From Acidimicrobiia bacterium (lineage in GTDB: Bacteria; Actinomycetota; Acidimicrobiia; Spongiisociales; ZC4RG35): a stretch of 64,000 nt of DNA. This document shows positions 1 through 64,000 of the stretch, piece after piece. The notes under the pieces were generated by a model, which searched no databases, was not told where the DNA came from, and saw only the letters and a program-made list of their open reading frames with translations. Both the position numbers and the translations under genes were made by a program. The DNA lies in NCBI GenBank assembly GCA_041748855.1, contig JBGTCK010000062.1, positions 7,672-71,671 on the forward strand, written 5' to 3'. How positions within the stretch are numbered: position 1 is the stretch's first letter; the number at the start of each line of letters is the position of its first letter.

Positions 1-57
1 ATAGAGGACGATTTTCGACACAGAACGGTTCCGGTTCCGGTTCGGGACGGGACGCGG

Positions 58-1377
58 TCAGGTGCGGGATTCGAGGATCTTGACGAAAGAGCGGGTGTGG
101 AGTTCGTCGAGGGTGAGGCCGGTGCGCTCGGTCGCCTCGGCTTCGCTGATTGCCCCGCAATTGATGGCGCGGAGGAAGAAGTTCAACAGCCCCTGCCCGG
201 TTGCGGCGTCATCGAAAACCTCACCAACGAGGGTGGCCTTGGCTGCCGACTCGACGAAGCTCGACAGGCGTTCAGCGGCCTGGTCGAGACCTTCGAGAAA
301 GAAGGCGTAAACGGCGGCGTAGCGAGTGGGGAGCTGTGCGGGGTGGAGGTCCCATCCCTGGTAGTAGGCGTGGCTCAGCGAGTGCCGCACATGGTCGTAG
401 TGGAGCCGCATCGCACGGTGCACACTCTCCCGGTTCTCTGCATCCTGGTCGGAGCCAAGGTCGTCGCCGCGGTGAACCGGAACGGGCATCACGTTGGTGG
501 CGCCATCGGACAGCCAGACCCCGGACCCGGCAAGGCTCACCTGGAGAACGTGCCTGGCGAAGTCGCAGGCAGGGTGGGTCATTGTCTGGTGCGCCGCGGT
601 GATATTCATCGATGCGGTGTAGTCGTAGGTTCCGAAGTGAGCCCCCCGGATCCTCCCGTTGCCGGCCGCGACGAACTTTCGCAGTCCGCCGGTCCCGTCG
701 TGGTCGATGATCATCTGCGGGGTTTCCACCATCAGTTCCACGGGGATCGACGCGATACCCAGATTGTCCTCGAGTTCGGAGAGAGCTTCGTCGAGCACTG
801 CAACCTGGGCTTCATCCTGGATCTTGGGGAGGGTGATCACGAAGTCCTCCGGGAGGTTCCCGGAGTTCTCGACGAGGGTTGTCACGAATAGGTCGAGCGT
901 CCGCAGCGACCGTCGGTAGAGCTCGCCGGAGAGCGGCTTGATCCTGATGCCAAGGAAGGGCGGCAACGTCCCAGCCTCCATCCCGGCCGCGACCTGTTCC
1001 GCCGACGACGCGGCGTGCCCGTCCTCCTCTTGGTCGGCGCGGTTCCCGTAGCCATCTTCGAAATCCAGCCGGAAGTCCTCGATGGGCTCGCGCTCGAGCT
1101 TGTCCCGCACCAGCGAGTGGACCGGTCCGGCCAGGCTGCTGTCGATACCGAGCAGGTCGGAGAGATCGCTGCCACTGGGGACCCAGGTTTGGAAAGAATC
1201 GAGGGCTAGCTCTCCCAGTTTGCTCGCGGTGTCCGACCGGAAGAGGTGGGCTCCCCCATAGACGGTGTGAACCGGTTGCCGCTCGGGCCCATCGCCGGGG
1301 AAGTCCGATGCGAGGCGGGCATTGGTCGTGTCGAGGCGCTCAGCCCAGCGGGCAAGGGAGTCGTTGGATAGTCTCAT
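58..1377 (-). CDS. HpcH/HpaI aldolase / malate synthase-citrate lyase-like TIM-barrel enzyme (DUF6986-like)
   Basis: Motifs RQPVHTVYGGAHLF, DFRLDFEDGYG, HFGTYDY, QGWDLHPAQ. Real start taken as ATG 1377 (MRLSND); the ORF-track extension runs through intergenic DNA. Confidence 0.75.
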   Translation of the reverse strand: MRLSNDSLARWAERLDTTNARLASDFPGDGPERQPVHTVYGGAHLFRSDTASKLGELALDSFQTWVPSGSDLSDLLGIDSSLAGPVHSLVRDKLEREPIEDFRLDFEDGYGNRADQEEDGHAASSAEQVAAGMEAGTLPPFLGIRIKPLSGELYRRSLRTLDLFVTTLVENSGNLPEDFVITLPKIQDEAQVAVLDEALSELEDNLGIASIPVELMVETPQMIIDHDGTGGLRKFVAAGNGRIRGAHFGTYDYTASMNITAAHQTMTHPACDFARHVLQVSLAGSGVWLSDGATNVMPVPVHRGDDLGSDQDAENRESVHRAMRLHYDHVRHSLSHAYYQGWDLHPAQLPTRYAAVYAFFLEGLDQAAERLSSFVESAAKATLVGEVFDDAATGQGLLNFFLRAINCGAISEAEATERTGLTLDELHTRSFVKILESRT

Positions 1378-1562
1378 CGGCGCCAACTCTATCGGCTCGC
1401 GCCATCGTCGCTCCGACTGTGTGGCTGGTGTCCCGTCCGGCAGATCGTGCTCGCATTTCAACGGCCCTTGTCTTCCCTGGCTGCGTCCTCGTCCTTGACG
1501 AACGGCGCGGTCCGCCTGCGTCCTGCGTCCTTGCCAGGAATGACAATGCGGATTCCATCCGT

Positions 1563-1611
1563 TGGAGTTTGAGCAGCTCAAACTCCATTCAACCCGACTT
1601 GATCGGGTTGA
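1563..1611. repeat. Two adjacent inverted repeats in the divergent intergenic region
   Basis: TGGAGTTTGAGC-A-GCTCAAACTCCA (1563-1587, perfect 12-1-12) and TCAACCCGA-cttga-TCGGGTTGA (1589-1611, 9-5-9). Confidence 0.85.
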
Positions 1612-1662
1612 CCTCGCCGAAATAGCAAGCGAATCCACCGGACAGGACACTAGCTTCAAACG

Positions 1663-3021
1663 ATGGGAACCCTGCTCCTGAGCAATATCCACACCCTTGC
1701 CACCATGGATGGCGCGGAGATCGAGAACGCGTCGGTCCTGGTCCGCGACGGTTGGATCGAACAGGTCGGTCCGGTGGACGCACTGCGCGAGGATGCTGAC
1801 AGGATCGTCGACCTCACCGATCACATCGTGCTACCGGGCCTGGTCAACACCCATCACCATCTCTACCAGACGTTGACCCGGGTCATCCCGGGCGCCCAGA
1901 ATGTCAGTCTGTTTGGTTGGCTGACGACTCTGTATCCGATCTGGGCGAAGATGACCCCCGACCACGTCCGGGTGGCCACCACTCTCGGTCTCGTCGAACT
2001 AGCCCTCAGCGGGTGTACCACCGCCGCCGACCACCACTACCTCTGGCCCGACGGCTCTGGTGTCGATGACCAGATCGAAGGTGCCGCCGATCTCAACATA
2101 CGTTTCCATGTCTCCCGGGGATCGATGAGCCTGGGCAAGTCCGACGGCGGCCTGCCCCCAGACTCAGTCGTGGAGGACGAGTCGACAATCCTCGAAATGA
2201 GTCAGGAGGCTGTCGAGAAACACCACGACCCGGCCCGCGGTGCGCTGCGAAGGGTTGTCCTGGCCCCCTGCTCGCCTTTCTCGGTGACGGGTGATCTGAT
2301 GCGGGAATCTGCCGATCTGGCGCGGAGCCTCGGCGTCCACCTGCACACCCACCTCGCCGAAACCGAAGATGAAGAGCGCTTCTGCAGGGAGCGGTTCGGG
2401 CTGCGGCCAGTGGAGTTCATGGAGAGCCTGGGCTGGGCCGGCGTGGACGTCTGGTACGCCCACGCGGTCCACGTCGCCGACGACGAGGTTCTCAGAATGG
2501 CCAGCTCAGGAACCGGCGTTGCCCACTGTCCCACTTCGAACATGCGACTCGCCAGCGGGGTGGCCCCGGTTGCCCGTTATATCGACGCCGGGGTGCCGGT
2601 CGGGCTCGGAGTCGATGGTTCTGCATCGAATGACTCCTCAAACATGCTGGCAGAGGTGCGCCAGGCTCTTCTGCTCAACCGGCTTGCCGTTTCCCCCGGA
2701 GTGGGCCAGGGCGATCTGATGACGGCACGCCAGGCTCTCCAACTGGCGACGACGGGAGGGGCAGGTGTGCTTGGACGCGACGACATCGGTCGCATCGCCC
2801 CTGGATACGCTGCGGACGTGATCGCAATCGACCTCAACCGTTTGGAATTTGCCGGTGCGCTCCACGATCCGGTTGCCGCAGTCGTGCTCTCCGGACCTTC
2901 GAAGATCGACCATTCATGGGTTGGAGGTAAGCCACTCGTTGAGGACGGCAGAGTTGTCGGAATCGACGCTGGTGGCATTGTCGCCGAGCACAATCGACTG
3001 AGTACCACGCTGATCGGGTAA
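1663..3021 (+). CDS. 8-oxoguanine deaminase-like amidohydrolase
   Basis: PGLVNTHHHLYQTLTR, APCSPFSV, LHTHLAET, HCPTSNMRLASG, GVDGSASND. Confidence 0.9.
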   Translation: MGTLLLSNIHTLATMDGAEIENASVLVRDGWIEQVGPVDALREDADRIVDLTDHIVLPGLVNTHHHLYQTLTRVIPGAQNVSLFGWLTTLYPIWAKMTPDHVRVATTLGLVELALSGCTTAADHHYLWPDGSGVDDQIEGAADLNIRFHVSRGSMSLGKSDGGLPPDSVVEDESTILEMSQEAVEKHHDPARGALRRVVLAPCSPFSVTGDLMRESADLARSLGVHLHTHLAETEDEERFCRERFGLRPVEFMESLGWAGVDVWYAHAVHVADDEVLRMASSGTGVAHCPTSNMRLASGVAPVARYIDAGVPVGLGVDGSASNDSSNMLAEVRQALLLNRLAVSPGVGQGDLMTARQALQLATTGGAGVLGRDDIGRIAPGYAADVIAIDLNRLEFAGALHDPVAAVVLSGPSKIDHSWVGGKPLVEDGRVVGIDAGGIVAEHNRLSTTLIG

Positions 3022-3031
3022 GTTCCGGAAC

Positions 3032-3826
3032 GTGAACGTCACTTACCCGGACTCCCTTGCCGATGCGCTTGAAGCAGTTGGCGCAGGTGCGATACCGCTC
3101 GCTGGTGGTACCGACCTCATGGTCGAGACCAATTTCGGCCACGCCGACCCCCAGGACGTGGTGGTGCTCCGTCGTCTCGATGAGCTTGCCGTTTGGGAGG
3201 GGAACCTCCTAGGGGCCGGAGTCACCTGGAGGAAAATCGAAACGGCCGGCCCCCGAGCGCTTGCCCAGGCAGCGCGGACCGTTGGATCACCCCAGATCCG
3301 CAATGCGGGCACTATTGGCGGGAACATCGGGACCGCAAGCCCGGCCGGTGACGGGTTGCCGTTTCTTGCCGCCGTCGACGCCAGCATCGAGTTGGCTTCA
3401 TCTCGCGGAACACGCTCGTTGCCCTGGGACGAGTTCTTTCTGGGCGTCAAAAAGACTGCCCTCGGCCCGGATGAGATGATCACCGGTGTCCGTTTGCCGG
3501 ACGAGCTGCCGGAGCGCCAGGAGTTCGCCAAGATCGGCGCCCGCAATGCAATGGTCATCGCCACCGTCTGTTGTGTCGTCACCAGGGGTGACGGCGGAGC
3601 CACCCGGGTGGCTCTCGGGTCAGTGGCACCAACCCCGATCCGGGCCCGTCGCGCCGAAGAGATGATCTCATCAGTCGCAACGCCGACCGACAACGACCTG
3701 GCCGAGTTTGCCAGGCTGGTCTCCGAGGAGGTCACGCCGATCACCGACCATCGCTCCACAGAGGAGTACCGCCGCCACGCGTCCGGAGTGCTCGCGCGGC
3801 GGCTGCTGGAACGGTGCTTGCGGTGA
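3032..3826 (+). CDS. Xanthine dehydrogenase family FAD-binding subunit
   Basis: AGGTDL, QIRNAGTIGGNI, ASPAGD, DHRSTEEYR. Confidence 0.9.
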   Translation: MNVTYPDSLADALEAVGAGAIPLAGGTDLMVETNFGHADPQDVVVLRRLDELAVWEGNLLGAGVTWRKIETAGPRALAQAARTVGSPQIRNAGTIGGNIGTASPAGDGLPFLAAVDASIELASSRGTRSLPWDEFFLGVKKTALGPDEMITGVRLPDELPERQEFAKIGARNAMVIATVCCVVTRGDGGATRVALGSVAPTPIRARRAEEMISSVATPTDNDLAEFARLVSEEVTPITDHRSTEEYRRHASGVLARRLLERCLR

Positions 3827-4284
3827 TCGTCGTTTTCAACCTCAACGGTAAGCGCAGCACCGCAAGGGTGATGGCACCGACCAGCCTGCTCGACGTGTTG
3901 CGGGACGAGATGGGGCTCCCCGGATCAAAAAGCGCATGTGAGCAGGGTGAATGCGGCTCTTGTTCTGTAATGCTCGACGACGTGCTGGTCTGCTCCTGTC
4001 TGGTGATGGCAGTCGATGCGGAAGGTTCCGACATCAGGACCGTCGAAGGCATGTCCTCTGGGGATTTTCTCCACCCGGTCCAAGAGGCGATGCATCAGGC
4101 TGGTGCTGTTCAGTGCGGATTCTGCACCCCGGGGTTCGTGGTGGCGGCGGTCGACCTGTTCGAGAAGAACCCGAAACCGAGCACAGAGGAGATCAAGGAG
4201 GCACTCGCCGGGAACCTGTGCCGGTGCACGGGTTACGGAGCGATTCTGAGAGCATTCGAAGACCTGGCCGGGGGAGCGAAGTGA
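3823..4284 (+). CDS. Xanthine dehydrogenase family 2Fe-2S subunit
   Basis: CEQGECGSC..C, QCGFCTPG, NLCRCTGY; GTGA overlap with the upstream gene. Confidence 0.92.
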   Translation: MIVVFNLNGKRSTARVMAPTSLLDVLRDEMGLPGSKSACEQGECGSCSVMLDDVLVCSCLVMAVDAEGSDIRTVEGMSSGDFLHPVQEAMHQAGAVQCGFCTPGFVVAAVDLFEKNPKPSTEEIKEALAGNLCRCTGYGAILRAFEDLAGGAK

Positions 4285-6503
4285 CCACTGAGACGATCCG
4301 TCCGGTCACCGATATCGAAGGCGTCGTTGGTGACTCTCCGTTGCGTCCCGATGGCATACCCAAGCTCAAAGGAGAGTTCTACTTCGCCCAGGACCTGACC
4401 GCTGACCTGATGTTGTGGGGCGCCACGGTGCGTAGCCCGCACCCTCATGCCCGTATCGTGTCAATCGACATCGCCCCCGCCCTCGCCATCGGTGGGGTGC
4501 ATGCGGTGCTCACCGCCGACGATGTGCCGGGCCGCGCCGTGTTCGGGCTGGAACACCCCGATCAGCCGGTGCTTGCTCGTGGCACTGTCAACTATTGGGG
4601 CGAACCGGTAGTTGTGGTGGCCGCCGAAGACGAACGCACTGCACAGGCCGCCGCGCGAGCAGTTGTCGTCGAGTACGAGGTGCTCGAGCCTCTGGTTGAT
4701 ATCGACGAGGCAGACCGGCTGGACGAGGTGTTCCGCCGGATGAGAATCCGGCGTGGCGACCAGGACGTCACTGGCGAAGTGATTGTCGAAGGCACCTATG
4801 AAGTGGGGATGCAGGACCAGGCTCCGCTGGGTACTGAGGCCGGCCTCGCCGTTCCCGACGGCTCGGGTGGTGTCGACCTCTACGCCACTTCCCAATTCGT
4901 CCATGTCGACCAGGAGCAGGTGGTGGCATCCCTCGGCCTGCGACCCGACCAGGTCCGATCGCACCCTTCGGGGATCGGCGGTGCCTTCGGAGCGCGGGAG
5001 GATGTCAACCTGCACATCCATCTGTGTCTGCTTGCCCTGCACACGGGTCGTCCCGTGAAGATGGTGTACCACCGGTCGGAGTCGTTCACCGGCCACGTCC
5101 ATCGTCACCCCGCCAAGCTCTGGTACCGCCACCACGCAGACCGTGACGGCAGGCTGGTCCGGGTGGAGGCCACCGTTGCGATCGATGGTGGTGCCTACGC
5201 ATCGACAACGGCCGCCGTGCTGGCGAATGCATCCTATTTCGCGGTCGGACCTTACCGGTGCGACTCGGTCGCAGTCGACGGTGTGGGTACCCGGACCAAC
5301 AATCCACCTTGTGGTGCCATGCGAGGTTTCGGGGCGGTACAGGTCTGTTTCGGGTACGAAGCCCAGATGGACCGCCTTGCCGCCGAAATCGGGATCGATC
5401 CACTGGAACTGCGGCGTCGGAATGCGCTTGCCACGGGCGATCCGATGCCGACCACCGGCCAGATAATCGAAACTCCGCTCCCGACCCTCGATGTGATCAA
5501 CTCGTTGGAAGCGATGCCACTGATGGGCAATGTCCGCAACGAGAGCCCTTTCGATCTTCCCGGTGGGTCCGGACTTACCTCCGACGCTGGACATGTCGTA
5601 TCCGGAGTCGGATATGCGCTGGGAATCAAGAACCTCGGATTCAGTGAAGGCTTCGACGACTACGCCCAGGCCCGGGTTCTCCTCACTGAAGAGGGTGCTG
5701 TGGTCGAGACCGCAGCAATCGAGGTCGGTCAGGGCCTGGTCAGTGTCCTGGCCCAGATCCTCCGCACCGAGCTGGGAATCTCACGGGCGGCCGTGCGACA
5801 CGTCGATACCTCACAGATCGATTCTGCCGGCTCGACTTCGGCATCCCGTCAAACCCAGATCTCCGGCGGGGCGACCATGGAAGCTGCCCGCAACCTGCGC
5901 GGGCAGATTCTCGAGGCACACAACGGCGACCGCCTCGACGACAACGGAGTCTGGAAAGGTGACAAACTGGTAGCGCCCATGGCCGCGGTCCTACGTAACC
6001 ACTGGGAAGAAACCGTCACATTCCGCCATCCTCCTACGTTCACGTCCGATCAGGATGGCCAGGGGGTGGTGCATGCCGATTTTGCGGTTGCCGGCCACCG
6101 CGCCCTGGTGAGTGTCGACGCCGAGCTCGGCTTGGTGAAGGTCCACCGGGTGGATACGGCCCAGGATGTCGGTAAGGCGCTGAACCCCCAGTCGGTGCGG
6201 GGGCAGATCGAAGGCGGGATCATGCAGGGGGTGGGTCTCGCCGTCATGGAAGAGCTTGTGGTGAGTGGGGGTGTGATCAAGAATCCCAACTTCACCGACT
6301 ACCTGCTCCCGACGATTCTCGATGCCCCCGATGTGGAGGCCTTGTTGATCGAACAGGCGGGCTCCTGGGGCCCGTATGGCGCCAAAGGAGTCGGTGAGTC
6401 ACCAACGATCTCTTCGACCGCTGCCGTCGCTGCGGCGATCAGGGACGCCACCGGCCGGGAGATCTCCCGGGTCCCGGTCCGACCCCAGGACATCGCCCTT
6501 TGA
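4281..6503 (+). CDS. Xanthine dehydrogenase molybdopterin-binding subunit (PucD-like)
   Basis: RSPHPHARI, GGAFGARE, AMRGFG, GQIEGG, AKGVGE; GTG start at 4281 overlaps the previous stop (GTGA). Confidence 0.92.
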   Translation: MTTETIRPVTDIEGVVGDSPLRPDGIPKLKGEFYFAQDLTADLMLWGATVRSPHPHARIVSIDIAPALAIGGVHAVLTADDVPGRAVFGLEHPDQPVLARGTVNYWGEPVVVVAAEDERTAQAAARAVVVEYEVLEPLVDIDEADRLDEVFRRMRIRRGDQDVTGEVIVEGTYEVGMQDQAPLGTEAGLAVPDGSGGVDLYATSQFVHVDQEQVVASLGLRPDQVRSHPSGIGGAFGAREDVNLHIHLCLLALHTGRPVKMVYHRSESFTGHVHRHPAKLWYRHHADRDGRLVRVEATVAIDGGAYASTTAAVLANASYFAVGPYRCDSVAVDGVGTRTNNPPCGAMRGFGAVQVCFGYEAQMDRLAAEIGIDPLELRRRNALATGDPMPTTGQIIETPLPTLDVINSLEAMPLMGNVRNESPFDLPGGSGLTSDAGHVVSGVGYALGIKNLGFSEGFDDYAQARVLLTEEGAVVETAAIEVGQGLVSVLAQILRTELGISRAAVRHVDTSQIDSAGSTSASRQTQISGGATMEAARNLRGQILEAHNGDRLDDNGVWKGDKLVAPMAAVLRNHWEETVTFRHPPTFTSDQDGQGVVHADFAVAGHRALVSVDAELGLVKVHRVDTAQDVGKALNPQSVRGQIEGGIMQGVGLAVMEELVVSGGVIKNPNFTDYLLPTILDAPDVEALLIEQAGSWGPYGAKGVGESPTISSTAAVAAAIRDATGREISRVPVRPQDIAL

Positions 6504-6515
6504 TGTTCTTGACGG

Positions 6516-7550
6516 ATGCCTGCTGGACGCGCTGAAATGGACCCGATGCGTGACCTGATCAACCGGCTTCCCAAAGCCGAGTTGCACGTCCATATCGAAG
6601 GCACTCTCGAACCCGGCCTCATGTTCGACCTTGCTGCGCGCAACGGTCTCGAACTCCCATACGCCAGTGTCGATGAGGTGACCAGCGCTTACCGCTTCTC
6701 CGACCTCCAGTCATTCCTCGACATCTACTACCGGGGGGCAGCGGTGCTGCAGACTCCCGACGACTTCTACGAGTTGATGTCCGCCTACCTGCGGCGGGCC
6801 GCTGCCGACGGCGTGCGACATGCCGAGATCTTCTTCGATCCCCAGACGCATACCGACCGGAGTGTGGGGTTCCCGGTCTTCATGGAAGGTTTCCACGGCG
6901 CAATCGCAGATGCTTCCGGGGTGAGCGCCGATCTCATCATGTGCTTCTTGCGTCACCTGTCCGGTGAGGAGGCGGTCGCGACACTCCGGGAGGCGGAGCC
7001 CCACCTCGACGGTGTTATCGCGGTTGGGCTCGACTCCTCGGAGAAGGACCGCCCCTCGCACCTGTTCGAAGAAGCCTTTTTGCAGGCCCGTGAGCTGGGA
7101 CTTCGGGCGGTGGCACACGCCGGGGAGGAGGGACCGCCCGAGTACGTCGTCGCGGCGCTCGACGTGCTCGGGGCCGAGCGGATCGATCACGGTGTCCGCA
7201 GTCTCGAAGACCCGGTTCTGGTTGAGCGGCTTCGGGTCGACCAGGTTCCTCTCACCGTCTGCCCCCTGTCCAATGTCGCCTTGAAAGTGGTCGAAGACCT
7301 GAGCGAGCACCCGATTCGCACGATGCTCGACCACGGTTTGCACGTGTCGGTCAATTCTGACGACCCGGCGTACTTCGGGGGCTACGTAGGTGACAACTAC
7401 ATGCAACTAGTCGAGGTACTCGACTTCGGACTCGAAGAGGTTGCCGACCTGGCGCGAATGTCGATCACTTCTTCGTTCCTCGACGAGGACCGGAAGCTGG
7501 AGTTGATCGACGAGCTTGGCGCTGTCGTCGCGGAGGGTCACGCCTGGTAG
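6516..7550 (+). CDS. add: Adenosine/adenine deaminase
   Basis: PKAELHVHIEGTLEP, HAGEEG, RIDHG, CPLSN, NSDDPAYF; alternative starts at 6537 and 6546. Confidence 0.9.
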   Translation: MPAGRAEMDPMRDLINRLPKAELHVHIEGTLEPGLMFDLAARNGLELPYASVDEVTSAYRFSDLQSFLDIYYRGAAVLQTPDDFYELMSAYLRRAAADGVRHAEIFFDPQTHTDRSVGFPVFMEGFHGAIADASGVSADLIMCFLRHLSGEEAVATLREAEPHLDGVIAVGLDSSEKDRPSHLFEEAFLQARELGLRAVAHAGEEGPPEYVVAALDVLGAERIDHGVRSLEDPVLVERLRVDQVPLTVCPLSNVALKVVEDLSEHPIRTMLDHGLHVSVNSDDPAYFGGYVGDNYMQLVEVLDFGLEEVADLARMSITSSFLDEDRKLELIDELGAVVAEGHAW

Positions 7551-8260
7551 GGCATCTCCAGGCGGTGTTGGCGGAGGAGCTGCTCGTCTCCGAGCAGATC
7601 TGCAGTCTCTCCGTCGGCGACGATCACCCCCGCGTCCATGATCAGCGCCCGGCTGCGCAGCTCGAGGGCGAAGTAGAGGTCGTGGGTGATTACGAGCTGG
7701 GCGACGTCGAGGGATTGCAATACTCCGATCAGCTCCCGCCTGCCCGCCGGGTCGAGGCCGGAGGTGGGCTCATCGAGGACGAGTATCGACGGATTCATGG
7801 CGAGCACGGTGGACAGGGAGACTCTCCGTCGCTCCCCACCACTGAGGTGATGGGGTACCCGACCTCTCAGGTCTTCAGCTCCAACTGCTCCGAGCGCATC
7901 GGACACCGCCTTCTCGAGTTCGTCTCCGGACACCCCGAGATTTGCAGGTCCGAATGCGACATCCTCGGCGACGGTGGGCATGAAGAGCTGGTCGTCTGGG
8001 TTCTGGAATACGAGCCCGACCCGCTTGCGGATCTCGCCCAACGTTTCGTCACCGAGGGTGAGGTCTCCGACGGCCACCACCCCCCGATCGGCCCGGCGAA
8101 TTCCGTTGAGGTGGTGGGCGAGGGTCGTCTTCCCCGCTCCGTTGGGGCCGAGTAGGGCTACCCGCTCACCCGGCATCATTCGGAACGAGACGCCTGAGAG
8201 AGCTCCCTGACCGTCGGGGTAGGTGTAGTGGAGGTCGGCGACTTCGAGTGCGACCCTCAC
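7538..8260 (-). CDS. cbiO: ECF-type Ni/Co transporter ATPase
   Basis: GPNGAGKT, FQNPDDQLF, LSGGE, LDEP; GTG start in GTGA overlap with the cbiQ stop. Confidence 0.9.
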   Translation of the reverse strand: MRVALEVADLHYTYPDGQGALSGVSFRMMPGERVALLGPNGAGKTTLAHHLNGIRRADRGVVAVGDLTLGDETLGEIRKRVGLVFQNPDDQLFMPTVAEDVAFGPANLGVSGDELEKAVSDALGAVGAEDLRGRVPHHLSGGERRRVSLSTVLAMNPSILVLDEPTSGLDPAGRRELIGVLQSLDVAQLVITHDLYFALELRSRALIMDAGVIVADGETADLLGDEQLLRQHRLEMPYQA

Positions 8261-9021
8261 GTCGTCGTCATCGCAATCAAGGCGACGGTGGCTGCGAGGA
8301 GGGGAAGTGCCAGGGTCCCGACCCACTCCCGATTTGTGGCGGACCGGGAGTCCAGCGCCGGCATCACACCGTTGTACCCGCGGGAGAGCATCGCGTCGTA
8401 GACCCGCTCGCCGCGCTCGTAGGACCTGACGAAGAGAGTGCCTGCCGATGCGGCGATGGGACGTGCCTGGGAGAGCCAGCGGGGGTCGTAGCCGCGAGCG
8501 GTCATCGCAGTGCGCATCCGGGTCAGCTCGCCCGCGATCACCTCCAGATAGCGGATCATGAAACTGGCGATTCCGGTGATGACCGGGGGAACTCGAAGCC
8601 TTCCAAACCCTTTGACTATCTCGGGCACCTCGGTAGTTGCCGCCAGCAGGATGCTCGCCGTGGCCCCGAGAGTGGCTTTGGCCAGGATGTTCCACATCGC
8701 CCAGATCCCCTCGCTGGAGAGGCTGATGCCGAGAAAGTCGATGTTCTTTCCCACTCCGATGAAGGGAAGGAACAGAGCAAAAACGACGAAGGGGGCGACG
8801 GCAACGAGACGGGACAGGACGAATCGGACCGGAACCCGGGAGACGGCGACGAGGGCCGCTTCCATGACCGCATAGGCGCTGAACGCCCAGATCGCCTCCC
8901 GGGGAGTGACGGCAATGGCCACAACGAAGAGGAAGGCGCTGAGGACTTTGGTTTCAGGGGGGAGTCGGTGGACCAGCGAGTGCTCGTGGACGTAAAGCGT
9001 ATGGGCGTGTCGAGCGCCCAC
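8257..9021 (-). CDS. cbiQ: ECF-type Ni/Co transporter T component
   Basis: Multi-TM protein with ARG and SRG motifs, RSYERGERVYDAM. Confidence 0.9.
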   Translation of the reverse strand: MGARHAHTLYVHEHSLVHRLPPETKVLSAFLFVVAIAVTPREAIWAFSAYAVMEAALVAVSRVPVRFVLSRLVAVAPFVVFALFLPFIGVGKNIDFLGISLSSEGIWAMWNILAKATLGATASILLAATTEVPEIVKGFGRLRVPPVITGIASFMIRYLEVIAGELTRMRTAMTARGYDPRWLSQARPIAASAGTLFVRSYERGERVYDAMLSRGYNGVMPALDSRSATNREWVGTLALPLLAATVALIAMTTT

Positions 9022-9998
9022 TACACGGGCACTTTCTCCCGGGGGCGGATCGCCTTGAAGAGCCCGAAGCCGACTGCAAGCGTGATCAGCACTCCGGCAG
9101 TTCCAGCAATCGCGAGAGATAGAGCCTCGTTGTTGATGCCCGACGTTGCGTAGTCGGCGAATACCGAATCGCCGAGACCGTGCTCCTCAGCGCTCGAGAT
9201 GAAGCCGGTGTCTTCGGCAACGTATTCGAGCCCGTCGGGGTTGTCGACCGCGAACTGACTGACGACCGTGGCGACGAGGAACGTCACGGCCAGGCCGCCG
9301 ATTATGAACGCGCGGAGCGGCACCTTGTCCGACTCCTGGAGCTGGGCCGGGTCGAGGTCGCCCGCCCCGAACACGAGGTCCGGGCGCGATGCCAGGACGG
9401 CTCCGACGGTGAGTGCGCTGATCAAGCCTTCACCGATCCCGATCAGGAGGTGCACCCCTACCATTGCTCCGAAAACTGTGTCGAAAGGAACCGGTGCAGT
9501 GGCCCCGAATAGCCACTGGATAGAGAAGGCCGAAGCGGACAGCACCACCGAGAGGCCCGCGGCGAGTCCGGTCGCGGCGATCACGCCACCTTTCCTCTTG
9601 GGTAGCAGCTTTCGGAAGCCCGAATAAACGGCAAATCCCCCGTACGCAGGGACGATCGCCATGTTCAACACGTTGTAGCCAAGGGCTGTCAGCCCGCCGT
9701 CGGCGAAGGCCAGAGCCTGGATCATGACTACGACCGTGACCACCAGCGCCCCGATATGGGGTCCGAGCAGGATGGCGGCGAGAGCCCCGCCGAGGAGATG
9801 GCCCGTCGTGCCCGCAGCGACGGGGAAGTTGACCATCTGGGCTGCAAAGACGAACGCCGCGGTGATTCCGGCGAGGGGGACCATCTTCTCGCTCATCTGG
9901 GACTTGGCCTGTTTGAGGGCGACGGAGACGGTGCCGACGCTGAGTGCCCCCGTGGCGATTGCGGTTCCTGCGGTGAGGAATCCATCTGGTGCGTGCAT
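9021..9998 (-). CDS. cbiM: ECF-type Ni/Co S component CbiM/NikM fused to a PDGLE (NikN-like) domain
   Basis: N-terminal MHAPDGFL, GTTGHLLG, C-terminal NPDGLE. Confidence 0.9.
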   Translation of the reverse strand: MHAPDGFLTAGTAIATGALSVGTVSVALKQAKSQMSEKMVPLAGITAAFVFAAQMVNFPVAAGTTGHLLGGALAAILLGPHIGALVVTVVVMIQALAFADGGLTALGYNVLNMAIVPAYGGFAVYSGFRKLLPKRKGGVIAATGLAAGLSVVLSASAFSIQWLFGATAPVPFDTVFGAMVGVHLLIGIGEGLISALTVGAVLASRPDLVFGAGDLDPAQLQESDKVPLRAFIIGGLAVTFLVATVVSQFAVDNPDGLEYVAEDTGFISSAEEHGLGDSVFADYATSGINNEALSLAIAGTAGVLITLAVGFGLFKAIRPREKVPV

Positions 9999-10013
9999 CC
10001 AACAATCCTAGTT

Positions 10014-10038
10014 CTTGTTGCGAATCGTTTGCAACAAG
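10014..10038. promoter_or_regulatory. Fur-family (Nur-type) operator between cbiM and the Fur gene
   Basis: CTTGTTGC-gaatcgttt-GCAACAAG. The core TTGCGA-N5-TTGCAA resembles the Streptomyces Nur box tTGcaa-N5-ttgCAA as I recall it. Confidence 0.75.
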
Positions 10039-10050
10039 TAGAATGACGGT

Positions 10051-10482
10051 GTGACTATCGAGAGGGAACTGGCCGAACTACTCCGTGACCGCGGCAATCG
10101 ACTCACCGAGCCCCGACTCCGGGTCTGGGAAGTCCTCAATCGCGCCGGCGGCCATCTCACAGTCGAGGAGATCGTCGGGGAGGTGCACAAGGCAGACCCG
10201 ACCATCAACACCTCTTCGGTCTACCGCACCCTCGCCCTGTTTGCCGATCTGGACCTGGTGCGTGAGTCAAGTCTGGGCCCCGATGAAGGGGCACGCTGGG
10301 AACTGGGGCACCCCGATGACCATTTTCACCTTGTCTGCCGGGTGTGCGGCGATGTCGACCACCACGAGGGAGACCTGGTCGAACAGATCCGCAGCCATCT
10401 TGGCACGGGCCATGGCTTCAACGCCGAGGAGATCGACCTCGTAGTGACCGGCACCTGCGCCCGTTGTGCAGCGGACGGCTGA
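10051..10482 (+). CDS. Fur-family metalloregulator (Nur-like)
   Basis: RLTEPR, SSVYRTL, HFHLVCRVC, CARC. Confidence 0.9.
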   Translation: MTIERELAELLRDRGNRLTEPRLRVWEVLNRAGGHLTVEEIVGEVHKADPTINTSSVYRTLALFADLDLVRESSLGPDEGARWELGHPDDHFHLVCRVCGDVDHHEGDLVEQIRSHLGTGHGFNAEEIDLVVTGTCARCAADG

Positions 10483-10553
10483 ATCACTCAGCCTTGGCAA
10501 ATGAGTCCGCTGGACCCATACGTCTGATCCAGGCTCTTGCCGATGTTGAGCCC

Positions 10554-11012
10554 ATGAGTTTGATTTCACTCAAAGGTGACCGCGGCGGAGGCCTTGTCGA
10601 ATATGCACTGATCGTGATGTTGATCTCGGTCGTCGGCCTGACGGCGGTTGGGTTTGTGGGGGAGCAGACTTCTGACAGCTTCGAGGCTATCGGCACGAGC
10701 TTCGGTCCCGATACCGAGCCCGAGATGAGCCCTGAAGAGAAATGGGACATGGCGAAAGCCGACTACGACGATGCCATTGCGGACGCCAAGGCGAAGCAGG
10801 CAGAGGACAAGGAAAAGGCCAAGGCTGAGTACGAAACGGCAGCTGCTTCGAATAAGGATCTGCCCAATAAGGAGCGCAAGGAAGCGAACGCCGATGCCAA
10901 GGCCAAGCAAAAAGATGCCAACAACGCCGCCAACGCCGACTACAAGGCGTCCACCGATGCCGCGAAGGCTGCGAGAAACGCAGCCCAAGCCGAATACAAA
11001 GCAAACAAGTAG
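10554..11012 (+). CDS. Flp/Tad-type pilin N-terminus fused to a ~100-aa Ala/Lys/Asp/Glu-rich helical domain
   Basis: DRG-GGLVEYALI prepilin motif followed by a hydrophobic helix; AKADY/AKAKQ/AKAEY repeats spaced 11 residues apart. Confidence 0.75.
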   Translation: MSLISLKGDRGGGLVEYALIVMLISVVGLTAVGFVGEQTSDSFEAIGTSFGPDTEPEMSPEEKWDMAKADYDDAIADAKAKQAEDKEKAKAEYETAAASNKDLPNKERKEANADAKAKQKDANNAANADYKASTDAAKAARNAAQAEYKANK

Positions 11013-11054
11013 GAGCTTGCCTGTTACCCGGCAGTAGGTAGTTAAGTTCTTGAG

Positions 11055-11642
11055 GTGAAACCCTCACGAATCAATCTCAGCCGCGAGCATACGATTGCAG
11101 TGGCCATCATCACTGTCCTGGTCTCGGTCGGCGTGGTCTGGCTGATGGTTTCCGTCGCGATGAATGGCACCCCCCCGACTACCACCGCCGCAACCTCCGT
11201 ACCCCCTCCGACGGAGACGACAACCTCCGTATCTGAAACGCCTACGACGGCCGCAGTGACGACCACGACTTCGCAGCCGGACCCGACGTTCACCGTGGGA
11301 GTGTTTGACGAAGTAGCTGCTGTCGAAGAATTCATCGACGACTTCGCCGGAGCGATCGAATCAGGCGATTCGGAGTTCCTCTTCGAGCGACTTCACCCGG
11401 CGGTGAAGGCCACTTATGAGGAGGAAGCGTGCCGGGGACACATCGATGAGCGGGTGCTCACCGTCGATGGCTATCGCCAGGAAGGTCCGGTGGTCGGTCC
11501 GTTCGATGCTGAGTTCGGCGAGTTCCCGATCACTTCCTACGAGGTGCTTGTCAATTTCGAAATCGATGGCGATCCCATAGAGGAGTCCGCCGTCTTCTCG
11601 CTGACCGAAGGTGTTGTCCGCTGGTTCGCCGAATGTAGCTGA
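11055..11642 (+). CDS. Membrane-anchored hypothetical protein with Thr/Pro linker
   Basis: N-terminal TM helix, Thr-rich spacer, small C-terminal domain with two Cys. Confidence 0.7.
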   Translation: MKPSRINLSREHTIAVAIITVLVSVGVVWLMVSVAMNGTPPTTTAATSVPPPTETTTSVSETPTTAAVTTTTSQPDPTFTVGVFDEVAAVEEFIDDFAGAIESGDSEFLFERLHPAVKATYEEEACRGHIDERVLTVDGYRQEGPVVGPFDAEFGEFPITSYEVLVNFEIDGDPIEESAVFSLTEGVVRWFAECS

Positions 11643-11680
11643 CCGTTTTCCCTTCATCCGTGGGCTGCCACACTGGCGGA

Positions 11681-13285
11681 ATGGAGAGGTCATCGAGCCT
11701 GAATCCCCGGCAGAGAGAAAGCGATCTCGCCCGCATGGAAGAGGAGGTCTTCGATGTGGTCGTGATCGGGGGCGGTGTCACCGGGTGCGGGGTTGCGCTC
11801 GACGCTGCCAGCCGGGGACTGTCAGTGGCCCTCGTCGAACAAAGGGACCTCGCCTCGGGAACCTCGAGTCGCTCCTCGAAGCTGATTCACGGCGGTCTGC
11901 GTTACCTCGAGCAGTTCAATTTCGGCCTGGTCCGCGAAGCGCTTTCGGAGCGCCATCTCATGCTCAGCACTCTTTGCCCCCACCTGGTCGAGCCAGTCTC
12001 CTTCCTGTACCCGCTCCAGCATCGAATCTGGGAGCGCCTATATGTCGGTGCGGGAGTCCTTCTTTACGACCTGCTTGCGCGGTTGGGCGGGAGTTCGCTC
12101 CCGCGGCATCGGCACCTTTCGAAGACCTCAGCACTCAAACTGGCTCCCTCGCTGGCGCCTGACGCCCTCACGGGGGCGGTTGTCTACTGGGACGCGATGG
12201 TCGACGACGCGCGGCACACCCTGGCGCTCGCCCGCACCGCAGTTTCCCAGGGGGCACTTTTGGCGACGAGCACGAGAGTCATCGGGATGGTGATGGAGGG
12301 GAGCCGGGTGGCAGGGGTGGTAGCTCGCGACCTCGAAGGCGGACGGACCCTGGAGATTCGTGCCAGATCGGTCATCTCGGCCACAGGGGTATGGACCGAT
12401 GATGTTCAGGGGATGGCTGGTGATCACGGGATCGACGTGCTTGCCTCCAAGGGAGTTCATCTCGTAGTGCCGCGATCGGCGGTCGGCTCGAACACTGGAT
12501 TGATCCTGCGCACCGAGAAGAGCGTCCTCTTTGTCATCCCGTGGGCGGAGCACTGGATCATCGGGACGACGGACACCCCATGGTCTCTGCGTCGCGCCCA
12601 TCCCGCTGCCAGCCGTTCCGATATTCAATACCTCCTCGATCGGGTCAATACAGTCCTCCGGAAGCCGCTCACCGCCAGCGATGTCGTGGGGGTCTATGCC
12701 GGGCTCCGCCCCCTGCTCACCGGCGAGTCCGAGGAGACCTCCCGTCTGAGCCGGGAGCACGCAGTTCTGGTATCCGATTCGGGGCTGGTAAGTGTCGCCG
12801 GCGGGAAGTACACGACCTACCGGATCATGGCTCGCGACGCTGTCGATGCCGCCGTCGAAAGCCTTGGAGCGGCTGACTCCATTACCGATGAGATAACCCT
12901 GGTCGGCGCGGACCGGCCCGGCGTCCTCCAGGAACTAGTCGCCGCCCGCCCGGAGCTCGCCGGGAGACTTGGCGAGACGCGGTTCACCAAAGCCGAGGCC
13001 TTGTATGCCGTGACCGACGAGGGGGCCCTACACCTCGACGACATCCTCACCCGTCGGACGCGTATCTCCATCGAGTCTGCGGACCGGGGCGTTGATGTCG
13101 CCGCCGAGGTCGCCGGCTTGGTTGCTCCGGAGTTGGGGTGGTCCAAGGAGGATGTGGCGCGGGAGGTTTCCCACTACCTGGCCCGGGTCGAGGCTGAACG
13201 CGACTCCCAGACCAGGCCCGACGATCGCACCGCCGATGCGGCAAGGATGGGGGCACCGGATGTGAGACTCGGGGGACTCGATTGA
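11681..13285 (+). CDS. glpD: FAD-dependent glycerol-3-phosphate dehydrogenase
   Basis: IGGGVTG, GTSSRSSKLIHGGLRYLE, SKGVH, GGKYTTYR. Confidence 0.93.
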   Translation: MERSSSLNPRQRESDLARMEEEVFDVVVIGGGVTGCGVALDAASRGLSVALVEQRDLASGTSSRSSKLIHGGLRYLEQFNFGLVREALSERHLMLSTLCPHLVEPVSFLYPLQHRIWERLYVGAGVLLYDLLARLGGSSLPRHRHLSKTSALKLAPSLAPDALTGAVVYWDAMVDDARHTLALARTAVSQGALLATSTRVIGMVMEGSRVAGVVARDLEGGRTLEIRARSVISATGVWTDDVQGMAGDHGIDVLASKGVHLVVPRSAVGSNTGLILRTEKSVLFVIPWAEHWIIGTTDTPWSLRRAHPAASRSDIQYLLDRVNTVLRKPLTASDVVGVYAGLRPLLTGESEETSRLSREHAVLVSDSGLVSVAGGKYTTYRIMARDAVDAAVESLGAADSITDEITLVGADRPGVLQELVAARPELAGRLGETRFTKAEALYAVTDEGALHLDDILTRRTRISIESADRGVDVAAEVAGLVAPELGWSKEDVAREVSHYLARVEAERDSQTRPDDRTADAARMGAPDVRLGGLD

Positions 13286-14484
13286 CTGGACCGAAGGCAG
13301 GCACGATCTGGGTTTGCCTTGGGTTGGCCCTTGCCGCCTGCACCACGTCTGATGGTGGAGGGCCGACCAGCGCTCCCATCGAGGAAGAAGAGTCACCGGG
13401 CCGGATAGTGGTGTTGGACACCGAGGGCGACGTCGTCACTATGGACCCGGACGGCTCCGACCGGATCTCGATCACCGACAACGGCGATTCGGCGACATAC
13501 TTCCAGCCGGTCTGGTCGCCCGACTCGCCCACTGTTGCGTGGAGCGTGTCTGATGAAACCGGCTTTGCGGTGATGACCGCAAGCGACGACGGTGCAGACC
13601 GGCGCCGGATCGATGTTTCGGGTTTTCCCTTCTATATCAATTGGTCCCCCGACGGCGAGCAGATCGGCATCCTCTACGCTGGGACCGGAGGCACATTCGA
13701 CCTCGGCCTGGTCAGTCCTGAAGCGGGCAGAACTAGCCAGCTCGACAGCGGATCGCCCTACTACTTTTCCTGGAGTCCCGACAGCGAAGCGGTTGTGGTG
13801 CACGTGGACGGTGACAGGCTGGAGATCTTCGATGAGTCCGCAACGCCGACCGATATCGGACCGACATCGCCCCGCTTTTTCGCTCCTCGTTGGGTTTCTT
13901 CCGGCATCTTCTATCTAGCCCCTGAAGGGGTGACCCTGCGCGCAAACGATGGAAGCACCATCGTGTTTGCCGCTCCGCCATCCGGCCAGGTCAGCATCAA
14001 TCCGAACGCGCAGGGCTCATTGGTGGCCGTCCACAGCCTGGGCGGCACAGGCGGAATGACCGTCGGACTTGGACCTACCGCCGTCGACGAGCCGCACACC
14101 GTTTCGATCATCGACACCGAGTCCGGGGCGTCCGAAGTCGTCTCTACCACCCTGTCGGTTGGATCTTTCTGGAGCCCAGACGGTGCACGCCTTCTCGTTC
14201 TCGAGGTCAACGCCGACGAGAGAGCCGTCGATGTCGTCGTATGGGAAGCCGGTGAAACCCGACTTCTCACCACGATTGAGATCCCCGGATCACTGATCAC
14301 CGAAGCCCTTGCCTTCTTCGACCAGTACGCTCAGTCGTGGCGGATGTGGAGCCCGGGGTCGGATTCGATAGTCCTTCCCGGAGTGATCGAGGAGGGCGAA
14401 GGGATCTGGGTGATCCCCGTCGATGGTGGCGATCCGATCAACATCTCGGATGGAGAATGGGCGGCCTGGTCCTACGGGACCTGA
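13282..14484 (+). CDS. Lipoprotein with TolB/PD40 beta-propeller repeats
   Basis: Lipobox LAAC; repeated WSPD motifs. Confidence 0.8.
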   Translation: MTGPKAGTIWVCLGLALAACTTSDGGGPTSAPIEEEESPGRIVVLDTEGDVVTMDPDGSDRISITDNGDSATYFQPVWSPDSPTVAWSVSDETGFAVMTASDDGADRRRIDVSGFPFYINWSPDGEQIGILYAGTGGTFDLGLVSPEAGRTSQLDSGSPYYFSWSPDSEAVVVHVDGDRLEIFDESATPTDIGPTSPRFFAPRWVSSGIFYLAPEGVTLRANDGSTIVFAAPPSGQVSINPNAQGSLVAVHSLGGTGGMTVGLGPTAVDEPHTVSIIDTESGASEVVSTTLSVGSFWSPDGARLLVLEVNADERAVDVVVWEAGETRLLTTIEIPGSLITEALAFFDQYAQSWRMWSPGSDSIVLPGVIEEGEGIWVIPVDGGDPINISDGEWAAWSYGT

Positions 14485-15770
14485 GACACCTCAGGGGACA
14501 TCGGGGCGATAGTCACCTCGGCGACCCTACGGCCCCTAGTGGTTCGCACTCTGACCCGCCACGATTCGGTCTCGACTGTGTCACCCCGCCGCGGTACCCG
14601 TCCGAGGCGGTCCATCAGGAATCCGCCGACAGTCCCGTACTCGCCTTCCGGTAGGGCAACACCCGCCTCGGCAAGGTCCTCGATCCGGAGCGTTCCGGAG
14701 ACTACCATGCTCCCATCGTCGTTGACCTGGATCGGAGACTCCTCCGGGTCATGCTCGTCGGTTATCTCGCCAACCAGCTCCTCGGCTATGTCCTCCATGG
14801 TGATTATCCCAGCGGTGCTGCCGTGTTCATCGACGACGATCCCGATGTGGTTGCGGGATCGACGCATCTCGGTGAGGACCGACTGGATCCGCGCTGTCTC
14901 GGGAACGGCCAGAGTGTCCCGCAGTGCGCCTTCGTCGAATGGCTGATCGAGTGCGTCGCCCTCGATCGCAATCAGGTCTTTGATGTGCACGAAACCCCGA
15001 ACATCGTCGAGGTCGCCGGTATGCATCGGAAGACGGGAATGACCGGTTGTCCGCATCAGGTCTAGGATCTCTGAGGCGGCGAGCGAGAGGTTGGCGGCGA
15101 CGACATCCGGTCGCGGGGTCATCGCAACCGAGACATCTCTCTCAGCGAAGTCGATTGCTCCCGTCAGCAGGTTGTGGGCGAAGTCGCCGATGACGCCTTC
15201 TTCCTGGCCGGCTCCGATGACCATCGCCAGGTCCTCGGCCGAGTGTCCGACATCGAGGGCGTCGGCAGGGCGGACTCCGAACAGGCGGAGAACGTTGTTG
15301 GCGATTCCATTGAGTAGCCAGATCAACGGCCTGAACACCAGCATGAACGCCCTGAAGGGAAACGCCATGAACATCGCCGATTTCTCGGGGCTCGAGATTG
15401 CGATGTTCTTCGGAGCCATCTCTCCGATGACCATGTGGAGAAATACGACGATCATCAACGCGAATACCAGGGAGATCCCGTGAATGACGTTCTCGGGCAA
15501 GGCGGTCAGGCCCAGACCTGCCTCGAAAAACCCGGCGATGGCGGGTTCGGCTACCGCCCCGAGCACGAGAGAGGCCATGGTGATTCCCAATTGTGCGCCG
15601 GCAAGGCTCAGGGAGAGGTCCCGGTTCAGCTTGACGGCGATCTGGGCGGAAGCGGACGCAGTCTGCTCCAGTACGTTGCGCCGTGCAGTTATATAGGCGA
15701 ACTCCGCGGCAACGAAGAAGCCGTTGGCGAGCAGGAGTAGGACCAGCCAGACGAGGGCGAGCCAGTTCAC
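14472..15770 (-). CDS. HlyC/CorC (CNNM, DUF21-CBS-CorC) transporter, copy 2
   Basis: NGFFVAAEF, AQLGIT, GEMAPK, MTPRPD, GHSRLP, VVDEHG. Confidence 0.92.
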   Translation of the reverse strand: MNWLALVWLVLLLLANGFFVAAEFAYITARRNVLEQTASASAQIAVKLNRDLSLSLAGAQLGITMASLVLGAVAEPAIAGFFEAGLGLTALPENVIHGISLVFALMIVVFLHMVIGEMAPKNIAISSPEKSAMFMAFPFRAFMLVFRPLIWLLNGIANNVLRLFGVRPADALDVGHSAEDLAMVIGAGQEEGVIGDFAHNLLTGAIDFAERDVSVAMTPRPDVVAANLSLAASEILDLMRTTGHSRLPMHTGDLDDVRGFVHIKDLIAIEGDALDQPFDEGALRDTLAVPETARIQSVLTEMRRSRNHIGIVVDEHGSTAGIITMEDIAEELVGEITDEHDPEESPIQVNDDGSMVVSGTLRIEDLAEAGVALPEGEYGTVGGFLMDRLGRVPRRGDTVETESWRVRVRTTRGRRVAEVTIAPMSPEVSQVP

Positions 15771-17077
15771 TGCTGCACCTCACGGCGGCCGGTCCTGGTT
15801 ACCTTGACCTGGTCGATGCGGAGGCCGTCCATCGTGAGCACTTCGAAGGCAAATTCGTCCAGCCTGACCACATCACCAGGGACCGGGAATCTCCCGCGGT
15901 GGGCGACGATCATTCCGCCCAGCGTCTCGTAGCGGCCCTCCGGCCATTCGAGACCGATGAGTTCCTCCACCTCGTGGCGGTGAAGCAGCCCGGAGAGGAT
16001 CTCCACCTTCTCAGGGTCGGCGACGACGCCGGAGTCGATGTCGTATTCATCCTCGATCTCACCGAAGATCTCCTCGAGCAGGTCCTCAATAGTCACGATT
16101 CCGGCGGTGCCGCCGTACTCATCGACAACCACGGCCATCCCTTTGCCGCTGGTACGCAGTTCATCGAGCACGTACTCGAGCGAGGACGTTTCGGGGACCT
16201 CGAGGGCAGGCAGGCTTATCGAGCCCACTTCGGTGATGGAGAGACGGGCCAGGGGAATCTCGATTGTGTCTTTGATATGAGCAATGCCGATCACTTCGTC
16301 GAGGTCTTCGTTGTAGATCGGGAACCGGGAATGACCTGTGCTGATCGATTCTCGGCGAAGGTCGGCGATCGAGTCGTGTTTGTTCAAGCCGACGATGTTG
16401 ACCCGGGGGATCATTGCATCACTGGCTATCTTCTCGGTGAAGGAGAGGGCCCTGGTGAGCAGCTTGAGCTCGCTGTCATCGAGCCATCCAGCTTCCCCTG
16501 AGGACCTGATCATCAATTCCAGTTCCTCCACAGAACGGACGCCGGCCAGTTCCTCCCGAGGTTCGATTCCCAGCCGTCTTACCGTCCAGTTGGCCGAACT
16601 GTTGAGGAAGAGGATCAGTGGTCGGAGTAGAGCATTGACGATTTGCATCGGGATCCCGAACCACACCGCCGAGGCATACGGCTTGGAGATAGCGAGGTTC
16701 TTCGGCACGAGTTCACCGAAAACCATCTGCGTTGCGGTGGCGAGGACAAAGGCCACTACAAGGGAAACGGCCAAACTGGTCTCGGCAGTGAACCACTGTA
16801 GGTCCGCCACCAGCGGATCGATCAGCCGGGCGAGAGTGGGTTCAGCGATGAATCCCAGGACCAGGGAGGTCACCGTGATGCCGAGTTGGGCCCCCGATAG
16901 TTCGAATGAGAGATTGCGGAGCGAGCGGAGGATCCGGGACGCGGACTTGTTGCCCTCGCGTGCCCTGCGCTCGATGAGACTCCGATCGACACTGACGATG
17001 GCGAATTCGCCGGCCACGAAGAAGGCGTTGAGCAGGATGAGGACCAGGACTGCGAGCAGCCCGACGAGGTTGCTTAT
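15767..17077 (-). CDS. HlyC/CorC (CNNM) transporter, copy 1, apparent non-canonical ATA start
   Basis: The frame continues upstream of the ORF-track GTG (17017) as ISNLVGLLAVLVLILLNAFFVAGEF. In-frame TGA at 17087-17089 with no ATG/GTG/TTG in between; GAGGTG lies 5 nt upstream of ATA 17077. Confidence 0.85.
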   Translation of the reverse strand: MSNLVGLLAVLVLILLNAFFVAGEFAIVSVDRSLIERRAREGNKSASRILRSLRNLSFELSGAQLGITVTSLVLGFIAEPTLARLIDPLVADLQWFTAETSLAVSLVVAFVLATATQMVFGELVPKNLAISKPYASAVWFGIPMQIVNALLRPLILFLNSSANWTVRRLGIEPREELAGVRSVEELELMIRSSGEAGWLDDSELKLLTRALSFTEKIASDAMIPRVNIVGLNKHDSIADLRRESISTGHSRFPIYNEDLDEVIGIAHIKDTIEIPLARLSITEVGSISLPALEVPETSSLEYVLDELRTSGKGMAVVVDEYGGTAGIVTIEDLLEEIFGEIEDEYDIDSGVVADPEKVEILSGLLHRHEVEELIGLEWPEGRYETLGGMIVAHRGRFPVPGDVVRLDEFAFEVLTMDGLRIDQVKVTRTGRREVQQ

Positions 17078-17208
17078 GGGGCCACCTCACGGCCGACGAC
17101 AGACGTGGAATCGGTACCCGAAGATCTAAGGCTCTGCGGACTCGAACCGCACAACCAGAGGCGGCTAACAGGTTGAGGAGGCTCGTCGCTCGATTTGTCG
17201 GGTTCCAC
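17074..17208 (-). CDS. Putative leader peptide (44 aa, MEPDKSSDEPPQP...REVAP) coupled to the CorC/HlyC operon
   Basis: Hand-translated. GTG lies 8 nt after TATACT (17217-17222); the TAA stop overlaps the downstream ATA (ATAA). Confidence 0.65.
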   Translation of the reverse strand: MEPDKSSDEPPQPVSRLWLCGSSPQSLRSSGTDSTSVVGREVAP

Positions 17209-17299
17209 TCAGCAAAAGTATAAGCGCCGCCGGATATTCGACGAACGGGCGCAGTATCGATGAGGAAGCCGGGGTTAGGAGTTCTTGGTCATCCCTGGA

Positions 17300-17731
17300 T
17301 CAGACCCATTCGGATGTCATTTTCGGGATCACCGTCACGGGAACCGGGCTATGCCTGACCACCCGTTCGGCGATACTGCCCAGCTTCCATCTCTCGAACC
17401 CGGACCGACCGTGCGTGGCCATCACCACCATCCTGATTCCATCGCCGTCGGCGTAGTCGATGAGGGCTTCGGAGGCGTCGTCACCGCTAATGAGCGAGTA
17501 GTCGGCCGGGATCCCGTCCACGGCCGAGGCGACACTGCGGAGGTAGGACTCGATCAATTCGGGCACTTCGATCTGTTCGGAACTCGCCTGTGCTATCAGG
17601 TCGGCGCGAAGGCGCAATCCCGAAACGGTGACGAGCACCAGCTCGTCGCCGAGGGCTTTGGCGAGGACTGTCGCCGGGCCGATTGCCCGGGCGGCGACGT
17701 CTGAGAGGTCCAGAGGAACCACAATCTTCAT
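17300..17731 (-). CDS. Universal stress protein
   Basis: IVVPLDLS, MATHGRSG, GSIAERVVRHSPVPV. Confidence 0.9.
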   Translation of the reverse strand: MKIVVPLDLSDVAARAIGPATVLAKALGDELVLVTVSGLRLRADLIAQASSEQIEVPELIESYLRSVASAVDGIPADYSLISGDDASEALIDYADGDGIRMVVMATHGRSGFERWKLGSIAERVVRHSPVPVTVIPKMTSEWV

Positions 17732-17828
17732 GTCAGGTCTCCTGAGTCGATCGAGGTTCGCACCCTAGTGGCTGGCGCCGGGACACCCTCGATTCAGGAG
17801 ATAGGCTGAGGCCAGCAATAGATAGGTA

Positions 17829-18191
17829 ATGATGGCTTCTGCACCCAGAGTCGGCTCCGTGGTAATCAACACCGGCAACCCTGATCGGCTGGCGGCTTTC
17901 TGGACCGGGCTCCTCGGGGTCGGAATCGCCCGACGCTCGGGCCCCTACTTCATCTGGCTCGAACCGCAACACCAGGGCGGGATTTCGGTTGCCTTCCAGA
18001 AGGTCGACGAGGCGACTGAAGGACGGCGCCGAGTCCACCTCGACATGACCGTCGAAGACCTCGACAGCTCGGTGCAGCGAGCCCTTGAGCTGGGCGCCTC
18101 CCACGTCGAAGAGCACACCTCGGGGGACTTCAAATGGGTGGTACTCGCCGACCCGGACGGCAATGAGTTCTGCCTTGCCCCGGGCCACTGA
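17829..18191 (+). CDS. VOC/glyoxalase family protein
   Basis: LAAFW, RVHLD, ADPDGNEFC. Confidence 0.88.
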   Translation: MMASAPRVGSVVINTGNPDRLAAFWTGLLGVGIARRSGPYFIWLEPQHQGGISVAFQKVDEATEGRRRVHLDMTVEDLDSSVQRALELGASHVEEHTSGDFKWVVLADPDGNEFCLAPGH

Positions 18192-18212
18192 GCACCCGGC
18201 GGGCGCGGGCGG

Positions 18213-18773
18213 TCAGTAGTCCCTGTCGTCGGTGGGCTCGGTCGTGGCGGTGCTTGCCTCCGGTCCGCCGATGACGGAACCGTTGCCATCAACGACGAAC
18301 CAGACGCCACCGAAATCCTGGCCGGTGGTGTCACCGGGGTTTGCGTCGGGGATGTAGAGGTATAGCGGCATACCGTTGACGGTCAGCTGTTCAGATCCGT
18401 CGGTCCTCGTAGTGGTTCCGAAGATCGTGGAATCGAGACCGGTCGAAACGGATGTTTCGCCGGAAACGGGTGGCCAGAGATCGGCGCAAACGTCGTAACA
18501 GGTGCTATCCCCGTTGGTGTCGTCAGTGAATATGTAGAGAGTGAATCCGTGGGGATCGACGAGGATCTCTCCCAGTTCGGTCGAAGCGGTGTGCACGCCA
18601 TCCATAGCCTCCTCATCGTCTCCTACCGCAGTCGTGGTCGTATCGGCGCCCCCCGCCGTGGTGGTGGTATCAGACTCAGGGAGGGTGGAAGCGTCCGCCC
18701 CTGTGTCGTCCCCACCACCGCACGCTGCTACCAGAAGCAGGATGGTGGCGAGGAATGTAAGACGTGGACTCAA
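18213..18773 (-). CDS. Secreted lipoprotein with Yx(FWY)xxD repeats (COG4315-like)
   Basis: TTG start after AAGGAG; lipobox VAAC; GFTLYIFTDD, CYDVCADLWPP, NGMPLYLY. Confidence 0.85.
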   Translation of the reverse strand: MSPRLTFLATILLLVAACGGGDDTGADASTLPESDTTTTAGGADTTTTAVGDDEEAMDGVHTASTELGEILVDPHGFTLYIFTDDTNGDSTCYDVCADLWPPVSGETSVSTGLDSTIFGTTTRTDGSEQLTVNGMPLYLYIPDANPGDTTGQDFGGVWFVVDGNGSVIGGPEASTATTEPTDDRDY

Positions 18774-18798
18774 CTTGTCTCCTTGGTTCTGTTCACCA

Positions 18799-18824
18799 CT
18801 ACGTCTCGGCCCGGTAGATGGTTC
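18799..18824 (-). promoter_or_regulatory. Putative ECF sigma promoter GAACC-N16-CGTAG for the lipoprotein
   Basis: Same boxes and spacing as the copy at 19366-19391. Confidence 0.7.
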
Positions 18825-18842
18825 GCGTGCCAAAATGGCGAC

Positions 18843-19367
18843 GTGGATGCCGAAGTGCTCGGGCGGTTCCGGGATGGCGACGAAGAAGCGGTAAAGGCGG
18901 TTTACAACCGGTTCTCGGGAGCCGTCTACGCCATTTCCGTCTCCATCCTTCGTGACCCGGGACGGGCTGCGGATGCCACCCAGCAGACCTTCGTCAAAGC
19001 CTGGCGATCTGCTTCGTCGTTCGATCCGAACCGGGAGTTTGCCCCGTGGGTGTATTCGATCGCCCGAAGGACTGCCATCGACATCTACCGCAAGGAGAAA
19101 CGCCGCATCCCATCGGACAAGGTCGACGCGGTTGCGGAGGGAACGTCGATGGAGCGCGTGTGGGAGGTGTTCCAGGTGCGGTTGGCTGTCGACCAACTCA
19201 CCGTCGAGGAGCGCCAGGTGGTGGCGATGAGCCACTTTGAAGGTCTTACCCATGCCGAGATCGCTGAGGGTCTCGACATCCCTCTGGGCACAGTCAAGTC
19301 CCGTTCGCATCGCGCCCACCGTCACCTGGTTGAACTTCTCGGCCACCTCGACGGAGAACCAGAATGA
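18843..19367 (+). CDS. ECF RNA polymerase sigma factor (SigK-like)
   Basis: AADATQQTFVKAW, FDP, IARRTAID, EIAEGLDIPLGTVKSR; start codon uncertain. Confidence 0.9.
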   Translation: MDAEVLGRFRDGDEEAVKAVYNRFSGAVYAISVSILRDPGRAADATQQTFVKAWRSASSFDPNREFAPWVYSIARRTAIDIYRKEKRRIPSDKVDAVAEGTSMERVWEVFQVRLAVDQLTVEERQVVAMSHFEGLTHAEIAEGLDIPLGTVKSRSHRAHRHLVELLGHLDGEPE

Positions 19368-19391
19368 ACCGTGTGGCGTTAACAGGCGTAG
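19366..19391 (+). promoter_or_regulatory. Putative ECF sigma promoter GAACC-N16-CGTAG for the anti-sigma gene
   Basis: GAACC gtgtggcgttaacagg CGTAG, ending 12 nt before ATG 19404. Confidence 0.7.
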
Positions 19392-19403
19392 AACTGATGA
19401 GCA

Positions 19404-20036
19404 ATGAATAGAGATCGGGAAGCGGAGTACCTCGCCACCGGGGCCGGGGAGGCCCCGGCGAATCGAGAGAGCCTGGACGCAGCGCGCCAGATACTTACCA
19501 GCCCGGCAGCGTGGGGAGCCCCCCCGGATGCTGTCGCTGAGGAAGTGCTCGGGGAGATCCGAGCCCGGACCAACCCGTTCCAGGAGACCCGCCGTCGGAT
19601 CTCGCCGATACGCCTGCTTGCAGCGGCGATGACCATGGGCGTGATCTTGTTGGTGACCGTCTTTGGCCTGGGATCGCTGCGCGATGACAGCAGGGTCGAT
19701 CTGGCGGGCACCGATCTCCAGCCATCTGCCACCGGCACAGCATGGCTCGAGTCCACCGACGCCGGCTGGTCGATCCTGATCGACCTCGACGGCCTCCCCC
19801 CCGCCGAGGACGGTTACTACTACGAAGGCTGGGTCTGGAGTGACGACGGTGATGGTGTCAGTATCGGGACCTTCCATCTCAGGAATGGGTCCGAGAGGCT
19901 CAACCTCTGGTCGGGCGTGGATGTCGTCAGCTACCCGTCGATCTGGATCAGCCTCCAGGCAGAGGGTGGCGGCCCGGGTGTTTCCGAGGAGATCGTGATG
20001 CGCGGCCGACTCGCTCGCGGCGACGAGAACGGGTAA
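19404..20036 (+). CDS. Anti-sigma factor (RskA-like)
   Basis: Single TM helix; GLPP..YYEGW, SIGTF; lies downstream of the ECF sigma gene. Confidence 0.8.
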   Translation: MNRDREAEYLATGAGEAPANRESLDAARQILTSPAAWGAPPDAVAEEVLGEIRARTNPFQETRRRISPIRLLAAAMTMGVILLVTVFGLGSLRDDSRVDLAGTDLQPSATGTAWLESTDAGWSILIDLDGLPPAEDGYYYEGWVWSDDGDGVSIGTFHLRNGSERLNLWSGVDVVSYPSIWISLQAEGGGPGVSEEIVMRGRLARGDENG

Positions 20037-20054
20037 CCCGAGCCTGGATGCGTC

Positions 20055-20082
20055 TTGACTTTCGACCGCCAGCCCGTACCAT
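20055..20082 (+). promoter_or_regulatory. Housekeeping-type promoter TTGACT-N16-TACCAT
   Basis: Ends 9 nt upstream of the poly-Cys leader ATG. Confidence 0.55.
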
Positions 20083-20091
20083 TCGTCGCAG

Positions 20092-20151
20092 ATGACACGT
20101 CGTTTCTCGCTCTGCGCCTGCACTTGTTGTGCGGCCGCGCCGTGCGGGTGA
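20092..20151 (+). CDS. Cys-rich leader peptide MTRRFSLCACTCCAAAPCG (19 aa)
   Basis: Hand-translated; 5 Cys codons; directly upstream of a cysteine synthase gene. Confidence 0.85.
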   Translation: MTRRFSLCACTCCAAAPCG

Positions 20152-20184
20152 TGACGAACTAACCACAAGCTGATTCGACACCAC

Positions 20185-20215
20185 GCCCGCAACGGTTACC
20201 CGCTGCGGGTTTTTC
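20185..20215 (+). terminator. Attenuator terminator hairpin
   Basis: GCCCGCA...TGCGGGT followed by a T run. The 5' arm can alternatively pair with TGCGGG (20143-20148) at the end of the leader. Confidence 0.7.
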
Positions 20216-20236
20216 TATGCCCTGAGGACCCTTCAC

Positions 20237-21226
20237 GTGACGACATTTGCCAGAACACAACTCGACTCTGACCGATCATTGCGGCGTTACGACGACGTGC
20301 GCGGCCTGCTGCCCGATGTCGCAAACCCTTCGCCGATAGTGCGGCTCAACCACGTCGCTCCCGCCGACAGGACCGAGACCTATCTCAAGCTCGAGTGGCT
20401 CAACCCGTTCGGGTCGGTGAAGGACCGAACGGCCTCGTACCTCCTCGCCGGGCTGGCAGAACGTGGTGAGCTGGATGGCAAGGAGATCGTCGAGGCTTCG
20501 TCGGGTAACACCGCGATCGCCCTCGCCGCGCTGGCGGCGCTCGCCGGGACCAGGCTGACAGCCGCCATCCCCGACGGGGTGCCAGACGAGAAGAAGATCA
20601 TCCTGAGGATGCTCGGCGCCGAAGTCTGGGAGACCCCCGACGACCTCTGCCCGATCGATCACCCTAAAGACGGCGCCATCGCCCTGGCTCGGTCGCTGGC
20701 TGCATCGGAGGGAGGCAATAGGTTCGTGGCCACCGAGCAATACGAAAACGCGGACAACATCCGCGCCCACTACGAGACGACAGGGCCGGAGGTGTGGGCA
20801 CAGACCGAAGGCCGGGTCGATTGGTTCATCGCCGGCTACGGCACCACCGGCACCCTCGTCGGCGCCGGGAAGTACTTGAAGGAGCGCAATCCGGACGTAC
20901 GCATCGTCGGGGTCGAACCGGAGCCCGGCCACAGGCTCCCTGGCCTGAAGAGCTTCAAAGAGGCGAAGGTGCCGGGTCTGTTGGACACCGAACTTGTCGA
21001 CCACTCATTGGTGGTCGGTGACGAGGACGCCTACCGGGTCACAAAGGACTTGTGGCGTCAGGAAGCGCTGATGGTCGGCCCGTCCACCGGTGCCGTGGTC
21101 CATGCCGCCACGCTGATCGATGCCGCGCCCGACGATGTGATCGTCGCCATCTCTGCCGATTCCGGAATCAAATACACCAGCTACTTCGGGGAAATCCTCG
21201 GAGACGAAGGGACACCAGCAATATGA
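20237..21226 (+). CDS. PLP-dependent cysteine synthase family protein (CysK/CysM-like)
   Basis: KLEWLNPFGSVKDR, SSGNT, HYETTGPE, GYGTTGT, GPSTG. Confidence 0.9.
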   Translation: MTTFARTQLDSDRSLRRYDDVRGLLPDVANPSPIVRLNHVAPADRTETYLKLEWLNPFGSVKDRTASYLLAGLAERGELDGKEIVEASSGNTAIALAALAALAGTRLTAAIPDGVPDEKKIILRMLGAEVWETPDDLCPIDHPKDGAIALARSLAASEGGNRFVATEQYENADNIRAHYETTGPEVWAQTEGRVDWFIAGYGTTGTLVGAGKYLKERNPDVRIVGVEPEPGHRLPGLKSFKEAKVPGLLDTELVDHSLVVGDEDAYRVTKDLWRQEALMVGPSTGAVVHAATLIDAAPDDVIVAISADSGIKYTSYFGEILGDEGTPAI

Positions 21227-21489
21227 CCGAGACAACAACCGACATCCCAACGACCGTGGAAGCGACCGACCTGGACTGCTCCGGATTGCTCTGCCCCCTC
21301 CCGGTTTACAAAGCAGCATTGGTGCTGAACAAGCTCGAGGATGGTGCGGTTTTGCGTCTGGTGACTACAGACCCCGGAGCGCTCAGGGACATTCCGGCCA
21401 TGGCCCGCCAGCGCGGCGACACCCTCGTCGAAGTAATCGAAGAGGGCGCCAAGCAGGTATTCGTGCTGAAGAAGGGGAGTTCAGAATGA
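21223..21489 (+). CDS. tusA: TusA-family sulfur carrier
   Basis: LDCSGLLCPLPV (CPxP), TDPGALRDI; ATGA overlap with the upstream gene. Confidence 0.88.
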   Translation: MTETTTDIPTTVEATDLDCSGLLCPLPVYKAALVLNKLEDGAVLRLVTTDPGALRDIPAMARQRGDTLVEVIEEGAKQVFVLKKGSSE

Positions 21490-22010
21490 CCCAGACAGCA
21501 ACGCCACTACCGGTCGAAGACCTGAAGGCACGCGAGCCGGCGCCGCGGAAGAAGCGGATCGCGTTGGTGGCATCTAAGGGCACCCTCGACCAAGCGTACC
21601 CTCCCTTGATCCTGGCATCGACTGCCGTGAGCATGGGATGGGAGGCTGGGATCTATTTCACCTTCTACGGGCTCGACATCCTTCACAAGGATCGCTTCGA
21701 GAAGTTGAAGGTGGCCTCGCTGGCCAATCCGTCGGGGCCGATCCAGCTGCCCAATGTGCTCGGGGCGATTCCCGGTGCCACTGCAGCTGCAACCAGGGTG
21801 ATGCGCAAGTGGATGTCGGATGCGAGGATGCCGAGCGTGCCCGAGTTCCTTCAGATGAACCGCGAGCTCGGGGTCGAGTTCTTTGCCTGCGCCACAACTA
21901 TGGGAGTGATGGGGGTCGAGGAGAAGGACCTGATCGACGGCTCGGACATCGCCGGAGCTGCTGCCTTCCTCGACTACGCAGCGGAAGCGGACATCTCGAT
22001 GTTCGTGTGA
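21486..22010 (+). CDS. DsrE/DsrF/DrsH-like (DsrE2-type) sulfur relay protein
   Basis: SKGTLD.AYPPLIL, YFTFYGL, FACATTMGVMG; ATGA overlap with tusA. Confidence 0.88.
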   Translation: MTQTATPLPVEDLKAREPAPRKKRIALVASKGTLDQAYPPLILASTAVSMGWEAGIYFTFYGLDILHKDRFEKLKVASLANPSGPIQLPNVLGAIPGATAAATRVMRKWMSDARMPSVPEFLQMNRELGVEFFACATTMGVMGVEEKDLIDGSDIAGAAAFLDYAAEADISMFV

Positions 22011-22213
22011 AGTCGCCCGTCAGGAGCCGCTAGCAACTGGCCACGATCCTGGCGATCCCGATACTGCGCGACCGCACCAGCCTCCTCGTCGCCAACTCCA
22101 GGGGCCATTGGAGTGCTGGCTGACGGGGAAGTGGCCGGGGCGGTCGCGCGATTTCTGCTCGGAGTCGATGCCCCCCAGAGCGTCTCCGACCAGTGCTGAG
22201 CCCTGAGCAGGCA

Positions 22214-22858
22214 CTACCCGGGAAGGGCTCGTTTGATGGCTTTGGCCACCAGATTGGAGTTTCCTTCAGAAACTCCCTTTGTGAGGCGGTGAACCAGCGA
22301 CCTGCGCTGTCGGCGCTGTCGTTCTGAGTTCTGATGAGGGTACGGAGTCGATGGCACCGGCTTTCCGAGAAAGTCACAGAGCGCGGACCAACCATCGTCG
22401 TCTCCAGCTCTGAGGGTCATGAAATCGTCAGGTCTCTCGGCAAAGTAGGAAGCCACGCTGCGGTTGTGGCGCTCGTACACCTCGAGGTACCGACTCTCGT
22501 TGCCCCTGGGGTCTCCAACCCCGTAGATCCACTCCCGCATCGGGGTCGAGGTGCCCCCGAAATGGTTTACCACGCTCCGGATCCAGTCGTCGGAATCGCG
22601 CAGGGTGAGCACGAACTTCGACCCCGGGTAGGCAGCATCGATCTCGCGATACAAGAAAGGCCACGGGTTGTCCTGTGCGGCGTCGAATTCCTCGATGGTT
22701 GTCAAGGCATGCTTGAGAGTCGTGTCGGGGGCTTGGCGCTCGTTGACTCCGAATGGTCCTGTGACCCGGTACCCGAGCGTGCGGAGGGCGTTTGCGAACG
22801 ATTTGGTGCCGGTCTTGTGCATCCCGACTCCGAGGATCTTGCCTGTTGGTTGGCTCAT
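22214..22858 (-). CDS. Sulfotransferase family protein
   Basis: GVGMHKTGTKS, KFVLTLRD..W.RS, GWSALCDFLG..P.PH.N. Confidence 0.85.
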   Translation of the reverse strand: MSQPTGKILGVGMHKTGTKSFANALRTLGYRVTGPFGVNERQAPDTTLKHALTTIEEFDAAQDNPWPFLYREIDAAYPGSKFVLTLRDSDDWIRSVVNHFGGTSTPMREWIYGVGDPRGNESRYLEVYERHNRSVASYFAERPDDFMTLRAGDDDGWSALCDFLGKPVPSTPYPHQNSERQRRQRRSLVHRLTKGVSEGNSNLVAKAIKRALPG

Positions 22859-22934
22859 GGCCCGCACCATGGCGCCCCCCGGTGAACGGCTCCGGAACCT
22901 CGCGCCAAATCGGCATGAATGTTGGAAGAACTCT

Positions 22935-22951
22935 ATGTTAGTGACTAACAT
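22935..22951. promoter_or_regulatory. TetR operator ATGTTAGT-G-ACTAACAT
   Basis: Perfect 8-1-8 palindrome 6 nt upstream of the TetR ATG. Confidence 0.75.
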
Positions 22952-22957
22952 CAACGG

Positions 22958-23506
22958 ATGCCTAGAGCGAAGACGACCTACGACCGGCTTCAGGATACCG
23001 CCCTCAGCCTCTTCGAAGAGTACGGATATGACAACGTGACGGTTGAGCAGATCGCTTCGGCTGCTGGAGTCAGCCACATGACCTTCTTTCGCCACTTTCC
23101 CACAAAGGATTCGGTGGTGGTATCCGATCCCTACGACCCGCTGATCGCTGAGGCGGTCTCCCTCCAGCCGCAGTACTTGAGCGCGCTAGAGCGGGTGAGA
23201 AGGGGACTGATCGAAGTGTCGACAGCGATGGGAGACTCCATCGACGGGACAACACGTTCACGGATCAGAATCGGCGTTTCCCACCCCAAGCTGCGCGCTG
23301 CGATGTGGGAGAACAACGGCGTGACCGAGGACCTCCTGGCATCTGCCCTCATCGAGTCGGGCGAGTCAGAGTTCGAGGCACGGGTGGTGGTTGGAGCGTG
23401 CCTGGGAGCGGCGATGGCAGCTCTGGTCGATTGGGCAGAAGACGACTCGGGTCAGTCGCTCGGCGTCAGGATCAAGCGGGCCCTCGACTTCTTGGGGTGG
23501 GAATGA
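22958..23506 (+). CDS. TetR-family regulator
   Basis: TVEQIASAAGVSHMTFFRHFPTKD. Confidence 0.92.
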   Translation: MPRAKTTYDRLQDTALSLFEEYGYDNVTVEQIASAAGVSHMTFFRHFPTKDSVVVSDPYDPLIAEAVSLQPQYLSALERVRRGLIEVSTAMGDSIDGTTRSRIRIGVSHPKLRAAMWENNGVTEDLLASALIESGESEFEARVVVGACLGAAMAALVDWAEDDSGQSLGVRIKRALDFLGWE

Positions 23507-24243
23507 TGTCAATTGTGGCCGAGTCCCTCACACGTTCCTACCGCGAAGACCTTGCAGTCGACCAACTGGACCTCGAAGTCGGCTCGGGGGAAATCCACGC
23601 GATCGTTGGACTGAACGGGGCGGGCAAAACAACCCTGATGCGGATGCTGGTGGGGATGGTCAAGCCCGACTCAGGTCGAGCGCTGCTTGACGGTGTGGAC
23701 GTGGCCGCAGCCGTGCCCTCGACATGGGCCGACGTAGGCCACATGATCGAAACTCCATTTGGCTACCCGGAGCTGACGGTTGTCGAGAATGTCAATGCTG
23801 CGGCACGGCTCCGTGGAGTACCAACCGTTGACCTCACCGCATCGACTACTGCGGTCATTGAGCGATTCGAATTGGGCAGGTGGGCGGCTCACCGCGCCCG
23901 CGCTCTTTCGATGGGGAACCGGCAGCGTTTGGGGCTGGCGTGTGCGTTGGTGCACCGCCCGCGAGTCATCATTCTCGATGAGCCCTCAAACTCATTGGAT
24001 CCGGCCGGTGTTGTCCTCGTTCGGGATCTGATGCGTCAGGAGGCAAACACAAACGCGGCATCGATCCTGGTCTCGTCGCACCACCTCGATGAGCTCTCCA
24101 GAGTCGCGCACCGTATCACCGTGCTGCACCGAGGCCGGGTTATCGGACGAATCGATCCGGAGGGCATCGACCTGGAGCGACGGTTCTTCGAATTGGTCCA
24201 CAGAGCTGAAGCGGCGATCCGTACAGGTGATCTCAATGCGTGA
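23503..24243 (+). CDS. ABC transporter ATP-binding protein (BcrA/LanF-like)
   Basis: GLNGAGKT, LSMGNRQRL, LDEP, SSH; ATGA overlap with the TetR gene. Confidence 0.9.
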   Translation: MMSIVAESLTRSYREDLAVDQLDLEVGSGEIHAIVGLNGAGKTTLMRMLVGMVKPDSGRALLDGVDVAAAVPSTWADVGHMIETPFGYPELTVVENVNAAARLRGVPTVDLTASTTAVIERFELGRWAAHRARALSMGNRQRLGLACALVHRPRVIILDEPSNSLDPAGVVLVRDLMRQEANTNAASILVSSHHLDELSRVAHRITVLHRGRVIGRIDPEGIDLERRFFELVHRAEAAIRTGDLNA

Positions 24244-25000
24244 CGCCCTATCGGTTGAATTTCTCAAGCTGCGACGGTCCCCGGTAGCGCTCGTTGCCGG
24301 CTTGTTGATTGTCTTCTTGGTCCCGGTGATGTGTTTTGGTCTGGTCTCGGTTGTCGAAGGCTCGGGCGCCGGTCTACTCGCCGAAAAGGTGAGAGCGCTT
24401 GTCATCGGCTCGGGCTGGAGTGCATTCGGCGGTTTGCTCGACCAGCTGGCGGCAAGTGCTCTCTTTGTCGGAGTCAGCGTTGTGGTCGTCTGGTGTTTTG
24501 GACGCGAGTTCAGCGACCGAACGGTGGGATCACTCTTTGCCCTCCCCGTCTCGCGAGCGGGCGTCGCCGCGGCCAAGTTGATAGTGGTGATCGGCTGGTC
24601 GATCTTCGTCTCGGCGATGATGGTCGTCTTCGCAGCCGGATTGGGAGCGGTCGGGGGGATCGGGCCCTTGAACTCGACCGCCCGTGACGAGCTGGCGTCG
24701 GTGTTGGTGGTTGCGATCCTCACCTCGCTTCTTGCCTCGACACTGGCACTCCCGGCCAGTATCGGAAGGGGCTATCTCCCGGCCATCGGCGTGATGGTGA
24801 TGATCCTGATGACCGCGCAGTTCGCCGTCCTGTTCGAGGCGGGCGCCTGGTACCCGTATGCGGCTCCCGGCCTATGGGCGGTTGCCGGGGATCAGGGGGA
24901 TTCGGCAGTTACCGCCGCCCAACTGACGACTGCGCCTGTGCTGGCGGGTGTTGTGGGTGCGCTGACAGTGCGCTGGTGGCAACAGTTCGAACTGGTGTGA
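24236..25000 (+). CDS. ABC-2 type permease (LanE/G-like)
   Basis: EFLKLRRS, FGREFSDRT, six TM segments. Confidence 0.85.
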   Translation: MRDALSVEFLKLRRSPVALVAGLLIVFLVPVMCFGLVSVVEGSGAGLLAEKVRALVIGSGWSAFGGLLDQLAASALFVGVSVVVVWCFGREFSDRTVGSLFALPVSRAGVAAAKLIVVIGWSIFVSAMMVVFAAGLGAVGGIGPLNSTARDELASVLVVAILTSLLASTLALPASIGRGYLPAIGVMVMILMTAQFAVLFEAGAWYPYAAPGLWAVAGDQGDSAVTAAQLTTAPVLAGVVGALTVRWWQQFELV

Positions 25001-25237
25001 TCAGCCGGCTTGTTCGCTGCCGAGGCGGGCGAAGGGTGTTCTTGAGAATATGACCTCGACCGGGACTTCGAAGTAGTCGGCGATCTTCAGGGCGAGGTGG
25101 AGGCTCGGGCTGTACTCGCCCCGTTCCAGGTAGCCGATCGTCTGATAGTGAACACCTACCGCTTCGCTCAGTTCACGGCGGGAGATTCCCCGCTCAGCGC
25201 GGATCATTGCAATCCGGTTGTGGACCTGATCGGTCAC
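25001..25237 (-). CDS. XRE-family HTH regulator
   Basis: NRIAMIRAERG, VGVHYQTIGYLERGEYSPSL; GTGA overlap with the permease stop. Confidence 0.9.
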   Translation of the reverse strand: MTDQVHNRIAMIRAERGISRRELSEAVGVHYQTIGYLERGEYSPSLHLALKIADYFEVPVEVIFSRTPFARLGSEQAG

Positions 25238-26094
25238 CGGACCCACTGGGCGGCTTGGTCACGGGCCGCTTCGACCTGTGAGCCGGACTGCCGCTGCGCC
25301 ATTCTCCGGAGGACCCGGGGCGCGAGCGCCATCCCCGCTATCGCCCAGGCGGCGAGAACGAGAAGGGTCTCGGTCGAGCGCCAGGTTCCGCCGATCTCGA
25401 TCGTGGCGGCCACCTCCGGGAGGAAGGCAGACCGCATGCCGAGACCTAGCCAGTAGATGGGAAATGCCTGTGCCACCCATTGAACCCAGGTCCAAAGGAC
25501 CTGGATCGGGAAAAAGATCCCGGAAATTGCACTGAGGATCATCACCGGCAAGAAGCCCCACGTTCCCATCTTCTGAACACCGGGTACAACCGAGCCGAGG
25601 ATGATCCCGATCGGAAGCGTGGCGAGTAGACCGAGCAGAACGAACAATACGACCCGCACCCAGCCGGAGGCGCCATTCTGCATCAGGCCGTCGAACAGGA
25701 ATATCCCGGGAATCAGGATCACGGCGATGCTGGGGATGATGCTCGCCGAGTGGAGAACCACCTGGCCGGTCACGTATCCCGTGAGGCCGTGGGGCACTGC
25801 CTTGGCTCTGAGCAAGGTTCCATCTTCACGCTCCATGGCAAGCGAGTACCCGGGTCCGATTACGAGGCCGAAGGCGATCAAGGCGCCGAGGATGCTGGGC
25901 ATGGCGAAAGCGGGAAGCGACAGGCTGATACCTTCTGCTTCGATCGGGTTATTTCGGTTGAGCCAAAGGTATCCGAGGACTGCGAAGGACATGAAGAGGT
26001 AGAAACCCTGGTCCTGGGGACTCTTCAGGCTGAGCAAGAACTCGGTCCAGCCCCGGCTAATGCCAGTCCTGATTGCGTGTCTGGTCGGGTTCAC
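25234..26094 (-). CDS. ABC-2 type permease
   Basis: EREDGTLLR, ISGIFFP, FPIYW. Confidence 0.88.
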   Translation of the reverse strand: MNPTRHAIRTGISRGWTEFLLSLKSPQDQGFYLFMSFAVLGYLWLNRNNPIEAEGISLSLPAFAMPSILGALIAFGLVIGPGYSLAMEREDGTLLRAKAVPHGLTGYVTGQVVLHSASIIPSIAVILIPGIFLFDGLMQNGASGWVRVVLFVLLGLLATLPIGIILGSVVPGVQKMGTWGFLPVMILSAISGIFFPIQVLWTWVQWVAQAFPIYWLGLGMRSAFLPEVAATIEIGGTWRSTETLLVLAAWAIAGMALAPRVLRRMAQRQSGSQVEAARDQAAQWVR

Positions 26095-27017
26095 TCGGTA
26101 ACCTGCTCGAACGCAGAAAACGCCTTGGTCTGCATGCCGCCCTCGTGCTGCTGAACGAGGGTTATGTATGTGTCCTCGAGCGTGGCCCGTCGCACTTCGA
26201 GGTCGGTCACCCTATTGCCGTCTTGGCCGAATAGCTCTCTGACAAACCCGGTCGCGTCGGGAGTCGAATGTACGAACTGCTCTCCGTCAACGCTCCACCG
26301 CACCTGGCTTTCCCTCGTTATCTCCCGGGCTAGTTGGTCGGCACTTCCGTCGGCCACGATCCGGCCCGCCGCAAGGATGAGGATCCGGTCGGCGAGTTTC
26401 TCGGCTTCGTCGAGGTCGTGGGTGGTGAGAAGGATCGTCGTGTCCTCGAGGTCGGTGAGCCGGTGCACGAGATCGTGGAACTCCCGCCTCGCCTGAGGGT
26501 CGAAGCCGGCGGTGGGTTCGTCGAGGAAGAGCAGTTCCGGCCGACCGATGATCCCGACCGCCACGTCGAGCCGGCGTCGTTGGCCGCCTGAGAGAAGGCG
26601 GATCTTCTTATCTGCGCTCTCGTCCAACCCCACCATGTTGATCAGCTTCTCGACCTCGTGGGGCCGGGGCCGTTCTGCTGTCGAATACGGCTCGTAGTAC
26701 TCGCCGAGATGGGTGAGAAGCGCCCGGGGCGTCCAGCGCGCGTGGTCTCGCCAGGACTGAAGCACGACGCCGATCCGGGCTCGCCAATCTTCGCTCACAT
26801 CTGCGGGATCGGAGCCGAGCACCGACAGGGTTCCCGCCGAGCGCATCCGGAACCCTTCGAGGATCTCGATCGTGGTGGTCTTTCCGGCGCCATTTGGGCC
26901 GAGCAACGTGACCACTTCTCCCCGTTTCACCTGGAAGTTCACCCCGTCGAGAACGTCGTTGTCGCCGTAGCGCATCCGGAGGTCGCTGACCTCGATGACC
27001 GGGGTTCCGTTAGTCAT
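26091..27017 (-). CDS. ABC transporter ATP-binding protein
   Basis: GPNGAGKT, LSGGQRRR, LDEPT, TTH, LED. Confidence 0.92.
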   Translation of the reverse strand: MTNGTPVIEVSDLRMRYGDNDVLDGVNFQVKRGEVVTLLGPNGAGKTTTIEILEGFRMRSAGTLSVLGSDPADVSEDWRARIGVVLQSWRDHARWTPRALLTHLGEYYEPYSTAERPRPHEVEKLINMVGLDESADKKIRLLSGGQRRRLDVAVGIIGRPELLFLDEPTAGFDPQARREFHDLVHRLTDLEDTTILLTTHDLDEAEKLADRILILAAGRIVADGSADQLAREITRESQVRWSVDGEQFVHSTPDATGFVRELFGQDGNRVTDLEVRRATLEDTYITLVQQHEGGMQTKAFSAFEQVTE

Positions 27018-27026
27018 GGGAGTGCA

Positions 27027-27067
27027 AATGTACATGAGAGTAGTTCTGCTGTCAATAGCAGTACTAC
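27027..27067 (-). promoter_or_regulatory. Promoter TTGACA-N17-TACATT overlapped by an 11-6-11 inverted repeat (likely XRE operator)
   Basis: GTAGTTCTGCT-gtcaat-AGCAGTACTAC (27040-27067, 1 mismatch) straddles the -35 box (27050-27055). Confidence 0.7.
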
Positions 27068-27426
27068 TACACTAGTTAGTCGGAGTATGGTCAGGGCTGG
27101 CGTGCGGGAGGTTGATACCCGCTTGAAAGCTCGGAGCACCGCTACGGCACTTCAACTGAGAGCGAAGGGGCCCCGGAAATCGACTAAATGGATCGGAACC
27201 GACTTAAAGCATCCACTAGTTCGCGTTGGGGGTGTTTGGCGACATTTCTCGGTCTCGGGTTCCTTTTCATCGGGCCGCAACTGGTGATCGCGATTCTGGA
27301 GGTGTCGCCGGCCCTGGCGTGGACTCCACGATCAGGCTCCGTGAGTCTCCCGAGATATTCGGCCGCTGCTGGTAGTTTCGTCACCGCCGGGTGCAGCGGC
27401 ATACACCTGGCGCTGGCGAAAACCTC

Positions 27427-28542
<1,116 letters not shown>

Positions 28543-28939
28543 TACTCAAAGGATCTTGTTGCGCGACTGAATGTCTCGAAGAGATCGGTCCACGAACAGG
28601 AGTACCCGTCGGTGGTGATCACGGCCATCGGCAGCCGTCGTTCGATTCTTCTTCCCTCACGGACTCCACTTGTCGCCGCCATGGAGATCCTCCCTTTCCT
28701 CCGGCCCCCAAATCATAGGACGGGCCGCCGTAAAGCTACCCCGATGGGCCGACGCGGAAACACCGGATTAGAAACTCTGTCGCTGGCGGCGTCTGGCGCC
28801 GTGGCGCCGCGGAACTTCCAATCATACGATCCGGCATGATCTGTAAGTCAAAGTCGAGACTGCCCGGGTGGTCGGTATCGACGCTGAAGACTTCGTCGGC
28901 CTGGACACCCTGCGACGCCAGCTCGCCAGCCGAGGTGTG

Positions 28940-31450
28940 TTACCGACCGCCCCCTGAACCCGGGCCCTGTTCATCGAACTCCCTCTCGGGCCTGACCATT
29001 GGTTGCATCTCGGTGGTTGTTGGAAACGAGCGGTGCCAGCCCGAGCCCTCCACCACCTTCGTAGTGAGTCTGCGCCAGTCGTAGGGTTCGTTGGCCGGGA
29101 GCTCGCGGAGGATATCTGGAACCACTTTGGCCCAGCCGACTGCTCTCAGGGCAAAAATCATGACGGTCCCGGTCAGGGCGACGACGCCGACTGCGGCAAG
29201 AAGCACCACGGTTCTGGGCAACTCGAGGGCGAAGAAGTCGCGAAGGGCCGGATTCGTCATCGTCACCAGTAGCAGTCCGGCCATGGTCGCGATCAGACCC
29301 TTCTTCCATGGCACCAGCGGACGGGCGACGATGCCCAGTACAAACAAGCCGATGGCGGCAAGGACGAGAGTTGCGGTCGTACGCGCTTGTTCGATGGACG
29401 AGCCTTCGAGATCGGCGAGCCAGTAGGCAGCGAACGTGGCGAGGGTCGCCGTCAGACCCGTTGGTAGAGCGAACTTCAGAACTCTGGACACGAAACCGGC
29501 ACGACTACGGCGCTTGGAAGGAGCGAGGGCGAGGAAGAAGGCGGGGATGCCAATGGTCAGGCTTCCGACCAGAGTCAGGTGGCGGGCAAGGAAGGGGAAG
29601 GGCAGCGTCGAGAGGACGATCGCCAACGACAGCCCAACCGCATAGACGGTGCTGGTGATGAAGAGGTTGGCAACGCGTTCGATGTTGGAGGTGACCCGTC
29701 GCCCTTCAGCCACAATTCCGGGGAGGCTGGAAAATCGCCCGTCGATGAGCACAAGCTGGGCAACCGATCGGGAGGCCGGGGCCCCGCTCCCGATTGCGAT
29801 GCCGATGTCGGAGTCCTTTAGCGCGAGCACGTCGTTGACGCCGTCGCCGGTCATGGCCACGACGTGGCCACGCGATTGCATGGCGCGGACCATGGCCCGC
29901 TTCTGGTTGGGTGACACCCGTCCGAAGACGTTTGCGGTTTCCATGAGTGAGGCAAGTTCATTGGGGTCTTCGGGGAGGTGGCGGGCATCAACGACACGGT
30001 CGGCCCCATCGAGGCCGACCTTGCGGGCAATGGCCGCCACGGTTTCCGGATGGTCGCCTGAGATGACCTTGATCTTCACCCCCTGCTCGGCGAAGTAGCG
30101 CAGGGTCTCGGCTGCGTCGGGCCGGACCTGATCAGAGAGAACGAGGATCGCGACCGGGGTCACGTCGGGCGGCAGGAGGCTCCCCGACAGCGGCCTTCGG
30201 CTGCTTCCGACCAACAAGATCCGATTTCCCCCGGCCGACAGTTTGGAGACCAGCTCCATCGCACGGGTGTCGTTCGGTGCCACGACATCGGGAGCTCCGA
30301 TGACCCATGTCCCATCGCCGAAGAAGGTGATGCCACTCCACTTTCGGGCAGAGGAGAATGGGACCGAGACCTGAACGCCCCATCCGGGATCGTCAGGGAA
30401 CGCTGCGGCGATCGCCGCAAGAGTTGCGTTGGGGTGGGTCTCCGAGGCGGCGATGGCCGCCAACGCCGGCCCGGGGTCTTCGCTGGTGAGGAGCACCAGC
30501 TCCTCGACGGTGAGCGTGCCCTGAGTCAGAGTCCCCGTCTTGTCGAAACAGACCGTGTCGACGCGGGCCAGGCCTTCGATGGCGGGCAGCTCCTGTACGA
30601 GCACGTTTCGTTGTCCCAGCCTGATCACACCTACAGCGAACGCGATCGATGCCAATAACACGAGGCCCTGAGGGATCATGGCCACGCCGGCCGCTACCGC
30701 GCCGCCGAGACCCTCCTTCCAGGTTCCCCCACCTCGGGTCGCACTCCATACCAGGAGCACTCCCATGGGGACCACGACCCAGCTAACCACTCCGAGAATC
30801 CAGTTGATCCCATCTCGCAGTTCGGAGCGGACCAGCGTGAATCGTTTTGCTGCGTGGGCTAGACGTGCCGCGTAGGAGTCGTCGCCTACCCGCGTCGCTC
30901 GGTACCGGCCCGACCCGGCGGCGACAAAGCTTCCCGAAAGGCACTCATCGTCGGGCTGTTTGAACACAGGGTCGGACTCTCCGGTGAGCAGTGATTCGTC
31001 GATTTCCAGACCGTTTGATGTGGTGACTAGCCCGTCGACAGCCAACTGATCGCCGGGCTGAAGCTCGATCAGGTCGTCGAGGACGATCCTCTCGACGCCA
31101 ACCTCTCTCACCTCCCCGGCCCTCACCGCCCGGACTTTGGGAGCTGCTACCAGCTCTAACCGATCGAGTGTGTGTTTCGCCCGCAACTCCTGGACGATCC
31201 CGATCGCCGAGTTGACGACGAGGACGATTCCGAACAAGGCGTCCCTTGGCTCGCGGAGGACCACGAGGACAACGATGAGCAGGGCCCCGAGGAGGATATT
31301 GAAACGGGTGACGACGTTGGCGCGAACGATCTCACCGGTGGTGCGCGTCGGTTTTTCGGAGAGCCGGTTGACCAAACCGGCTTCCATCCGCTGGCGTACC
31401 TCGCCTGGGGTAAGCCCCTGTTCTGGTGAGGCTGTTTCGAGGGTCGTCAT
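28940..31450 (-). CDS. Cation-transporting P-type ATPase (CtpE-like)
   Basis: TGES, DKTGTLT, SGD, GDGVND; the M4 motif reads PQGL. Confidence 0.92.
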   Translation of the reverse strand: MTTLETASPEQGLTPGEVRQRMEAGLVNRLSEKPTRTTGEIVRANVVTRFNILLGALLIVVLVVLREPRDALFGIVLVVNSAIGIVQELRAKHTLDRLELVAAPKVRAVRAGEVREVGVERIVLDDLIELQPGDQLAVDGLVTTSNGLEIDESLLTGESDPVFKQPDDECLSGSFVAAGSGRYRATRVGDDSYAARLAHAAKRFTLVRSELRDGINWILGVVSWVVVPMGVLLVWSATRGGGTWKEGLGGAVAAGVAMIPQGLVLLASIAFAVGVIRLGQRNVLVQELPAIEGLARVDTVCFDKTGTLTQGTLTVEELVLLTSEDPGPALAAIAASETHPNATLAAIAAAFPDDPGWGVQVSVPFSSARKWSGITFFGDGTWVIGAPDVVAPNDTRAMELVSKLSAGGNRILLVGSSRRPLSGSLLPPDVTPVAILVLSDQVRPDAAETLRYFAEQGVKIKVISGDHPETVAAIARKVGLDGADRVVDARHLPEDPNELASLMETANVFGRVSPNQKRAMVRAMQSRGHVVAMTGDGVNDVLALKDSDIGIAIGSGAPASRSVAQLVLIDGRFSSLPGIVAEGRRVTSNIERVANLFITSTVYAVGLSLAIVLSTLPFPFLARHLTLVGSLTIGIPAFFLALAPSKRRSRAGFVSRVLKFALPTGLTATLATFAAYWLADLEGSSIEQARTTATLVLAAIGLFVLGIVARPLVPWKKGLIATMAGLLLVTMTNPALRDFFALELPRTVVLLAAVGVVALTGTVMIFALRAVGWAKVVPDILRELPANEPYDWRRLTTKVVEGSGWHRSFPTTTEMQPMVRPEREFDEQGPGSGGGR

Positions 31451-31565
31451 CCGGAGCCAGCATACGTGTGCCAACAGCTCGAAGAGAAGGTTGATGCACC
31501 ACTCAAGATTTGGCCTTCACGATGCCGATGGAGAGATACGGCCCGTCGAGTTCAGGAGCGTTTGG

Positions 31566-31814
31566 ATGAAATGTGTGAAATGTGGCAGGCGGGCGGCATT
31601 CATATGTCCCATTGGCACCATGTGCCCCACCGACGCTCTGCTCACTGCGGCGTTTCACGACTGGATCCCGGCCCATATCCGATCCGAGGACCACCTGGAG
31701 CGAGTGCCGGCTGAATACCTCAAGACTTTCCACCCCTGGAATGATCCCTCCGTTTCGTCTCAACCAGCTAGCGATGCTCCCGCTCCCGGAAGTCGTACCT
31801 CGCCTGCACACTGA
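31566..31814 (+). CDS. Small Cys-rich (putative Zn-finger) protein, 82 aa
   Basis: MKCVKC..CPIGTMC; AGGAG 7 nt upstream. Confidence 0.6.
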   Translation: MKCVKCGRRAAFICPIGTMCPTDALLTAAFHDWIPAHIRSEDHLERVPAEYLKTFHPWNDPSVSSQPASDAPAPGSRTSPAH

Positions 31815-31956
31815 CCTCGGCATCGACGGACAGCAGCCATGCCAGTCGGCTGCCTCAACGAGCTTCTGATTTCTCGTATCAAAGTGACCGACGCGCCTCT
31901 CTCAGAGGTCAGAGCTTCGGAGAGTCCGAGGTTCCCCACCCCTGAGAGGCGAAATC

Positions 31957-32160
31957 GTGAGAAGGATCCAGGAGAAGTTGTCGGTCGAGAAGACGATCTG
32001 GCAACCGATATCGGTGCCGATGGCTCGGTTCATCGCGTTGGAGCAGATGGCGAGGTCAGCGAGGCCCAGAAGCCGTTTCAAGGTCGCACTCCGCCGAACC
32101 AGCCTCCACACCGCCAAGAACGAGCTCCGGAAGCCGTTGACCCAGTCGCCCAGTGTCTGA
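31957..32160 (+). CDS. Possible small basic hypothetical protein
   Basis: GAGAGG upstream of GTG; fills the intergenic gap; no recognised motif. Confidence 0.3.
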   Translation: MRRIQEKLSVEKTIWQPISVPMARFIALEQMARSARPRSRFKVALRRTSLHTAKNELRKPLTQSPSV

Positions 32161-32181
32161 CACCCTGGCTTTGGATTAGCG

Positions 32182-33210
32182 TCAGGACACTTCCACGATC
32201 GACTTGCCCCTGGCGTGACCGGCCGCCTGGTACGCAAGCGCGTCAATCGCATTGTCGAACGTGAACCGGCGGTCGATGACCGGCCGGAGCTTTCCTTCCT
32301 CGACCATCCGGGCAAGAAGCGCCCCGTCTTCGCCGCTTGCTGCGGCCGTCTTGCCGGCGATGCGCTGGCTCCAGAACTTGGAGCGGATCGCTCCCGCGAG
32401 CATTCGGTCGAGAGGGCGGATCCACTTTCCCTTTTCGCCGGTGACCATCACAAGGACCCCGTCGTCGGTGAGCATCTTCTTCGACTCGCTAAGGCTCTTG
32501 CTGCCTGCATTGTCGAAGAACACGTTGAAAGTGTCGTCGATCTCGGTGAAGTCTTCTTTGGTGTAGTCGACCACCCGGTCGGCACCGAGTGACCGTGCGG
32601 TCTCCACATTTGCTGTGCTGCAGACTGCGGTGATGTGGCTGGCGCCGAGGGCTCGGGCGATCTGAATGGCAAATGTGCCCACACCACCGGAAGCTCCGTT
32701 GATCAGGACGCGGTCTCCCGGCTTCATTTCAGCCCAGTCGCGGAGACCCTGGAGCGCGGTAAGGGCGGCCACCCCAAGCGTGGCACTCTCCTCGATGGGA
32801 AGACTTGCGGGTCGGTGGGCGAGGTGCCGTGCCTTACCGGTTGCATACGAGGCAAAAGCACCGCCACCGATTTCTCCGAACACCTCGTCTCCGGGCTTGA
32901 ACCCGGTGACCTCAGACCCGATCTCAACGATAGTTCCAGCGACGTCTGCGCCCGGGATCAACCTCTTCGGGGTGCGGAAACCGTTCTGGAGCCGCAAGAA
33001 GTAGGGAGTTCCGGTCATGAAATGCCAGTCGAGGGCGTTCACCGACGATGCTGCTACCCGGATCAGCACCGCGTCGGGCTCGATTTCGGGAATCGGCACA
33101 AAGCCCCACTCAAAGACATCATGGGCAGTTTCGCCGTATGCGTTCTGCCTCACGGCTTGCATCGTCGTGGTGGTTGGTGGTCTAGGGACCGTCTGTTGGC
33201 GATCTTCCAT
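32182..33210 (-). CDS. NAD(P)-dependent oxidoreductase (MDR/quinone reductase-like)
   Basis: VNALDW, GADVAG, NGASGGVGT, RPVIDR. Confidence 0.9.
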   Translation of the reverse strand: MEDRQQTVPRPPTTTTMQAVRQNAYGETAHDVFEWGFVPIPEIEPDAVLIRVAASSVNALDWHFMTGTPYFLRLQNGFRTPKRLIPGADVAGTIVEIGSEVTGFKPGDEVFGEIGGGAFASYATGKARHLAHRPASLPIEESATLGVAALTALQGLRDWAEMKPGDRVLINGASGGVGTFAIQIARALGASHITAVCSTANVETARSLGADRVVDYTKEDFTEIDDTFNVFFDNAGSKSLSESKKMLTDDGVLVMVTGEKGKWIRPLDRMLAGAIRSKFWSQRIAGKTAAASGEDGALLARMVEEGKLRPVIDRRFTFDNAIDALAYQAAGHARGKSIVEVS

Positions 33211-33223
33211 TTGATTTGCTCCT

Positions 33224-33283
33224 TTTACAATGTAAGGGCAGCGTACTTGTACAATGTAAGGCTGTCAAGACTTATGATGTACG
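33224..33283. promoter_or_regulatory. Three TetR boxes (CTTAC-N3-GTAAG-like) in the divergent promoter
   Basis: tTTACaatGTAAG 33224, tgTACaatGTAAG 33248, CTTAtgatGTACG 33271. Confidence 0.75.
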
Positions 33284-33301
33284 GCTAGAGTTGATGGAGC
33301 A

Positions 33302-34009
33302 ATGACCGCCGAAACGGACCCGGAGACAAACATAAGGCGTCCGCTAACCAAGCAGCGGATACTCGCCGCCGCAGTGGCCCTGGCCGACGACGGTGGTCTC
33401 GATGCCCTCACCATGAGAGCATTGGCCGATGCTCTCGGTGTCGAGGCAATGTCGCTCTACTACCACGTCGCCAACAAAGAGGCATTGCTCGATGGTGTCG
33501 CCGAGGTGGTCGTCGAGGAGATCCTGGAAAACAATGCTGACCTGCCGCCCGCGACAGGCCCCGGAGACTGGAAGCAGGCGATGCGGTCTCGCATTCAGGG
33601 TGCCCGCCAGGTCATGCTCCGGCACAAGTGGGCGCCATGGGTTCTCGAGTCACGGACCACGATGAACGGCGCGGTCCTGCTCTACTTCCACGGCTTTCTC
33701 GAGATCTTCCGGGCCGGTGGCATGTCCTACGACCTGGCTCACCATGCAATGCACGCTTTGGGTAGTCGGGCTCTAGGTTTCAGCCAGGAGATGTTCAACC
33801 CGGCGCCCGGGACCGAAGATGAGGGAGATGATGAGGAGCTATTCGCCGAGATGGCCGCCGAACTCCCCTTGTTCTTCGAGTTCATGGAAGCCATTGCTCA
33901 CGATGACCCCGATGACCAAACTCTGGGGTGGTGTGACGATCAGACCGAATTCGAGTTCGCTCTCGACCTGATGCTCGACGGCCTCGACCGTCTCCGACAA
34001 GAAGGCTGA
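33302..34009 (+). CDS. TetR-family regulator with TetR_C domain
   Basis: LTMRALADALGVEAMSLYYHVANKE; EFEFALDLMLDGL. Confidence 0.92.
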   Translation: MTAETDPETNIRRPLTKQRILAAAVALADDGGLDALTMRALADALGVEAMSLYYHVANKEALLDGVAEVVVEEILENNADLPPATGPGDWKQAMRSRIQGARQVMLRHKWAPWVLESRTTMNGAVLLYFHGFLEIFRAGGMSYDLAHHAMHALGSRALGFSQEMFNPAPGTEDEGDDEELFAEMAAELPLFFEFMEAIAHDDPDDQTLGWCDDQTEFEFALDLMLDGLDRLRQEG

Positions 34010-34077
34010 TTTCCCCCAGCACGTCTGGCTCAAGACCGCTTTGCCGTGGTTCATTCTCGCACTCGGTGAAGTCTTCC

Positions 34078-34131
34078 TTGACAATCTTACGATGTACGGT
34101 CTATCTTACACCGTATGACTTACATCGTACG
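34078..34131 (+). promoter_or_regulatory. TTGACA promoter with three CTTAC-N3-GTA boxes
   Basis: CTTACgatGTACG 34086, CTTACaccGTATG 34105, CTTACatcGTACG 34119. Confidence 0.8.
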
Positions 34132-34154
34132 AACGACGAGACGGAGCAGCACCA

Positions 34155-35132
34155 GTGCAAAACATCATTGAGGCGCGCGGCCTGGTCAAGAGATACGGGG
34201 ACATCGAGGGTTTGACGGGGCTCGACCTCAGCGTGCCTGAGGGGTCCGTCTTGGGGTTGCTAGGTCCGAACGGCGCAGGAAAGACGACTGCGGTTTCAAT
34301 TCTCACCACCCTGCTCGAACCTGACGCCGGCACGGCAAAAGTGGCTGGAGCAGACATTCGAAGTGAGCCTGGCGAAGTCCGCAAGCGCATCGGCCTCAGC
34401 GGCCAGTACGCCGCAGTAGACGACTACCTGACCGGTTTTGAGAACCTCGACTTGATCGGTCGGCTCTATCACCTCGGGCGGAAGCAGGCGCGAAGGCGTG
34501 CTCACGAGTTGCTCGAGAGGTTTGATCTTGTCGAGGCCGGCAGCCGCCCGGTCAAAGGCTACTCGGGCGGGATGCGCCGCCGCCTCGATCTGGCGGGAGC
34601 CCTCGTCGCTGCGCCCCCAGTCTTGATCCTCGATGAGCCGAGCACCGGTCTTGATCCGCGCAGCCGCGCACAGCTATGGGACATCATCCGCGAGCTGGTC
34701 GACGGAGGGTCCACCTTGCTGCTCACCACGCAATATATGGAAGAGGCCGACCAGCTCGCCGAGGACATTGTGGTAATCGACCGGGGCCGTGAGATCGCCC
34801 ATGGCTCACCCGATCAGCTCAAGAAGATGGTTGGCGGCGAGCGCATGGAGATAGCACTCTCCTCGGAGGCAGACTTGGATGAGGCGAAGCGGACTATCGC
34901 TCCTTTTGCTGTAGGTGCTATCCACGGGACAAGGACTGCGGTGACGGCGCCGATCTCCGGAGGGGTGGACACAATGACGCTGGTGCTGCGCGCTTTTAGC
35001 GCCGCCGGCATCGAGTTGGAGGACGCCGGACTTCGCCGGCCCACACTCGACGACGTGTTTCTCTCCCTAACCGGCCACGGCACTGAGGGAGCCACCGAGC
35101 CCGCACTCGTCGACATGAAGGAGGCGAGCTGA
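34155..35132 (+). CDS. DrrA-family ABC exporter ATPase
   Basis: GPNGAGKT, GQYAAVD, YSGGMRRRLD, TTQYMEEAD, PTLDDVFL. Confidence 0.92.
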   Translation: MQNIIEARGLVKRYGDIEGLTGLDLSVPEGSVLGLLGPNGAGKTTAVSILTTLLEPDAGTAKVAGADIRSEPGEVRKRIGLSGQYAAVDDYLTGFENLDLIGRLYHLGRKQARRRAHELLERFDLVEAGSRPVKGYSGGMRRRLDLAGALVAAPPVLILDEPSTGLDPRSRAQLWDIIRELVDGGSTLLLTTQYMEEADQLAEDIVVIDRGREIAHGSPDQLKKMVGGERMEIALSSEADLDEAKRTIAPFAVGAIHGTRTAVTAPISGGVDTMTLVLRAFSAAGIELEDAGLRRPTLDDVFLSLTGHGTEGATEPALVDMKEAS

Positions 35133-35932
35133 TGGCGGTATTTGCCGACTTCTTCGCCGACGGATTCAACATCGCACGTCGGAACATGATCAAGGTGCTC
35201 CGCGTCCCCGAGATCCTCGTCTCGGTGCTGGTGACACCCGTCATCATGGTGGTGATGTTCGCCTATGTCTTTGGTGGAGCCATCGATATCCCGGGTGGTT
35301 CCTACCGCGAATTTCTCGTAGCCGGGGCATTCGCCATGAATCTCAGCTTCGGCGCAACATTTACCGGAGCCGGCCTCGCCGAAGACATGCAAAAAGGGAT
35401 CATCAGCAGGTTTCGTTCTCTGCCCATGTCTCGGTCGGCTGTCGTGTTCGGTCGTACCAGCACCGATGTGCTCTATAACATTATGACGCTCGTAGTGATG
35501 GCCGGAGCCGGGCTCCTGGTCGGCTGGCGGATCCACAATGGGTTGGCGAGTGCGGTCGCAGGCTTCGCCGTGTTGCTGGCGTTTGCGTACGCCCTCTCAT
35601 GGATCATGGCGTACGTCGCCCTGCTCGTACCGACCCCTGAGATCATCAACAGCACGGCGTTCATGGTCATTTTTCCGCTGACCTTCATTGCCAACACCTT
35701 CGTGCCTGCAGAAACTCTCCCTGGCCCGCTGCGGGTGTTCGCCGAATGGAATCCCGTTTCGGCTGTCGCCCAGGCTGCACGTGAAGCATTCGGCAACATC
35801 CCGCCGGGTACACCTGAGCCGACCGTTTGGTCCTTGCAGAATCCTGCGCTTTACACCCTGATCTGGGTCGTCGTCATCGTCGCCGTCTTCGCCCCGCTGG
35901 CGGTGCGGCGCTACCAGAAGATGGGCTCCTGA
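35132..35932 (+). CDS. DrrB-family ABC-2 permease
   Basis: DMQKGIISRFRSLPMSR, WNPVS. Confidence 0.9.
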   Translation: MAVFADFFADGFNIARRNMIKVLRVPEILVSVLVTPVIMVVMFAYVFGGAIDIPGGSYREFLVAGAFAMNLSFGATFTGAGLAEDMQKGIISRFRSLPMSRSAVVFGRTSTDVLYNIMTLVVMAGAGLLVGWRIHNGLASAVAGFAVLLAFAYALSWIMAYVALLVPTPEIINSTAFMVIFPLTFIANTFVPAETLPGPLRVFAEWNPVSAVAQAAREAFGNIPPGTPEPTVWSLQNPALYTLIWVVVIVAVFAPLAVRRYQKMGS

Positions 35933-35988
35933 ACCTCGGATTACCTATCTCGAGGACTGCGATCTGCCGATCCGTTCGCTAGCTGACG

Positions 35989-36228
35989 CTATTGATTCCC
36001 GTCAACCCCCGCCCCGTCTTCGGTCTCCGAAGGATTCGCGATCATTCGCTCCGCACCTGGTCCAGCGGGGCGGGATCCCGGAGGATATTCCTCACCTGTC
36101 GGTCCCGGGTTCTCGGGCAAGTCTCGTTCGGTGCTGTCCTCGGGATGTCCTTGCCGGAGCAGTGCCATTACTGCCCAGAACGCGCCCAGACCCACGAGTA
36201 TGAGCAGAACGATTCCGAAGGTGTCCAT
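35989..36228 (-). CDS. Small single-TM protein with acidic/Pro tail
   Basis: N-terminal TM helix; SigF-like promoter upstream. Confidence 0.65.
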   Translation of the reverse strand: MDTFGIVLLILVGLGAFWAVMALLRQGHPEDSTERDLPENPGPTGEEYPPGSRPAGPGAERMIANPSETEDGAGVDGNQ

Positions 36229-36238
36229 GTCGAATGCC

Positions 36239-36264
36239 TACCCCGGAGACAGGTGGTTGAAACC
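36239..36264 (-). promoter_or_regulatory. SigF/SigB-type promoter GGTTT-N16-GGGTA
   Basis: Matches the mycobacterial SigF consensus; about 10 nt before the ATG. Confidence 0.6.
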
Positions 36265-36361
36265 AGGCACCCACGGTTGGCCGGGCGGGACGTCTCATGG
36301 GGCTGGTTCGACGAAGCGGGTGACCACCCAGCGGCGCTAGGGCTTCTGATACTCTGGCCGC

Positions 36362-36721
36362 GTGGAAGGTCGAAAGCGTTTTGGCAGCCGTGAAGTGCGC
36401 AATATCTCCGGCAGCCTCGCCCGCGACCATCTTGCCAACGAACGGACCTTTCTCTCCTGGATCCGCACCTCCCTGGCCTTTGTCGGGCTTGGGATCCTCC
36501 TCTCCGAGCTGGTCGAAGTCGAGGGAACCAAGGCCGAACTTGTGGGACTGGGGCTCATCGTTGTCGGAGCGGTGTCTGCGGTGAGTGCAACCGCGCGATA
36601 CCTGCGCCTCGGGCGCCACATCGACGAGGGCCTCTACGAGTCTTCGACGTTTGGGCCGCTCTTCGTGGGATTGGTCACGATCGTGGTCGCCATTCTCGGG
36701 GTTGTCTTCATTCTCAGCTGA
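36362..36721 (+). CDS. YidH/DUF202 membrane protein
   Basis: RDHLANERTFLSWIRT. Confidence 0.9.
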   Translation: MEGRKRFGSREVRNISGSLARDHLANERTFLSWIRTSLAFVGLGILLSELVEVEGTKAELVGLGLIVVGAVSAVSATARYLRLGRHIDEGLYESSTFGPLFVGLVTIVVAILGVVFILS

Positions 36722-36766
36722 GGAGGGCCGTTTCCTCAAGAGCCCAGAGGTCTTCGAGTTTTCAGT

Positions 36767-36805
36767 TTGACAGTCTTACGTTGTATGATTACCTTACGCC
36801 GTATA
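36767..36805 (+). promoter_or_regulatory. TTGACA promoter with two CTTAC-N3-GTA boxes
   Basis: CTTACgttGTATG 36775, CTTACgccGTATA 36793. Confidence 0.75.
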
Positions 36806-36825
36806 ACAGACCCAATGGAGGAACA

Positions 36826-37581
36826 ATGGTCAATGCGCTGGCGACTGCCAGGAATAGCAAACTGGATGGAGCCTCGAGCTCGAGTTTTCCGGCATTGAAG
36901 AGAACGGCCCGGGTTACCGGGCTTTGGTATGCCGCACTTGCAATCACAGGAATGGTCGGATTCTTGGTCGTTCGCCCGCAGATCTTCGTCGAAGGTGATG
37001 CTGCGGCGACCCTCGCCAACCTCGTCGGAAACGAGTCACTGGCCCGCTTGGGCCTCGTGGCGGAGATGGGCATCGTGGGGGCGCAGGCACTTGTCGCGGT
37101 CTGGTTCTACAAGCTGTTCCGGAGCATCAACCATGGAGCGGCGTGGGCGCTGGCAATCTTCGGGATGATGAACGCGGTGGCCATCCTGGCCAGCGCTGCT
37201 TTCCTCGCGACTGCGTTGAGCGTCGCCGGTGACCCCGGCGTTGCCATCGGCGGCGATTCTGCCGGCACGGTCCAGCTCATGTACGAGCTGAGCGCCAACA
37301 GCTGGGGTGTCGGTGCGTTGTTCTTCGGCTTGTGGCTGATCCCGATGGGATACGTTGCGGCCACCTCTGGTCGCATGCCCGTGTGGCTGGGACGGATCCT
37401 CATCGTCGGTGGGGTCACCTACATGCTGAGTACCTTCGTGGGATACGGCATTGCCAACGCCGAATCGTGGTTGGTCGAAGGTCTGCCTTACGTCGCCACC
37501 ATCGGCGAGTTCTGGATGATCGGCTACCTCCTGACGGCCGGAATCCGGCCGCCGGATCTGTCTAATGATGGGGTCGCTTAG
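36826..37581 (+). CDS. DUF4386-family membrane protein
   Basis: ARVTGLWY, GDAAAT, FFGLWLIPMGY, P.WLG, GEFW; GGAGG RBS. Confidence 0.8.
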   Translation: MVNALATARNSKLDGASSSSFPALKRTARVTGLWYAALAITGMVGFLVVRPQIFVEGDAAATLANLVGNESLARLGLVAEMGIVGAQALVAVWFYKLFRSINHGAAWALAIFGMMNAVAILASAAFLATALSVAGDPGVAIGGDSAGTVQLMYELSANSWGVGALFFGLWLIPMGYVAATSGRMPVWLGRILIVGGVTYMLSTFVGYGIANAESWLVEGLPYVATIGEFWMIGYLLTAGIRPPDLSNDGVA

Positions 37582-37605
37582 AGTATTCCCGGTGACCGCT
37601 ATGCC

Positions 37606-37720
37606 GTGCGAGTGAATCCGCGACCCCCACAGGTTGAAACCGCCCTTGGCCCAATTCCAGCCGACAGGCTGGGCATGACTCTCATCCACGAGCACATCTT
37701 TCATGACCTCACCGTGCTAG
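37606..37720 (+). pseudogene. N-terminal relic of a phosphotriesterase-family gene
   Basis: VETALGPIPADRLGMTLIHEHIF, after which similarity ends against the convergent gene. Confidence 0.75.
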
Positions 37721-37732
37721 TACGCGCCCGGA

Positions 37733-38233
37733 CTAGAGGTCGGGTTTTGCGCTGTTTATGGCGTAATCCTCGACCAGACGTCCGCCACGGACGGTGGAAC
37801 CGATCACGAATCCTGCCGAGATGAGAACGGCGTTCTTGACGATGTATTGGCCCTCGAGAGTCAGCACCAACGGGAAGTCTGACCAGATCTGGCCCGGGAA
37901 GATGAACAGCGGCGTCAGTGTGCCGGCCATCTGGAGAAAGAGCAGCAGCAGCGTCACCCTCAGGAACCGACCGACCAACAACCCGAATCCGATGACGAGC
38001 TCGAGGCCGGCGAGGCCTAATCGGGCGGCGTCCTCCGACAGGAGTCCGAAGGTGAGGGCCATCGTGGTGTCGGTGGCGATCTGGTCGGCTGGGCTTAGGC
38101 CGGGAACGAGTTTGAGGGCGCCGAACCAGATGAAGATGAGCCCGATACTGCAACGGAGAATTGTGATGCCGAGCTTCGCCATCCAGTGGGTGACACGCTG
38201 ATCGACTGTGTCGAAGAGATCCCGAAAGCCCAT
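37733..38233 (-). CDS. DoxX/DUF417-family membrane protein
   Basis: LRCSIGLIFIWFGALK, SPA, TLEGQYIVKN. Confidence 0.85.
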   Translation of the reverse strand: MGFRDLFDTVDQRVTHWMAKLGITILRCSIGLIFIWFGALKLVPGLSPADQIATDTTMALTFGLLSEDAARLGLAGLELVIGFGLLVGRFLRVTLLLLFLQMAGTLTPLFIFPGQIWSDFPLVLTLEGQYIVKNAVLISAGFVIGSTVRGGRLVEDYAINSAKPDL

Positions 38234-38242
38234 GAGCCCAGG

Positions 38243-38467
38243 CTAGGGCACGTAGTATCTGAGAGGACGTCCCTGCGAGCGCATCCGGATTCGTCTTCGG
38301 GCTGGACAACCGGCCGATTGGAGGCGCGGGGCCCTACCAACCAGCTCGTGCAGCAACCGGCCCTTGCCGACTCCGGCGGACCCGAGGATGGCGATGCCCG
38401 TCCCCGATTCGATCAACTCCGACATTTGGTCGAGAGCGGCCTCGCGTCCTACCAGAGGCCACTACAT
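38243..38467 (-). pseudogene. Truncated STAND/AAA ATPase (LuxR-AAA type) relic
   Basis: ATG-TAG then WPLVGRE...ILGSAGVGKGRLL (Walker A); the frame ends after about 75 codons. Confidence 0.75.
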
Positions 38468-38613
38468 TCCTGCATAAACCTAGACGATCGATCGAACTCA
38501 TGAAGTCCCGAATGAGTGAGCGCGGCTGCACAGAGGACTGGACTTGGATTTCGGCGGCAGAATCTCGCCTTGGCTCTAAACCTGGGACTTCGCGAATATC
38601 CCTCGGAGGGGAG

Positions 38614-38689
38614 TGGTGGTCAGGGACGGCGTCGATCCGTCGACCTCCGGTTTTTCAGACCGGCGCTCTACCGACTGAGCTACCTGACC
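38614..38689 (-). tRNA. tRNA-Phe (GAA)
   Basis: GGTCAGGTAGCTCAGTCGGTAGAGC...CTGAAAA...CCTGACCACCA; CCA encoded. Confidence 0.95.
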
Positions 38690-38719
38690 TCCCGAACCGA
38701 AACCCGGAGGGGATTCGGT

Positions 38720-38797
38720 TGGCGGGAACGACGGGATTTGAACCCGCGACCTTCGGCTTGACAGGCCGACGAACACTCCAGACTGTTCTACGCTCCC
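38720..38797 (-). tRNA. tRNA-Asp (GTC)
   Basis: GGGAGCG...CTGTCAA...GGTTCAAATCCC...CGTTCCCGCCA. Confidence 0.95.
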
Positions 38798-39072
38798 AGG
38801 AGTTGCACCTACAGAGTAGGTCCAGGGAAGTATATCTCCCACCGGGCACCACTCAACATCGCTTCGACTGGGGAGGGCGTCAATCGATATTCGCGAGACT
38901 CATACCTTTACGGCGGAGGAGAAAACCCATCGGGAAAGGGGACCCCGATTCTGGCCGGAGTCGTCGAGAAGTGTTGGAGGAAATCCGAGCACCAATCATA
39001 AAAACCCTGTTCCGGGGCACATTTTGGAACTTCATCCCATAGAATCGGGGTCAACCCGACGAGGAGGAGCGA

Positions 39073-39450
39073 TTGAGCCAAGAAGAGACACCTGCGGTTA
39101 CGAGCGAAACGACGAAAGGACCTCTGGGGCTTTTGGTCATCGGGGCGGGGTTGATAGTGGCCATCTGGGTGGTCTTCGGGTTGATCGCCGGTGAGTGGAA
39201 CCCGGGCACCATCTACACCGCGCTTGCGCTTTTGGTGCTGCTTTCGGCCTTTGGCATCGGTGGCATCTCGATCGGGGGGCAGACCAAACGGGTAATCGGG
39301 TGGTTTTTCGGGGTGATTGCCTTGTTGATAATTCTCAACGACATCCGTTTCAACGGATTCCCCAACGATGCCGTTGATTGGATCGCCTACATCCTGTTCA
39401 TCGCCGGTTCAGTGATGATGTTTCTTGGTGCCCGCCAACTCGCCGACTGA
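39073..39450 (+). CDS. Four-TM hypothetical membrane protein
   Basis: GGAGGAG RBS; hydrophobic segments. Confidence 0.75.
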   Translation: MSQEETPAVTSETTKGPLGLLVIGAGLIVAIWVVFGLIAGEWNPGTIYTALALLVLLSAFGIGGISIGGQTKRVIGWFFGVIALLIILNDIRFNGFPNDAVDWIAYILFIAGSVMMFLGARQLAD

Positions 39451-39465
39451 CGTCACACATTCCGG

Positions 39466-40254
39466 TCAGTTATCGAAGAAGGTTTGAAGCTGGGTGCCGA
39501 GGAACGTGATACCTTCGCGGGTGACGTGGCATAGATCACGCCTGAGATGCGCGACGCTCAGAGGGCCGAGGTCGGGACCTCGCTCGACCAGCTCGTAGTT
39601 GGCGGCGAGCGTGTCGGCGATGACGCTGCCTTCATTGGGGATCTGGTTCCCGTTGGTGACTTCACACTCCTCACCTTCATAGAAGTTGAGTGGTGACACC
39701 CATACCGGGATTCCGGGGTCGATCTCCCAGATCTTGGCCAGAACGGTTTCGGCGTTCTCCAGGGTCAGACCGGCAGAGGCTCGTTCGCAGAGGTTGAACC
39801 AGGCTCCGTCGAAGCCGCCTTCGGGACGAAGCGGGAGATAGTGCTCGTCCCATCCAGCATCGTTCACCGCCCAGTACTCGACGGTGTGGCCTGCTCTTGC
39901 CGTATTGATCAAGTGGTCGACGCTTGACACGTCGAGATACCCGGATGCCGCATGGTGGGTGTTGGAGCAACCGATCACCGAGACAGCGTGGTGGGGACCT
40001 TTCGGAAGCGTTGTGGTCGTTGTGGGATCGGAGTCAGGGTCAGAGCTCGTAGTGGTGGTGGTCTCATCTGTGGAAGTGGTGGTCGGGGCCACTGTGGTGG
40101 TTGTCGTCGACTCCGGAGCGTCATCCATCGATTGACACTGGGGCCGATCCGGCTGCTGCTCGCACCTCGGGTCATTTGCCAGTGCCGGCAGCGCAACTGC
40201 GAGGACTCCCAGGACCGTTGTCGCCAGCAACCTCCGCGTCCATTCGACTTTCAT
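39466..40254 (-). CDS. Secreted protein with Thr linker and SGNH-hydrolase-like domain
   Basis: Signal peptide ending ALA; VIGCSNT (block I-like) and DLCH (DxxH). Confidence 0.65.
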   Translation of the reverse strand: MKVEWTRRLLATTVLGVLAVALPALANDPRCEQQPDRPQCQSMDDAPESTTTTTVAPTTTSTDETTTTTSSDPDSDPTTTTTLPKGPHHAVSVIGCSNTHHAASGYLDVSSVDHLINTARAGHTVEYWAVNDAGWDEHYLPLRPEGGFDGAWFNLCERASAGLTLENAETVLAKIWEIDPGIPVWVSPLNFYEGEECEVTNGNQIPNEGSVIADTLAANYELVERGPDLGPLSVAHLRRDLCHVTREGITFLGTQLQTFFDN

Positions 40255-40299
40255 CGGTGATTCCCTTCTCGGCTTGATCACAACATGCCGGAAGGGCTG

Positions 40300-40326
40300 T
40301 CAAGAGCGCTTCAACGAAAGTTAAAG
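40300..40326 (-). promoter_or_regulatory. 11-bp-period TTGA direct repeats (response regulator-type site)
   Basis: TTTA-N7-TTGA-N7-TTGA; the 16-mer GTTGAAGCGCTCTTGA is 15/16 identical to 42461-42476. Confidence 0.6.
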
Positions 40327-40343
40327 GACACCCAAACGCGGAT

Positions 40344-40375
40344 GACCGCGGTGGCGGAATGCCGCCACCGCGGTC
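40344..40375. terminator. 14-bp perfect GC hairpin downstream of the 40387-40965 gene
   Basis: GACCGCGGTGGCGG-aatg-CCGCCACCGCGGTC; no U tract. Confidence 0.7.
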
Positions 40376-40386
40376 GGTGAATCGGC

Positions 40387-40965
40387 CTAGGGGAGGTAGA
40401 CCGACTCGATGGTCGTGACGAATCCGTCTTCGATGGTGATGTTCATCGGGGCTGGCATACCGGGGCTGATCCCGTAGACCGGCTCTCCGCTGTAGGAGCC
40501 GTTGAAGAGAGACGCGAGAGTGTCAGCATCGATGGTCAGGTACGTCTCCGGGCTAGTGCCAGAGATAACCTCGATCACAGCGCTATCGGCGAGATCGAGG
40601 ATCTCGACATCGTCCTCCGGGTCGAAGATGAAGAAGTCGTTGGGGACGTCCTCGCCTTCTTCGATGACACCGGCGTCGACAGCCGCCTTTCGGGCCTCTT
40701 CTCCGGTGAGGATCTCGGCGAGGTCGATCGTGACGACCGTAGAGCCGTTGTCACCGTTGACTGTGACGAATCCAAACCACTCGCCGTTGGACAGGCCTGT
40801 CGCTGGCTCTTCCGTTCCCGGAGGAGCCGGTACCACCGGCGCCGCCGGGCTGCCGTCCACGACTCTGGATGTGGGTATCAGCGCAGCGATGGCAAGCACG
40901 CCACCGACTACGACAACTCCGATACCCACGACGATTCCGACGATCCATTTTGTTGTTGTGTTCAT
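40387..40965 (-). CDS. Membrane-anchored extracytoplasmic hypothetical protein
   Basis: N-terminal TM helix, Pro linker, WFGFV, PNDFFI, C-terminal YLP. Confidence 0.75.
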   Translation of the reverse strand: MNTTTKWIVGIVVGIGVVVVGGVLAIAALIPTSRVVDGSPAAPVVPAPPGTEEPATGLSNGEWFGFVTVNGDNGSTVVTIDLAEILTGEEARKAAVDAGVIEEGEDVPNDFFIFDPEDDVEILDLADSAVIEVISGTSPETYLTIDADTLASLFNGSYSGEPVYGISPGMPAPMNITIEDGFVTTIESVYLP

Positions 40966-41100
40966 TTCTCAGGCGCTTTCTTTTCTAGATATAAAGGGGC
41001 GTGCCGGACCGTTCTGATTGGGCAGTATGTGTCCGACCCGGAATCAGACGTCGGTGCTCGCCCACCGGTTCCGGGAAATTCTTGAACTCTTGTTCGCGGA

Positions 41101-42141
41101 TCAGCTGAGCTGCTTCTTGGCTTCGGTTTCGCCGTCGATGATGCGGCCGGTGATTTCGTATCCCCGCTTGAGGTACATGGGGGCAGGCGACCCTTTGCCC
41201 TCTGACCAGCTCACATATAGAGCCGCGGCTCCGCGGGCCCTCATCTCATCTTCGACCAGGTCGAGCGCCTTGGCTCCGATGCCGCGACGTTGGTGGCGGC
41301 GGTCGATGAGCAAGCGCCAAAGGTAGGGGTGCGGGTGATGCTCCGTGCCCAAAGCGAGCATGACAAAGCCCACGAACTCACCATCGGCGGCTATCGCCCG
41401 CATCCACGGCAGCAACGGCGCGCCATCGACCTCCTCCGGGAAGAGCGCGTCGGCATACGACCACAGCATCGGGGCGACGAAGCTCTCCTGGGTCTTGTGG
41501 GTGGTAAGCTTGGCGACTGTCCCGTAGTTCTCCGCGGTGACCTCGATCAACTCGACCTTCTCGGGCGGTCCCTGCGGGCGGTTTTTCCAGTCCTCCCAGT
41601 CGGAGCGCAGCAGTCCGTAGATCCAATCGTCCGATACCTCGCCATCGAGCCAGAACGAGGACCGGGTGTGCCCCTCAAAGAGAAAACCGCTTCGCTCCAG
41701 CACCATTGCCGAAGCCGGGTTGTCGGGGTGAAGCATCCCGAAGACGCGGGTCACGCCGAGCTCATCGAACAGGTATCCGAGGAAGGCATCAACCGATTCG
41801 GAAGCGTATCCCTTGCCCCAGTTCTCGCTGGCGAAGGTGTAGCCGATCTCGGCAGATCGCCCGTCTTCGCTCATATGTAGAGCGAGATCGCCGAGGACCT
41901 CTCCATTGGAGCGGTCGCAGACGGCTGCCATCCACCACTCGCCGTTTTCGGGGCCACCCATGGTGACGACCGAGGCGACCATCGTCTCGGCCCGCTCGAC
42001 GGGGTAGGGAACTATCCAATTCTGATACTTCGCTACCTCGGGATCGCTGCGGCGCCGGGCGAGGTCGGCGGCATCGTCAGGTACAAAAGGTCGAATGAGC
42101 AGGCGTGGGGTTTCGATAGGGGTGAACACAGCGATATTCAA
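41101..42141 (-). CDS. Tandem GNAT acetyltransferase (RimJ/RimL-like plus SpeG-like domains)
   Basis: IETPRLLIR, WGKGYASE, NPASAMVLERSGF; second domain HQRRGIG, MYLKRGY. Confidence 0.88.
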   Translation of the reverse strand: MNIAVFTPIETPRLLIRPFVPDDAADLARRRSDPEVAKYQNWIVPYPVERAETMVASVVTMGGPENGEWWMAAVCDRSNGEVLGDLALHMSEDGRSAEIGYTFASENWGKGYASESVDAFLGYLFDELGVTRVFGMLHPDNPASAMVLERSGFLFEGHTRSSFWLDGEVSDDWIYGLLRSDWEDWKNRPQGPPEKVELIEVTAENYGTVAKLTTHKTQESFVAPMLWSYADALFPEEVDGAPLLPWMRAIAADGEFVGFVMLALGTEHHPHPYLWRLLIDRRHQRRGIGAKALDLVEDEMRARGAAALYVSWSEGKGSPAPMYLKRGYEITGRIIDGETEAKKQLS

Positions 42142-42180
42142 CCAATTCGGCGGCCGAGAAGTCGGTTGATTTTTTGCCGT

Positions 42181-42342
42181 TCAGTCGGACGGATCGTCCT
42201 CGGTGTGCTCTCTGATAGCGCGGGCGTCCTTGCGCTCCTGCTCATGGCGCGCCCCGTCCTCTTTGCGTTCCGCTTCGTAGCGTTCGTTCGACTCGATACG
42301 TTCGCGCTCGTGCCGCTCAGCTCTCTCTTGATCTGTTTCCAT
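42181..42342 (-). CDS. 53-aa highly charged protein with 11-residue repeats (not in ORF track)
   Basis: METDQERAERHERERIESNERYEAERKEDGARHEQERKDARAIREHTEDDPSD; AGGAAAAGG upstream. Confidence 0.65.
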   Translation of the reverse strand: METDQERAERHERERIESNERYEAERKEDGARHEQERKDARAIREHTEDDPSD

Positions 42343-42439
42343 GACCGGCCTTTTCCTGCGACGTCGATTGAGGATCGCTATCCAATTCTACCCGTGATCC
42401 CGACGAAGCTCCCAAGTTCCTCCAAACCGCTCCCGGATC

Positions 42440-42476
42440 TTGAGTGCAGCTTGACCGTGTGTTGAAGCGCCCTTGA
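42440..42476 (+). promoter_or_regulatory. Four TTGA boxes at exact 11-bp spacing upstream of the ferredoxin-ApbE operon
   Basis: TTGA at 42440, 42451, 42462, 42473. Confidence 0.7.
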
Positions 42477-42522
42477 GACGGTCGGGCGCAGGGTGTACCC
42501 ACAACTGTGAAAGGAACCGGAA

Positions 42523-42798
42523 ATGGCAACTGTTTGGATCGATACCGACGAGTGCATGGGAGCCGGGACTTGTGCCCAAATTGCCCCGCAGATCTTTGTG
42601 GACCGTGGTGACGGCGTATGGGCAGTGAAGGAGAGTGCCACTCTCTTCGACCGTGAGATCATCTTCGACGGGCTGGACGGCGAAGGGCATGGACCCGACG
42701 GATGTGAGGGTCGCGCCAGGATCCCCGGTTCGTTGCTCGAACTCGTAATCGAGGCCGCTGAAGAATGCCCTGGAGAGTGCATCCATGTCGAAGCCTGA
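42523..42798 (+). CDS. Ferredoxin (probably 3Fe-4S type)
   Basis: CMGAGTC...ECPGECI. Confidence 0.9.
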   Translation: MATVWIDTDECMGAGTCAQIAPQIFVDRGDGVWAVKESATLFDREIIFDGLDGEGHGPDGCEGRARIPGSLLELVIEAAEECPGECIHVEA

Positions 42799-43339
42799 AA
42801 CCAACCCGGCTCCAGAGTCTCCGGCCCCGCGGATCTCGAGAACGCCCCGGGCGAAGCAGTCTGTGCCGGTCTCGGTATTCGTGGGGATCATGGTGGTCCC
42901 CCTCGCTGCCGCAGCGTCGATGTTCCTGGTATCACCCCAGATCGATGAGCCGGCTGCATTCGCTGCGGAACCGATCGACGCCGGGACGGCAGTAGTTCCC
43001 GACCTCGCCCAGGACCTCCTCGTTGCATGTGGACCGGTTGCGACCGAGATGATCGAACTGGAGAAGGCAGGGGAGTTGACCACCCTGCAGGCGGCGGCCC
43101 TCGACGCGCTCCGACCGATCTGCGCCCAGGAGGGTCTGCCCCTCCCCGAGTCCTTAGATTCTCAGACGGTGCAGGTGGTCCTGACCAGGTCGAGCCCGAT
43201 CGCCAGCGGTGATCCCTCCGCCGGGTCTGACGACGACGGAGAGGACGATTGGGACGACTCGCTCGACTTTGACGACTCCTCAGACGATTGGGACGACTCG
43301 CTTGACTCTGACGACTTTTCCGACGACTCGGACGACTGA
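42785..43339 (+). CDS. Single-TM protein with a Cys pair and Asp-rich tail
   Basis: TM helix; ACGP..PIC; acidic C-terminus. Confidence 0.7.
   Translation: MSKPETNPAPESPAPRISRTPRAKQSVPVSVFVGIMVVPLAAAASMFLVSPQIDEPAAFAAEPIDAGTAVVPDLAQDLLVACGPVATEMIELEKAGELTTLQAAALDALRPICAQEGLPLPESLDSQTVQVVLTRSSPIASGDPSAGSDDDGEDDWDDSLDFDDSSDDWDDSLDSDDFSDDSDD
43244..43321 (+). repeat. 39-bp tandem duplication encoding DDWDDSLD(F/S)DD(S/F)S
   Basis: Units 43244-43282 and 43283-43321. Confidence 0.9.
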
Positions 43340-43340
43340 T

Positions 43341-43637
43341 ATGGAAGACGTGACGACCCCTGTGATCAGCGGAATAGTGGTGCTCCTCGCCGGTCTCCTC
43401 GCTTTCATCGTTGTTGCCAGCGGCGAACCCGAGATTGCGGGGCCCACCGTCGCCGGAACCGCAGTGGGACCGACCACGTTCTCCGACCTCGACCCGGCGG
43501 TCGAGCGTGTTCTGCTCAGCACCGGCGACGCCTGGATCTTCCCGTCCGACGCTGGACCGGGACTCCCTGCCGAGCTCGGCCGGGTGCTAGATGCCTACCA
43601 AGCAACCCTGATGATCCCCGTCGGGGAAGGCCAATGA
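43341..43637 (+). CDS. Small single-TM hypothetical protein
   Basis: Operonic spacing; N-terminal TM helix. Confidence 0.65.
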   Translation: MEDVTTPVISGIVVLLAGLLAFIVVASGEPEIAGPTVAGTAVGPTTFSDLDPAVERVLLSTGDAWIFPSDAGPGLPAELGRVLDAYQATLMIPVGEGQ

Positions 43638-43933
43638 GTCGCTTCGGCGAGGCCCGCTGGCAACGGCTGGCGGCTTGGAGCGGGGCGGCGTTGGCGTGGG
43701 GCTCGACGATCACTGCGGTGGTCCTCGAACCGGCCCGGATCGCGCCGTCGACTCCTGATGGGCAGGTCGAGACGGCCACCCTGCAGGCACCCCTGCCCGC
43801 CCAGCCCGGGTCCGGCCTCCTGGTCATCCGCTATCAGGCCGATTCAGGCGAGTCCATGCAATCGCCTGCCCTGGCACCAGCTCCAGCTCGGCCGGCTCAG
43901 GCCGCCCCCCAGCCCACCAGCAGCGGCTCATGA
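43634..43933 (+). CDS. Small membrane-anchored Pro/Ala-rich protein ending in PTSSGS
   Basis: ATGA overlaps at both ends. Confidence 0.7.
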   Translation: MSRFGEARWQRLAAWSGAALAWGSTITAVVLEPARIAPSTPDGQVETATLQAPLPAQPGSGLLVIRYQADSGESMQSPALAPAPARPAQAAPQPTSSGS

Positions 43934-44781
43934 AGCAGGGAAGCTTCAAGGCGATGGGGACGACGGTTGAAGCCTGGTTCGACACAGTCGATCGCACGGC
44001 AGCCATCGCCCGGTGGTTCGAGGAAGTGGAGAGCAGGTGCAGCCGGTTCCGGCCCGACAGCGAACTGAGCCGGATCAATCGCGACACCCCTGCGGAATCG
44101 AGGCCGTCGCTAATGATGTGGGAGGTGCTGTCCGCTGCAGACCGGGCCAGGACTGCTACCGGGGGTCTGGTTGATATTGGGGTCGGGTCGGCTGTCGCCG
44201 GCTGGGGCTACGACCGCACCTTTGCTGAAGTCACCGACATCGCCTCAGTTCGCGACCAGTCTCCAACTTCCGGCTGGTCACTTTGTCGGGGCGATCGGGT
44301 GCTGCGCCGGTCGCCGCGGACGTCGTTGGATCTGGGTGGTATTGCCAAGGGATGGGCGTGTGACCGTGCGGTGGAGAAGGGTCTCGGCAGAGTGGTGTCG
44401 GCGGGCGGAGATCTTCGCAGCGCCGACCCCGGCACCATCACCACGGTGATGGACGGTCGGGAGGGGATTGCGGCCAGGATCCACGTCGGAGTGGGCGCCC
44501 TCGCCACGTCCTCGATCACCAAACGCCGCTGGCGTGTCGGAGGCCGCGAGGTGAGCCATCTAGTCGACCCCCGAACGATGGAACCGGTGGAGACCCCTGT
44601 GCTAAGCGCCACCGTGGTTGCCAGAACCGCTGTTGAGGCGGAGGCGGGCGCCAAAGCCGTCTTGATCAAGGGCGTCGACGGCCTCGCCTGGGCGGATGCG
44701 ACCGAGTGGGTTCGGTCGGCGCTCGTCCTATGGCATGACGGTTCGGTCTTTGCCACCGCAGATGCGGAGCTGGTGGCATGA
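43930..44781 (+). CDS. apbE: FAD:protein FMN transferase (ApbE)
   Basis: AMGT, SRFRPDSELSRIN, DLGGIAKG, GGD, ATS, HLVDPRT; no signal peptide. Confidence 0.92.
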   Translation: MKQGSFKAMGTTVEAWFDTVDRTAAIARWFEEVESRCSRFRPDSELSRINRDTPAESRPSLMMWEVLSAADRARTATGGLVDIGVGSAVAGWGYDRTFAEVTDIASVRDQSPTSGWSLCRGDRVLRRSPRTSLDLGGIAKGWACDRAVEKGLGRVVSAGGDLRSADPGTITTVMDGREGIAARIHVGVGALATSSITKRRWRVGGREVSHLVDPRTMEPVETPVLSATVVARTAVEAEAGAKAVLIKGVDGLAWADATEWVRSALVLWHDGSVFATADAELVA

Positions 44782-45344
44782 GCGGCGAGTGGCTGGTGAT
44801 CCGCGGCTCGGGAATTGTGGCGTTCGCCTTGCTCAGTGCAGCGGTCATCTGGGGGTTGCTGGCATCGACGAAGCTGCTGCAGTCGGTAGTCAAGGCAAAG
44901 CCCCTCACCTGGTTCCACGAGTCGCTCGGTATGGGCGCTCTTATCGCGACCTTGGTTCACATATTCGTGCTCTCCATTCATGACTTCCTCGAGTTCAGCT
45001 GGGCAGAGATCTTGGTTCCCGGCTTGTCAGATTGGAAGCGACTTCCCGTCGCACTCGGGGTCGTCGCCTTCTACGGCCTGGTGGTCGTCTCGATGAGCTT
45101 CTATCTAAAGAAGAGGATCGGCCAGCGTGCGTGGAGATCGATCCACTACGGCTCCTTCGGTGTGTTCGTAGCGTCACTGATCCATGGGATTCATGCCGGT
45201 ACAGACTCGGCGCATCCGATGATGATCGGCATGTACCTCGGCTCCGTTGTCGTGATAATGCTGCTTCTGGCGCATCGGCTGATCTCTGCCTCCTCAGCGT
45301 CGCCAGCACCGGGAGTTCAAAAGCGGTCGGTGCCTTCGGAATAG
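44778..45344 (+). CDS. Ferric reductase-like / MsrQ-like diheme membrane cytochrome b
   Basis: RGSG, WFHESL, LVH, WRSIHY, LIHG..AGTD. Confidence 0.85.
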   Translation: MSGEWLVIRGSGIVAFALLSAAVIWGLLASTKLLQSVVKAKPLTWFHESLGMGALIATLVHIFVLSIHDFLEFSWAEILVPGLSDWKRLPVALGVVAFYGLVVVSMSFYLKKRIGQRAWRSIHYGSFGVFVASLIHGIHAGTDSAHPMMIGMYLGSVVVIMLLLAHRLISASSASPAPGVQKRSVPSE

Positions 45345-45444
45345 TTGAACGCTCAACGAGGTTGTTTCGGGAGACGGTTTGACGATGACCAGGGGAAAGT
45401 CTCTCCGTTTGCGGACTCTACGCTTTGCGTCGAAAGGAAACTTC

Positions 45445-46467
45445 ATGGAATTAGGACTAACCAGCTTCGCCGATGCCCGCAAGAACCCCGAGACAGGGGA
45501 GGGGATCAGCCACGGCGAGCGTCTCCGCAATGTCGTCGAGGAGATCGTTAGAGCCGACGAGGTTGGTCTCGATGCCTATGGCCTCGGCGAGCATCACCGC
45601 GCAGACATGGCCGCATCGGCGCCAGCGATCACCCTTGCCGCGGCTGCTGCCCGAACGGAGAGCATCCGGCTCGGATCGGCAGTGATCGTCCTGAGCTCCG
45701 CCGACCCGGTACGGACATTCCAGGACTTCGCCACGCTGGACCAGATCTCATCGGGACGTGCTGAGCTGATGGTGGGCCGCGGCTCGTTCATCGAATCGTT
45801 CCCCTTGTTCGGCTACTCACTCGAGGATTACGACGCCCTGTTCACTGAGAAGCTCGAGATGTTGCTGACCATCCGAGACAACGAGCGGGTCAGCTGGAGC
45901 GGAAAGTTCCGCGAACCGATCCAGGATCAGGGTGTCTACCCGCGACCGTTCCAGGATCCGCTGCCGATCTCTGTCGGTGTGGGTGGTACGCCTGCCTCGG
46001 TGGTGCGCGCCGGACGTCTGGGACTTCAGGTGGTCCTCGCCATAATCGGTGGTGAGCCGGCCCGGTTCCGCAGCCTGATCGACCTCTATCGCCAGACGCT
46101 GGTCGAGAACGACTACGACCCGGCAGACTTCCCCATCGCGGTCCATGCTCATGGTCATGTCGCAGAGGACACCGACCAGGCTGCCGAGGAGATCTTCCCC
46201 TCCTACGCGGCGATGATGACCCAGATCGGGCGCGAGCGCGGTTGGCCACCGATGACCAGACAGCAGTACGACGCAATGCGCAGCCCGAACGGCTCGCTGG
46301 TGGTAGGAGACCCCGACCATGTCGCCTCCAAGATCCTGCAATGGAAGGAGTGGCTCGACATCGAAAGGTTCATGCTGCACAACCCCGCCCAGCTTCCCCA
46401 TGAGAAGAACCTGCGCTCGATCGAACTGCTCGGCAAGGAAGTCTCATCGATTGTCAGAGGTCGCTGA
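45445..46467 (+). CDS. LLM-class flavin-dependent oxidoreductase
   Basis: GEHHR, LSSADPVR, GRGSFIESFPLFG, GGTPAS. Confidence 0.92.
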   Translation: MELGLTSFADARKNPETGEGISHGERLRNVVEEIVRADEVGLDAYGLGEHHRADMAASAPAITLAAAAARTESIRLGSAVIVLSSADPVRTFQDFATLDQISSGRAELMVGRGSFIESFPLFGYSLEDYDALFTEKLEMLLTIRDNERVSWSGKFREPIQDQGVYPRPFQDPLPISVGVGGTPASVVRAGRLGLQVVLAIIGGEPARFRSLIDLYRQTLVENDYDPADFPIAVHAHGHVAEDTDQAAEEIFPSYAAMMTQIGRERGWPPMTRQQYDAMRSPNGSLVVGDPDHVASKILQWKEWLDIERFMLHNPAQLPHEKNLRSIELLGKEVSSIVRGR

Positions 46468-46497
46468 CCCGGGAGTCATCCTGCCAGACTGGCCGCC

Positions 46498-46893
46498 ATG
46501 GGATTCAATCCGGTCAACCTGACGTTTCGCTTCCTGCTCGAGATCATCGGGCTCGTCGGACTCTTCCGGCTCGGGCTCGAGGTCGGAACCGGTCCCTGGA
46601 GGTGGATCCTGGCAGTCGGTTTCACCTTCGCCGCTATGGCTCTCTGGGCTACGTTCCGGGTCCCCGGTGACCGAAGCGCCAAGGGGGATGCCCCCTATCC
46701 GGTGTCGGGGCCGGTGCGGCTACTGATCGAACTGGTGGTCTTCGCGGCCGGTGCCGTCGGTTGGTTTGTCGCTGGGCCGAGTTGGATGGCGTGGGCCTAC
46801 CCGGGAGCTCTGACCCTCCACCACTTGGTCTCCTATGACCGGATCGCCTGGCTGATTCGTGGGGGGACGGAACCGGTCCCGGACTCTAAGTAA
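46498..46893 (+). CDS. YrdB/DUF2568 membrane protein
   Basis: NLTFRFLLE, LWATF, RLLIEL. Confidence 0.8.
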   Translation: MGFNPVNLTFRFLLEIIGLVGLFRLGLEVGTGPWRWILAVGFTFAAMALWATFRVPGDRSAKGDAPYPVSGPVRLLIELVVFAAGAVGWFVAGPSWMAWAYPGALTLHHLVSYDRIAWLIRGGTEPVPDSK

Positions 46894-48622
46894 CCCGCGC
46901 CGGCACCGAGGACAGTGGGAGAGACAGCTCGAAAACCGTCCACTGGTTCGATCTCCGGTACTCGAGGTCACCACCCATGAGACGCGCTAGCTGGCGGGCG
47001 ACGGCGAGGCCAAGGCCGACCGAGTCCGGTGCTGAGCCTTCACCCTGAGTCCGGTAGTACGGCTCGAAGATTTGCTCGACATCGATGTGACGCACGCCCA
47101 TTCCGTTGTCACGGACGCTGACGAGGGCATTGCCGTCGGCTTCGGCGACTTCCACTTCGACATTGTCTCCTCCGTAGCGCGCTGCGTTGGTGAGGAGGTT
47201 GCGCAGGATTTGTCGGGTGCGGAGCGGGTCGGCATGAGCAGTGACGGGCGCTCCGTTGACCGACACTGCCACATCGAGTCCCGTGGACCGGACGATGTCG
47301 AAGCACTCGTCGAGGACAGAGATGTCGGTCGCCTGGATGGTCAGATTGCCCGAGGCGGCGCGTTCGGAGGTGAGCAGGTCGTCGACCAGGTGGGTCAGTT
47401 CGATGCTCTGGTTGTAGATCACAGAGGCCATCTCGGTCAGCTCCTCGGTTGCATACGCCTCCACTCCGTCGACAAGCGCTCCGGCGAAACCAACGACGGC
47501 GGAGAGCGGGGTGCGGAGCTCGTGACTCACAGCAGCGATGAAGCGGTCCTTGGCTTTGGCCAGCTCCATGAGACCCTCCCGGGCGGCCTCTCTTTCCCAA
47601 TAGGCGCCGACCATCTCGGCAGCCCGCATCAAACCCTCGACCTCGATCCTGGTCCAGGTCCCTTCACGAATATGGTCGGTGTATCCGAGCGTTCCCATCC
47701 AGCGGCCACCGGTCATGATGGGTGCCATCAGTTCGGCCTTGATGCCTTCGGACTCGTATCGAGAGCGCAGAGGCATTGGCATCTGGGAAGTGATGATCTC
47801 CACCGGCCTTCCACTGCTCAACGTCTCGGCATACTCTTCCATCTGGGAATAGTCCCCGCTGACGAAGCTGAGATCGTTATCGGGATAGTCGGGATGCTGC
47901 GCTTCGGCGACGATCTCCCATCTGATGTCGCCCCCCTGGTCGATCCGGTTGACGTCGATGTAGGCGTAGTACGCCTCGGTGGCATCGAGCAGAGCAAGGA
48001 GGGCCGTGTTCAGCGGATCCTTGGTGCCCCGGTTGAGCAGCGCCTGCGAGCATTCGGCGAGGGCCTTTTGGATCCGTGCGTGCTTCTTCGCCGTCACCGT
48101 AGCGAACGCCAGTGATTCAAACATGCGATGGACGATCCAGATGACAACTGACTGCCCCAGGGTCCCCACCACAACAAACCCAATGACGGTGGTGCTCGGG
48201 AAGTCCGAGTAAAAGACACTCAACAATGTGAATAGCGCAATGCCCAGGACCCAAATTGCGGCCGGACGCGGCGACCTGTTGGTGGAGATTCCGATATGGG
48301 TGACAGCCACCAGCACCAGCACCGTCAGAGTTGTCCCTGGAGAAGTGAGGGAGATTGCGCTGGCCGCGATTGCGTCGAAGACTGACAACACACCCGAGAC
48401 CAAACCCAGGTATACGGGAAAAAGGTAGACACGGGAAGGTCTTGTGAGTAGCACTGCCGAGAGCGCTCCGATCGACAGATATACCGCCGACCGGATCATG
48501 CTGTCGAATGACACCGAGTTGAGCCAGAGGTCGGCGGCAATCCCAAGGGGAGCCACCAGGATGCCGCTGAGTAAAACGACGCGGGCGACGTGTTGCCGAT
48601 CGCCGGCAGAAGCTAGAGCCAT
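46886..48622 (-). CDS. Membrane sensor histidine kinase with GAF domain
   Basis: SHELRTPL, NLLTNA.RYG, DNGMG, GLGL. Confidence 0.92.
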   Translation of the reverse strand: MALASAGDRQHVARVVLLSGILVAPLGIAADLWLNSVSFDSMIRSAVYLSIGALSAVLLTRPSRVYLFPVYLGLVSGVLSVFDAIAASAISLTSPGTTLTVLVLVAVTHIGISTNRSPRPAAIWVLGIALFTLLSVFYSDFPSTTVIGFVVVGTLGQSVVIWIVHRMFESLAFATVTAKKHARIQKALAECSQALLNRGTKDPLNTALLALLDATEAYYAYIDVNRIDQGGDIRWEIVAEAQHPDYPDNDLSFVSGDYSQMEEYAETLSSGRPVEIITSQMPMPLRSRYESEGIKAELMAPIMTGGRWMGTLGYTDHIREGTWTRIEVEGLMRAAEMVGAYWEREAAREGLMELAKAKDRFIAAVSHELRTPLSAVVGFAGALVDGVEAYATEELTEMASVIYNQSIELTHLVDDLLTSERAASGNLTIQATDISVLDECFDIVRSTGLDVAVSVNGAPVTAHADPLRTRQILRNLLTNAARYGGDNVEVEVAEADGNALVSVRDNGMGVRHIDVEQIFEPYYRTQGEGSAPDSVGLGLAVARQLARLMGGDLEYRRSNQWTVFELSLPLSSVPARVT

Positions 48623-48667
48623 GCCGGGTTATCGGTGCAATTGGGTCGATTCTGTAGAACGCTCAGA

Positions 48668-49678
48668 TCAGCGGGCGATGGCGACTTTCCCGACCTGCTC
48701 GCCGGAATCGAGATAGGCCATTGCCTCCGGAAGGTCGGCGAAGGCGAAGGTTCGATCGACAAAGGCCTTGGCTTGCCCCGAACCGACATAGTGGGTGGCC
48801 CGGGCGAACTGGGCATGGGTCCCCATCGACGACCCGACGATCTCGAGTTGCTTGAAGAACAGATAGGGCAGGCTCAGCTCGTACTTGGCTCCACTGGTCC
48901 CCCCGCAGATTGCGATCCGGCCACCACGGACTGCCGCTTTTAGCGACTGGCCGAGGGTTGCCGGCCCGACATTTTCGATGACCACGTCGGCCCCGCCGAG
49001 AGCGGCCATCTCCTTGCCGAACTCACCGTCGGAGAGGAATCCGCCTGTGGCTCCTTGTTCGACGGCCCAATCGAGCTTTTCCTGGGAACGCGACGTGACG
49101 TATACCTCGGCATCGTAGGCAAGCGCCAGCGACATCGCCGCAGTCGAGACTCCACCGCCGATTCCCACCACCAGCACCCGTTCCCCCTGTTGGAGATTGA
49201 CGCGTTCCAGCATTCTCAAGGCCGTGACCGTCACCAACCCGAAAGTTCCGGCGACATCCCAGTCCATGGCTTTCGGCTTGCGCACCGCGTTGATGGTCGG
49301 GATTACCACCGACTCGGTGAGCGTTCCATTCAGGTGTTCCCCGAGGATCTTGTAGTCGGCGCAGTACACGATGTCGTCGCGGCCACAGTGGACACAGGTC
49401 CCACACGAAACGGTCGGATCGATGATGATCTCGTCTCCGATCTCGAACCCGGACACACCCTCTCCGATTGCGTCGACCCTGCCAGCCCCGTCTGCGCCGA
49501 GGATATGCGGCAGGTGGTGTGGCTTCGGCAGCCCACGGCTCACCCAAAGATCGAGATGATTGAGGCCGCTCATTTCCAGCTTGACCCTGATCTGGCCGGT
49601 TCCGGGCTGAGGCTCGTCGATCTCGACCGATTCGAGGGCTTCGGGTCCAGTGGTGTCGTTTAGGTGCCAGGCCTTCAT
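48668..49678 (-). CDS. Zn-binding dehydrogenase (MDR family)
   Basis: LNHLD, GADGAG, CGTCVHC..C, GIGGGV. Confidence 0.9.
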   Translation of the reverse strand: MKAWHLNDTTGPEALESVEIDEPQPGTGQIRVKLEMSGLNHLDLWVSRGLPKPHHLPHILGADGAGRVDAIGEGVSGFEIGDEIIIDPTVSCGTCVHCGRDDIVYCADYKILGEHLNGTLTESVVIPTINAVRKPKAMDWDVAGTFGLVTVTALRMLERVNLQQGERVLVVGIGGGVSTAAMSLALAYDAEVYVTSRSQEKLDWAVEQGATGGFLSDGEFGKEMAALGGADVVIENVGPATLGQSLKAAVRGGRIAICGGTSGAKYELSLPYLFFKQLEIVGSSMGTHAQFARATHYVGSGQAKAFVDRTFAFADLPEAMAYLDSGEQVGKVAIAR

Positions 49679-49722
49679 GGATGCGAGGGTAGCCTCCTGG
49701 CCAACAGGCTCACAGGAGAAGG

Positions 49723-50157
49723 ATGACCGTCCAGGTACCCGCCGATCGCGAAGTCCACGAAACGTCGCTGAAGGTTCGCTTCTACGAACTCGACCCGTAC
49801 GACCATGTCAACCACACCAACTACTTCTCCTATTTCGAGACGGCTCGAATCGAATACCTGACCGACATGGGTTGGGGGCTCGACATCTTGAAGGAGAACG
49901 GGTGGCAATTCGTCGTGGTTGAGCTGCAGGCCCGCTTCCGGGCCGCAGCGCGATACGGTCAGGAACTGGTGATCCGCACCTGGATCGAAGATGTGGGCCG
50001 GGTGAAGTCGACCTGGCAGCAGCTGATGCTCCGTGACGACCTGGTGGTGGCCGAATTGGAGGTTTCCGCGGCATTCACCGACCTCGAGGGCCGTCCCCGG
50101 CGAATCCCAAACGAATTCGTGGATGAAATGGTGCGAATCAGAAACGCCGGGGGTTGA
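49723..50157 (+). CDS. Acyl-CoA thioesterase (YbgC/4HBT hotdog fold)
   Basis: VRFYELDPYDHVNH..YF.YFETAR. Confidence 0.9.
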   Translation: MTVQVPADREVHETSLKVRFYELDPYDHVNHTNYFSYFETARIEYLTDMGWGLDILKENGWQFVVVELQARFRAAARYGQELVIRTWIEDVGRVKSTWQQLMLRDDLVVAELEVSAAFTDLEGRPRRIPNEFVDEMVRIRNAGG

Positions 50158-50247
50158 TTCAAGTCTTACCGAAGCGGGACATCCCCTTCACCACCACTTA
50201 ACAATTGGCACGGATACTTCTCCCTGTCAGAACACAAAGGAGTGTCC

Positions 50248-50766
50248 GTGAAGCAAAAACTCTTGGCCGCAACCGTTGCCGGAGGTCTCCTGATTGGAGC
50301 GGGGTTCGTGACCGCAGCCATTTCCAATCCCGGGGTTGCTTCAGCCCAGGACGACTCACAAGTCTCATCGGAGGAAACCTATGTCGGACCGTTCAAAGAT
50401 CACGGCTCCGTTCTCGAAGATGTCCTTTCCGACCTCGTCGAAGACCGGACCATCGATCAAAGCCAGGCTGATGCAATTGTCGAGGCTCTCGATGCGAAGG
50501 CCGCCGAATTCCGGACCGCGGCCCAGGACGTCCGAAGCCTGATCGCAGGTTTCCTCGACGACGGTGTCATCACCGCGGAGGAACTGGAACAGTTGCCGGA
50601 CGTCTTCCCGTTCAACAATCTCGAACGGTTCTTCGGCGATGCGCTGGAAGACGGTGAAGTGACGCCGGAGGAATTGAGGGAGGCTTGGGCGAGGTCCAAG
50701 CGTGGCGCCTTCGCCGCGGGAGTGCGTTTTGGTGCGTTGCTCGACGATGGCGGCATCGACCAGTAG
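50248..50766 (+). CDS. Secreted helical hypothetical protein
   Basis: AAGGAG RBS; signal peptide ASA-Q; repeated LV.DG.I motifs. Confidence 0.7.
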   Translation: MKQKLLAATVAGGLLIGAGFVTAAISNPGVASAQDDSQVSSEETYVGPFKDHGSVLEDVLSDLVEDRTIDQSQADAIVEALDAKAAEFRTAAQDVRSLIAGFLDDGVITAEELEQLPDVFPFNNLERFFGDALEDGEVTPEELREAWARSKRGAFAAGVRFGALLDDGGIDQ

Positions 50767-50835
50767 GAGTACGACTCTCTCCCGTTCCTAAGGCGTGGCG
50801 TATCACATGTGATCGCTGGGGCGCGGAGAAGGGGA

Positions 50836-51519
50836 TCAGCCGAGGAAGTCGGCCACCCACTGGTCGGCCGGGGCGGCAACCAGTTCGCTGAGGGTGCCGG
50901 TCTGGACGATCCTCCCCTCCCTGAGCAGGGCAAGCCGGTCACAAATCGCGTCGGCCTCCCCGGCGTCGTGGGTGACGACGATCGCGGTTGCCTCCCGGTC
51001 CTTCAACAGTTCCCTGGTCTCGGTGACGAGGCGACTGCGCAAGTTGCGGTCGAGGGCGCCGAGTGGCTCATCAAGCATGACCAAACGGGGGCGCGGGGCG
51101 AGCGTACGCGCCAGCGCGACCCGTTGCTTCTCGCCGCCGGATAGGTCGTCGACCGTGCGTTCGGCGAACCCGGTCATACCCACCCACGCCAGCGCCTCCT
51201 CGACCTGACCATCCGCTCCCTTCTCCAGCCCGAACCCGACGTTCTCGCCAACGGTGAGATGGGGAAAGAGGGCATAACCCTGGAACATCAGCCCGAATCG
51301 GCGTTTATGGGTGGGCACGTGGGTGATGTCCTCGCCATCCCAATAGATGGCACCCGCGGTTGGTTCGATGATCCCGGCGATGGCACGGAGGAGTGTCGAC
51401 TTCCCCGATCCCGACGGTCCGAGAATCCCAACGATCTCGCCGTCCGATACACCGAGATCGACTTCTCTGAGGATCCTCGTGTCCTCGATCCTGACGTGAA
51501 GGTCCTGTACCCGGAGCAT
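50836..51519 (-). CDS. thiQ: Thiamine ABC transporter ATPase
   Basis: GPSGSGKS, LSGGE; operon context. Confidence 0.85.
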   Translation of the reverse strand: MLRVQDLHVRIEDTRILREVDLGVSDGEIVGILGPSGSGKSTLLRAIAGIIEPTAGAIYWDGEDITHVPTHKRRFGLMFQGYALFPHLTVGENVGFGLEKGADGQVEEALAWVGMTGFAERTVDDLSGGEKQRVALARTLAPRPRLVMLDEPLGALDRNLRSRLVTETRELLKDREATAIVVTHDAGEADAICDRLALLREGRIVQTGTLSELVAAPADQWVADFLG

Positions 51520-53072
51520 CAGAAGGAGCCTATGTCGCCGGCACGGAATCGGTCGACCCAGAGGATGATCCCTGCGGTCAGCGCGGCGAGGATCACCGAC
51601 AGTGCCATCGCCATGCCGAAGGAGCTCTCTCCTGGCCTGGATAGCAGTCGGAATATCAAAGTGGGGATCGTGGCGGTATTGGGACGGGCCACAAAAGAGG
51701 TGGCACCGAACTCACCGAGGGAGATGACGAGTGAAAACCCGGTGGCGACGAGCGCTGCCTTGCTGACCAGGGGCAGATCGACGCGACGCCACACCCGCCA
51801 GGGCGAGGCTCCGAGGACCGATGCCGCATTCCTCAGGTCGGGGTCGATGGAACGCATCGCGGGGAGGGTGATTCGGACCACGAAGGGGATGGCGATGAGG
51901 GCGTGGGCCATCGGGACGAGCAACAGCGACGCCCTGAGGTCGATGGGCCAGTCGAGGGCGACGATGAAACCGAGCCCGATTGCAACCGCGGAGGTGCCGA
52001 GCGGCAGCATCAGGGTCGTGTCGAACCAACGCGATAGCTTCCCGGAGCGATGGCTGACGAAGGTGGCAGCCATGATCCCGACGACCAGGGCTGCTACCGC
52101 TGCCACCGCCGCGGTGAGCAGGCTGTTGCGAATCGCGGCAGCGGGGTCTCCGACTACGAGGTCGGCACCGAATAGGTTCTGGTACGAACCCATCGAGCGT
52201 CGGACCAAGGCGAAGAGGGGCAACGACAGGGCGGCGAGGGTCCCAGTCACGGCCGCGTACACCCACAGTCTCGAGCGCCCGGTTGGCGAAGGAACCGATG
52301 CGTCGGAACTGACTTCCCACGAAGTCGAGTGTCGCTCCTGGTAGCGGGAATACAGATAGAGAGCGGTACTTACTCCGATCAGCTGGACCAGCGCCATCAC
52401 CGCGGCGAGGGGAATGTCGAATAGCACAATGGCTTGCCGGTAGATCTCGACCTCGAGGGTGGCGAACTGGTACCCACCGAGGATCAGGATCACGCCGAAG
52501 GACGTGAAGGTGAACAGGAACACGATCGAGGCTGCTGCTGCCAGTGACGGCCGGAGCAGCGGCAGGGTGATCCTCCGCATCACCTGGCGCGGGGAAGCTC
52601 CGAGCGAGGCTGCGGCATGCAGGAGGTCGGGGTCGAGCCGGCGCCATTGCGAACCGACGGTGCGCACGACAACGGCCACATTGAAGAAGACGTGGGCAGC
52701 GAGGATTGCGCCGATCGAGTCGCGCCAGCCCAGTGCCACGAAGGCGGTCCCGACGACCACGGTCGGAAGGACGAACGGAACCGTCACCAAGGCCATCGCC
52801 AGCTTCCGCCCCTTGAACTCGTACCGGCCCACAGCCCAGGTCATCGGGGCGGCGACCAGGAAGGTGAGGGCAGTCGACACCACGGCCTGCCAGAAGGTGA
52901 ACCAGCCGACCCGGAACAACCGATCTTCCACCCCGGATGCGCCCACCCCGAGTTCGGATAACCCCACGGCAAGGATGCGGGTGAGCGGGTAGAGGAAGAA
53001 GTACCCGAGAAAGAGCGCGGGGACAGCCGCAACAGCCAACCAGCCCCACCTGAACCTCCTCCGCCGTGCCAC
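51519..53072 (-). CDS. thiP: Thiamine ABC transporter permease
   Basis: Duplicated permease domains with AA.LGAS motifs. Confidence 0.85.
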   Translation of the reverse strand: MARRRRFRWGWLAVAAVPALFLGYFFLYPLTRILAVGLSELGVGASGVEDRLFRVGWFTFWQAVVSTALTFLVAAPMTWAVGRYEFKGRKLAMALVTVPFVLPTVVVGTAFVALGWRDSIGAILAAHVFFNVAVVVRTVGSQWRRLDPDLLHAAASLGASPRQVMRRITLPLLRPSLAAAASIVFLFTFTSFGVILILGGYQFATLEVEIYRQAIVLFDIPLAAVMALVQLIGVSTALYLYSRYQERHSTSWEVSSDASVPSPTGRSRLWVYAAVTGTLAALSLPLFALVRRSMGSYQNLFGADLVVGDPAAAIRNSLLTAAVAAVAALVVGIMAATFVSHRSGKLSRWFDTTLMLPLGTSAVAIGLGFIVALDWPIDLRASLLLVPMAHALIAIPFVVRITLPAMRSIDPDLRNAASVLGASPWRVWRRVDLPLVSKAALVATGFSLVISLGEFGATSFVARPNTATIPTLIFRLLSRPGESSFGMAMALSVILAALTAGIILWVDRFRAGDIGSF

Positions 53073-54112
53073 TAACTATCCATCAGATCTGACCATTGCT
53101 GGATCCATGACTCCCGGTTCTCGGCGATGTAAGCCGGGTCGAGCTGGGCCGGTGATTCCGGTATAACCGTATGGTCAACGAATTCCTGGGGAAGATCTGC
53201 ATCGCCGTTAGCTGGGAAGACGAACCAGTTGAGGGGGATCGTCTCCTGAAACTCGACCGAAAGCATGAAGTCGATCAGGTCGCCCGCAGCGTCGGGGTAG
53301 TCGGTTCCGTCGAGAACGCCGGCGAATTCGACCTGGCGGTAACAACCGGCTTCGATGACTCCGGTCGGTGCCTCGTCGGTCGGCTCTTCAGCGAAGATCA
53401 CTTCAGCCGGCGGTGACGACGCGTAGGACACAACCAGGGAGCGGTCGCCTCCGTATCGGGTGAAGTCGCCGTAGTAGGCGGAGTTCCAGTCAGGCGCCAC
53501 CTTGACCCCCCCAGCCTTCAGGTCGGTCCAGTAATCGAGCCAACCGTCCTCGCCAAACTCGTCGATGGTTGCCAGCAAGAACGCCAAACCCGGGGAAGAG
53601 GTTGCCGGATGTTCGACGACCATGGCGCTGGCGTACACGTTCACCCGGAGGTCATCGAGGCGGGTCGGGACGTGAAGTTGGGCAGTCGCGAACCAATCCT
53701 TGTCGTAGTTGAGGCAGACATCGCCGTAGCTGATCGGCGTCACCAGATTTTCGGGGCCAAGCCTCAGGCTCTCCGCGACGCTCTCGATCAACTCCGAGGT
53801 GTGTTCGGTGAACAGCTCCTCGTCCAGGGCGCGGGACAGGAACGTGTCGTCGACACCGAACATGACATCGGCGATGGGGTTGCCCGCGCTGAGTGCGGCC
53901 TGGGTGACCATGCCTCCGGCATCGCCGGCAGCGAGTACCGCTACCTCGATCCCGGTTTCTTCGGTGAAGTCCGCAAACGTCTCATCATTGACAGCGTCGG
54001 CAAACGAGTCGTGAGCGACGAGGGTGAGGCGATCCGGGGTCTCTGCTGTTTCGGTGCCGCAGGCCGCCGCGACCAGAGCGAGCCCGATGAAGGCTATCGA
54101 CATTTTCCGCAT
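53072..54112 (-). CDS. thiB: Thiamine ABC transporter substrate-binding lipoprotein
   Basis: Lipobox AAAC; HDSF, TSSPGLAFL, SYASSP, CYRQVE. Confidence 0.9.
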   Translation of the reverse strand: MRKMSIAFIGLALVAAACGTETAETPDRLTLVAHDSFADAVNDETFADFTEETGIEVAVLAAGDAGGMVTQAALSAGNPIADVMFGVDDTFLSRALDEELFTEHTSELIESVAESLRLGPENLVTPISYGDVCLNYDKDWFATAQLHVPTRLDDLRVNVYASAMVVEHPATSSPGLAFLLATIDEFGEDGWLDYWTDLKAGGVKVAPDWNSAYYGDFTRYGGDRSLVVSYASSPPAEVIFAEEPTDEAPTGVIEAGCYRQVEFAGVLDGTDYPDAAGDLIDFMLSVEFQETIPLNWFVFPANGDADLPQEFVDHTVIPESPAQLDPAYIAENRESWIQQWSDLMDS

Positions 54113-54147
54113 TGATCTCAACTCCTAAAGCGGGAGCCAATTGCGGT

Positions 54148-54243
<96 letters not shown>

Positions 54244-54280
54244 GGACAAGGTTAGTGGTACCGCGGAGTACCGGAAAAGG

Positions 54281-55456
54281 TCAGGCCGGGCCGAAGGCGA
54301 GAACGGTGTTGTGGCCCCCGAAGCCGAACGAGTTGGAGAGAGCTGGCCCCGGTGTCCACTCTCGGGCTTCGAGGACGATGTCCGTGAGGGGGATCTCGGG
54401 GTCCTGATTGTCGAGCCCGAGGTTGGGTAGCAACTCACCGCGAAGCATCGACTCGACCACCATTACCGCCTCGATCGATCCCGAAGCCCCCAGGCCGTGG
54501 CCCGTTGTTCCTTTTATCGACGAAACCGCCGGTTGGTTGCTGCCGAATATCCTCTCGATGACCACTCCCTCAGTCCGATCGTTGAGTTCGGTGCCGGTGC
54601 CGTGGGCGTTTATGTAAGCGACGTCGCCTGGAGCGAGCCCGGCATCCTCGATGGCGAGCCGCATGGCACGTTCAGCACCGTCACCCTCCGGATGGGGTGC
54701 GGTGATGTGGTAGGCATCGGCGGTCGACGCTCCTCCCAGCACTTCGGCGAGAATTGTTGCACCACGGGCACGCGCCGTTTCCATCTCTTCCAGAACGAGA
54801 ACCGCTCCGCCTTCCCCCATCACGAAGCCGTCGCGGTCGATGTCGAACGGCTTGGCCACAGACGTCTTCGAAAGTGCTCGTGCCGATGCAAAACCTTCCC
54901 GGGCCGACTTGCGGGCTGCTGCTTCGGTCCCACCGACGATGGCGACATCGGCGTATCCCCACTGGATCATTCGCATGCCGTCGAGGATGGCCTGTGCTCC
55001 CGCGGCGCAGGCGACAACCGGGGTGTTTGCCTGCCCGCCAAACCCGTACTTGATCGAGATGGCTGCTGCGGCGGCATTGGCCATCATCATCGGGACCAGG
55101 AACGGTGAGACTCTGGGGTCGTCCTTCTGGCTCTCGTTGACCAAGATCTCGAGGGACTCGAGGCCGCCGATGCCGGTTGCGACCGAGACGGTTACCCGGT
55201 TTGGGTCGGCTGCGAATTCTCCAGCCTGGCTGAAGGCTTCGTCTGCCGCCACCAGGGCAAACTCAGTAAACCGGTCGAGACGGCGAGATTCGCGCTTGGG
55301 GACGATCGGATCGGGATCCCAGTTCTCGATGAGGTGTGGCCCCGGCCCGGGAGGACCCGACATCAACCCTTTCCAGAGTGCGTCGACGTTGAGGCCGGGT
55401 GCAGCGACCGCGCCGGTGCCGGTCACCACGACACGTTTCTTATCCATGGAAGTCAT
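54281..55456 (-). CDS. fabF: Beta-ketoacyl-ACP synthase II
   Basis: ACAAG, DAYH, NAHGTGT, GHGLGA, NSFGFGGHN. Confidence 0.92.
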   Translation of the reverse strand: MTSMDKKRVVVTGTGAVAAPGLNVDALWKGLMSGPPGPGPHLIENWDPDPIVPKRESRRLDRFTEFALVAADEAFSQAGEFAADPNRVTVSVATGIGGLESLEILVNESQKDDPRVSPFLVPMMMANAAAAAISIKYGFGGQANTPVVACAAGAQAILDGMRMIQWGYADVAIVGGTEAAARKSAREGFASARALSKTSVAKPFDIDRDGFVMGEGGAVLVLEEMETARARGATILAEVLGGASTADAYHITAPHPEGDGAERAMRLAIEDAGLAPGDVAYINAHGTGTELNDRTEGVVIERIFGSNQPAVSSIKGTTGHGLGASGSIEAVMVVESMLRGELLPNLGLDNQDPEIPLTDIVLEAREWTPGPALSNSFGFGGHNTVLAFGPA

Positions 55457-55482
55457 CCTGCTCTTGTCGGTTATTTACTTAG

Positions 55483-56253
55483 TCACTCCGGGAACACGGA
55501 ACGTTGCAGCTTCCGCATCCCACCGAGCCAGCGTTCGTAGTCGTTTGCCTTGTTCTGGAAGAACTTTCCCACATCGTCGTGCGGGAGTATCAGGAACTCT
55601 TCGGAGGCAATGCCGGCAACCACGGCGTCGGCGACTTCATCGGGGGAAATCGCGTGTGGGGAGAGAAGGTCGTGGAACTCGGTCGCAACATCGAGGAGAG
55701 GAGTGTCCACCCCCATCGGGCAGAGACAACTCACCTTGATCCCCTTGTCGCCGTAGGTGATCGCCAGCCATTCGGCGAAAGCAACAGCAGCATGTTTTGT
55801 CACCGAGTACTGGGCTGCCTTGAGGTTGGTGAGGAGGCCGGCGGCCGATGCTGTGGACAGGAAGTACCCCTCGCCCCGCGCAATCCAACCGGGAATGAGC
55901 GCTTTGGCGGCATGCACGTGAGACATCGTGTTGATCTGCCACATCCGATCCCATTCCGAGGGATCGGTCTGCTCATCACCTATGAACCCGATTCCGGCAT
56001 TGGCGCAGAAGAGGTCGATTGGCCCGAATTTCTCCTCGGCCGTGTCCACCAGGGCCTGGTTGTCGTCAGGTGAGCCAACGTCGACGCGCATACCTAGTGC
56101 CCCGAGGTCGGAAGCGACCCGGTTCACCGAATCTTCATTGATGTCGGCGAGCACGAGGCCGGTCGGAGACTCCCTGGCGAATCGTCGGGCGAGGGCTTCG
56201 CCGATCCCGCTCCCCGCACCGGTGACGACTATGACGCGGTCGTTCAGTTGCAC
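55483..56253 (-). CDS. SDR-family oxidoreductase
   Basis: TGAGSGIG, NAG, YSVTK. Confidence 0.92.
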   Translation of the reverse strand: MQLNDRVIVVTGAGSGIGEALARRFARESPTGLVLADINEDSVNRVASDLGALGMRVDVGSPDDNQALVDTAEEKFGPIDLFCANAGIGFIGDEQTDPSEWDRMWQINTMSHVHAAKALIPGWIARGEGYFLSTASAAGLLTNLKAAQYSVTKHAAVAFAEWLAITYGDKGIKVSCLCPMGVDTPLLDVATEFHDLLSPHAISPDEVADAVVAGIASEEFLILPHDDVGKFFQNKANDYERWLGGMRKLQRSVFPE

Positions 56254-56316
56254 ATCGGTTACGTTAGTGAAGATCAGTCGCCGCGCCGCCTGAACCCCCG
56301 TGCGACGTTCAGCCGA

Positions 56317-58095
56317 CTAGAACCTTGCGTCCTCCAGAAGGCTGGCACCACCCTTGATCGTGGCGAGCAGCCCGGTGGTCTGGGGGAGCAGGTGTTCGCC
56401 GTAGAAGCGGGCTGTGTTGACCAGGTCTCTTCTGAATTCGGTGTCGTTGTCTGCCGAATCGAGGGCTGCGCGCGCCCCGCGGGCAACGAGCCATCCGGAG
56501 ACGACACTGGCGAAGAGCTCGAGATAGGGGGTAGCACCGGCGAGACCTTCGTCGATGTTCTTCTCCCTCAACGCTCCCAAGAGCCAGGCGGATGCGTCTT
56601 CGAGCGCGCCGATGGCGCTGGCGAGTTCGGATCCAAAGGCCTTGAGCTCGGGATGGTCTTCCATCTCTCCGAGACTCGTCTTCATCTCATCGATCAGTGC
56701 CTTGACCACTTCACCGTCTTCCATCGGCAGCTTGCGGGTGAGCAGGTCGATGGCCTGGATACCGTTGGTGCCTTCGTAGATGGGGGCGATTCGACTGTCA
56801 CGGAAGTACTGCGCGGCGCCGGTCTCCTCGATGTAGCCCATCCCACCGTGCACCTGGATTCCGAGGGATGCCATCTCGACTCCGACGTCGGTGCACCAGG
56901 CTTTGACCAGCGGGGTTAGCAGCGCTACCCGGTCGTCGGCGATTTTGCGACGTGCATCGTCGTCGGAGTGGTCGGCAAAGTCGGTTTCGGCTGCCGTGTA
57001 ATAGAGGAGGCATCGCATTGCCATTGCATAGGCTTTCATGGTGAGCAGCATCCGCCTCACATCGGGGTGCTCGACGATCGCCACCTCTTCGGGTGAGTCC
57101 GAGCCTGCTTTGCGGCCCTGGACCCGCTCGCGGGCATAACCCACGGCCTGTTGGTAGGCGGCTTCCGTGATGGCGAGACCTTCGAGACCAACGCCGATGC
57201 GGGCGATATTCATCATCGTGAACATGTTGCGCATCCCCTTCTGCTCTTCGCCGAGAAGGTAACCAACCGCTCCATCGCCCTCATCGCCGAAGGAGACGAC
57301 ACAGGTGGGGGAGGCGTGGATTCCGAGCTTGTGCTCGAGGGAGACGATCTCGATGTCATTGCGCTCGCCGGGGTTGCCTTCGGCGTCGGGTACGAACTTG
57401 GGCACGATGAACATCGATATGCCCCTAGTTCCGGGCGGTGCGTCCGGTGTTCGCGCCAGGACCAGATGGATCACATTCTCGGTGAGGTCCTGGTCACCCC
57501 AGGTGATGAAGATCTTGGTTCCGAACAACCGGTAGGAACCGTCTTCCTGAGGTTCTGCCCTGGTCCGGAGGGTCCCGAGATCGGAACCTGAGTGGGGTTC
57601 GGTCAGGTTCATCGTTCCCGACCATTGGCCTGTGGCCAGTTTGTCGATGTAGGTTGCCTGCTGTTCGGGCGTGCCGTGCTCGATCAGTGCGTCGACGGCA
57701 CCCTGGGTGAGCATCGGGCAGAGCGAAAAAGCCATGTTGGCGGTCTTGAACATCTCCTGGATGACGATTCCCACCGTGTATGGGAGCCCGCCCCCGGACC
57801 ATTCCTCCGGGAAGTGGACTGAGGACCATCCGGACTCGACATACTTGGCATATGCGTCCTTGAACCCTTCGGGAGTGACCACACCATCATCAGTGAGGGT
57901 CGATCCCTCTTGGTCACCCGACTGGTTGAGCGGAGCGATGACTTCTGAGAAGAACCTGGCTGCTTCTTCGAGTATCCCCCGGACGGTCGCCGGATCGGCA
58001 TGCTGATATCCGTTCAGCTTTGCGACATCTTCGAGGCCCGCAACGTGATTGAGGGTGAAGTTGATGTCTTCGAGAGGCGGTTGATATCCGGTCAT
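56317..58095 (-). CDS. Acyl-CoA dehydrogenase (FadE5/DmdC-like)
   Basis: GTMNLTEPHSGSD, GTKIFITWG, QVHGGMGY, IYEGTNGIQ. Confidence 0.92.
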   Translation of the reverse strand: MTGYQPPLEDINFTLNHVAGLEDVAKLNGYQHADPATVRGILEEAARFFSEVIAPLNQSGDQEGSTLTDDGVVTPEGFKDAYAKYVESGWSSVHFPEEWSGGGLPYTVGIVIQEMFKTANMAFSLCPMLTQGAVDALIEHGTPEQQATYIDKLATGQWSGTMNLTEPHSGSDLGTLRTRAEPQEDGSYRLFGTKIFITWGDQDLTENVIHLVLARTPDAPPGTRGISMFIVPKFVPDAEGNPGERNDIEIVSLEHKLGIHASPTCVVSFGDEGDGAVGYLLGEEQKGMRNMFTMMNIARIGVGLEGLAITEAAYQQAVGYARERVQGRKAGSDSPEEVAIVEHPDVRRMLLTMKAYAMAMRCLLYYTAAETDFADHSDDDARRKIADDRVALLTPLVKAWCTDVGVEMASLGIQVHGGMGYIEETGAAQYFRDSRIAPIYEGTNGIQAIDLLTRKLPMEDGEVVKALIDEMKTSLGEMEDHPELKAFGSELASAIGALEDASAWLLGALREKNIDEGLAGATPYLELFASVVSGWLVARGARAALDSADNDTEFRRDLVNTARFYGEHLLPQTTGLLATIKGGASLLEDARF

Positions 58096-58126
58096 GCTCC
58101 CAGGATACAGGAGCCCTCGGCTACTC

Positions 58127-59164
58127 CTAGAGGGTGGCGAGAGCCACGTTGGTGATGGTTCTCCCGTAGGCGTCTCGCAGCGCGCACTTGTGCTCCAGAG
58201 CCGTAACCACCGCATCGGCAAAATTGACCTCGGCGTAGTGGCCCGCGCTGCCCAACCCTCCAGGGCTGAAGACGTTGACTTCCATGAGCTTGTCTCCGAC
58301 GATGTCGAGGCCAACCAGGAACATGCCGTCCTTGATCAGCTTGGGTTTGACAATGCTCACCAGACGCAGCATCTCGTCGGTTACTTTGACAGCCACAGCC
58401 TCGCCCCCGGCGTGCATATTCGAGCGGACGTCGGAACTCTCATTGACTCGGCGGAACGCTGCGTATTTCCCGTCGTGCTCTAGAGGCTCTCCATTCATCA
58501 CAAACATCCGGACGTCGCCCTCTTCGGCGGCTTCTAGATATTCCTGAGCAACCACGTATCCGTCCCGGCTTATCGTCTCGATGATCTGGTTCACGTTTGC
58601 CTCGCCGTCGCCACCGACGAGGAACACACCCTGGCCCCCAGAGCCTTGGAGGGGCTTGAGCACGGCACGGTTGCCGGAGTCGGCGATGAAACCCTTGATA
58701 TGGTCGGCGTTGCGGGAGATGAGGGTCTTGGGTCGCACCTCCTCGGGAAAGTGCTGGAAATACGCTTTGTTGATCGCATCAGCGAGGTGGACCGGGTCAT
58801 TGACCACTATCACCCCGTTGGCGGCGGCGAGCTGGCCGAAAAGGACTCCTGAGGTCTGCGCCCAGGGCCGATCGATGGCGTCCCCCGCCGGATCGTTGCG
58901 GAGCATCAACACATCGAGGTCGTCGACGATGATTGGCTCCGACCCGCTCTGGATGTCACCCAGATAGGTCTCGAGCGACCGGTAGGTCTTGGCCTGGGGA
59001 GCAGATGCCATTGCCACCACCCGCCCTTCAGCGTCCTGTCCCAGGTCCCCGGCGCCCATCACCCATGTCTCGTGATCGTGGTTGGTCGCGGCCATGGCGA
59101 GCCGGGTTGTCGAGTACCCGGATTCTTCAGTTCTTACGTCGTTGACGACGAATCCAATTTTCAT
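58127..59164 (-). CDS. Glutathione synthetase-like ATP-grasp amide ligase
   Basis: LMLRNDP, NKAYF, KPLQGSGG, QEYL, GDVR, RSNMHAGG, GLDIVGDKLMEVNVFSP. Confidence 0.88.
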   Translation of the reverse strand: MKIGFVVNDVRTEESGYSTTRLAMAATNHDHETWVMGAGDLGQDAEGRVVAMASAPQAKTYRSLETYLGDIQSGSEPIIVDDLDVLMLRNDPAGDAIDRPWAQTSGVLFGQLAAANGVIVVNDPVHLADAINKAYFQHFPEEVRPKTLISRNADHIKGFIADSGNRAVLKPLQGSGGQGVFLVGGDGEANVNQIIETISRDGYVVAQEYLEAAEEGDVRMFVMNGEPLEHDGKYAAFRRVNESSDVRSNMHAGGEAVAVKVTDEMLRLVSIVKPKLIKDGMFLVGLDIVGDKLMEVNVFSPGGLGSAGHYAEVNFADAVVTALEHKCALRDAYGRTITNVALATL

Positions 59165-60318
59165 GCTGCAAGCTCTCCTAGCTCGAGAACATCCAAACCC
59201 TGTTGTATTCGCTTCATTCGCTTCCGCGCCTCCGGGTCGACCAGATACCGCGGCACCAGCGGCGGTGTTGTGAGTATCGACCGATCGAGAAGCTCCCGCA
59301 CCAGCGGCAATGCCTCGAATGAGACTTTCCCCACCAGAAGTGGCGTCATATCGAGTTCGTCCATCTTTTCGATCAGCCCGAGCAGTCGGATCAGCCCTCG
59401 CAGGTACATGGCGTCCTTGGTTATCCCGCCCGAGCGGTAGGCCCGCATCACGGTGGTGAAGGCAACCTTCTCCGAGCAGCCGAGTCCGGTCAGGTGGGTG
59501 AAGGCCTCCCGAAAGCTCGCAGTTTGCCCGCGTAGGTGGGCGGTGATCACCCGGTAGGCGAGGACACGTAGTCGCGAAGCGGGCAGACCACCGCCTGCCA
59601 GGTATTCGGCGAGAACCCCGAGCGCCTCCTGCAATTCGTCGTAGCGGGCAAGGCCAACGGACAGCATGTGCAGTGGCTGGGCGCGCCCGTTCTCGAAGGT
59701 GACAACGTGCGTCCCCACTTCGTGCTGGAGCAATGGGTAAACCTGGCTGCGGACCAAACGAATATCAGTTGCAATGAACAGATGGCCGGCTTGGACCATC
59801 ACGCCGGTGGTTGTCGAGCTCACATTCACGGTTGCAGAAAGCTCGGGGAACTGCTCCTGGTAGTAGTCGATCTCGGTGAGGGCCTCCGCAGCCAGCTCTG
59901 TGGCTCCGATCCACTCTCCGCGCGTCTTGGCTTCTGGCACCAGGCTCAGGATTCGATGTGCTGCGTCGAGGATCTCGTCTTCGACATGTCCGAACAACTC
60001 GACTGAAGTGAGAAAGAAGTCAGGGGAGTTTCTCCTCGAGAGCATTTCGACTTTCAACTTCAACTCACGGATCAGCCCCTCTGCCATATGAGCGATGGTG
60101 GGGTCGTTCGCGTCGTCTGAGCTCAACTGGTCCAGTGCATGTCCGATTTCTTCGAGGTCGGGAAGAGCCCGGTAGGAAAACTCCGGCTCCTTTCCGGAGA
60201 GAAAGGCGGCCCGGGCCTCGGGGACGTTGGTCGGGGTGACCAACCGGAGCAGGGCTAGCCGCCCGGAGAGGTCCGACAACTTGTGGTCGAGAGTGAGGTC
60301 CGCATCACACACTGACAT
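59161..60318 (-). CDS. QEGLA-motif / DUF1704 metallo-carboxypeptidase (MATCAP-like)
   Basis: HEVGTH (HExxxH), ELQEALGV, R.YRSGG.TKD..YLRG. Confidence 0.85.
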   Translation of the reverse strand: MSVCDADLTLDHKLSDLSGRLALLRLVTPTNVPEARAAFLSGKEPEFSYRALPDLEEIGHALDQLSSDDANDPTIAHMAEGLIRELKLKVEMLSRRNSPDFFLTSVELFGHVEDEILDAAHRILSLVPEAKTRGEWIGATELAAEALTEIDYYQEQFPELSATVNVSSTTTGVMVQAGHLFIATDIRLVRSQVYPLLQHEVGTHVVTFENGRAQPLHMLSVGLARYDELQEALGVLAEYLAGGGLPASRLRVLAYRVITAHLRGQTASFREAFTHLTGLGCSEKVAFTTVMRAYRSGGITKDAMYLRGLIRLLGLIEKMDELDMTPLLVGKVSFEALPLVRELLDRSILTTPPLVPRYLVDPEARKRMKRIQQGLDVLELGELAA

Positions 60319-61075
60319 TGGTGCGCCAGGCTGCGAGGACGGGATCGACAGAAGATTCGAGGAAGACGCCGAGTCTGTCGAACTCCGCCGGGAAGATTTC
60401 GTCGCTCCATTCGTCCATGAAGGACTTCTTGAATTCGATGGCCAGGGCAAACCCTACATCTCCGAACTTCTCGTGGACCCAGGCGGCAACCTGCCTCCCC
60501 TCGAACTTCACATTTTCACGTGCGTCGAGGCCGGCCGCCCGGGCAGCCTCGAGAAATATCTCGGCCACGGATTTCCACTTCGGAGGTAGGGAACCTGTGC
60601 CCAGATTCAAATCGGGGTTCTCCTCCTGGAGGGCGGGCGCGGCTGCCGCTCCGTCGCGACGATGGTTGTAGGAGTGGATGTCGTAGAGAATGAATCCACC
60701 GTGGCGGAGCACGAGGCTGTCGAGGAGCTCACCGAGAACCGAGTAGAAATGGTCGTACTGGGCGAGTGAATCGGCAACGATGTCGAGACCTGGTTCTGCG
60801 TTCCAGAGCTCGAGACCCCAGGCATCGTCGGGGCCCAGGTACACAGCGTCCTCGCGTGGCCGATTCAAGTCGACTTCGAAACGCGAGCGCTGCACCACGA
60901 TCGAATTCGGCAGCCGCGCCGCGAGAATGCCAGTGTAAGGGTCCTCCTCCCGGAGTCTTGTCGCCTCGTCGAGAACCATGTTCGCCTCCACTTCAGGTCG
61001 GAGCTCATGGCCATTGTGAACGGCGACACCGACGACGGGCATCTCCAGATTGGTATTGGGAGTGGCGAATGGCAC
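60305..61075 (-). CDS. N-formylglutamate amidohydrolase-family protein
   Basis: AVHNGH, REEDP, SRFEVDLNR, YDIHSYNHRR, IEFKK. Confidence 0.88.
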   Translation of the reverse strand: MPFATPNTNLEMPVVGVAVHNGHELRPEVEANMVLDEATRLREEDPYTGILAARLPNSIVVQRSRFEVDLNRPREDAVYLGPDDAWGLELWNAEPGLDIVADSLAQYDHFYSVLGELLDSLVLRHGGFILYDIHSYNHRRDGAAAAPALQEENPDLNLGTGSLPPKWKSVAEIFLEAARAAGLDARENVKFEGRQVAAWVHEKFGDVGFALAIEFKKSFMDEWSDEIFPAEFDRLGVFLESSVDPVLAAWRTNVSV

Positions 61076-61083
61076 CCGGTTAT

Positions 61084-61110
61084 TTGCCCCGGAGGCCGCT
61101 CCGATAAACG
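61084..61110 (-). promoter_or_regulatory. SigF/SigB-type promoter CGTTT-N16-GGGCAA
   Basis: 8 nt upstream of the FGase GTG; same spacing as 36239-36264. Confidence 0.55.
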
Positions 61111-61114
61111 GAGG

Positions 61115-62071
61115 TCATTTCCGGGGTGCGATCTCCAGCTCGCTTGTGATCGTACGTTGGGTGGTCTCGAAACCGAGGCCTGTGTAGAGCTTCAAGGCGT
61201 CGTTCGGGTTCGCGGTGTCGACTCCGAGAGCGGCATGGGTGAACCCGGATTCGATGAAGGCGTTGAACGAGGTCTTCATCAGAGCCGTCGCCACACCCTT
61301 TCGTCGCCACTCCCTGACCACGCCGAGGGTCTCGATCCAACCGTCGCGTCGTCCGAGTAACTCTTCGTCCTCGGGATAGTGGGCATTGAGGCTGAGCCCG
61401 ACAACCTCTCCTTCGAAGAGAGCGAGAAATGAGAGGTCGAGGGCGACTCCTTGTCCATCGAGGCGGTGCTGGTAGCTGGCCCTGTCGGTTGGCGAAGAGC
61501 CCCAGTGGTCGGCAAAGGACCGGTTGAGGACCTCCATTGCGGACGCATCTCGGGAGCGTTCGTAGGGGATGATCTCGATGCCGGGTGCGAGTTCGAGCGC
61601 CTCACGCCCGTCGAGGGGCTTGATCATCTCGGTGAAGTATCGGACCGGCTCCATCCCGAACCGCCGGTACATCCGGTGCGCCTCTTCGATCCAGTCCCAT
61701 TCGTCGGCGCGCATGAACCTGGGAATCGGTGCCGCCACGTTTTCGAGGATGCGTGTTGCCGTCTCCACTTGCCAGCCAAGCAGGTCCCGTCCAATCCCGC
61801 GCCCCCGGTAGTCGGGGTCGACGCGGCCCTGCAGATAGGCTCGCTCCAGGATTTCCCCGCTGGGTCGGTGCCAGATCCGCCCGTAAGCGACCATCCGGTC
61901 GCCGTCCCAAGCGGCGCGAGTGCGCGTATCGAGGTCCATGTGTGGCTCCGTTAGCTCCTCCTCCACCTCGTAGAGCGGGGTGACCAGAGGAACGTTCCAG
62001 AACGACTCCCAGCGTCGCGTCAGCTGGTGGACATCGCTAGCTTCATCGAGGCGGACAGGTCTCAACTCCAT
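61115..62071 (-). CDS. Tandem GNAT acetyltransferase (MshD-like architecture)
   Basis: VDPDYRGRGIG; LGV..EWRRKGVA; ALKLYTGLGF. Confidence 0.88.
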   Translation of the reverse strand: MELRPVRLDEASDVHQLTRRWESFWNVPLVTPLYEVEEELTEPHMDLDTRTRAAWDGDRMVAYGRIWHRPSGEILERAYLQGRVDPDYRGRGIGRDLLGWQVETATRILENVAAPIPRFMRADEWDWIEEAHRMYRRFGMEPVRYFTEMIKPLDGREALELAPGIEIIPYERSRDASAMEVLNRSFADHWGSSPTDRASYQHRLDGQGVALDLSFLALFEGEVVGLSLNAHYPEDEELLGRRDGWIETLGVVREWRRKGVATALMKTSFNAFIESGFTHAALGVDTANPNDALKLYTGLGFETTQRTITSELEIAPRK

Positions 62072-62113
62072 CGGCGAAACTCTAGGAACCGACGGTCCGG
62101 GTCAGGGGCGGAA

Positions 62114-62878
62114 TTATTCGAGGATCGCCTCGACGAGTTCTGGCAGGTGCTCGCCGATCGACCCGTCGATTCTGGCTGCTGCGAGATGGTCGGCTTCGGT
62201 CTCACCTTTGTTGATGATGACGATCGGTATCGGTAGGAAGGCCGCCCGGAGCACCACGTCGGAAGCGGGTGACACCGCAACAGTAGAACCGAGCACCAAC
62301 ATCGCATCAGACTGGCTGAGAAACAGGAACGCCCGGCTCATGGTCTCCGGCTCGAGCATCTCCCCGAACATGATCACGCTGGTTTTGATCACTCCGCCAC
62401 ACCTTTCGCATTGCGGGTCCTCATCACCAGCGTCGACCCGGATCAGAACTTCCTCGGTGGACCACGTCGCTCCACATTCGACGCAGTGACAGGACTTCAC
62501 ATTTCCGTGAAGCTCGGAAATGGCCTCATCGGGCAATCCCGCCGCCTGGTGGAGCCCATCGACGTTCTGGGTGACAACCCCCGACATTCGCCCCTCGTCC
62601 CAGAGCCGGACCACCGCATCGTGACCCCGATTGGGCACGACCCCGGACCGGGCCCCCCAGCGCTCGCCGTTGATATGCATCTGCCAACCCGTGATCCGGA
62701 GATCGGGGCGGGTCCGGTAGCGGGTGATGTGGAAGTCGTCGGGATCCACCTTGGTCCAGATGCCATCCGGGCCTCTGAAGTCAGGTATTCCCGATTCAGT
62801 GGAGATCCCAGCGCCGCTGAACACGAGGATCCTGCGCTTGTCGGCGAGGACCGCCTTTGCCTCCTCGAATTCACTCAC
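62114..62878 (-). CDS. cobB: Sir2-family NAD-dependent deacylase
   Basis: GAGISTESGIPDFRG, TQNVDGLH, HG, CxxC..CxxC. Confidence 0.93.
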   Translation of the reverse strand: MSEFEEAKAVLADKRRILVFSGAGISTESGIPDFRGPDGIWTKVDPDDFHITRYRTRPDLRITGWQMHINGERWGARSGVVPNRGHDAVVRLWDEGRMSGVVTQNVDGLHQAAGLPDEAISELHGNVKSCHCVECGATWSTEEVLIRVDAGDEDPQCERCGGVIKTSVIMFGEMLEPETMSRAFLFLSQSDAMLVLGSTVAVSPASDVVLRAAFLPIPIVIINKGETEADHLAAARIDGSIGEHLPELVEAILE

Positions 62879-62960
62879 ATCCGACTCCTCACAATGTTCA
62901 AGTTTCCCTTTTTTCCAGACGATAGAAGATCAGACGTTCGCACTATGTAGGAGATTTTTA

Positions 62961-64000
62961 ATGAAACGCCTGCGCCTCTCGGCCAAGCTGGCACTGGCAA
63001 TCATCCCGATCGGCCTCGTGGCACTGGTTGCCGCGGGCTTCATCGCCTTCACATTCCTGAGCGATTCTCGCGCGCAGAACGAGACAGCTCACGCCGCAAC
63101 CGTCGCGGCCGATGCCATCGACACCCTGAAGGCTGTGTGGGACGAAGAGGGAGAGGCACGTCGGGTCTACCTGTTCGATAGCGCCGATCGCGCCGACAAT
63201 CTCGCATCTGCGATCGAGCGGACCGACGCCGCCCTTCAGGATCTGAGGGAATCGACCGCAGACCTTGAGGAGAACACCAGCGGGTTCTTCAACGAAGTAG
63301 CCTTCACCGCTTCTGCCGACGTCCGTCGGGTATCTGACACCCTGAACGCCATGCGCTCGATCAATTCCCCGGACGCCACTGAGATTCGGGGTTACCACGA
63401 CGTCGCCAGCGCCATCCTCGCCGTCTTGCCCAAGACTTCGTCGATCGTCTCCGACCGCATTCAGGCACGAGAGCTATCAACCGCCTACTACCTGGCCGAA
63501 GGTGGTCAGGTGTCACTGATCCAGGAGCAGCTGATCGAGGAGTTCCGGGCTTTGGCCGCCGCCGACCCCGAGTTCGACAACCTGAGCACCCGGGGAAGCT
63601 TGCAGTCGACGCTGGAGGTTCTGGAAGGTGAGTTCGGCGCCTGGGCTCTGCGAGCCAATCAGACCGCCAACCAGATGAGTGCGGCGATTCTGCGTTACAC
63701 CCGACTCCCCGATGTAGACCTGAACACCTTCCCCCTCCGCCGTAACGAGGACATCATGAATACGTCGGAGTCAATGGCTCAGGCAGTGGCTGACGACTCG
63801 CAGGTGAGTGCGGCCGACTCCCAGCGAGAGGCCTACCTGGTTGCCGGAGTGGCCGCAGCGATCCTCCTCATCGCACTGTTCGGTTCATATGCAGTCATTC
63901 GTTCGGTAGTGCGCAGGGTCCGGGGGGTCACCGACGCCGCCGTCCGCGTCTCCGAAGAGGACCTTCCCGCTCTGGTCGATGCTCTGCAAAACCCCAACGA
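62961..64000 (+). CDS. Membrane sensor (two TMs, NIT-like extracellular domain, HAMP), conservon CvnA-like; runs off the window end
   Basis: Partly hand-translated: MKRLRLSAKLALAIIP...AYLVAGVAAAILLIALFGSYAVIRSVVRRVRGVTDAAVRVSEEDLPALVDAL; AGGAG RBS; absent from the ORF track, consistent with an open 3' end. Confidence 0.75.
   Translation, partial: MKRLRLSAKLALAIIPIGLVALVAAGFIAFTFLSDSRAQNETAHAATVAADAIDTLKAVWDEEGEARRVYLFDSADRADNLASAIERTDAALQDLRESTADLEENTSGFFNEVAFTASADVRRVSDTLNAMRSINSPDATEIRGYHDVASAILAVLPKTSSIVSDRIQARELSTAYYLAEGGQVSLIQEQLIEEFRALAAADPEFDNLSTRGSLQSTLEVLEGEFGAWALRANQTANQMSAAILRYTRLPDVDLNTFPLRRNEDIMNTSESMAQAVADDSQVSAADSQREAYLVAGVAAAILLIALFGSYAVIRSVVRRVRGVTDAAVRVSEEDLPALVDALQNPN

What the first reader, a model, noticed from the sequence alone, without database searches (positions are those of the whole stretch)
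15767..17222. MgtL-like leader peptide coupled through an ATAA overlap to an AUA-initiated CorC/HlyC operon: candidate ribosome-based Mg2+ switch
Seen: the first CNNM/CorC gene has no ATG/GTG/TTG between an in-frame TGA (17087-17089) and its conserved NxFFVAxEF motif. The best-placed start is ATA (17077), 5 nt behind GAGGTG. A 44-codon ORF (17208-17074) begins 8 nt after a TATACT -10 box and reads MEPDKSSDEPPQP. Its TAA stop overlaps that ATA as ATAA, the analogue of the ATGA coupling overlaps used throughout this window. The Pro-Pro codons (CCTCCTCA, about 17174-17181) are nearly complementary to the downstream SD (TGAGGTGG), and the leader 5' end GTGGAACCCGA can pair with TCGGG..TTCCAC (17121-17105). 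Established: enterobacterial MgtL begins MEPDP and controls the Mg2+ importer mgtA through acidic/Pro-dependent ribosome behaviour, and CNNM/CorC proteins are implicated in Mg2+ transport. Inference: complete leader translation (e.g. at high Mg2+) unmasks the SD and re-initiates at a deliberately weak AUA, so the transporter is made only when ribosomes get through the EPD/DEPP segment. That would invert the mgtL logic in an actinobacterium.
Basis: partly seen in the sequence, partly recalled or inferred. Interest (0 to 1): 0.88.

Follow-up and report, generated by a model that had tools for sequence, protein, structure and literature searches.

The report
Leader peptide gating an AUA-started magnesium-transporter gene
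A transporter gene of the magnesium-exporter family in an uncultured Acidimicrobiia bacterium starts at the rare codon AUA, and a conserved acidic, proline-rich mini-gene ends exactly on that codon, so the ribosome itself may decide how much transporter is made.

Summary
The first CNNM/CorB-type gene (17077..15767, minus strand) has no ATG/GTG/TTG between an in-frame TGA and its conserved NAFFVAGEF motif. Its start is ATA, 5 nt behind GAGGTG.

This is not a sequencing error. Of 121 orthologues from the same order, 119 have ATA, ATT or ATC at that codon. In other orders the same codon is GTG, ATG or TTG in 14 of 39.

The 44-codon upstream ORF is real and under selection. Fourteen distinct leaders keep M-E-P-D-x-x-x-D-E-P-P-Q-P with synonymous codon changes. 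Every one still ends on or at the ATA, despite indels: ATAA directly, an ATGA relay, or a stop at +5.

Most other family members carry a 7-8 codon mini-ORF that holds the Shine-Dalgarno sequence and also ends on the AUH codon.

The best reading is termination-reinitiation coupling, gated by a ribosome-destabilising acidic/proline leader. Mg2+ sensing is inferred, not shown.

Public annotations truncate this protein: 119 of the 120 best homologues have a shortened N-terminus or lack the motif.

This is a new variant of known kinds: leader-peptide control, translational coupling and MgtL-type sensing.

The parts
17217..17222 (-). -10-like hexamer TATACT, 8 nt upstream of the uORF GTG
   Evidence: TATACT is kept in 13 of 14 distinct leaders and is TATAAT in L007, always with an 8-nt spacing to the GTG. 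The generic two-hexamer promoter scan found nothing here. The transcription start is not measured.
17074..17208 (-). Upstream ORF (leader peptide): GTG start, 44 codons, TAA stop
   Evidence: Homologous uORFs occur in 14 distinct leaders with lengths of 21 to 44 codons. All end at the transporter start region.
17170..17205 (-). Codons 2-13 of the leader: E-P-D-K-S-S-D-E-P-P-Q-P, the conserved acidic/proline module
   Evidence: E2, P3, D4, E9, P10, P11 and Q12 are invariant in 13 sequences. D8 and P13 are kept in 12 of 13. Synonymous variation occurs at P3, E9, P11, P13, K5 and S6/P6. L007 keeps D-E-P-P-Q-P at the same codon numbers, 8-13.
17082..17088 (-). Shine-Dalgarno sequence GAGGTGG inside the 3' end of the uORF
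   Evidence: GAGGT is invariant in 14 leaders. GGAG or GAGG ends 3-14 nt upstream of the start in 89 of 121 orthologues, with a mode of 7 nt. A control coding window gives 30 of 121.
17087..17089 (-). In-frame TGA that closes the transporter frame four codons upstream of ATA
   Evidence: It is present in 13 of 14 leaders; L176 has CGA instead.
17074..17077 (-). ATAA: the ATA start of the transporter (17077-17075) overlapping the TAA stop of the uORF (17076-17074)
15767..17077 (-). CNNM/CorB-type transporter gene 1 (436 codons plus TGA)
   Evidence: Pfam CNNM, CBS and CorC_HlyC domains. PDB 7m1t/7m1u CorB and 4hg0 CorC.
14472..15770 (-). CNNM/CorB-type transporter gene 2, with a GTG start overlapping the stop of gene 1 (GTGA)
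   Evidence: The gene pair is kept in the relatives.
17300..17731 (-). Upstream universal-stress-protein gene (context only). The intergenic region is 17299..17078.

Best explanation
The two-gene CNNM/CorB transporter operon is translated from a weak AUA start codon. That codon is reached mainly by ribosomes that have just finished a 44-codon upstream ORF.

The uORF starts 8 nt after a -10 box, so it is probably leaderless or nearly so. Its first 13 codons encode a conserved acidic/proline module, MEPDxxxDEPPQP. Its TAA stop overlaps the AUA (AUAA), directly behind a Shine-Dalgarno sequence that lies inside the uORF.

Ribosomes that get through the module terminate on the start codon and re-initiate, and/or open the local structure. 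Ribosomes that abort or stall in the module deliver nothing. Transporter output would therefore follow how well ribosomes pass the module.

Shown here:
- the AUA start;
- peptide-level conservation of the leader;
- maintenance of the stop-on-start geometry.

Inferred:
- that the uORF is translated;
- that coupling is the main route to AUA (my estimate about 0.65);
- that the signal is ribosome stability set by free Mg2+, as published for the MgtL sequence EPDP (about 0.3).
For: (1) AUH is the start codon.
- 119 of 121 orthologues have ATA (30), ATT (76) or ATC (13) at the aligned codon.
- 114 of 121 have an in-frame stop upstream with no ATG/GTG/TTG in between.
- Without the two unpublished genomes the counts are 117 and 113 of 119.
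- In other orders of the class the same codon is GTG (9), ATG (4) or TTG (1) in 14 of 39.
- An SD core sits at a modal 7 nt upstream in 89 of 121, against 30 of 121 in a control window.

(2) The leader is coding.
- In 13 leaders, E2, P3, D4, E9, P10, P11 and Q12 never change, while P3, E9, P11 and P13 vary synonymously.
- Amino-acid changes cluster in codons 5-7.
- L007 has a different 21-codon uORF with DEPPQP at the same codon numbers.

(3) The stop-on-start geometry is kept.
- Nine leaders of 44, 44, 44, 44, 44, 42, 42, 36 and 21 codons end in ATAA.
- Four have a 27-codon uORF joined by ATGA to a 15-codon uORF that ends in ATAA.
- One, L172, is 1 nt shorter and ends at a TAA at +5..+7.
- The sequence between the module and the SD is otherwise poorly conserved.

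(4) The pattern is family-wide.
- 106 of 121 orthologues have an out-of-frame uORF with a canonical start whose stop begins at -3..+8 of the AUH.
- 103 of these start within 60 nt, against 50.5 expected from shuffles.
- 73 of the 106 are 7-8 codons long.
- The GTG position shifts with the frame of the stop: -19/-22 with ATTAG, -20 with ATAA/ATAG.

(5) The DE/P module fits published work (passages of bioRxiv 10.1101/2021.02.02.429294).
- MgtL aborts within MEPDPT.
- Low Mg2+ enhances the abortion.
- The effect is maximal for N-terminal sequences and fades by about 30 residues.
- The authors propose the same logic for the efflux gene ybeX/corC.

(6) The leader is unique in this genome. The other CNNM pair starts at ATG.
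Against: - There are no expression data. No RNA run holds the locus, so the transcription start, uORF translation and the protein N-terminus are all unmeasured.
- The generic promoter scan found no site.
- The SD is strong and well placed, so AUA could be used directly without the uORF.
- In other orders, 15 of 21 AUH-start orthologues have no overlapping uORF. Eleven of the 21 are closed by an in-frame stop, so AUC works there without coupling.
- Overlapping upstream ORFs are also common where the start is canonical: 10 of 14.
- No RNA structure is supported by covariation.
- Identity to MgtL is four residues.
- Ribosome destabilisation by such peptides has been shown only in E. coli.
- The substrate of this CNNM pair is unknown. 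Family members include polyamine exporters (abstract of PMC12421838).
- The orthologues are related, so the counts overstate the number of independent events.
Confidence: 0.55

Rival explanations
1. The uORF is a constitutive translation 'booster', a natural bicistronic design. It only brings ribosomes to a weak, possibly structured start site and fixes a low, steady output. The peptide sequence senses nothing.
For: - Most family members have only a 7-8 codon mini-ORF that holds the SD, with no DE/P module.
- The spacings seen (-4, -1, -8) are the common coupling spacings (passages of PMC12548453).
- A synthetic short upstream ORF with an internal RBS boosts translation (abstract start of PMC13255528).
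- Models predict the SD to be mostly paired: unpaired probability is 0.40 or below in all 14 leaders.
Against: This does not explain why 9 of the first 13 leader residues are conserved under synonymous change. It also does not explain why DEPPQP keeps its codon number in the otherwise different L007 leader.
Confidence: 0.22
2. The module is a proline-proline stalling or arrest peptide. It reports elongation factor P activity, proline supply or polyamines, and the paused ribosome controls access to the SD/AUA.
For: - E-P-P-Q-P is invariant, with P10 always CCT.
- Proline-rich stretches stall ribosomes and need EF-P (abstract of PMC11162784).
- CNNM/CorC relatives include the polyamine exporter PaeA (abstract of PMC12421838).
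Against: - The stall site lies 90-100 nt upstream of the SD in most leaders, too far to uncover it directly.
- PP-codon:SD pairing is predicted in only 2 of 14 leaders.
- There is no test of stalling.
Confidence: 0.12
3. AUA is used directly by SD-bound 30S subunits. Its purpose is low expression or control by initiation factor 3, as for infC. The uORF is then either a competitor that masks the SD or a small protein with its own role.
For: - AUC-start orthologues without uORFs exist in other orders.
- infC of this genome also appears to start at ATT, 8 nt behind AGGAGG.
- IF3 discriminates against non-canonical starts (abstract of PMC9723500).
Against: The stop-on-start geometry is kept through at least five length changes, two of them out of frame and compensated. 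A mere competitor or a free-standing small protein would not need this.
Confidence: 0.1
4. The missing start is an assembly error, a pseudogene, or a programmed frameshift that fuses the uORF to the transporter.
For: There is a CCCC run just before ATA. The source is a draft MAG of 86 contigs.
Against: - The same ATA and TGA occur in 13 other distinct leaders and in an independent contig.
- 119 of 121 orthologues have AUH.
- A frameshift would have to be +1 in ATT-type loci and -1 in ATA-type loci.
- The Ile codon and the SD spacing would then have no reason to be conserved.
Confidence: 0.01

Closest known systems
MgtL leader peptide of enterobacterial mgtA (intrinsic ribosome destabilisation, IRD)
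   Same: - It is a short leader ORF in front of a Mg2+ transporter gene.
- Its N-terminus begins MEPD and is rich in D, E and P.
- The motif sits within the first 13 residues, where the published effect is strongest.
   Different: - MgtL controls an importer. Abortion at low Mg2+ turns mgtA on through transcription attenuation.
- Here the gene belongs to the exporter-type family and the link is a stop/start overlap with a non-AUG start, so completed translation would turn the gene on.
- Only four residues are shared, so homology cannot be tested.
N-terminal IRD sequence of E. coli ybeX/corC (hypothesis in bioRxiv 10.1101/2021.02.02.429294)
   Same: The protein family and the proposed logic are the same: more Mg2+ stabilises the ribosome, so more exporter is made.
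   Different: - In E. coli the acidic stretch is part of the CorC protein itself.
- Here it is a separate reading frame coupled through AUAA.
- One class-level orthologue (L135) does have an in-frame MPPPDE extension.
Translational coupling by overlapping stop/start codons, and synthetic bicistronic designs
   Same: - The stop of the upstream ORF overlaps the start of the downstream gene.
- The SD lies inside the upstream ORF.
- The spacings are -4, -1 and -8.
   Different: - The downstream start is AUA, AUU or AUC, not NTG.
- AUUAG (-5) is a spacing that NTG starts cannot form.
- The upstream ORF is a tiny ORF at the 5' end, not a gene.
infC (IF3) AUU start codon autoregulation
   Same: A conserved AUH start codon sits behind a good SD. 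infC of this genome looks the same.
   Different: There is no known link between CNNM transporters and IF3. This locus also has an overlapping uORF.
Leaderless short ORFs upstream of operons in mycobacteria
   Same: It is an actinobacterial short ORF that begins at or next to the predicted 5' end and precedes an operon. The papers were seen as abstracts or listings only: PMC4633059 and bioRxiv 10.1101/834739.
   Different: Those act as amino-acid-responsive attenuators. None is reported with an AUH-start downstream gene in what I read.

Membership tests
CNNM/CorB/CorC (DUF21-CBS-CorC_HlyC) transporters | N-terminal CNNM (DUF21) membrane domain | tested here: met
   PF01595, E 1.9e-39, residues 9-203, profile positions 2-181 of 181.
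CNNM/CorB/CorC (DUF21-CBS-CorC_HlyC) transporters | CBS pair and C-terminal CorC_HlyC domain | tested here: met
   PF00571 and PF03471. PDB 4hg0 CorC at E 4e-35 and 7m1t CorB at E 2e-29.
CNNM/CorB/CorC (DUF21-CBS-CorC_HlyC) transporters | Mg2+ export activity | not testable with these tools
   Sequence family only. Relatives with other substrates exist (abstract of PMC12421838).
MgtL-type IRD leader peptide | D/E/P-rich sequence directly after the initiator Met. The paper's criterion is four or more D/E/P residues in a six-residue window, near the N-terminus. | tested here: met
   Residues 8-13 (DEPPQP) give 5 of 6. Residues 2-13 give 8 of 12 in the window and 9 of 12 in the MEPDQPNDEPPQP variants. 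The criterion was read.
MgtL-type IRD leader peptide | Premature abortion of translation, enhanced at low Mg2+ | not testable with these tools
   Needs in vitro translation or reporters.
MgtL-type IRD leader peptide | Common descent with enterobacterial mgtL | tested here: inconclusive
   Only MEPD is shared. Pfam finds no family for the 44-residue peptide. The phyla, the target gene and the output mechanism all differ.
MgtL-type IRD leader peptide | Leader translation coupled to alternative RNA stem-loops or transcription termination | tested here: not met
   No shared structure, no terminator-like site and no Rfam family.
Translationally coupled gene pair | Stop of the upstream ORF within a few nt of the downstream start | tested here: met
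   ATAA in the window. The geometry is kept in 14 of 14 leaders, by three different routes.
Translationally coupled gene pair | Downstream translation depends on upstream translation | not testable with these tools
   Needs mutant reporters.
Leaderless mRNA/uORF | Transcript 5' end at the start codon | not testable with these tools
   Only a -10-like hexamer 8 nt upstream. No RNA runs.
Known riboswitch or RNA leader (M-box and others) | Match to an Rfam model | tested here: not met
   Only two chance-level snoRNA matches at E above 3.

The most novel reading that the evidence does not exclude
The locus is a protein-free, riboswitch-free Mg2+ homeostat built from three ribosome-stability checkpoints in series. 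The first is initiation by 70S ribosomes on a leaderless uORF. The second is passage of an N-terminal acidic/proline module that makes ribosomes fall apart when free Mg2+ is low. The third is re-initiation at an AUA codon that free 30S subunits with IF3 largely reject. Each step is favoured by high Mg2+, so the exporter is made steeply and only when Mg2+ is in excess. The simpler mini-uORF plus AUH design found across the family would be the ancestral form. The E. coli corC N-terminal acidic stretch would be a convergent solution.
Probability: 0.22. Interest if true: 0.9.

Novelty: new variant of a known kind. Interest (0 to 1): 0.72.

Why it matters
First, it gives a clean natural case in which a non-AUG start codon is conserved over a whole bacterial family and tied to an overlapping upstream ORF. 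That makes a long-argued question directly testable: can terminating ribosomes re-initiate where free subunits cannot?

Second, it extends the idea that the ribosome is itself the Mg2+ sensor. The published cases are the enterobacterial importer leader MgtL and the E. coli corC hypothesis. This locus would add an exporter operon in a distant phylum, with the opposite output.

Third, it has a practical side. Gene callers miss the start. Of the 120 best database homologues, 119 have a shortened N-terminus or lack the motif, so part or all of the first membrane helix is lost. Models and alignments of this transporter family in Acidimicrobiia start from wrong sequences.

Tried and rejected
- **Rfam scan of 16800-17500:** nothing real.
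- **Generic promoter/terminator scan:** no site.
- **Sequencing-run search:** no RNA holder is listed, so there is nothing on expression, transcript ends or strand. The runs laid are contigs only and give no depth-based statement.
- **RNAalifold on -50..+12 of 14 leaders:** only a 3-pair stem with no covariation.
- **My own candidate hairpin, SD GAGGU with ACCUC of codons 3-4:** it can form in 93% of cells, but the 5' side never varies, so it proves nothing.
probability 0.75 (L169) and 0.30 (L170), and 0.17 or below in the other 12 leaders.
present in the minimum-energy fold of L003 only.
- **Frameshift fusion of uORF and transporter:** rejected, because the ATA-type and ATT-type loci would need opposite shifts.
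- **A Leu codon at +6 (CTG/TTG) as the start:** rejected. It is CTC in L006 and in the L170/L174-type leaders, and it has no SD.
- **Leader pattern scan:** two of the nine metagenome hits (L171, L175) are an unrelated long ORF without the -10 box. They were dropped.
- **PMC5499595** was searched for Mg2+ effects on AUU/AUA initiation and contains none.
- **PMC12810186** (the M. tuberculosis M-box uORF) is unrelated to this locus.
- **Supplements of papers** were not available. The Chadani paper's supplementary figures on Mg2+ dependence were not seen.
Full report
**1. The observation**

I read the region on the minus strand.
- TATACT lies at 17222-17217. Eight bases follow, then GTG at 17208-17206.
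- That GTG opens a 44-codon ORF, MEPDKSSDEPPQPVSRLWLCGSSPQSLRSSGTDSTSVVGREVAP.
- Its TAA (17076-17074) overlaps ATA (17077-17075).
- In the ATA frame the sequence reads TGA (17089-17087) GGT GGC CCC ATA AGC AAC, giving ISNLVGLLAVLVLILLNAFFVAGEF. There is no ATG, GTG or TTG until the GTG at 17017, inside FFVAGEF.
- GAGGTGG (17088-17082) is the Shine-Dalgarno sequence (SD).

The protein from ATA carries CNNM, CBS and CorC_HlyC domains. The CNNM match starts at residue 9, at profile position 2 of 181. The solved archaeal CorB (7m1t) aligns from query residue 7. A second CNNM gene follows through a GTGA overlap (15770). A universal-stress-protein gene ends at 17300.

**2. Not an error: the start is a conserved AUH codon**

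I searched 41 related genomes with the protein. This gave 24 orthologues at 51-100% identity.
- 22 have ATA, ATT or ATC at the aligned codon.
- 18 have an in-frame stop upstream with no canonical start in between.

I then searched 201 genomes of the family. 129 have an orthologue at E of 1e-100 or better.
- I fetched the N-terminal region of 98 more.
- Eleven matches were left out: five from unpublished genomes and six cut by contig ends or partial.
- One fetched locus (L125) did not match my anchoring motif and was dropped.

The final set has 121 sequences: 118 from the family and 3 from two other families of the order.

| Feature | All 121 | Without unpublished L012, L015 (119) |
|---|---|---|
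| ATT / ATA / ATC at the aligned codon | 76 / 30 / 13 (119) | 117 |
| Other codon, canonical start just upstream (L018, L020) | 2 | 2 |
| Frame closed upstream, no canonical start | 114 | 113 |
| Out-of-frame uORF ending at -3..+8 | 106 | 105 |
| GGAG/GAGG ending 3-14 nt upstream | 89 | 87 |

The SD spacing has a mode of 7 nt (67 cases). A control window inside the gene gives 30 of 121.

In other orders of the class (301 genomes searched; 39 N-termini fetched) the same aligned codon is:
- ATC in 18 and ATA in 3;
- GTG in 9, ATG in 4 and TTG in 1;
- something else in 4.

A codon that is a canonical start in some lineages and AUH in others is the initiation codon.

An independent contig (run X2) spans 16900-17340 with 33 differences. 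None falls at 17074-17090, and there is no indel inside the uORF. Record titles and protein names call these organisms Acidimicrobiia MAGs.

Public annotation misses the start. Among the 120 best database homologues, the NAFFVA-type motif sits at residue 2-13 in 107, is missing from the first 80 residues in 12, and sits at residue 17 in one. About 16 is expected from the AUH start.

**3. The leader ORF is real**

Within the genus, L001-L006 share the block from TATACT through GTGGAACC...CCTCCTCAAC. I scanned for this block in public collections.
- Metagenome contigs gave 9 loci. Two are an unrelated long ORF and were dropped.
- Genome contigs gave 6 loci. Five duplicate leaders already seen.

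In all there are 14 distinct leaders. In the 13 with the full block:
- E2, P3, D4, E9, P10, P11 and Q12 are invariant.
- D8 and P13 are kept in 12.
- P3, E9, P11 and P13 vary only synonymously.
- K5 (AAA/AAG) and S6/P6 also vary synonymously within residue types.
- Amino-acid changes are confined to codons 5-7, apart from one sequence.

L007 is the most distant member, with a transporter 73% identical. It has a different 21-codon uORF (MDAAPSPDEPPQPWSSPEVSA) with DEPPQP again at codons 8-13, a TATAAT again 8 nt before its GTG, and again an ATAA end. This is the signature of selection on a peptide, not on a DNA site. The leader is unique in the genome.

**4. The stop-on-start geometry is maintained**

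Downstream of codon 13 the leaders are poorly conserved and differ in length. Even so:
- Nine end in ATAA, with 44, 44, 44, 44, 44, 42, 42, 36 and 21 codons.
- Four end early at a TGA that overlaps an ATG (ATGA). That ATG opens a 15-codon second uORF, which ends in ATAA.
- One (L172) is one base shorter than its relative L170 and ends at a TAA at +5..+7, the -8 spacing.

That makes at least five length changes. Three are in frame. Two are out of frame but compensated. My rough estimate, from base composition only, is that an unconstrained lineage keeps this geometry about 0.14 of the time. That figure is an inference, not a tool result.

**5. The family-wide pattern**

Outside this clade there is no MEPD leader. 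But 106 of 121 orthologues have an out-of-frame ORF with a canonical start whose stop begins between -3 and +8 of the AUH.
- 103 of them start within 60 nt, against 50.5 expected from shuffles.
- 73 of the 106 are 7 or 8 codons long.
- They contain the SD.
- The GTG position tracks the frame of the stop: -19 or -22 with ATTAG, -20 with ATAA or ATAG. ATG-started ORFs end in TGATC or TAATC where the start is ATC.
- A TANNNT hexamer lies 8-12 nt upstream of the mini-ORF start in 68 of 90 cases, often with TGACAG-like bases about 17 nt further up.

The mini-ORF therefore sits at or within a few bases of the predicted transcript 5' end. That last point is inference.

All 106 ATA or ATT starts are overlapped by an out-of-frame stop. 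This is partly forced by the conserved second codon (AGY, GGC, GAY, AAY), so on its own it proves little.

**6. What argues against coupling as a necessity**

- In other orders, 15 of 21 AUH-start orthologues have no overlapping uORF.
- 11 of the 21 are closed by an in-frame stop, so AUC is used there directly.
- Overlapping upstream ORFs are also frequent (10 of 14) where the start is canonical.
- The SD in the window is strong.
- There are no RNA data at all.
- The orthologues are kin, so the counts are not independent events.

**7. RNA structure**

- No Rfam family matches.
- The minimum-energy folds of the 14 leaders differ from one another.
- The SD is predicted to be mostly paired: unpaired probability is 0.0-0.4. 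Its partner varies between leaders.
- The Pro-Pro codons are the SD's partner with probability above 0.25 in only 2 of 14.
- RNAalifold finds nothing shared.
- A hairpin between the SD and codons 3-4 of the transporter can form in 93% of cells but shows no covariation.

The 'unmasking' step is therefore plausible but unsupported.

**8. Mechanism**

The best-supported reading is that the uORF is translated from a 5'-proximal GTG. Ribosomes that complete it terminate on AUAA and re-initiate at AUA, with the SD holding them in place. The conserved N-terminal module decides how many ribosomes complete the uORF.

The module fits the published description of intrinsic ribosome destabilisation. I read passages of Chadani et al., bioRxiv 10.1101/2021.02.02.429294.
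- Acidic residues interspersed with prolines, directly after the initiator Met, destabilise the translating ribosome.
- MgtL aborts within MEPDPT.
- Low Mg2+ and loss of ribosomal protein bL31 enhance the effect.
- The effect fades as the nascent chain approaches about 30 residues.
- The authors propose that the N-terminus of E. coli ybeX/corC uses it so that high Mg2+ raises exporter synthesis.

The present leader has 5 of 6 D/E/P residues at positions 8-13, and 8-9 of 12 at positions 2-13. The direction of control (more Mg2+, more exporter) makes physiological sense for a CNNM/CorB protein. None of this is measured here, and I put Mg2+ sensing at about 0.3.

The rivals are:
- a purely constitutive booster;
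- a proline-proline/EF-P, proline or polyamine sensor;
- direct, IF3-sensitive use of AUA.

infC of this genome also appears to start at ATT behind AGGAGG.

**9. Novelty**

I searched the papers with these term sets: CorB / leader peptide / magnesium / uORF; non-canonical start codon / AUU / AUA / Actinobacteria; start codon / ATT / ATA / termination-reinitiation / bacteria; and leaderless / uORF / reinitiation / mycobacteria. None turned up a description of an AUH-started CNNM gene or of a leader peptide coupled to one. Absence from these searches is not proof.

The components are known: leader peptides, translational coupling, MgtL-type sensing and AUU starts. The combination, its conservation across a family and the inverted output are new. 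I class it as a new variant of a known kind.

**10. Verdict**

- Interest is 0.72.
- Claims that include L012 and L015 rest in part on unpublished genomes (G027, G038). Removing them changes no conclusion.

Noticed in passing
L006, L168, L174, L181 (about 125 nt upstream of the ATA in each locus): In four leaders the MEPD uORF ends after 27 codons at a TGA that overlaps an ATG (ATGA). That ATG opens a second 15-codon uORF, MS(K/R)V..EVGA, which ends in ATAA on the transporter start. This is a two-step relay of overlaps.
   Followed up: partly
G000 contig C64, about 30590-30630 (outside the window): The other CNNM gene pair of this genome starts at ATG. It is preceded by a -10-like TAATCT, then 6 nt, then a 3-codon GTG mini-ORF whose TAA overlaps the ATG (TAATG), with no obvious SD. 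Tiny 5'-proximal ORFs ending on start codons may be a general habit of this organism.
   Followed up: no
G000 contig C66, about 820-850, minus strand (L183): The initiation factor 3 gene (infC) appears to start at ATT, 8 nt behind AGGAGG, with no nearby canonical start. The ATT is again followed by AG (ATTAG).
   Followed up: partly
L135 (another family of the same order), 23 codons upstream of the aligned start: This orthologue has an in-frame N-terminal extension that begins MPPPDERHRSPLP. Here an acidic/proline stretch is fused to the transporter itself rather than placed in a separate uORF, which recalls the E. coli corC case.
   Followed up: no
L139, L152, L153 (other orders) and database protein P0065: Here a GTG or other canonical start sits immediately before the conserved Ile codon, giving M-I-(G/P/S)-T. 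This state may be ancestral, with the AUH-start forms arising by loss of that first codon.
   Followed up: no
Database homologues P0001-P0120: Gene callers place the start at whichever ATG/GTG/TTG comes next downstream. The resulting products are 384-434 residues long and lack part or all of the first membrane helix. Examples are P0001 (MAGEF...) and P0005 (starts at MRNLSFEL).
   Followed up: yes
L080, L082, L083, L085, L086 (one genus of the family): Instead of the 7-8 codon mini-ORF, these loci have a 20-34 codon uORF ending ...GSAAEVEIRRELIN on ATTAG. This is a second, unrelated elaboration of the upstream ORF.
   Followed up: no
window 17170-17208, minus strand: The leader always uses GAA (E2), CCT (P10) and CAA (Q12) in a genome of 62% G+C. 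My impression, not measured here, is that these are the less common synonymous codons in such genomes. I did not test whether that reflects slow decoding or a nucleotide-level constraint.
   Followed up: no
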